Position numbers and translations under genes: made by a program | Notes under the pieces: generated by a model | What the model saw: only the letters and a program-made list of their open reading frames with translations | Told to the model about the DNA's origin: nothing | Database searches by the model: none | From: Candidatus Micrarchaeota archaeon | GTDB lineage: Archaea > Micrarchaeota > Micrarchaeia > Norongarragalinales > Norongarragalinaceae | Direction: 5' to 3' | NCBI GenBank assembly: GCA_037444485.1 | Contig: JBBIMI010000018.1 | Location: forward strand, 1-17,323 | Length of the DNA: 17,323 nt | Part shown: positions 1 to 17,323 of the stretch, in pieces | How positions within the stretch are numbered: the first letter of the stretch is position 1 | Layout of the letters: every line of letters begins with the position of its first letter

Positions 1-756
1 GTGTTGAGCGTCGGCCTCGCCGCGTTTGGCGTCGAGTTCTTTAAATGTTTCCCTGATTTTTTGTTCGAGTGCTTCCGCTTTCTTGAAGCAAGCGATTCGC
101 GTTTGGTGGTGTTCGTCGCTTGCTCGCGCGCGCGCGTTGATTTCGTCGCTTTTCTTGCGGGACTCGCTGATTTTTTCGCGGAGTTTCGCGCGGAGTTCGC
201 GTAGTTCCTTCAAGAGTTTCGTTGCTTTTTCTGTTTTCGGTAGTTGAACGCGTAACTCGTTGATTTTCTTGCTTAACTCGCGTTCTTTTTTTGCTGAAAC
301 TGCTTCGGTTTGTTGCTTCCACTCTAGTTCCTCGATTTCTTCTTGCAAACGCTCTGGGTCGCCCTTGAACTCGCTTAAACCACGCAATTCGTTTTGTTTT
401 TCAACGCAAGCCTTTTTCAAAACACTTATTTCGTTTTCAAGCGCTTTTTTTTCTTCAACTAGTTTTTTCACGATTTCGTTCTCGTGGTCGCGTGCTTTCT
501 TTTCAGCGTCGGCTTTTGCCATCAGTTGCTTGAACTCGTTAATCAACGCTTTGTTGCGGGCTGCGATTACTCGAACTTGTTGGTTGGCGGCGTCGCGTAG
601 CGCGCGCAACGCGGTTAAACGCTTTGGCTCGCGTTCGCGTTCTCTCTGTTCTCGTGTCGTACGCTGCAAACGCGAGTGCTTGTTTTGGTGGAATTGCTTG
701 TTTTTCGAATCGTGTTGCGTTTGTGCTTGCGGTTTTTCTTGTTTTTCAGGATTCAC
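1..756 (-). CDS. Archaeal coiled-coil protein (COG1340-like), 3' end beyond the left edge of the window
   Basis: Not in the ORF track. Hand translation from GTG at 756 is open to position 1: MNPEKQEKPQ...LTALRALRDAANQQVR...KKARDHENEIVKKLVEEKK...LQEEIEELEWKQQTEAVSAKKERELSKKINELR...KRGEADAQH. It has heptad E/K/L/R periodicity, and the 'IEELEWKQQT...KERELxKKI' segment matches my recollection of this family. Confidence 0.8.
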   Translation of the reverse strand, partial: MNPEKQEKPQAQTQHDSKNKQFHQNKHSRLQRTTREQREREREPKRLTALRALRDAANQQVRVIAARNKALINEFKQLMAKADAEKKARDHENEIVKKLVEEKKALENEISVLKKACVEKQNELRGLSEFKGDPERLQEEIEELEWKQQTEAVSAKKERELSKKINELRVQLPKTEKATKLLKELRELRAKLREKISESRKKSDEINARARASDEHHQTRIACFKKAEALEQKIRETFKELDAKRGEADAQH

Positions 757-800
757 TTTAACTTCAACCGACAGAAACCAACAAAAACCACTAACAAGAA

Positions 801-1217
801 TCAGGTTTGGAAAACGCTTGCCTCGCGTTTTTCGCCGCCAGGATTCTCGAGCTCTATTTCGGCAATGACTTCGTCAAGCTCAGCGCGTTGTTTTTCAAGA
901 ATTTTTTGGATTCGGCGAATGCGTTTTTGATTCAACGCGATTTCCTTGTACTTTCGCGCCGCCTTGTTGAAGTGTTCGATTGAAAGCGTGAAGTATTCTT
1001 CCGCGTCCATCGACTGCGCGATGTCCGCAAGAATCGCGCCCAATAGTTCGTTCGCGGCTACTTTAACGTCGCGCTTTATTTGGTGCTCGCGCTTGAGGTT
1101 TTCTTTAATGATTTTCACGACTCTCGCGTTAGGAAACGGCAAGTGCTCGCTTTCAGCCTCAAGTTCAGCTTCTTCAACAGCTTCCGCTTCTGGACTCGCT
1201 TGTTTTTCTTCAGTCAA
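801..1217 (-). CDS. Histone-fold protein with acidic N-terminal tail and long C-terminal (coiled-coil) helix
   Basis: LPFPNARVVKIIK (histone alpha1, LPxAxVxRIxK-like), QIKRDVKVAANELLGAILADIAQSM (alpha2), TLSIEHFNKA (L2/alpha3), then the heptad helix RIRRIQKILEKQRAELDEVIAEIE. Start moved from 1319 to the TTG at 1217, which has a GAGGGGG SD-like motif upstream. Confidence 0.8.
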   Translation of the reverse strand: MTEEKQASPEAEAVEEAELEAESEHLPFPNARVVKIIKENLKREHQIKRDVKVAANELLGAILADIAQSMDAEEYFTLSIEHFNKAARKYKEIALNQKRIRRIQKILEKQRAELDEVIAEIELENPGGEKREASVFQT

Positions 1218-1230
1218 CGATGCCCCCTCA

Positions 1231-1266
1231 AACACCCTAGTTTTAGAACACCCTAGTTTTAAACAC
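1231..1266. repeat. 16-bp tandem duplication upstream of the histone gene
   Basis: AACACCCTAGTTTTAG (1231-1246), AACACCCTAGTTTTAA (1247-1262), then a partial ACAC. Confidence 0.9.
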
Positions 1267-1364
1267 TGGAATTCGCTGGTTCGAAAAAAAGAAAAAGTTT
1301 TGAACGCGATTAAACGCAATTATTTTGCAGAAACAAGTTTTTAAACCTATCAAAAAAACGTTTT

Positions 1365-1946
1365 TTAAAGCTTGTCTAAAAGCAGGAACACGCGGCGTTT
1401 TCTCGCGTTACGCGGGTTGTCTACAACCACGCGAACCGTAAAGCCAGCTTTGTTGAAAGCGCGCGCGAACGCCATCATTTCCTCTTCACTCTTCGGGTAA
1501 AACTGTGCAACAGCACTCCCACCATCTCGAAGAACGCGGTGAAACTCTCGCGCCGCGCGCGAGACGTCGCCGCCCTTCAACCACTGCAACGCCGAAATAC
1601 TGATTATCCCGTCGAAAGAAGCATTCGAGAAAGGCAACAAACGCAAGTCGCCTTCGACCGCGTCGAAACCACGCGCTCGCGCTTGCGCAACCATCGCCGG
1701 AGAAGCGTCAACGCCTTTCGTCCGCGGGTAACCGACTTCCTTCAACACTTGCATCGAAAAACCGTTTCCGCAACCAGCGTCGAGAAGCACAGCGTCAAGC
1801 GGAAACAACGAGAGTTCAAGAGCCCGCAGCGTCAACCCGCGTTGCGCGCGCCGCATCGCGCGGCTGCCGGCGTAACGCCCCGCCTCGCGCTCGTCGTAAA
1901 ACTCTCGCGCTTCACGAGAAACGTCTTCAGGCCTCTCACTCTTCAC
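1365..1946 (-). CDS. Class I SAM-dependent methyltransferase, Bud23/WBSCR22-like (putative SSU rRNA guanine-N7 methyltransferase)
   Basis: Motif I LLDAGCGNG, GVDASPAMV, LPF..ASFDGIISISALQWL, plus Bud23-type motifs RPE..., FYDEREAxRY, LTLRALEL, VAQFYPKS, AGF..VVVDNP..KRRVFLLL. The start is probably the GTG at 1946 (VKSERPE). The TTG at 2021 would add a Lys-rich extension overlapping the peptidase stop. Confidence 0.85.
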   Translation of the reverse strand: MKSERPEDVSREAREFYDEREAGRYAGSRAMRRAQRGLTLRALELSLFPLDAVLLDAGCGNGFSMQVLKEVGYPRTKGVDASPAMVAQARARGFDAVEGDLRLLPFSNASFDGIISISALQWLKGGDVSRAAREFHRVLRDGGSAVAQFYPKSEEEMMAFARAFNKAGFTVRVVVDNPRNARKRRVFLLLDKL

Positions 1947-2017
1947 TCGCCAGCCGCCCACCAGCCAACTGTCCGCAACTTTCTTTTTCTTGTTTTTCTT
2001 GTTTTTCACTCGTTTTT

Positions 2018-3058
2018 TCAAAGAACCACCATTTCCTCGAAACGCACTCCAAAACCGTTTTCGCTTTGCTTGTAAATGCCTGGCTCTACAGTGAAAACCA
2101 TTCCCTTACGCAGCATTGTTTTTTCTAGACTCAAGCTCTCGTGCACGTCTAAACCAATAAAGTGTCCGATGGACAACCCGATTTTGTTGAATGCAATCTC
2201 ACCAAAACCTTTTTCCTTCAAAACCCGGAAAGCAGCATTGCTTAAAACGCTTCCCTTAACGCCTGGCTTCGCTTTTTTAAGCGCTTCGCGTAACGCCAAC
2301 TGCACTGCGTCGACAGCGTCAGTTTGTTCGCCTCTGCCACTGCCAGCGTAGATAGTTTTTGAGAAATCTCCGCAATAGTAATTGAACCTGACGCCTACGT
2401 CGAACAACAACACTTTGTCCCGCGAAATTTTTTCTGCTGACGGAACACTGTGAGGGTTTGCAGCCCGCTCGCCGCTCAACACTATTGGCGGAAAAGCGTT
2501 CAATGCAACCCCTAAATCCCGCGCGGTTTTCTCAAGCAATCCAGCAACAGCGTTTTCTGAACGCCCGACAAGGTTTCTTTTAAGAACTTCAGCGACAGTT
2601 TTCTTCGAAAGCGCTTGAGCCTTCTTCAAGCAAGCTGCTTCGATGTGGTCTTTAATCAAACGCAACTCAAACAATTGCTTGCCGAAAGCCTTCACGCGCT
2701 TCCTTCGTTTAATCAAATCAAACGTTGCTATAGCAGCAACGTCGCTCGCAGTGTCCACGCCTACAACGTTCGCGCGCGCTTCGTCGAGCGCTTGCTTGAA
2801 CTGCCTTTTGAAGTCAACCAACTGCTCGAACTCGATTACGTCAAGCGCACGCGTTTTCGGCCGCGAAAGCGAGTGCAAGCGCGCTGAATCAGGGGTGACG
2901 AGCAATAACGCGGGAAAAGACTCTTCACCGGAATAATAATAAACGTTAGAGTTGAATCCCTCGCGAGTGCCGAGCACAAGCAAGTCGATTCCCTTGGTTT
3001 CAAGCGTTGCTTGCAAACGCTTCAAGCGCTTACAGTAATCAAACCTTAGTTTTTCCAT
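2018..3058 (-). CDS. Xaa-Pro aminopeptidase/dipeptidase, M24B family
   Basis: Creatinase-N-like N-terminus (RLKRLQATLETKGIDLLVL...NVYYYSG), LRLIKD..E linker, and metal ligands FDVG, GDFS, GHFIGLDVHE, TVEPGIY, GVRFEE. Confidence 0.93.
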   Translation of the reverse strand: MEKLRFDYCKRLKRLQATLETKGIDLLVLGTREGFNSNVYYYSGEESFPALLLVTPDSARLHSLSRPKTRALDVIEFEQLVDFKRQFKQALDEARANVVGVDTASDVAAIATFDLIKRRKRVKAFGKQLFELRLIKDHIEAACLKKAQALSKKTVAEVLKRNLVGRSENAVAGLLEKTARDLGVALNAFPPIVLSGERAANPHSVPSAEKISRDKVLLFDVGVRFNYYCGDFSKTIYAGSGRGEQTDAVDAVQLALREALKKAKPGVKGSVLSNAAFRVLKEKGFGEIAFNKIGLSIGHFIGLDVHESLSLEKTMLRKGMVFTVEPGIYKQSENGFGVRFEEMVVL

Positions 3059-3090
3059 TTTAGTAACACCGGCAGCGCTGTTGGCTTAAG

Positions 3091-3098
3091 TTTATAAA
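3091..3098. promoter_or_regulatory. TATA box (TTTATAAA) in the short divergent region between the peptidase and SSB genes
   Basis: Perfect palindromic archaeal TATA consensus, about 33 nt upstream of the peptidase ATG and upstream of the SSB gene. Confidence 0.6.
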
Positions 3099-3162
3099 CA
3101 AGTTCAATAAAAAAAGAGTGTTGCCTTATTTAAAAAAAGGCAGGAAAGGGTGGGTAGTTAAA

Positions 3163-3450
3163 GTGAAAATAAGCGAATTAACTCCAGGAACCGGAAACGT
3201 AGAACTTGAAGCTGAAGTCGTAGGCGTTGAAGAACCCCGCGAAATCAGTAAAGGCGGGCGAACGCTTAGAGTTGCTAACGCGACTTTGAAAGACGACTCC
3301 GGCACCATAACCCTGGTTCTCTGGAACGAGAACATTGACAAGATTCAGGAAGGAAGCGTGGTGCGCGTTTCCAACGGCTACGTGAACACGTGGCAGGACA
3401 AGACGCAGTTGACGCTAGGGAAATTCGGTAAACTTGAAGTACTCGAGTAA
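3163..3450 (+). CDS. ssb: Single OB-fold single-stranded DNA-binding protein (SSB/RPA-like)
   Basis: MKISELTPG..NVELEAEVV...RVANATLKDDSGTITLVLWNE...EGSVVRVSNGY..WQ..QLTLGKFG, with the DxSG and LW aromatic motifs of crenarchaeal SSB/hSSB1-like OB folds. Start set at GTG 3163 after a GGGTGGG purine-rich motif; the track gives 3118. Confidence 0.88.
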   Translation: MKISELTPGTGNVELEAEVVGVEEPREISKGGRTLRVANATLKDDSGTITLVLWNENIDKIQEGSVVRVSNGYVNTWQDKTQLTLGKFGKLEVLE

Positions 3451-3519
3451 AAAAAGTAAAAGAGTAAAAAAGCAGAAAGAAACAAAAAAAAACAATCAGA
3501 AAACTACTTTCAAGAAAAC

Positions 3520-3670
3520 TGCTTTCTTACTTTCTCTTTCCTTCCCCCTCTACTCTTACTTTCTCTTTTTTTCTTTCTTTTTTCTTTCTTCTTTCTTTTT
3601 TCACTTTTCTTCTTCGTTTTTTTCTTTCTTTTTCTCTTCCTTTTTTTCTATTTCTTTTTCTTCCTTCTTA
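3520..3670. repeat. Low-complexity polypyrimidine (+) / polypurine (-) tract covering the rps6e 3' end and the ssb/rps6e convergent gap
   Basis: Almost only C/T on the + strand (TTTC/TTTTTC units). Part encodes the KKEEKEIEKKEEKKKEKNEEEK tail. The T-runs could act as an oligo-U terminator for ssb. Confidence 0.75.
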
Positions 3671-4041
3671 GTTTTGAAGCCTAATTCTGAGAGCGTCTTG
3701 CTGCCGTATTCTTTAATTACTGCATTCAATTGAACTGTTTCAAGCGAGACAGTGTTGCCGACAACGCTTTTCTTTAACTTTTGTCCTTTGCGTAATCCCC
3801 GCACTCCAGGCGGGTTAGCAAGCACCGCAGTAACCCGTTTTTGGCCAGCAACGTCTGCACGCATTGGAACTCCATCCTTGTTGCTGCCGCCAGTTATTTG
3901 AAGCTTGAAACCATCAAGTCCAACGATTCCGCCGTCGAAAACGTCACCGATTTTCTTGCCGTAAAAAACGCTTTCCCGCTCTTTGGGAACTTCCCGTTGA
4001 AACGAAGCACCAGTTTTAACTTCATTAATTACTACACGCAT
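3601..4041 (-). CDS. rps6e: 30S ribosomal protein S6e
   Basis: GKKIGDVFDGGIVGLDGFKLQITGGSNKDGVPMRADV...G.R..KGQKLKKSVVGNTVS...QLNAVI is the S6e signature. SD GGTGA lies upstream. Confidence 0.96.
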   Translation of the reverse strand: MRVVINEVKTGASFQREVPKERESVFYGKKIGDVFDGGIVGLDGFKLQITGGSNKDGVPMRADVAGQKRVTAVLANPPGVRGLRKGQKLKKSVVGNTVSLETVQLNAVIKEYGSKTLSELGFKTKKEEKEIEKKEEKKKEKNEEEK

Positions 4042-4100
4042 TTAATCAAAATCACCTTCGCAAAACGAATAGAATACGCGAAAAGTTATGAAAAACCAAG

Positions 4101-4108
4101 TTTATAAA
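4101..4108. promoter_or_regulatory. TATA box (TTTATAAA) with purine-rich BRE-like flank, between divergent rps6e and the 4171 ORF
   Basis: GAAAAACCAAG-TTTATAAA-AA. A second TTATAAAT lies at about 4118-4125. Confidence 0.6.
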
Positions 4109-4170
4109 AACCACTCGTTATAAATGGTTATGAACGCGTAATAAACTCTGGTTGGAGGGGTGACAAAAAA

Positions 4171-4497
4171 TTGGCTGGATTAAAAAAAATTCTTTTGAGG
4201 CTGCCTATGAGAATCGAAATTCCTAAAGTAAAAAATGAAATTCCTAAAGTAAAAAATTTTTTCGTTACCGCTGAATTAGTAAAGTGAGATAAGTATAACT
4301 ATGTAGTAGTGCTACCTGAAGGCTTGAGAGGAAAAATAGAACTCAAAGTGCATACTGAAGTGCAGGGACCTGAAGATCCTGAAAAAGTAAAAAGCGACGT
4401 TTTAAAATTCTTGGAAAACAAGAAAGAGCTAATAAAAAGAAAAATTATTAATATGGCATTATATGGAAAAGAAATGGAATCCGTTAAAGTAACTTGA
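4171..4497 (+). pseudogene. Small orphan gene interrupted by one in-frame TGA (4285-4287), or a 62-aa hypothetical CDS at 4309-4497
   Basis: Strong SD GGAGGGGTGA (4154-4163) precedes TTG 4171. The frame reads MAGLKKILLRLPMRIEIPKVKNEIPKVKNFFVTAELVK*DKYNYVVVLPEGLRGKIELK...KVT*, continuous with the track ORF 4309-4497. Confidence 0.55.
4216..4257 (+). repeat. Perfect 21-bp in-frame tandem duplication (EIPKVKN x2)
   Basis: GAAATTCCTAAAGTAAAAAAT at 4216-4236 and 4237-4257. Confidence 0.95.
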
Positions 4498-5077
4498 TTT
4501 GCTTTGGTTTAATCAATCGTTTCGTTTTTCCAGTCTTTAAATAGCCAAGCAGGTTTCTCTCGATTTCCTTAAATGTTTGAGTTTTAATCATCGTCTTCGA
4601 AGCTTTTATTAAGTCTTTCGACGACTTCAATTCAAGGAAAGGCAGGTTTTTCTTTAAATTACTCAAAGCTGTATTATGTTGGTTTAACGCTGCTCTAATC
4701 AGTTTTTCAGAATACTTGACTTCAATGTTTGAACTCGGCTTTTCAACCGTCTTCAGCAGCCCTGGAAGCGCAGTTGTAAAAAAAATCGATTTCGCGGCCT
4801 TGCTTACCTTTAAGGGCTCACCTTCTGCGCCCGATTCAAGCACTACTAGAAAATGCGCTGCTGGATGAAAGACCGACAAAAGCTTACGCTTGTTCTTGAT
4901 TCCAACTCCAGTCACAACCAAATGCGATTCATTTAAAACTTTCCGCAAGCTTTTTTTGATTCCGAAAGCTTTCAAGATGTTAGTCAAAGCCTTAATTTCA
5001 GGAGCCTTAAACTCTATCTTGATGTTCTGGTCATAGTATTCGCGAAGTTCTTCAGGGATCTTCCGGCCAAAGAACAT
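4484..5077 (-). CDS. Hypothetical Lys-rich protein (197 aa)
   Basis: Long ORF with ATG start, a T-rich TATA-like element (TTTTTTAAT on the - strand) about 25 nt upstream and no SD, so probably leaderless. No family recognised. It overlaps the convergent 4309-4497 ORF by 14 bp. Confidence 0.75.
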   Translation of the reverse strand: MFFGRKIPEELREYYDQNIKIEFKAPEIKALTNILKAFGIKKSLRKVLNESHLVVTGVGIKNKRKLLSVFHPAAHFLVVLESGAEGEPLKVSKAAKSIFFTTALPGLLKTVEKPSSNIEVKYSEKLIRAALNQHNTALSNLKKNLPFLELKSSKDLIKASKTMIKTQTFKEIERNLLGYLKTGKTKRLIKPKQIKLL

Positions 5078-5347
5078 GAAAAGGTTTGCGTAAAAGAATT
5101 AAAAAACATTAACTTCAGGGAAATTGTTCGATTAACTAGCTTTTTTAGCAGTCGCTTGGTTTTCAAGTAGACCACATAGATTTGCAGCTGCGAGGCGGCA
5201 ATGCGTTTCCAATCGAGTCAAACCTTTAAAATCCGAAATTATTTAAACAATGCCGCTTTGTGTTTCAAAGAATTAGTTGATGTATGTAGAATACGATAAA
5301 AACAAGTTTTTTATTCGACACCCGCATTACTCGAAGTGATGATTCCA

Positions 5348-6040
5348 ATGAAGAAGAAACTCGCTATATCACTCGGCGGTTCTCTCCTCTACAAGAATGG
5401 TTCGATAGACGCGCACTACGTGCGCGAAATCTGCGCCTTGCTTCTCGCTGAAAGCCGCGCTTGCGCGATTGCTTTAAGCGTTGGCGGGGGTGCGCCTTCC
5501 CGCGAGTACGCGCGTGCAGTGCGCGAACTGACGGGAAACGAGTTTCTTGCCGACCGGGCAGCGATTTACGCTACTCGCGCGAACGCGACCGTGGTGCTCA
5601 GCGCACTTGGTGAACGCGCTTTTCCGAAAGTAATCACTGATTTCGATGACGCTGCAGTAGCGTTGAATGAAGGCAAGATTCCGGTGTGCGGCGGAATGAT
5701 TGAAGGGATTACTACTGACACTGTTGCGTTGTTGCTCGCGGAACGCATTGGCGCGAAGAAGCTCGTCAACTTAAGCAAAGTCGACGCGATTTATTCAGGT
5801 GACCCGCGCGTCGATGCGCGCGCGAAGAAACTCTCGCTTCTCTCGCACAAGCAGCTTATCGAGCTCGCGGCGCGGTTTGATGAACGCCGCGCGACAACTA
5901 ACTTCGTGTTCGACTTGATGGCTTGCAAGCTCGCGGCTAGGTCGAACATAGAACTGCATTTCGTGGACGGGCGTGACTTGAAGCAAGTGAAGAACGCGGT
6001 TGAGGGAGTAAAGCATTCCGGCACGGTCGTAAAAAACTGA
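5348..6040 (+). CDS. pyrH: Uridylate (UMP) kinase, archaeal type
   Basis: ISLGGSLL, VGGGAPSREY, DRAAIYATRANA, GGMIEGITTDTVALLLAE, NLSKVDAIYSGDPR...AKK, VFDLMACKLAARS, GTVV. Start ATG 5348; alternatives are 5336 and 5339. Confidence 0.95.
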   Translation: MKKKLAISLGGSLLYKNGSIDAHYVREICALLLAESRACAIALSVGGGAPSREYARAVRELTGNEFLADRAAIYATRANATVVLSALGERAFPKVITDFDDAAVALNEGKIPVCGGMIEGITTDTVALLLAERIGAKKLVNLSKVDAIYSGDPRVDARAKKLSLLSHKQLIELAARFDERRATTNFVFDLMACKLAARSNIELHFVDGRDLKQVKNAVEGVKHSGTVVKN

Positions 6041-6075
6041 TTCAGTGTTTTACCATGAATTAAATTTTTTTTGGT

Positions 6076-7704
6076 TTAAAGCTTTTTTTGGGTTTTTGCA
6101 CCCGAATTTTTTAAGTCTCTCGAGAGAATAGCGATTACGTCCCAATTAATTAATTCTTTTTGTTTTAAATTCTTGATTTCTTTCCCTAAATCTTTTTTTA
6201 TTTTATTTATTATTTCAGTCATATTTTTTTCTGGTGGGTAGTCTAGTGAAAGAACATCGCCTTGAACCACTTTGTCGTTTGCTCCCAAATATTTTTTAAG
6301 GTGAACCTTGATTTTTGAAATTACGCCATTTGGAATACTGCGGGATTGTTTAAGCTTTGCTCCTTTAACTGAAAGACCTCTAAATGAATCATCATTCAAA
6401 ACCGCTAGTTCCCGAACAGTGGTTCCGGCCGGGACTTTAAAACTTTTCTTTTCTCCGTCTGGTTGAATTACTGAAACCGTGATGAAATCGCGTCCTAAAA
6501 TTTTTTTCAGCGTATAAAACGCATTTTGTTCTCCTATTGTTTCCTTCAATAAATCAAGATACCCAAATTTTTTCGTTTCCTTGCTTAACTCGCCTGACCT
6601 TAAAACCCTGCATGGCGGGCCGTACTCGTTAAAGGCATGCATTTTCTCGCCGACGATTTGGAGTTCTACAAGGTTTTCAGCGTTTTTCTCTGTTCCAGGA
6701 AGCCAGCCAATCAAGTGGTAAGCCTTGTAACCGTTTCTCTTCGGGTTTTCAACATAATTTTTTTCTGCGGGCGTGCCTCTCGGCAAGTAAGGCTCGCCTG
6801 CCAGCGTGAAACCGTTTTCTTTAAGCACTTCAGCTAATGGGATAACGTCTCTGCCTCGTTTTACGATTATTCGCAAGCCTTTCACGTCGTGAATTTTTTT
6901 GTATGAAATCCCGCGTGCCATCGCTTTCCTGTAAATACTGCTAGGAGTCTTAACTCTGTGCTGTACTTCCACGACATCAACTAGAGAACCTCTCGTTGGA
7001 ATAATCTTTCCGTTTTCATCAATCTTCAAGCCAAGAAAGTCAAGCAAGTTTTCCTTCAATCGTAAAAGCTTTTCCTCGTAATTTTGTTTTTTAATCCAGT
7101 CGCTTATTTCCTCGTAGTAACTCTTGTTCTCGAGCTTAAAAACCAAGTCCTCCATATCTGAAACTAGTTTATAGTAATTCAATGCTTGCGCGATTGGGGT
7201 TAGAGTCTTCACTTTTAGTATTTGCGTATTTAACGACTTGTCAAACTTTTTGCTTTGGGTTGCAACAGGTTTCAGTTTTTCGAATTCTTGTGCGGCATGC
7301 ACTAGGAAAGCCTGCGGGTCGTTCGTTTGCGTAATCAAGTCAATCAATTGTTTGACGTCCGTCTCAATCTTTGGTTTTATTTCAATCGCTGTCCTAAGAG
7401 CATTAAAGTTTTTAACGATTTCAATAACGCGAACATTGTTTAAGGTTATTGGTTTGCTTCCGCCTTTAAGTCTTATTTCCTTCAAATTCAATGATTCAAT
7501 CTTTTCTTTCGGTAGCCCGTGAAGCAAACCGGCGACTATAGTATCTGCTTCAGCGTTGTTTTTTAAGAGAATGAGTGCGGTATTCCAGTAATGCTCGAAG
7601 TCTTTACGCTGCTCTTTAGGCTGCATTCCAGGATAAGTGTCGTAATAAGCTTTTCTAGCCACTTCCTTAATCTCGTTCAAATGATCTTCAGTGAATTGAA
7701 CCAC
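6076..7704 (-). CDS. Long RelA/SpoT homologue (RSH): degenerate HD hydrolase, synthetase domain and TGS-like domain; no ZFD/ACT
   Basis: Pseudo-HD: HYWNTALIL...ADTIVAGLLHG. Linker PIAQALNYYKLVSDMEDLVFK resembles PLAHRLG...ELEDLxF. Synthetase: HRVKTPSSIYRK, IHDVKGLRIIV, NYVENPKRNGYKAYH, VELQI...MHAFNEYG. TGS: VIQPDGEKKSFKVPAGTTVRELA...GAKL...QGDVLSL. Confidence 0.88.
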   Translation of the reverse strand: MVQFTEDHLNEIKEVARKAYYDTYPGMQPKEQRKDFEHYWNTALILLKNNAEADTIVAGLLHGLPKEKIESLNLKEIRLKGGSKPITLNNVRVIEIVKNFNALRTAIEIKPKIETDVKQLIDLITQTNDPQAFLVHAAQEFEKLKPVATQSKKFDKSLNTQILKVKTLTPIAQALNYYKLVSDMEDLVFKLENKSYYEEISDWIKKQNYEEKLLRLKENLLDFLGLKIDENGKIIPTRGSLVDVVEVQHRVKTPSSIYRKAMARGISYKKIHDVKGLRIIVKRGRDVIPLAEVLKENGFTLAGEPYLPRGTPAEKNYVENPKRNGYKAYHLIGWLPGTEKNAENLVELQIVGEKMHAFNEYGPPCRVLRSGELSKETKKFGYLDLLKETIGEQNAFYTLKKILGRDFITVSVIQPDGEKKSFKVPAGTTVRELAVLNDDSFRGLSVKGAKLKQSRSIPNGVISKIKVHLKKYLGANDKVVQGDVLSLDYPPEKNMTEIINKIKKDLGKEIKNLKQKELINWDVIAILSRDLKNSGAKTQKKL

Positions 7705-7727
7705 GAGTAAAGAAAGTGTTCAACCTA

Positions 7728-7737
7728 GTATAAAAAA
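7728..7737 (-). promoter_or_regulatory. TATA box of the RSH gene (likely leaderless transcript)
   Basis: TTTTTTATAC on the - strand, ending about 24 nt before the GTG start at 7704. No SD motif. Confidence 0.6.
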
Positions 7738-7746
7738 GCGTGTGTA

Positions 7747-7772
7747 AAAACAAGTTTTCAAAACAAGTTTTC
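7747..7772. repeat. 13-bp tandem repeat of a quasi-palindrome upstream of the RSH promoter
   Basis: AAAACAAGTTTTC at 7747-7759 and 7760-7772. Each copy contains AAAAC-AA-GTTTT dyad symmetry. Confidence 0.85.
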
Positions 7773-7836
7773 AAGAAAGCAATTCCGCGCTTTCCACAAT
7801 TGCTTTTTTTCTAAAAGCAAGCTGTTGGGCTTTGTT

Positions 7837-10248
7837 TCAACGCGTTCTCGCTTTCTTTAACAAAACGCGTTTTTCAGCGCTTGAGATGATGCGACGCGTT
7901 ACGTCAATAACGTCCGGATTCACGCTAACGCTGTCGATTCCGAATTCCACGAGCGCTTCAGCAAATTCAGGGTAGACGCTTGGAGCTTGACCGCACAACG
8001 AAACGCGCACGCCCCGCGAGTGACAAACGCGAATCAGTTTCTCTATTGACTTCAACACAGCTTCATTCCGTTCATCGAAGTCTTCTGCGACTAACGGGTC
8101 GTCCCTGTCAACGCCGAGCGTGAGCATCGTCAAATCATTGCTTCCAATACTCATGAAATCGATTCCAACTTCACAGAATTCCTTCGCGAGAATAACAACG
8201 CTCGGCACTTCACACATGATTCCGAATTTGAAGTCGTGACTCTGCAGCAAGCCTTCACTCTCAACGATTTTCTTGCATTCTTCCAATTCGCGGACTGTCC
8301 GCACGAAGGGAATCATGAGCCACAAGTTCTTCATTCCATACTGGTCGCGCACTTTCTTCAACGCCCGCAGCTCGAGGCGGAAGACGTCCGGCTGTTTGAC
8401 GTAACGGTAACAACCGCGAAAGCCAATGAGCGGGTTTTCTTCCTTCGGCTCGAACTCCTCGCCGCCCCGCAAGCCGCGGTATTCGTTCGTCTTGAAGTCA
8501 GTAGCGCGATAGATTACTGGCCTCGGGTGGAATGGAGCGCAAATCTTGCGCAAGCCACGCGCCAAGCCGTCAATAAACTCTTGCTCTCGGCGTTCGGCAA
8601 TGAGCTTCTTCGGGTGAACGCCCAAGCCGGCAATCATGAACTCAGCGCGCAGCAGCCCCACTCCGTCGACGTTCTGCTTCGAAACAGCTTCAGCCTGGTC
8701 GGGCTCCGCGAGGTTGACGTAAACCTTCGTGCCGGTAACAATCGGAGTCGCGAGCGCAACGTGTTCTGCGACTTTTACCTCGACAGGCTTTTCCTCTTCA
8801 ATAGCAACAGCGCCTTCGTAAACAACTCCTCGCTTGGCGTCTACGGTAATCGCCTGTCCGTCCTGCAGAATGCGGGTCGCCTGCTGCGTTCCCACGACGC
8901 ACGGCACGCCGAGCTCGCGCGAAACAATTGCAGCGTGGCACGTCATCCCGCCGCTGTCCGTCACGATGGCCTTCGCGCGCTTCATCGCAGGCACGAAGTC
9001 AGGACTTGTCATTTCGGTGACTAGCACATCGCCTTCGCGGACTTTGTTCAACTCGCGCAAGTCCAAAACGATTTTGACGGTCCCGCTTGCGACTCCGGGC
9101 GAAGCGCCCAATCCCTGAAGCAAAACGCGGGCGTTCTCGAGCGAAACGCTCGGCGCTTTCGAAACCGCTGTTGCAAGCGCTTCGGGCGAGGGCAGCACAG
9201 CCGCCGCTTCAACCGGCGCGAGCGCAGGCGCTGCCGCAGGCGCGGCTGCAGGCGCGGGTTCGCCGCGCTGGCGCTTGAGCGTCGTGACAGCCCGCGTTTG
9301 AACTATGTAAACGTTCTTGCCTTCAACCGCCCATTCTATGTCTTGCGGCCAGCCGTAGTGTTCTTCAATCCGCCGCGCGAGTTTCGCGAGCACGCGAATC
9401 TCTCCGTCACTCAACTTCTGCGTTTCTTGAAGTTCTTCAGGAACTTCAACGCGTTGCGTCTCGCCTCCCGGTTTGCGGACCACCATGTCTTTCTGCCGCG
9501 CGAGTTTCTTGTCTAAAACCTGTAAACTCGTTTTGTCTACAACGTAACGGTCTGGAGTAATCGAGCCAGAAACAACTGACTCACCTAAACCCAGTCCTGC
9601 TTCGATGACGATTTTGTTTTCGTCGCCTGACATTGGGTCTACAGTAAAAATAACTCCGGCCTTGTCGCTGTCAACCATTTTTTCGACAATGACAGCAATT
9701 CCTGTTTCCACTTGCGAAAAACCTTGTTGCTTGCGGTAGTAAATCGCGCGCGCTTCAAACAATGAAGCCCAACATTTTTGCACGGCCTTCACAACGTTTT
9801 CGCCACCCGCAATGTTCAGGAAAGTCGCTTGTTGGCCTGCGAACGAGAATTTAGGTAGGTCTTCCGCAGTAGCGCTGCTCCTGATTGCTACGAACACTTC
9901 CTCACCGATTGAGGGAATCAAGTCGACTCCGCACAACTTGTTGTAAGCGCGAATGATTTGCGAACGCGTTTCTTCGCCCATCTGTCCCTGGAGTATCGCG
10001 CGCTTGATTTCGTGGCTCGCTTGCTGGAGCGCGTTCGAATCCTGCACGTTCAAGTCGTCAGTTTTGCGTTTGATGAGTTCGTCAATCTTGTTTTTCTTAA
10101 CGAATTCAAAGTAAGCGTCGGCGCACACTACGAACGCAGGCGGAACGGGAAGATTCAAGTTAAACATTTCAGCCAAGTTCGCGCCCTTTCCGCCGGCTAT
10201 CTTCAAACTGTCTTTGCTTAACTCGTTAAGCCAGTAAACCGCTTTCAA
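7837..10248 (-). CDS. ppsA: Phosphoenolpyruvate synthase (pyruvate, water dikinase)
   Basis: GGKGANLAEM, AIRSSATAEDLPKFSFAGQQATFLN, PQDIEWA, VQTRAVTT, phospho-His motif GGMTCHAAIVSRELG, DGVGLLRAEF, EENPLIGFRG, SIGSNDLT, CGQAPS. Start set at TTG 10248 (MKAVYWLNEL); the track gives 10290. Confidence 0.97.
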   Translation of the reverse strand: MKAVYWLNELSKDSLKIAGGKGANLAEMFNLNLPVPPAFVVCADAYFEFVKKNKIDELIKRKTDDLNVQDSNALQQASHEIKRAILQGQMGEETRSQIIRAYNKLCGVDLIPSIGEEVFVAIRSSATAEDLPKFSFAGQQATFLNIAGGENVVKAVQKCWASLFEARAIYYRKQQGFSQVETGIAVIVEKMVDSDKAGVIFTVDPMSGDENKIVIEAGLGLGESVVSGSITPDRYVVDKTSLQVLDKKLARQKDMVVRKPGGETQRVEVPEELQETQKLSDGEIRVLAKLARRIEEHYGWPQDIEWAVEGKNVYIVQTRAVTTLKRQRGEPAPAAAPAAAPALAPVEAAAVLPSPEALATAVSKAPSVSLENARVLLQGLGASPGVASGTVKIVLDLRELNKVREGDVLVTEMTSPDFVPAMKRAKAIVTDSGGMTCHAAIVSRELGVPCVVGTQQATRILQDGQAITVDAKRGVVYEGAVAIEEEKPVEVKVAEHVALATPIVTGTKVYVNLAEPDQAEAVSKQNVDGVGLLRAEFMIAGLGVHPKKLIAERREQEFIDGLARGLRKICAPFHPRPVIYRATDFKTNEYRGLRGGEEFEPKEENPLIGFRGCYRYVKQPDVFRLELRALKKVRDQYGMKNLWLMIPFVRTVRELEECKKIVESEGLLQSHDFKFGIMCEVPSVVILAKEFCEVGIDFMSIGSNDLTMLTLGVDRDDPLVAEDFDERNEAVLKSIEKLIRVCHSRGVRVSLCGQAPSVYPEFAEALVEFGIDSVSVNPDVIDVTRRIISSAEKRVLLKKARTR

Positions 10249-10362
10249 AACCAAAACCGCCTTTAATTGTTTTAAAGAAAACAAACGCAAAACAAGTATT
10301 TATTGATTAATAACGATTAATTAATAACGCGGGAAACAAGTCGATACTTATAACTCGGTAAT

Positions 10363-10788
10363 TTAATGCTTTTGCAGAAAACCTTCAGCTTTCTCTAAAA
10401 CTTGTTTTGAATTCTTGAACGTCAAACGATCGCGCGCCTGCTGGAAAGGAAGCCAATCGAAACCAACGTGCTCGAAAGACAACTTTACCTCGCGCGAAAG
10501 CGATTCCGCCAACAGAAAAACAACGTCTTTGCTCACTAATTCTTTTTTCTCGCGAAAAAAGTAGTGAATAGACTCGCGAAACCCTTGAATGATTTTCACT
10601 CTCGAAATCCCTGTTTCCTCGCGTAACTCGCGTAACGCGGTTTCCTCTTCACTTTCACCTTCTTCCACGCCGCCTTTCGGAAAATCCCAGTGGCCGGACT
10701 CGTAATGCAACAGCAAGTACTCGCGCCCGCGCACTTCACCAGCGCGCGAGAAAACAATCAATCCTACAGACTTCCTCTTCACAACCAA
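10363..10788 (-). CDS. Nudix hydrolase, asymmetrical bis(5'-nucleosyl)-tetraphosphatase (Ap4A hydrolase)-like
   Basis: YLLLHYESGHWDFPKG plus Nudix box GVEEGESEEETALRELREETG, then Y.F...KDVVFLLA and LSFEH..FDW. SD GGTGAAGGGG upstream. Confidence 0.9.
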   Translation of the reverse strand: MVVKRKSVGLIVFSRAGEVRGREYLLLHYESGHWDFPKGGVEEGESEEETALRELREETGISRVKIIQGFRESIHYFFREKKELVSKDVVFLLAESLSREVKLSFEHVGFDWLPFQQARDRLTFKNSKQVLEKAEGFLQKH

Positions 10789-10807
10789 ACCCCTTCACCT
10801 TTCCCCT

Positions 10808-11554
10808 TCACCTTTCCCTGCGCTTGAATTCTCGCTGCACTTCGCCGAAAGCCGCGAACAACGCTTGCGCCTCGTCATCGCTTGCTGGCGCGCGCTCTAG
10901 AACCCGCTTAAACGCGAGGGAAACCTTCTTCTTGTCGCGCACGCGCGGCAAACGCGCAAGCGTTTCTTCAAACAACTTGACTAACGACGAGATTTTTTTC
11001 TTTGACGCGAAATCAAAGAAAGCGCGCGGCTTACCCCGCGCTTCACGCGCGCGCGTCAAGCGAACCAATTCGTACAACGTTACTGCAACCGCGTGCGACA
11101 AGTTCAGCACCGAGTGCGCGGAACTCGTCGGAATAACCGCAACCACGTTACACTCCTCGAACTCCCCCTCGCTCAAGCCCGAGTCCTCAGGCCCGAACAC
11201 GAGCGCGGCTTCTTTACACCGCAGCACTTTTTCAAAGCAGCCCTCAAGCGGCAGGCAGTTTTTGAATGCGCGCGAGCGGAAACGCGACGGCACGCCAGTA
11301 GTGCCAACAACGAAATCGCATCCGCGCACCGCCTCCTTCAAAGAACCATGGATTGCGGCGTCACGCAACACTTCCTCCGAATGCTTGGCGAAAAGCTTGG
11401 CGGTAAAACCAAGCGCGCAGCGGGGCGCGACTAAAACGAGTTTCTTGACTCCGAAGTTCTTCATGGCGCGCGCTACGCTGCCGACGTTCAACCCGTGCAT
11501 TGGTTTTACGAGAACCACGCGCGCTTTCGTGACGACCCTCTCCGTTCGAGTCAA
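10808..11554 (-). CDS. trmJ: SPOUT tRNA (C32/U32)-2'-O-methyltransferase, TrmJ/TrmH family
   Basis: RVVLVKP..GLNVGSVARAMKNFG, AKHSEEVL, VVGTTG, ALVFGPEDSGLS..E, IPTS....LNLSHAVAVTLYEL, plus a TrmJ-type C-terminal helical domain. Confidence 0.92.
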   Translation of the reverse strand: MTRTERVVTKARVVLVKPMHGLNVGSVARAMKNFGVKKLVLVAPRCALGFTAKLFAKHSEEVLRDAAIHGSLKEAVRGCDFVVGTTGVPSRFRSRAFKNCLPLEGCFEKVLRCKEAALVFGPEDSGLSEGEFEECNVVAVIPTSSAHSVLNLSHAVAVTLYELVRLTRAREARGKPRAFFDFASKKKISSLVKLFEETLARLPRVRDKKKVSLAFKRVLERAPASDDEAQALFAAFGEVQREFKRRER

Positions 11555-11584
11555 TCGAATGGTTTTTTATTTTAAAGTAAAGTA

Positions 11585-12871
11585 ATGAGTTTCGTGAATA
11601 AAACCATTTATGCGAGCGACGCGTTTCAGTCAACCGTTTTTTTCGCTTTAATTTCTAGTTTAACCTTGCTCGCATTCCTTCCCTTCGCAAGCGCTGCGGT
11701 TTCAAGCAGTGAAGCGCAAACGAAAATCGCGTTAGTGTTGGGAAGCGAAGCAAAGGAAGTGCTTTCGCTTTCGAAGCCGCTTGAAGTCGGCGCTTCACGA
11801 TACTGGGTTTTCTTTTACTCGATTTACTCTCCGAAACGCGTTCTCGCAGCTGTTGACGATGACGCGGGCGAAATCGTCGCCGACAAAGACAAACTAAAGG
11901 CAGTCGGCAAAGCTGTTTACGAGTACGGGGTTGTGCAAGAGTACTTGAAGAAAAACGGTTGGGGTTTCGACGCCGTTGAACCAGTGATTTCAAGCGTTGT
12001 GAATGCTTTGAATGAAAACGAGCGCAAACTCTCTGACCTCACCGCGAGCGTGGAACAACGTTATCCGACGCTTTCCTTCCGCAGCGTAGAAGCGAACTTG
12101 AATTCGTTGACGGAACAAGCCTTCGCGCTCGAAACACTCCTGCAAGACGGAAACTCGCTTGAAAACATTTTCGACACCGAGTACACGGACTCAGCGCTAT
12201 ACCAGTTAGTGACGCAGTACAACAACTCGCTTTCACTCTTGAACAAATTCTCGAATTCGTACGACGATTACCGCAAAACGATTTCTGACGTGCAGTCTCA
12301 AGCCTACAAAGCAAACATTACTGACCCTGATTACACGAGCATCAACACGAACTTAGAGAGGTTGCGGGACATCGCGTTCAACCAGCTTTACGAAAAATTA
12401 AAGAAGGAAAAGCCAAGCATAGAATTCAATAAGCTGCTTGACGCGGACCGCGAGAATGCGTGGATTACTGATGGGATAGCGTCTTTCGAGTTCAAGAAAA
12501 ACTATTTCGACGCTACGAACGCATTCAACGAACAACAAGCAACAGTCAAACAAATCCTTGCAGCAGAATCAGCCCTCTCGCAATGCGGTATTACGACGAC
12601 GAAATTAAAGCAAGACTGGAACGAAATCGAGTACTTCATGAGCAAAGGCAGTTCGAACGCTTACGCTAAAGTCGTAAAGAAAATGCCGTCCATAACTGCG
12701 CAAGTGCAAGAAATTCAAGAAAAATATGAAGCGTGCTTAAACCCGCCGCGCTCGCGCGGCACAACCCGCGGCGTCAATTACAGCGCGGCAGTCGCCGCGC
12801 TCTTCGTAATCGCAATCGCGGCCACCAGCTACTGGTACTGGAAGAAAAAAAAAGAAGAAGAACAATACTGA
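11585..12871 (+). CDS. Secreted, C-terminally membrane-anchored protein with a PepSY-like N-domain and a long helical stalk
   Basis: Signal peptide (VFFALISSLTLLAFLPFASA|A). PepSY-like pattern SSSEAQTKIA...YWVFFY...AAVDDDAGEIV, amphipathic helical body, C-terminal TM segment YSAAVAALFVIAIAATSYWYW followed by KKKKEEEQY. The domain call is tentative. Confidence 0.7.
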   Translation: MSFVNKTIYASDAFQSTVFFALISSLTLLAFLPFASAAVSSSEAQTKIALVLGSEAKEVLSLSKPLEVGASRYWVFFYSIYSPKRVLAAVDDDAGEIVADKDKLKAVGKAVYEYGVVQEYLKKNGWGFDAVEPVISSVVNALNENERKLSDLTASVEQRYPTLSFRSVEANLNSLTEQAFALETLLQDGNSLENIFDTEYTDSALYQLVTQYNNSLSLLNKFSNSYDDYRKTISDVQSQAYKANITDPDYTSINTNLERLRDIAFNQLYEKLKKEKPSIEFNKLLDADRENAWITDGIASFEFKKNYFDATNAFNEQQATVKQILAAESALSQCGITTTKLKQDWNEIEYFMSKGSSNAYAKVVKKMPSITAQVQEIQEKYEACLNPPRSRGTTRGVNYSAAVAALFVIAIAATSYWYWKKKKEEEQY

Positions 12872-12981
12872 GCAGAAGATTAAGAAGAAGATTAATAGAA
12901 AGCATGTTAGAGGATGGTGCCAAGTCCTTTAAAACGAGTTCTTAAAAAAAATGCTTTGCTTTTTTCTTGATTTTTCGATTT

Positions 12982-14487
12982 TCAAACGACTTCGAGAATA
13001 ACGCGCTCTATTTCCACGACCTTTAATTTTTTCGCAACGTCAAGGCCGAGCGCGAGTTTTTCCTTGCTGCTCGCGCGGAGTTCAAACAACTCGTCACCCG
13101 CACTCACGCGCTGGCCCTTCGAAACCTTTAAAACCATTCCTGCTTTCTTGTCGACTGGCGCGCCGAGAGCGCGGCAAACGCGGGAAATAATTTTGTTGTC
13201 AACGTGCGCGACTTTCCCTTCTTCATTCGTCTTGAAAGAACCGACGAACTCTCCTATCCTGATGTCTTCAGGCTTGACGTCCGGCTTTCCGCCTTGAGCA
13301 TCAATTATTTCTCGAAACTTTTCGAGCGCCTTGCCGGAAGTAATCTGGTACTTCGCAATCTTGTAACCCTCGCTGCGCGTGAATCCCTTCACGCTACTCA
13401 ACAACACGCCCGCCATCAAACAAGCTTTCTCAACTAGCGACTCGCTACCTTTCCCTGAAAGCGCAAGCAAAACCTCCCGCGCCTCTAGCGCTGGACCAAT
13501 AGAATTAATGAGCGGCTCGCTGCCTTCAGTAATAACGACTTGTAGTTCCATACCCATGTGTTTTCCAAGCGCTTCAAAACTCTGCGCCAACTCGCGCGCC
13601 TTGTCAATGCGCTCTACTTTCGCGCCCTGCCCCACCGGGATGTCGAGCAAGACGTACTGCGCGCCCTCAGCTTTTTTCTTCGCTAGAATGCTTGAAAGCA
13701 ACAACGGCTCCGGATCCAAGCGCAGCGGGTTACGAATCTTGATGAGCTTGTCGTCGGCAGCAGCAATGTTTAACGCGCCGCCCCAAATCAAGCAACCGCC
13801 CGTCTTCTCGACAACGCGTTCAGCTTGCGAAACAGAAAGCGAAACTGGCGCGAGCACTTCCATCGCGTCAGCTGTTCCGCTCGCGCTGCTTATCGCGCGC
13901 GTGGCGGTCTTCGGAATCGTTAGTCCAAGCGAAGCGATTATTGGCACTATGAGCATGCTCACGCGGTCGCCGGCAATTCCGCCGATGCTGTGTTCTGAAA
14001 CCACGGGCTCGCGCTTGAAGTGAAGCGAGCCGCCTGAAGCGTAAATCGCTTTCGTCAACGCGATGGTTTCTTCAGTGCTTAAGCCTTTCGTGTAAATGCC
14101 GCCTATGAAAGCCGCGAGCTCGGCGTTCGAAAGTTTTTCATCCATCAAGTCAGCAATGATTCCGTTTACCTCGCCGTCAGAGAGAATGCCGCCGTCCAGC
14201 TTTTTGCGAATCGCGTCGAGACTCTGCGGGCGCGGGGCTAACTCGACAGAAATCATTTGCCCTTTTTTCGCGTTGAGCGCCTTCGCTGCTTCATCAAACA
14301 ACCCGATTTCCCCGCGTGCGACAAGCGAACGCGAGTGGTCTACGATCGCGACAATGCTTTTTCCGCCTGCAGAAAGCTTAACCCGGTCAAGCACGTTGAA
14401 ATCGAGTTCCTTCGCCTGCTCTTCATTCAACGCCACTTCGTTCTGTCCCTGCTCGAAGTCTATCAACTTCGCCTTTAACTCCACCAT
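12982..14487 (-). CDS. deoA: AMP phosphorylase (thymidine/pyrimidine-nucleoside phosphorylase superfamily, archaeal NMP phosphorylase)
   Basis: N-terminal barrel (EVALNEEQAKELD...DRV...GEIGL), SLDAIRKKLDG, HSIGG.AG, IPKT.TRAISSASGTADAMEVL, WGGALNIAAADD, LDP...SSILAKK, DIPVGQGAKV, GPALEAREVL, IIDAQGG, GAPVDKKAG. Start ATG 14487, about 24 nt downstream of a TATA-like element. Confidence 0.95.
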   Translation of the reverse strand: MVELKAKLIDFEQGQNEVALNEEQAKELDFNVLDRVKLSAGGKSIVAIVDHSRSLVARGEIGLFDEAAKALNAKKGQMISVELAPRPQSLDAIRKKLDGGILSDGEVNGIIADLMDEKLSNAELAAFIGGIYTKGLSTEETIALTKAIYASGGSLHFKREPVVSEHSIGGIAGDRVSMLIVPIIASLGLTIPKTATRAISSASGTADAMEVLAPVSLSVSQAERVVEKTGGCLIWGGALNIAAADDKLIKIRNPLRLDPEPLLLSSILAKKKAEGAQYVLLDIPVGQGAKVERIDKARELAQSFEALGKHMGMELQVVITEGSEPLINSIGPALEAREVLLALSGKGSESLVEKACLMAGVLLSSVKGFTRSEGYKIAKYQITSGKALEKFREIIDAQGGKPDVKPEDIRIGEFVGSFKTNEEGKVAHVDNKIISRVCRALGAPVDKKAGMVLKVSKGQRVSAGDELFELRASSKEKLALGLDVAKKLKVVEIERVILEVV

Positions 14488-14510
14488 GAGCAAAGCTAAA
14501 GCAACGCGCA

Positions 14511-14528
14511 TTAAAAAACGTTTTTTAA
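14511..14528. promoter_or_regulatory. Perfect 18-bp palindrome overlapping the AMP phosphorylase TATA position
   Basis: TTAAAAAACGTTTTTTAA is self-complementary and lies in the divergent deoA / surface-protein intergenic region. Confidence 0.6.
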
Positions 14529-14654
14529 AACGCGGTTTTTTGCTTCAAGCTCAAAAAACGCTTAAAATGAAGTTTTATAAACCACGTTTACATTACTTTT
14601 TTAATTCAAAACCAGCACCGTTTGGGCGCGCCCGCCCGAAAGATAGAGGTAAAG

Positions 14655-17168
14655 ATGCAGTTGAAAGGAAGAATTCTTCTCAAAACCAGTTTGCTCGCTG
14701 TTTCACTCGTCCTGCTTTCACAATTCGCTTCAAGCCTGGATGTTTCAGCATGCGGCGACTTGAATTCCACGAACACGTACTACAAGCTCACTCAAAACAT
14801 TGAGGCGGGTTACACTTGCTTCAACGTCACCGCCAGCAACATCACTCTCGATTGCCAAGGCTTCAACATCAACTACAGCACGTCTACCGACGGCGGCATC
14901 GGCATTAACGTAACAGAACAAAACGACACGGTAATCAAAAATTGTAAGTTGAATGCAACCAACTCGAGCGTAAACCAACCGACCGCAATTTACTTGAGAT
15001 ATTCAAACAACTCGCAGATTTACAACAACACGATTACAGTCAACAGCACGACTGACATTGCGGTTTGGGTTGAATACGATTCAAACAACAACACGATCAA
15101 CAACAACACCATAATCGAATCGTACGACGCGTTCTGGTTTAGGCAAACCATGAACAACACGGCAAACAGGAACAACATCACATCGCAGTTAAGCGGCGCC
15201 TTCGGGATTTACGCCGAAGCCACTTCAAACAGCACCTTCGAAAACAACAACATTAGCATGGTAGATAGCAGTTACGCCTTCATGCTATTGAACGCAAGCA
15301 ACTACAACTTCCTGAACAACAATAATATTTACGTCACCGACTCCAGCTACGGAATTTACTTGGAAACCGCAAACGGCAACACCATCGACAACAACCCAGT
15401 TTACCTGACGAGCAATGGAAGCGGCATTTACGTATCGAATTCGAACAACAACATGATAACCAACAGCATCATAAACGCTTCCGGCACCAACGACTACGGA
15501 ATACTGCTTTCCGAAGCAAACTATTCCAACATAAGCAACTACGTAATCAAGGGAAGCAATGTTTCAAACGGCTTTGGAATTACAGCCTTCTACAGCGCGT
15601 TCTACAATCTTTTTTCGAACGTCACTATAGAAAACTTCACTTACGGAGTTCACGCTGCTGGTTCTCTAGGCATTTGTGATTGTTTCAATCCAGGACCGAA
15701 AAAACCTCTGAGGAACAGTAACGAAAACGTTTTCGACAGGATTACTATAAACAATGCGGATTACGGTTACTACACGAACAACCCGCCTAGCGTCTCGTGC
15801 TGGTGCCCGTTCCCTCCGCCAGGTCACGAGAGTGTTAGGAGAGGCTATCACACGTACCACAACACGCTGTCCAACGCAATCATTACAAACGCGATCGACG
15901 GAATATCAATAAACGGCAGCGAAGAAAACACGTTCCTAAACAATACAATCACCAATTCTTCCGGCAAGGCAATCTACATGACGGATTATGCGCATGCGAT
16001 CACGTCAAGCATCGTCAAAAGCAATACAATCAACAAAGCGAACTACTGCATATTCCTGGATGCTCCGGGAGAGGGGATCTACAACAATAGCTTCTATTAC
16101 AACAGACTGTCTTCATGCGGTTACGGAATAACTCTCGATAACAATGCATACGATAACGTGTTCGCGGACAGTGCCATCGGGCAATCAAACAACGCGGACG
16201 TTTACGCCCCAAGCGTCGCCGTAAGCACGTTCACAAACACGTTCCTGAACACTACTTTCAACAAGACGAACGCCACTATAAACAACGGCGGAATAGTCGT
16301 GCAATGGTACTTGAGAACGCGCGTGATGGACACGAGCGGCAGCGGAATCGAAAACGCTGAAGTAAACATCACCGACGTGAACGGCACGCTGGTGTACAGC
16401 GTTAGTACGGGAGCGGACGGTTACACGCAGACGCAGAACGTCAGCGAATTCTGGCAGAACGCCACTAGCCTAGCTAACTACACTCCGCACACGGTTTCAG
16501 CGATGACAAATCCGAGCGCGAGCGCCACTACCCAAATGACTGAAAACAGGGAAGTGATTCTCACGCTGGACTACCAACCTCCCGCAATCTCGAACGTGCG
16601 CATCGTCGACGTCACGCAAAACACGGTCACCATCGCTTGGGACACGAGCAAAAACGCGAATGAAACCATTGAATATGGAACCAGCGCGGACTATGGAACG
16701 AATTACACGAATGCAGCGCGCGCCACCACGCACTCGGCTTTCATAACCGGCTTGAACAAAGCGACCACTTACCACTACAAGATTCACGCTTGCGGAACAA
16801 CAAACTGCGCCAACACCAGCGACTACACGTTTGACACAGTAGGCGAGACGGGCGGTTACGGGGGAGGCACGGGCGCAGGCGGAGGAGCGCTTCCAACCCC
16901 CAGCCCAATTCCAACGCCGACTGAACAAGCAAGCCCAAGCGCGCCGCAAGCGCCAAGCGCGGGGCCCGCGGGCGAAGCTGGAGCACAAGGCGGAACAACA
17001 ACACCCGAAGCGACCGCGCAGCCAAGCTTAGAAGCGAGTCCAAGTCCAACGCCGCAGCCGACCGGCGCGGGAGTCAACGTGCCTTTGGCCGTCGGACTGA
17101 CGATAGTGCTCGCCGCGGCCGCATATTTTATAGCAACGCGAGCGAGATGGTTTCAAAAGAAAAAGTGA
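14655..17168 (+). CDS. Large cell-surface glycoprotein: NosD-like right-handed parallel beta-helix, beta-sandwich, FN3, Pro/Thr/Ala linker and C-terminal TM anchor
   Basis: SD GAGGT before ATG 14655. Signal peptide; N-cap ACGDLNS...YYKLTQNI...CFNVTASNITLDCQG; many GIYL..SNNN.I.NN.I (PbH1) repeats; WYLRTRVMDTSGSGIENAEVNITD sandwich; FN3 (VTIAWDT...IEYG...ITGL..ATTYHYKI); GG-rich and PTPSP linker; TM segment plus KKK; very many N-x-S/T sequons. Confidence 0.88.
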   Translation: MQLKGRILLKTSLLAVSLVLLSQFASSLDVSACGDLNSTNTYYKLTQNIEAGYTCFNVTASNITLDCQGFNINYSTSTDGGIGINVTEQNDTVIKNCKLNATNSSVNQPTAIYLRYSNNSQIYNNTITVNSTTDIAVWVEYDSNNNTINNNTIIESYDAFWFRQTMNNTANRNNITSQLSGAFGIYAEATSNSTFENNNISMVDSSYAFMLLNASNYNFLNNNNIYVTDSSYGIYLETANGNTIDNNPVYLTSNGSGIYVSNSNNNMITNSIINASGTNDYGILLSEANYSNISNYVIKGSNVSNGFGITAFYSAFYNLFSNVTIENFTYGVHAAGSLGICDCFNPGPKKPLRNSNENVFDRITINNADYGYYTNNPPSVSCWCPFPPPGHESVRRGYHTYHNTLSNAIITNAIDGISINGSEENTFLNNTITNSSGKAIYMTDYAHAITSSIVKSNTINKANYCIFLDAPGEGIYNNSFYYNRLSSCGYGITLDNNAYDNVFADSAIGQSNNADVYAPSVAVSTFTNTFLNTTFNKTNATINNGGIVVQWYLRTRVMDTSGSGIENAEVNITDVNGTLVYSVSTGADGYTQTQNVSEFWQNATSLANYTPHTVSAMTNPSASATTQMTENREVILTLDYQPPAISNVRIVDVTQNTVTIAWDTSKNANETIEYGTSADYGTNYTNAARATTHSAFITGLNKATTYHYKIHACGTTNCANTSDYTFDTVGETGGYGGGTGAGGGALPTPSPIPTPTEQASPSAPQAPSAGPAGEAGAQGGTTTPEATAQPSLEASPSPTPQPTGAGVNVPLAVGLTIVLAAAAYFIATRARWFQKKK

Positions 17169-17224
17169 GAAGGCAAGGAAATAAAAAGAAAAAAAATTAA
17201 TGTAAAAAAAAGGAGGTTGATTGA

Positions 17225-17323
17225 ATGAAGAGGGGTCAAGGCACTTTCGAGTACGTGCTGCTGCTTGCAGGAGTGCTGCTCATAGTAGTGCTCGCCATCG
17301 TTTTGCTGCGTGGAGGCATCTTC
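17225..17323 (+). CDS. Class III signal peptide (type IV pilin-like) protein, continues beyond the right edge
   Basis: Not in the track. Strong SD AGGAGGTTGA (17211-17220), then MKRG|QGTFEYVLLLAGVLLIVVLAIVLLRGGIF: basic leader, G|Q cleavage site, +5 Glu and a hydrophobic helix. Confidence 0.9.
   Translation, partial: MKRGQGTFEYVLLLAGVLLIVVLAIVLLRGGIF

Follow-up and report, generated by a model that had tools for sequence, protein, structure and literature searches.

Bud23 methylates a single guanine in the head of the eukaryotic small ribosomal subunit and is a textbook factor of 40S biogenesis. The yeast enzyme (PDB 4QTT/4QTU) is the 18S rRNA m7G1575 methyltransferase, acting with Trm112, and human WBSCR22/BUD23 (PDB 6G4W and 7WTS-7WTW) makes m7G1639 and is bound to pre-40S particles. 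No Dhr1-type partner is known in archaea. Hvo_0019 of Haloferax volcanii (PDB 6F5Z) is a Trm112-dependent methyltransferase. The stability and activity of eukaryotic Bud23 depend on Trm112, according to a 2017 review (PMC5372719). That review and one from 2018 (PMC6144793) report no protein significantly similar to Bud23 in archaea, the authors of the latter finding no orthologue in archaea generally, H. volcanii included, and both say that no modification has been seen at the target position in the archaeal 16S rRNAs analysed to date. By a 2013 orthology survey, BUD23 "orthologs" occur in all taxa analysed, unseparated from generic methyltransferases (PMC3919561). We found no description of an archaeal Bud23 in the open-access literature.

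The DNA analysed here (the window, 17,323 nucleotides of a Candidatus Micrarchaeota contig) carries a minus-strand ORF at 1365..2021, with its stop codon at 1365-1367, that very probably encodes a member of the Bud23/WBSCR22 family, as judged jointly from sequence, fold and tree. The protein is 193–218 aa long depending on the start codon. The sequence-only reading had begun it at GTG 1946 (residue 26 when counted from TTG 2021), which lies too far in and cuts a GW(R/K)VK motif that is conserved in DPANN homologues N-terminal to the RPE motif. Because this motif lies upstream of 1946, the true start is GTG 1961 (198 aa), GTG 2009 (214 aa, the version in database entry P0002) or TTG 2021 (218 aa, the numbering used here). 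The TTG overlaps by 4 nt the stop codon of an upstream gene for an M24 (Xaa-Pro type) peptidase (2018..3058, minus strand). The possible N-terminal tail (residues 1-25; 1947..2021, minus strand) has 10 Lys/Arg among residues 1-14, followed by the conserved GGWR at residues 22-25. At least five Lys/Arg precede the RPE motif in 22 of 60 DPANN-type homologues, and a tandem protein, P0123, has a Lys-rich linker ahead of its second domain; the Lys-rich part of the tail may be translated. Rfam and tRNA scans of the window gave no match, and the sequencing runs containing the stretch are DNA-type metagenome runs only, with no RNA run listed.

Among solved structures, the best HMMER match is yeast Bud23 chain 4qtt_B (E 4.3e-30, 108 bits), aligned from residues 30-215 of the query to residues 3-199 of the chain, and human WBSCR22 follows at E 4e-24; the best chain outside Bud23 is 3l8d (E 1.9e-14, 57 bits). 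The motif-by-motif likeness to yeast Bud23 described in the sequence-only reading is borne out in full by this alignment, which pairs window and yeast segments as RPE/RPE, EFYDEREAGRY/IFYNDSEAHKY, LTLRALEL/MTLRALEL and VAQFYPK/VAQFYPK, together with SFDGIISISALQWL/SFDAAISISAIQWL and AGFTVRVVVDNPRNARKRRVFLLL/AGFSGGLVVDDPESKKNKKYYLVL. Judged from these scores, the agreement far exceeds chance or what generic SAM motifs would give. The RPE motif (R30 P31 E32; 1926..1934, minus strand, as are the features that follow) opens a Bud23-specific N-terminal segment, RPE..FY..EA..Y..Q60, and the family-specific elements RPE..FY..EA..Y..IQ..T.RALEL, SISAxQWL, QFYP and (D/N)xP...K(K/R)..(F/Y)L are all present. 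Two of these signatures are SISALQWL (residues 141-148; 1578..1601), which adjoins the active site, and QFYPK (residues 173-177; 1491..1505). In an alignment of 17 archaeal and 6 eukaryotic sequences, P31, Q60, S141, S143, Q146, W147, Q173 and Y175 are invariant outside the SAM motifs. The SAM-binding motif I, LDAGCGNG (residues 80-87; 1761..1784), and the motif II acidic residue D105 of GVDAS (1707..1709) are invariant too and, with a PF08241 match at E 1.5e-20, make the protein a class I SAM methyltransferase. With yeast numbering counted off the 4qtt_B alignment, G85 falls on G57 and D105 on D77, the sites of the G57E and D77K mutants, respectively.

The predicted structure points the same way. 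An AlphaFold model (pLDDT 93) has a Rossmann-like strand order, and Foldseek returned Bud23/WBSCR22 at all of ranks 1-8 (TM by target 0.72-0.91, rmsd 1.6-2.1 Å, identity 34-36%), with 1vlm next at rank 9 (TM 0.63, rmsd 4.6 Å). Between Bud23 and all other solved methyltransferases, the sequence score drops by about 50 bits and the TM-score by about 0.25. The comparison holds in both directions (forward 108 versus 57 bits and TM 0.88 versus 0.63): a profile HMM built from 40 eukaryote-type Bud23-domain rows alone, run on this genome, scored the ORF at 154.7 bits and the next ORF at 43.3 bits. With the same profile, all archaeal family rows reached at least 82 bits and outgroups at most 44 bits. 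IMG automatic annotation already places "18S rRNA (guanine1575-N7)-methyltransferase" on 7 among the 120 homologues listed.

The family is patchy in archaea, occurring in one Micrarchaeota order, in Iain-, Woese-, Pace- and Nanoarchaeota, and in Asgard archaea, where 33 of 151 sampled genomes (about a fifth) carry the gene. In our trees, eukaryotic Bud23 forms one clade amid short archaeal proteins, and the Asgard copies form a clade of their own (98/91 support in the careful tree). The phylogenetic check called for at the outset favoured Bud23 in the quick trees. These placed the protein with the Bud23 family and set the family apart from four generic outgroup domains (SH-aLRT 86 and 93), and again from three after the long-branch outgroup was taken out (SH-aLRT 94); these outgroups are a small set of generic methyltransferase domains that includes no named BioC or UbiE sequence. 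The single finished careful tree, however, did not put the outgroups on one side: C12_6854, an outgroup from the same genome, fell inside the eukaryotic rows. We took this placement as a long-branch artefact (branch 3.64, support 16/0) and removed the row. As for the proposal that the protein is a close archaeal counterpart of eukaryotic Bud23, family membership stands, but eukaryotes are not closest to this Micrarchaeota copy: in the trees, Asgard copies and another DPANN clade are nearer to them, and the AU test does not reject an Asgard-plus-eukaryote clade (p 0.65). From QW to QFYP the window protein has 25 residues, versus 34 in 12 of 13 measured eukaryotic rows, and the segment after QWL has the eukaryote-like length of 33 residues in 12 of 14 Asgard copies. 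We considered this length as a shared derived character of Asgard archaea and eukaryotes and set it aside as not clean, Micrarchaeota-type rows having 25-33 residues.

The protein ends 3 residues past the last strand of the domain, which agrees with the initial description of a catalytic domain lacking the C-terminal extension. PF12589 (WBS_methylT) has no match in it at E<=0.01; of 63 long representatives scanned, 16 carry it at E<=1e-12. We treat the basic extension as a eukaryotic addition and not as a catalytic requirement. The core of the window protein has a pI of about 10, whereas 20 eukaryotic cores have a median of 6.0; since this genome encodes other methyltransferases that are just as basic, we did not retain the high pI as more than weak evidence of RNA binding.

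As for gene neighbours, 6 related Micrarchaeota loci have the same M24 peptidase gene immediately upstream. Downstream, a minus-strand gene at 801..1319 encodes a 172-aa protein with a weak histone-fold match below cut-off (PF00808, E 0.0048), and in 5 related loci the Bud23-like gene is likewise followed by a homologue of this gene. A gene for ribosomal protein S6e stands 1.6 kb away in the window. In all 33 of the 33 Asgard-labelled loci, a divergent gene for ribosomal protein S25e lies about 150-200 bp from the Bud23-like gene. We also weighed a cluster of 65-aa ORFs just upstream of the Asgard genes as a possible hidden partner, but it is the antisense shadow of the S25e gene.

The guanine that the enzyme would modify can be located in the 16S rRNA of this genome. 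Yeast G1575/A1576 correspond to bacterial G1338/A1339, as given in PMC3950347; the 16S rRNA reads GAAGTTGGAATGGCTAGTAATCG where E. coli reads GAAGTCGGAATCGCTAGTAATCG, and both equivalents are kept. The guanine that had been listed for checking is hence present, but it is universally conserved, and its presence therefore does not discriminate between readings. Nor does the failure to see a modification in the archaeal 16S rRNAs analysed so far provide a test, because the organisms concerned lack the Bud23-like gene. Methylation of 16S rRNA by this protein is a prediction, as it was in the sequence-only reading. Taken as one statement, the description of a Bud23-family enzyme consisting of the catalytic domain only and predicted to make m7G at the G1338 equivalent without free Trm112 is, in our estimate, evenly balanced between right and wrong.

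The alternatives depart from that statement at different points, and the most distant is that the protein is a generic small-molecule methyltransferase of the BioC, UbiE or trans-aconitate type that only resembles Bud23. Its Pfam matches are indeed generic (Methyltransf_11/25/23/12/31), some homologues are named UbiE or trans-aconitate 2-methyltransferase in databases, and the top NCBIfam match is the DVU_1556 family. That match, however, reaches 71 bits against a cut-off of 155, and every other one is likewise far below its threshold: 49.9 against 184.95 bits for the BioC model TIGR02072, 29.4 against 158.35 for TIGR01934 and 16-31 against 216-327 for the PRK00216 models (28-31 against 158-327 when UbiE is taken together); as a group, the BioC and UbiE models score 28-50 bits against cut-offs of 158-342, and none is reached. 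The conserved Bud23-specific N-terminal segment and signatures beyond the SAM motifs, the gap in bits and TM-score to other solved methyltransferases and the small genome (0.96 Mb) also speak against such an enzyme. With sequence, fold, the eukaryote-only profile, quick trees and NCBIfam scores all favouring a Bud23 counterpart over a BioC/UbiE-like protein, as first suggested, we regard this already disfavoured alternative as very improbable.

Two other alternatives accept the homology. One has a Bud23-type enzyme still needing a Trm112-like activator, and it draws on the statement in PMC5372719 that all known Bud23 enzymes use Trm112. The window contains no Trm112 gene, as the sequence-only reading had it, and we found no free-standing Trm112 in the whole genome, which is 95% complete and not closed. 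The best PF03966 match in the genome (15.7 bits; the domain there scores 12-16 bits, under cut-off) lies inside a 308-aa methyltransferase frame at C19:14135-15058, the only place matched by Trm112 queries from related genomes (phmmer E 1.8e-6 with a free Trm112); by its sequence this is a degenerate, N-terminal Trm112-like domain fused to another methyltransferase. A 56-aa zinc-ribbon frame at C3:22309-22347 was rejected as Trm112, PF03966 covering only positions 23-35 (15.4 bits) and the Trm112 queries missing it. The activator could then be the C19 domain acting in trans, an undetectably divergent small protein or, the archaeon being likely symbiotic, a product of its host. The fused domain is, however, expected to serve its own methyltransferase, and no small zinc-ribbon gene is conserved beside the Bud23-like gene. 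Moreover, among 29 DPANN-type genomes with the gene, PF03966 at E<=0.001 matches nothing in 15, only frames of at least 300 aa (fused) in 11 and a frame shorter than 150 aa in 3; for Asgard genomes with the gene, 15 of 17 have a Trm112 match. We consider dependence on such an activator unlikely. Lack of a free Trm112 also means that the protein could lack stability on its own, rely on a partner not recognised here or serve a different function, and the remaining alternative takes up the last of these: a true Bud23 homologue acting on another rRNA or tRNA guanine or position, with G1575 specificity arising later, along with Trm112 dependence and the extension. Having neither free Trm112 nor extension fits this account, as do an identity to eukaryotic Bud23 of only 34-38%, the QW-to-QFYP segment that is shorter by 9 residues (25 versus 34) and, according to PMC5372719, no report of m7G at the site in the archaeal 16S rRNAs studied. 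Against it, the family-specific residues of the active-site region are invariant between archaea and eukaryotes, the model superposes on Bud23 at 1.6-2.1 Å, and the Asgard copies are tied to the gene for S25e, a protein of the small-subunit head. We rate a different substrate as improbable too, if slightly less so than a required activator.

The mechanism we propose for the archaeal Bud23-family enzyme is as follows. SAM would be bound through motif I (LDAGCGNG) and D105, and a flipped-out guanine would be held in a pocket formed by the RPE..FY..Y..Q, SISALQW and QFYP segments. The enzyme would then methylate N7 of the 16S guanine that corresponds to E. coli G1338 and yeast G1575, within the small-subunit head, its substrate probably being an assembly intermediate of the small subunit. 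Unlike the eukaryotic enzyme, it would need neither a free Trm112 activator nor the basic C-terminal extension for its activity, and RNA affinity may come from the basic core (pI ~10), perhaps aided by the Lys-rich N-terminal tail. Family membership, the domain architecture, the lack of a detectable free Trm112 and the presence of the guanine rest on the results above; which substrate is methylated, that this happens at N7 and without Trm112, and what the tail does are inferred.

Contrary to the 2017-2018 reviews, a clear Bud23 homologue is present in several DPANN lineages and in Asgard archaea, a novelty that is tempered because IMG already labels some homologues and the 2013 survey (PMC3919561) listed "orthologs". 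Eukaryotic Bud23 branches within the archaeal diversity of these proteins. We put forward a broader history tentatively and, as a whole, at a little short of an even chance. Bud23 would not be a eukaryotic invention: an archaeal, Trm112-independent catalytic-domain enzyme would already have made the predicted m7G at the P-site-contacting G1338. Eukaryotic Bud23 would descend from the Asgard copy beside the eS25 gene and would have acquired its basic C-terminal extension and its dependence on Trm112 later. Several DPANN lineages, including this Micrarchaeota order, would share the gene as a result of transfer between archaea. In that case, these archaea bear a "eukaryotic" rRNA modification never yet seen in archaeal ribosomes. 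Archaea with the gene are predicted to have m7G at the position of their 16S rRNA that matches G1338. A ribosome-biogenesis or modification factor would also join the eukaryote-like genes common to Asgard archaea, and a natural minimal Bud23 would offer a means to ask what Trm112 and the C-terminal extension contribute.

Set beside known systems, the window protein is closest to yeast Bud23 (4QTT/4QTU), with TM by target 0.88-0.91 and rmsd 1.6-1.8 Å against the model and with RPE, FY..EA..Y, TLRALEL, SISAxQWL, QFYPK and the G57/D77 equivalents in common. It differs in having no basic C-terminal extension, in a genome without free Trm112, in a segment after QWL that is about 9 residues shorter, and in adding the conserved GW(R/K)VK ahead of RPE and possibly a Lys-rich N-terminal tail. 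Human WBSCR22/BUD23 (6G4W, 7WTS-7WTW; Foldseek ranks 3 and 5-7, TM by target 0.72-0.86, identity 35-36%) differs in the same respects, and the archaeon also offers no nuclear or nucleolar context. Hvo_0019 (6F5Z) is likewise archaeal and of class I fold, but it is distant (Foldseek rank 11, TM 0.59-0.61, identity 17%). The short Asgard Bud23-like proteins (about 210 aa; Promethearchaeota, Hod-, Hermod-, Odin- and Heimdallarchaeota) show 33-39% identity with the window protein; both consist of the catalytic domain only and fall in the same family in every tree. Many Asgard genomes carrying the gene have a second paralogue.

The Bud23-like gene is the single ORF at 1365..2021 on the minus strand and encodes 218 aa counted from TTG. 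Its Pfam matches are to generic class I methyltransferase domains only (Methyltransf_11, E 1.5e-20), and no NCBIfam model reached its cut-off (best, the DVU_1556 family, 71 bits vs 155; BioC, 50 bits vs 185). Among all PDB chains, the top match was yeast Bud23 (4qtt_B, E 4.3e-30, 108 bits; query 30-215 on chain 3-199); the other four of the five best distinct sequences were a 275-aa yeast Bud23 form, human WBSCR22 twice (about 1e-24) and 9xab, a 282-aa "methyltransferase-like protein" (5e-23), with the sixth, 3l8d, reaching an E of only 1.9e-14. Every motif that the sequence-only reading had likened to yeast Bud23 was found in the query/4qtt_B alignment. Using an AlphaFold2 model built with 30 homologues (mean pLDDT 93), Foldseek placed Bud23/WBSCR22 structures at ranks 1 to 8 of the PDB (TM by target 0.72-0.91, rmsd 1.6-2.1 Å) and 1vlm at rank 9 (TM 0.63, rmsd 4.6 Å). 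The reciprocal search which that reading had proposed gave the same answer: an HMM from 40 eukaryote-type domains alone scored the query at 154.7 bits (E 1.7e-45) and the runner-up ORF of the genome (C12:6854-7690) at 43.3 bits, with the short archaeal family rows all at 82 bits or above and generic outgroup domains at 44 or below. Sequence, fold and reciprocal profile, three independent tests, all indicate a Bud23-like protein, and we consider it very probable that this ORF truly belongs to the Bud23 family, as a minimal archaeal form.

The window is archaeal, its other products including ribosomal protein S6e, PEP synthase, an AMP-phosphorylase-like protein and a SpoU methylase, and an EF-2 tree puts the genome that carries it as contig C18 (0.96 Mb, 58 contigs, 95% complete) together with Micrarchaeota (support 100). 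An M24 peptidase gene precedes the Bud23-like gene in the window and six related Micrarchaeota loci, and 3' of it, in the window and five such loci, lies the gene for a protein of 148-172 aa whose match to a histone fold is weak; the window copy (801-1319, minus strand; 172 aa, acidic N-terminal part) matches PF00808 at E 0.0048, below cut-off. Elsewhere, G+C falls to 0.35-0.40 at 4001-5000 and 6001-8000, vs 0.47-0.56 in the remainder. A 197-aa ORF at 4484-5077 had no family match. The 542-aa protein encoded at 6076-7704 (minus strand) combines an HD_4 domain with RelA_SpoT (E 1.2e-17), a (p)ppGpp synthetase/hydrolase type unusual in archaea and here found in a tiny DPANN genome. The 428-aa product of 11585-12871 (plus strand) has one weak Pfam match, below cut-off, to Peptidase_C98 (E 8.9e-5), a ubiquitin/SUMO-specific peptidase-like family. 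The protein encoded at 14622-17168 (plus strand; 848 aa) is probably a surface protein and has NosD/right-handed beta-helix repeats together with fn3/purple acid phosphatase N-terminal-like domains.

A word-indexed search with the query returned 582 proteins at E<=1e-5. Among the 120 matches listed, Micrarchaeota-type proteins came first, at 40-87% identity and in most cases about 190-245 aa long. After them came proteins with 33-39% identity and a length of about 210 aa, under the names Promethearchaeota, Loki-, Heimdall-, Hermod-, Odin- or Hodarchaeota; seven of the 120 carry the IMG name "18S rRNA (guanine1575-N7)-methyltransferase". An exhaustive search of representatives gave 17925 matches at E<=1e-3, a number that shrank to 450 at E<=1e-10 and to 33 at E<=1e-30. 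PF12589 (WBS_methylT) was present at E<=1e-12 in 16 of 63 scanned representatives of at least 240 aa, which identifies these 16 as eukaryotic Bud23; Streblomastix is the source of one of them and a eukaryotic transcriptome set that of another. Relatives are encoded by 149 stretches of species-representative genomes. The best 80 are titled Micrarchaeota/Micrarchaeia/Norongarragalinales (22), Iainarchaeum (4), Pacearchaeota (3), Woesearchaeota (8), Nanoarchaeota (2), Asgard (33; Promethearchaeota, Hod-, Hermod-, Odinarchaeota) and plain "archaeon" or "uncultured archaeon" (8). By EF-2, four of these last eight cluster with Asgard (genomes of 4.1-5.2 Mb) and three with DPANN (0.6-1.2 Mb); one, of 0.7 Mb, had no EF-2 match. 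Thus, of the groups the sequence-only reading had suggested surveying, DPANN and Asgard contain carriers, and no TACK-type title, nor any Euryarchaeota-type one, appears among the best 80 of 149.

Strong matches (at least 232 bits) occurred in 6/121 sampled genomes of the window's GTDB phylum, a sample that takes in one unpublished genome (G028) here and in the Trm112 tally below. All six belong to the window genome's own order (10 genomes sampled), with none in the 111 sampled genomes of other orders; three others, weak and partial at 74-83 bits, are generic methyltransferases. Of 151 genomes sampled from the phylum to which one Asgard carrier belongs, 33 had a match at E<=1e-25, both samples counting what was found among the genomes searched rather than absence, with completeness not given for the Asgard one. 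Two matches were found in 21 of the 33, the second being a more divergent Bud23-like paralogue. S25e is divergently transcribed about 150-200 bp from the Bud23-like gene at all 33 Asgard-labelled loci (L045-L097) and at the four plain-"archaeon" loci of Asgard type. Further upstream, the Asgard-labelled loci carry a Gtr1/RagA-like GTPase (28) and a ThiS-like protein (24), and a large gene (cluster median about 1400 aa) lies near the S25e/Bud23-like pair.

The 147 rows of our first tree were representatives in which a single match spanned 85% or more of the 205-position family profile, 30 word-search proteins (the query itself, three close to it and those with names), the tandem protein P0123 (both domains), the fused protein P0134 (first domain) and, as outgroups, four generic methyltransferase domains. 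Incomplete sequences and proteins whose match was split in two were left out. In the quick tree, short archaeal proteins surrounded a single clade of eukaryote-type rows (48 rows, SH-aLRT 100, stem 0.84), named Asgard rows formed another clade (97-98), and the query and its three closest relatives fell in a Micrarchaeota clade (98). A 79-row subset supported eukaryotes at 99 and Asgard at 92. A careful search recovered Asgard at 98/91, kept the eukaryotes together as a clade in 82% of the bootstrap replicates, and drew a very long outgroup from the window's own genome into the eukaryotic rows (16/0); once this was removed, eukaryotes stood at 100 and Asgard at 92. The quick trees separated the family from the generic methyltransferase outgroups (86, 93 and, without the long outgroup, 94). 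The branching order of the eukaryotic, Asgard and DPANN groups was not resolved, and holding Asgard and eukaryotes together, a grouping chosen after the first tree was seen though on prior biological grounds, gave a best tree 10.4 log-likelihood units above the free quick tree (p-AU 0.65); the eukaryotic gene could thus have come from Asgard, an origin allowed by the trees but not shown. In the free trees, the short proteins that adjoin eukaryotes most closely have their best genome match in a 0.6 Mb DPANN-type genome. A 2013 orthology survey (PMC3919561) lists BUD23 orthologues in every taxon it analysed, which we read as matches to generic methyltransferases. Full-text literature, with subscription journals and supplements outside its scope, yielded no paper on Bud23 together with Asgard or Lokiarchaeota, none since 2018 on Bud23 and the archaeal ribosome, none that joins Asgard, ribosome biogenesis, rRNA methyltransferases and eukaryotic signature proteins, and no mention of WBSCR22 among the papers listed for four archaeal groups; an archaeal Bud23 is not in print within the literature searched.

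Eukaryotic Bud23 works with Trm112, and the genome search suggested by the sequence-only reading found no free form: no frame of the window's genome (95% complete) exceeded the PF03966 cut-off. The best match (15.7 bits) fell in a 308-aa methyltransferase frame (C19:14135-15058, minus strand; locus L001 703-1626), at whose N-terminus stands a degenerate Trm112-like zinc-knuckle that has lost its first Cys pair; lesser matches were TFB, glycyl-tRNA synthetase and a 56-aa zinc-ribbon frame. Free Trm112 queries from four related genomes, singly and as a profile, matched the C19 frame alone among 15117 frames (E 1.8e-6). Across the 121-genome phylum sample, PF03966 matched 72 genomes at E<=0.01 and 37 above cut-off, mostly in frames of 300-450 aa fused to a methyltransferase, the commonest form. 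We also searched 46 of the best 80 of 149 carriers, with Trm112 found in 4/4 archaeal control genomes. A match at E<=0.001 was present in 15/17 Asgard-labelled carriers, where the matched frame usually measures about 210 aa; among 29 DPANN-type carriers, 15 had none, 11 only frames of at least 300 aa and three a frame below 150 aa. These counts suggest that DPANN Bud23-like proteins mostly occur without a canonical free Trm112, within the limits of incomplete MAGs and a short model. A main alternative is that a Trm112-like partner exists, hidden or supplied in trans; the C19 domain stands on its side, the counts from DPANN-type carriers on the other.

The bacterial counterparts of yeast G1575/A1576 are G1338/A1339, two nucleotides that touch the anticodon stem of P-site tRNA (PMC3950347). 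The 16S gene of the window's genome (C12:21763-24721, minus strand) reads GAAGTTGGAATGGCTAGTAATCG at the site, vs GAAGTCGGAATCGCTAGTAATCG in annotated E. coli 16S, so the substrate G is present. Counted from the E. coli 3' end, the second G of GGAAT is 1338 in the 1542-nt numbering. The guanine whose presence the sequence-only reading had wanted checked is found here as it is everywhere. The gene lies outside the window (locus L005 1501-4459, minus strand) and spans 2959 nt vs a 1478-position model; two ORFs inside it, both on the sense strand (205 and 195 aa; L005 2100-2717 and 2763-3350), show LAGLIDADG-like motifs, and the gene probably has two introns or insertions encoding homing endonucleases. 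That the protein would make m7G at the G1338 equivalent without free Trm112 is, in our judgement, an evenly balanced proposition, the proposed mechanism resting on homology. The other main alternative is a Bud23-family enzyme that acts on another RNA target.

Directly before RPE, the window protein and its DPANN homologues share a conserved GW(R/K)VK, where Asgard copies have F(K/R)FDVK. The start at 1946 chosen from sequence alone would cut this motif off and is not retained. The frame 5' of it is Lys/Arg-rich (10 of the first 14 residues). At least five K/R precede RPE in 22/60 DPANN-type homologues with a recognisable RPE vs 0/57 Asgard-type ones, and in some relatives (e.g. locus L020) the gene follows the peptidase stop and has the GW motif at its very start; the tail is thus lineage-specific, and a translated tail in the window protein is putative and unproven. 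A similar Lys-rich stretch links the two divergent Bud23-like domains of P0123 (412 aa, metagenome), and in P0134 and at locus L052 (5818-7101) a Bud23-like domain is fused with a second methyltransferase domain; such tandem and fused proteins could point to a dimeric or pseudo-dimeric mode of action.

Compared with eukaryotic Bud23, the window protein lacks the C-terminal extension, an absence claimed earlier and borne out by Pfam scan and alignment. Its core is basic (pI 10.0; archaeal median 9.3) vs a eukaryotic median of 6.0, and other methyltransferases of its genome are as basic. The stretch from QW to QFYP measures 25 residues in the window protein, 25-33 in Micrarchaeota-type rows and 33 in 12/14 Asgard rows, vs 34 in 12/13 measured eukaryotic rows.

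What the first reader, a model, noticed from the sequence alone, without database searches (positions are those of the whole stretch)
6076..7704. Bacterial-type long RelA/SpoT homologue in an archaeon, rebuilt as hydrolase-dead and C-terminally truncated
Seen in sequence: collinear pseudo-HD, synthetase and TGS domains in an otherwise archaeal locus, with an archaeal TATA box about 24 nt upstream. The hydrolase is eroded: HD is HG (7516-7521), ED is lost, and KLADRLHN reads HAAQEFEK. Synthetase motifs RxKxxxSxxxK, DxxGxR, PKxNGYxxxH and ExQ remain. The protein ends soon after TGS with no ZFD/ACT. Established: long RSHs drive the bacterial/plastid stringent response, and archaea are generally thought to lack (p)ppGpp signalling apart from scattered RSH genes. 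Inference: this could be an undescribed archaeal alarmone synthetase, or a nucleotide-transferring toxin/effector used by a host-dependent archaeon.
Basis: partly seen in the sequence, partly recalled or inferred. Interest (0 to 1): 0.85.

Follow-up and report, generated by a model that had tools for sequence, protein, structure and literature searches.

The report
Hydrolase-dead, shortened RelA/SpoT enzyme in Micrarchaeota
A tiny DPANN archaeon (Micrarchaeota) carries a real, fast-evolving relative of the bacterial alarm-signal enzyme RelA/SpoT that keeps the part that makes (p)ppGpp but has lost the part that destroys it and the parts that dock on the ribosome; such genes are widespread in this group, have been noted before, but have never been tested.

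Summary
Window 6076-7704 (-) is an intact 542-aa gene collinear with long RelA/SpoT homologues: a pseudo-HD domain, a synthetase domain and a TGS-like beta-grasp, ending 51 residues after it. The hydrolase metal and catalytic residues are gone, and all eleven synthetase residues checked are kept. The contig is archaeal (Micrarchaeota).

The gene is not a one-off. RelA_SpoT-domain genes occur in 25 of 68 genomes of the order and 105 of 401 of the phylum sample. On a tree they largely follow archaeal families, apart from conventional long RSHs. The order PEP synthase -> RSH -> <- UMP kinase recurs in a second metagenome and a sister family. The protein evolves 4-5 times faster than its flanks, yet dN stays below dS.

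Differences from bacteria: the tRNA-CCA-stacking histidine of TGS is missing, there is no ZFD or ACT, and no other HD_4 hydrolase was found in this genome.

Best reading: a synthetase-only alarmone pyrophosphokinase that is not controlled in the bacterial ribosome-dependent way.

A 2021 paper listed RelA/SpoT for four other DPANN phyla, and this scan has reported similar genes on other DNA. I rate it a new variant of a known kind, of moderate interest.

The parts
6076..7704 (-). RSH gene, 542 aa plus stop; truncated long RelA/SpoT homologue [h-S-TGS]
7120..7704 (-). Pseudo-HD (hydrolase-fold) domain, residues 1-195. H38 and H62 are kept; D78 equivalent is G63, ED is lost, D144 equivalent is Q139, N148 equivalent is K143
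   Evidence: HD_4 24.7 bits; 27.5 bits in the six-frame genome search. Residues. SAH structures match model residues 1-193 to 3-199 at Z 10-11.5
6610..7119 (-). Synthetase (SYNTH) domain, residues 196-365, with R250 K252 K260 D273 R278 K322 N324 Y326 H330 E347 Q349
   Evidence: RelA_SpoT 64.7 bits. Residue table. SAS 5ded Z 14.3 over model 197-403
6493..6609 (-). Low-confidence linker, residues 366-404
   Evidence: pLDDT below 50 for residues 364-390
6232..6492 (-). TGS-like beta-grasp, residues 405-491, with a clade-specific insertion of about 20 residues and no histidine at the CCA-stacking position
   Evidence: 3hvz Z 7.0 and Z 8.4. No Pfam TGS hit. The only His in 405-491 is H468, inside the insertion
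6079..6231 (-). Short helical tail, residues 492-542, matching only the start of the helical domain of long RSHs. No ZFD and no RRM/ACT follow
   Evidence: 6htq_x: model 405-539 aligns to chain 391-489, Z 8.6. The end is conserved in the clade
7729..7736 (-). TATA-like box TTTTTATA, 25-32 nt upstream of the GTG; candidate archaeal promoter for a leaderless or short-leader mRNA
   Evidence: similar box in L059. Not tested for function
7837..10290 (-). PEP synthase, co-directional upstream neighbour; the adjacency recurs in relatives
   Evidence: NF005057 959 bits; synteny
5336..6040 (+). Archaeal-type UMP kinase (PyrH), convergent downstream neighbour; adjacency recurs in L059 and L070
   Evidence: TIGR02076 180 bits against a cut-off of 158

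Best explanation
The gene encodes a synthetase-only member of the RelA/SpoT superfamily. It descends from a long RSH and is inherited mainly vertically within Micrarchaeota.

Shown: the fold and domain order (pseudo-HD, SYNTH, TGS-like beta-grasp, short helical tail); loss of the hydrolase metal and catalytic residues; retention of every synthetase residue checked; the conserved C-terminal end; conserved gene order; dN below dS.

Inferred: the SYNTH domain transfers the beta,gamma-pyrophosphate of ATP to the 3'-OH of GDP or GTP, giving (p)ppGpp plus AMP. D273 and E347 would hold Mg2+, R250/K252/K260/R278 would bind ATP, and Y326 would stack on the acceptor base. The pseudo-HD would remain as a structural and allosteric partner of SYNTH, as in RelA.

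The TGS lacks the CCA-stacking histidine and the ribosome-binding ZFD and RRM/ACT domains are absent. Activation by deacylated tRNA on stalled ribosomes is therefore unlikely, and the TGS plus tail more probably autoinhibit or bind a different ligand or partner.

With no HD_4 hydrolase found in this genome, the product would have to be removed by another enzyme (for example a Nudix such as 10363-10788) or by dilution.
For: Homology and collinearity: Pfam RelA_SpoT 64.7 bits; TIGR00691 aligned over residues 38-430; PDB profile hits 1vj7 at E 8e-22 and 6yxa over positions 16-506; Foldseek top hits are Rel, RelA and SpoT; VIA Z 25.9 to 6yxa.

Active sites. All 11 SYNTH positions are kept in 5 of 5 own-clade rows. 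D264, Y308 and H312 equivalents are kept in 28 of 28 divergent phylum rows, Q325 in 27, K243 in 27, R241 in 25 and E323 in 23. By contrast, 0 of 28 divergent rows and 0 of 3 clade rows keep the full HD set, against 44 of 67 other library rows.

Constraint, window against L059: RSH dN 0.518, dS 1.93. Pseudo-HD 0.53, SYNTH 0.48 and TGS 0.47, so no domain is decaying faster than the others. The 49 distinct reading frames taken from the fetched loci were stop-free and matched an RSH profile; 47 of these 49 were sent to Pfam, with L038 and L039 left out.

Archaeal, non-chimeric setting. Neighbours are pyrH_arch, AMP phosphorylase, S6e and an RPA-like SSB. The nearest named PyrH relatives are Candidatus Micrarchaeota. 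The same order PEPS -> RSH -> <- PyrH is seen in L059 and L070. A Logan contig spans 4727-11500 with no differences, though it may come from the source sample.

Vertical inheritance: family labels need 10 changes on the tree, against a minimum of 8 and a shuffled mean of 20.1.

Role of the TGS histidine: PMC7797070, passages read. The window has no His at that place under either the MAFFT or the HMMER alignment.
Against: No enzyme activity, product or transcript is shown; no RNA run was listed.

(p)ppGpp had not been detected in any archaeon as of PMC8646023 (passage read).

A synthetase without a hydrolase is toxic in bacteria (Atkinson 2011, passage read). This genome, 95% complete, shows no HD_4 match other than the gene's own pseudo-HD.

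The charged motif before the PK-NGY loop reads A-E-K-N where RelSeq has R-F-K-D, so acceptor preference cannot be read off.

Conservation of the SYNTH residues does not separate (p)ppGpp synthetases from (pp)pApp synthetases or tRNA pyrophosphokinases.

dN is 4-5 times that of the flanks, and the gene's GC (0.392) lies at the 5th percentile of the genome, so constraint is weak. dS is close to saturation, so the dN/dS value of about 0.27 is rough.

TIGR00691 scores 72 bits against a cut-off of 499.

The grouping of all divergent archaeal rows may owe something to long-branch attraction; one search warns about this and used a quick search only.
Confidence: 0.55

Rival explanations
1. An active pyrophosphokinase with another acceptor. 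It could pyrophosphorylate the 3'-CCA end of tRNA, as CapRel, FaRel2 and PhRel2 do, or make (pp)pApp, as FaRel and Tas1 do. The beta-grasp and the basic surface would then serve RNA binding.
For: The SYNTH residues kept are shared with those enzymes. CapRel (7ztb Z 10.2), Tas1 (6ox6 Z 7.8) and FaRel2 (8pu4 Z 7.5) all match the SYNTH domain. PADLOC PDC-S33 hits residues 246-357 at 49.7 bits. The protein is basic: pI 9.5 overall, and 9.8 for both the TGS and the tail. The R-x-K-D motif is altered. Evolution is fast.
Against: Long-RSH NTDs (Z 21-26) and RelQ/RelP SAS (Z 12-14) match better than the toxin types. There is no adjacent antitoxin-sized ORF. The gene is single-copy in a conserved housekeeping position. 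The TGS lacks the CCA-stacking His.
Confidence: 0.2
2. A pseudoenzyme or slowly decaying relic: the fold is kept for a binding or scaffolding role, or for none, without catalysis.
For: dN is 4-5 times that of the flanks, and GC is low like that of the equally fast orf197. The HD site is already dead. The gene is missing from many relatives: 43 of 68 genomes of the order gave no match, though many are incomplete.
Against: The frame is intact here and in relatives. All 11 catalytic SYNTH positions are kept in the clade despite 37-57% overall identity. dN is below dS in every domain where dS could be computed.
Confidence: 0.12
3. A host-directed effector, or a toxin of a toxin-antitoxin or defence module, used by an episymbiotic archaeon.
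For: Fast evolution. Micrarchaeota are host-dependent (established knowledge, not tested here). No cognate hydrolase was found in the genome.
Against: There is no signal-peptide-like N-terminus (read). There is no partner ORF and no defence-island context: neighbours are PEP synthase, UMP kinase, TrmJ and S6e. Position is conserved across families.
Confidence: 0.06
4. A bacterial contaminant or chimeric join in a metagenome bin.
For: The gene's GC (0.392) is low for the genome (0.475).
Against: Archaeal marker genes lie on both sides of it on one contig. The same gene order appears in an independent metagenome contig, L059, and in a 1.30-Mb contig of G031. A 9640-base Logan contig bridges 4727-11500. 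Contig GC is 0.478 against 0.475 for the genome.
Confidence: 0.01

Closest known systems
Bifunctional Rel of Firmicutes and Streptococcus (B. subtilis Rel, PDB 6yxa and 6htq; RelSeq NTD, 1vj7)
   Same: Same domain order HD-SYNTH-TGS-(helical start). Best structural matches: Z 25.9 and 21.9. All SYNTH residues are shared.
   Different: The HD site is dead here. TGS H420 is missing. There is no ZFD and no RRM/ACT. Sequence identity is about 18-20%. TIGR00691 scores 72 bits against a cut-off of 499.
E. coli RelA (monofunctional [hS] long RSH; PDB 5iqr, 5kpv)
   Same: Works alike in one respect: a degenerate HD domain is kept beside an active-looking synthetase. Structural match Z 21.6-23.
   Different: RelA keeps H432 in its TGS, plus the ZFD and RRM that dock it on the ribosome (PMC7797070). 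The window's protein has none of these. It lies on the divergent side of the 99* split in the tree, so the loss of hydrolase is independent.
Short HD-SYNTH-TGS RSHs of about 470-500 aa in metagenomes (P0014, P0045, P0100, P0076, P0102)
   Same: Similar length, and the same truncation after TGS.
   Different: The four of them that are in the residue table (P0045, P0076, P0100, P0102) keep the full HD set. P0014 has Pfam HD_4 and TGS on record. P0045, P0076 and P0100 fall among the conventional long RSHs in the tree. The library gives no organism for them.
RelA/SpoT genes annotated in DPANN (PMC8407392, mSystems 2021)
   Same: The same general phenomenon: RSH genes in DPANN archaea, there ascribed to transfer from Bacteria (passage read).
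   Different: That passage lists Diapherotrites, Woesearchaeota, Pacearchaeota and Nanoarchaeota, not Micrarchaeota. It gives no domain or active-site analysis. Its figure S34 is on figshare and was not seen.
Classical long RSH of family f23 in the same phylum (L035-L040, about 650 aa)
   Same: Same phylum, and a similar distance from the S6e gene.
   Different: f23 proteins score HD_4 146 bits, RelA_SpoT 133, TGS 59 and ACT_4 43. They have an intact HD set and the TGS His, and they nest among conventional long RSHs.

Membership tests
Long RSH (Rel/RelA/SpoT) | N-terminal HD-fold domain directly followed by a SYNTH domain | tested here: met
   Profile alignment to 1vj7 covers positions 16-384. 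VIA Z 25.9 to 6yxa; SAH folds match residues 1-193 to 3-199 at Z 10-11.5.
Long RSH (Rel/RelA/SpoT) | Hydrolase residues H53, H77-D78, E81-D82, D144, N148 (RelSeq numbering, verified on the 1vj7 alignment; their roles are recalled, not checked) | tested here: not met
   P0001 has H, H-G, K-E, Q and K at these positions. This feature defines bifunctional members only; RelA also lacks it.
Long RSH (Rel/RelA/SpoT) | SYNTH catalytic set R241 K243 K251 D264 R269 K304 N306 Y308 H312 E323 Q325 | tested here: met
   All 11 are present in P0001 and in 5 of 5 clade rows.
Long RSH (Rel/RelA/SpoT) | TGS domain after SYNTH | tested here: met
   Met by fold only. 3hvz matches at Z 7.0 and Z 8.4, 64 of 64 residues, rmsd 1.7-1.8 A, in two models. 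There is no Pfam TGS hit. The isolated C-terminal part finds nothing in PDB by sequence. In one search other beta-grasps are tied within 1 Z.
Long RSH (Rel/RelA/SpoT) | CCA-stacking histidine of TGS (H420 in Bsu Rel, H432 in Eco RelA) | tested here: not met
   The only His in residues 405-491 is H468, inside an insertion. The role of the histidine is from PMC7797070.
Long RSH (Rel/RelA/SpoT) | Helical, ZFD/CC and RRM/ACT C-terminal domains | tested here: not met
   Only 51 residues follow the TGS. There is no ACT hit. All six clade relatives in the alignment end at the same place.
Long RSH (Rel/RelA/SpoT) | NCBIfam TIGR00691 (spoT_relA) curated cut-off | tested here: not met
   72 bits against a cut-off of 499.2.
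RelA subgroup ([hS] of beta- and gamma-proteobacteria) | Orthology with proteobacterial RelA | tested here: inconclusive
   The window's clade lies with the divergent archaeal rows across a 99* branch from 45 conventional rows. However, the library rows carry no organism names, and NF008124 scores only 36 bits against a cut-off of 728.
Small alarmone synthetase (SAS) | Single SYNTH domain protein | tested here: not met
   There are 195 residues of HD fold before the SYNTH domain, and a TGS after it.
toxSAS / CapRel-type toxins | Adjacent antitoxin gene or fused antitoxin domain; mobile or defence context | tested here: not met
   No ORF fits in the 35-bp and 132-bp gaps that flank the gene. 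Neighbours are housekeeping genes. The PADLOC hit covers the SYNTH region only. Toxicity itself was not tested.

The most novel reading that the evidence does not exclude
Micrarchaeota, and probably other DPANN, run a working alarmone system of their own. It would rest on a vertically inherited, rapidly evolving, hydrolase-less long-RSH derivative. Its His-less TGS would read a signal other than deacylated tRNA on the ribosome, and it would be linked by gene order to PEP synthase and UMP kinase, that is, to ATP/AMP and nucleotide balance. That would be the first functional (p)ppGpp-type signalling shown in Archaea.
Probability: 0.3. Interest if true: 0.8.

Novelty: new variant of a known kind. 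Interest (0 to 1): 0.5.

Why it matters
Whether any archaeon uses (p)ppGpp is still open. The 2011 RSH survey found no long RSHs in archaea (PMC3153485). A 2021 LC-MS study noted that (p)ppGpp had never been detected in an archaeon (PMC8646023).

This gene gives a concrete, compact enzyme of 542 aa on which the question can be tested in E. coli or in vitro. It is also a natural experiment in stripping a long RSH. It shows what remains when the hydrolase site, the tRNA-reading histidine and the ribosome anchors are all lost while the synthetase site stays under selection.

The value is tempered. The family in DPANN has been mentioned in print, this scan has reported sister cases on other genomes, and no function is shown.

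Tried and rejected
1. Close relatives with DNA. The search for related loci with the clade alignment found none in genome contigs or metagenome contigs. P0003 as query gave only a weak 70-residue hit in a Bryobacterales record, L060, which I regard as irrelevant. P0004 as query gave L059.

2. Names for relatives. The listing of cluster members gave no organism. One member is called '(p)ppGpp synthase/HD superfamily hydrolase' by JGI.

3. Expression. No RNA holder was listed, so there is nothing to say on expression.

4. dN/dS within sister clades. dS was saturated (returned as -1) in 6 of 9 pairs, so only the window-L059 comparison with its flanks is used.

5. TGS by sequence alone. Pfam gives no hit. 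phmmer of residues 399-542 against PDB gives only chance hits at E of 0.4 or more.

6. Conserved Nudix neighbour. tblastn with the window's Nudix found nothing in the 22 context loci searched, so the Nudix link rests on this window only.

7. A shared 200-aa neighbour. orf197 is related only to orf201 of L059. The roughly 200-aa genes next to the RSH in L064 and L070 are P-loop kinases related to each other, not to orf197.

8. The S6e proximity shared with the f23 classical RSH could mean positional orthology. With 15 query genes tried, it may equally be chance, so it is not used as evidence.

9. tRNA scan of the window: none found.

10. Not done: complex prediction (I claim no binding partner), a rooted or taxon-labelled tree, an AU test, and a genome-wide promoter survey.
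Full report
THE GENE. Window 6076-7704 on the minus strand is an uninterrupted frame of 542 codons starting with GTG. A relative, P0175, begins MAQFTE where the window reads VVQFTE, which supports this start. Pfam gives RelA_SpoT at 64.7 bits (cut-off 27; residues 249-362). HD_4 scores 24.7 bits (cut-off 27.2; residues 26-164). There is no TGS or ACT hit. NCBIfam's long-RSH model TIGR00691 aligns over residues 38-430 but scores 72 bits against a cut-off of 499. The protein is therefore a clear but very divergent RSH.

STRUCTURE. A profile of the window's clade matches the RelSeq catalytic fragment 1vj7 (E 8e-22, positions 16-384) and B. subtilis Rel 6yxa (positions 16-506). An AlphaFold2 model built on a 104-row alignment has pLDDT 85 and pTM 0.77. 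Foldseek ranks Rel, RelA and SpoT first. VIA gives Z 25.9 to 6yxa (330 residues aligned). Small alarmone hydrolases match model residues 1-193 to 3-199 at Z 10-11.5. Small alarmone synthetases match about 195-405 at Z 12-14. The TGS domain 3hvz matches 406-491 at Z 7.0, rmsd 1.8 A, 64 of 64 residues. Ribosome-bound Rel 6htq matches 405-539 against chain residues 391-489.

That alignment contained true TGS domains, which could bias the model. I therefore folded the protein again with only its seven own-clade sequences. Confidence dropped (pLDDT 65), but the strand and helix order was the same. 3hvz was again the best match for 406-491 (Z 8.4, rmsd 1.7 A), tied within 1 Z with DRG1, ThrRS-type and ubiquitin-like beta-grasps. 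By sequence alone the C-terminal part finds nothing.

ACTIVE SITES. The printed 1vj7 alignment lets RelSeq numbering be read directly. Hydrolase positions H53, H77, D78, E81, D82, D144 and N148 read H, H, G, K, E, Q and K in the window. Two of the four residues that I recall as Mn2+ ligands are therefore gone, and so is the ED pair. All eleven synthetase positions checked (R241, K243, K251, D264, R269, K304, N306, Y308, H312, E323, Q325) are kept.

Across alignment A3, 5 of 5 own-clade rows keep all eleven. Among 28 divergent rows from the phylum, D264, Y308 and H312 are kept in 28, K243 and Q325 in 27, K251 in 26, R241 in 25 and E323 in 23. None of the 28 keeps the full hydrolase set, against 44 of 67 other library rows. 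The residue roles are recalled from the RelSeq literature and were not checked here.

TGS HISTIDINE AND C-TERMINUS. PMC7797070 (passages read) states that H420 of B. subtilis Rel, equivalent to H432 of E. coli RelA, stacks on the tRNA 3'-CCA end, and that H-to-E substitution abolishes activation. It also reports that deleting ZFD and RRM compromises the synthetase's response to ribosomes. In the 6yxa alignment H420 lies in the stretch RIHSE. The window has no histidine there under either the HMMER or the MAFFT alignment. The only His in residues 405-491 is H468, inside a clade-specific insertion. The protein stops 51 residues after the beta-grasp, and all six clade relatives stop at the same place. 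The truncation is therefore a feature, not an assembly artefact.

THE ORGANISM AND THE CONTIG. The window is a whole 17.3-kb contig of a 0.96-Mb genome, 95% complete with 0.2% contamination. Its other genes include archaeal-type UMP kinase, AMP phosphorylase, ribosomal protein S6e, an RPA-like SSB, TrmJ and PEP synthase. The nearest named relatives of the UMP kinase are Candidatus Micrarchaeota and Micrarchaeia. This agrees with earlier notes of this scan on the same genome. Contig GC is 0.478 against 0.475 for the genome. The RSH gene alone is at 0.392, the 5th percentile of 1-kb windows. A 9640-base Logan contig of run X1 covers 4727-11500 without a difference. X1 may be the source sample, so this is a different assembler rather than independent DNA.

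DISTRIBUTION. The window's own subfamily is tiny. Among 5.8 billion clusters only P0003 (55% identity) and P0004 (37%) are close. In the exhaustive representative search only two proteins reach E 1e-30, the window's own protein and the fragment P0027. RelA_SpoT-domain genes are nevertheless common in the lineage. They occur in 25 of 68 genomes of the order (11 of 22 high-quality ones; 4 of 25 in the window's family). They occur in 105 of 401 sampled genomes of the phylum (47 of 188 high-quality ones), very unevenly by family: f19 58/76, f20 6/6, f21 11/17, f23 6/7, but f13 1/94, f14 3/83 and f12 0/30.

Of 52 proteins scanned with Pfam, 50 reach the RelA_SpoT cut-off. Four f23 frames (three of about 650 aa, plus L040 at 912 aa stop-to-stop) and P0005 (631 aa) have HD_4 (132-146 bits), TGS and ACT_4. 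Of these, the f23 rows in the residue table keep the HD catalytic set, whereas P0005 does not. Most of the rest are 420-690 aa with a central SYNTH domain, weak or undetectable HD_4 and at best sub-threshold TGS (L004 21.2 bits, L031 20.0 bits). About ten are roughly 350-410 aa with a more N-terminal SYNTH domain.

PHYLOGENY. The tree is a quick IQ-TREE search with LG+C20 on 79 rows and 415 columns. The rows were chosen by me from A3: all 31 locus rows and 48 of the 73 library rows. A branch with SH-aLRT 99 separates 45 conventional long RSHs, including the f23 archaeal ones, from 34 divergent rows. Those 34 are 28 rows from the phylum plus P0001, P0003, P0004, P0027, P0028 and P0137. The window's clade is next to P0028 and then to L017, from the window's own family (support 88 and 86). 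Family labels need 10 changes, against a minimum of 8 and a shuffled mean of 20.1; 0 of 200 shuffles were as low.

Several caveats apply. Nine rows have very long branches, and the tool warns of possible false joins. The tree is unrooted. The library rows carry no taxon names. I read the result as mainly vertical descent within Micrarchaeota, from one or a few old acquisitions or from an ancestral long RSH. It does not settle the direction of any transfer.

GENE ORDER AND RATE. L059 is a 6-kb contig from another metagenome whose RSH is 95% identical to P0004. It shows PEP synthase -> RSH -> <- UMP kinase, then an orf197 homologue, exactly as in the window. Among the 20 context loci fetched from genomes, PEP synthase lies next to the RSH in 4: L062 and L063 (same genus), L064 and L070. 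All four are among the 13 loci from the same order. In L064 and L070 the two genes are co-directional and adjacent, and L070 also has the convergent UMP kinase. The contigs of P0003 (7006 bp) and P0004 (6516 bp) have the same lengths as contigs that carry UMP kinases 82-83% identical to the window's. This suggests the pairing holds there too, but it is an inference from the length match alone.

Between the window and L059, PEP synthase has dN 0.105 (85% amino-acid identity) and UMP kinase dN 0.127 (82%). The RSH has dN 0.518 (44% over aligned codons) and orf197 dN 0.671 (37%), at dS of 1.4-1.9. Within the RSH, pseudo-HD is 0.53, SYNTH 0.48 and TGS 0.47. The RSH is thus weakly constrained compared with its neighbours but not neutral, and the dead hydrolase domain is no freer than the synthetase.

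MISSING HYDROLASE. The only HD_4 match in this genome at E up to 0.1 is the gene's own pseudo-HD. In the order, 25 of 68 genomes have HD_4 matches. Most lie in frames that are not the RSH gene, for example G005:C1:98410, G001:C12:4025 and G019:C17:274. Relatives may therefore have separate hydrolases that this genome lacks or that were not assembled. A Nudix gene (10363-10788) lies two genes upstream on the same strand, but this link is not seen in other loci.

PROMOTER. TTTTTATA lies 25-32 nt upstream of the GTG, and L059 has TTTTAAAT 23-30 nt upstream of its ATG. This fits an archaeal TATA box with a leaderless or very short-leader mRNA. The motif is weak evidence by itself and was not tested.

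WHAT IT MOST LIKELY DOES. The evidence fits a synthetase-only alarmone pyrophosphokinase. By the conserved acceptor-loop tyrosine and the closest structural relatives, the most likely product is (p)ppGpp. The pseudo-HD would act as a structural and allosteric partner. The TGS-like domain would no longer read tRNA on the ribosome. Sequence cannot exclude another acceptor, such as tRNA 3' ends or adenine nucleotides; I put that at 0.2. A non-catalytic relic is at about 0.1. The toxin or effector idea and contamination have little support.

LITERATURE. Atkinson et al. 2011 state that archaea lack long RSHs and list only a few SAS and SAH (PMC3153485, passages). Braun et al. 2021 note that (p)ppGpp had not been detected in any archaeon (PMC8646023, passages). 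Li et al. 2021 report annotated RelA/SpoT in 69.0% of Diapherotrites, 41.7% of Woesearchaeota, 21.3% of Pacearchaeota and 19.0% of Nanoarchaeota, predicted to come from Bacteria (PMC8407392, passage). Searches for 'ppGpp' with 'DPANN', 'Woesearchaeota' or 'Micrarchaeota', for 'long RSH' with 'archaea', and a five-term search found no paper that analyses these proteins. Supplements that might list them were not seen.

EARLIER FINDINGS OF THIS SCAN. The scan has reported similar genes before on other DNA; 24 notes hold the search words. They include a Micrarchaeia case said to have lost its tRNA-sensing parts (e1-1533753), a hydrolase-dead DPANN case (e1-3195026) and an Iainarchaeota case (e1-918722).

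VERDICT. This is a new variant of a known kind: a truncated, hydrolase-dead, His-less-TGS long RSH lineage of Micrarchaeota. Interest is moderate. The open question it touches is real and directly testable, but the family is already on record and no function is shown.

Noticed in passing
window 7747-7772 (-); L059 2580-2617: A perfect tandem duplication (2 x 13 nt, GAAAACTTGTTTT) lies just upstream of the TATA-like box of the RSH gene. The orthologous spacer in L059 has an unrelated 2 x 19-nt tandem repeat at the same place.
   Followed up: partly
window 4484-5077 (-): orf197 has no family in Pfam, NCBIfam or PADLOC. Its GC is 0.391, as low as that of the RSH. It evolves even faster (dN 0.67 against L059, 37% identity) yet keeps its place beside UMP kinase in L059.
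   Followed up: partly
window, whole contig: Gene-to-gene GC is strongly heterogeneous. PEP synthase, UMP kinase, TrmJ and the methyltransferase are at 0.54-0.58 (95th-100th percentile of genome windows). The RSH and orf197 are at 0.39 (5th percentile). GC seems to track how constrained a gene is.
   Followed up: partly
G005:C1:98410-98622, G001:C12:4025-4411, G019:C17:274-720 and others: Stand-alone HD_4 (RelA/SpoT-hydrolase-type) frames of 230-480 aa occur in many genomes of the order at loci away from the RSH gene. None was found in the window's own genome.
   Followed up: no
L070 8397-9020 (+); L064 8608-9210 (-): A P-loop nucleotide-kinase-like gene (AAA_17/AAA_18; the two are 49% identical to each other) sits directly after the RSH gene in two relatives. 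It is absent from the window.
   Followed up: partly
L077 4121-8920; L078: In family f23 a classical 652-aa long RSH (intact HD, TGS, ACT) lies next to a DJ-1/PfpI gene and about 2.5 kb from S6e-eIF2gamma. The window's RSH is also about 2 kb from S6e. This could be positional orthology or chance.
   Followed up: partly
L062 6916-7326 (+): A PIN-domain gene is inserted between PEP synthase and the RSH, which is inverted there, in genus g33.
   Followed up: no
window 4042-4483: A 440-bp low-GC spacer lies between S6e and orf197. The Logan contigs of run X1 break into short pieces there, with variants and small indels, which suggests strain heterogeneity or repeats. No tRNA was found.
   Followed up: partly
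window 12982-14511 (-); 14622-17168 (+): An AMP phosphorylase (TIGR03327, 559 bits) belongs to the archaeal AMP pathway. An 848-aa beta-helix/NosD/fn3 protein is probably a surface protein.
   Followed up: no
P0005 (631 aa, metagenomic): A full-length RSH with TGS and ACT whose HD site is also degenerate (H-G, and D144 replaced by N). It shows that hydrolase loss without C-terminal truncation also exists. The organism is unknown.
   Followed up: no
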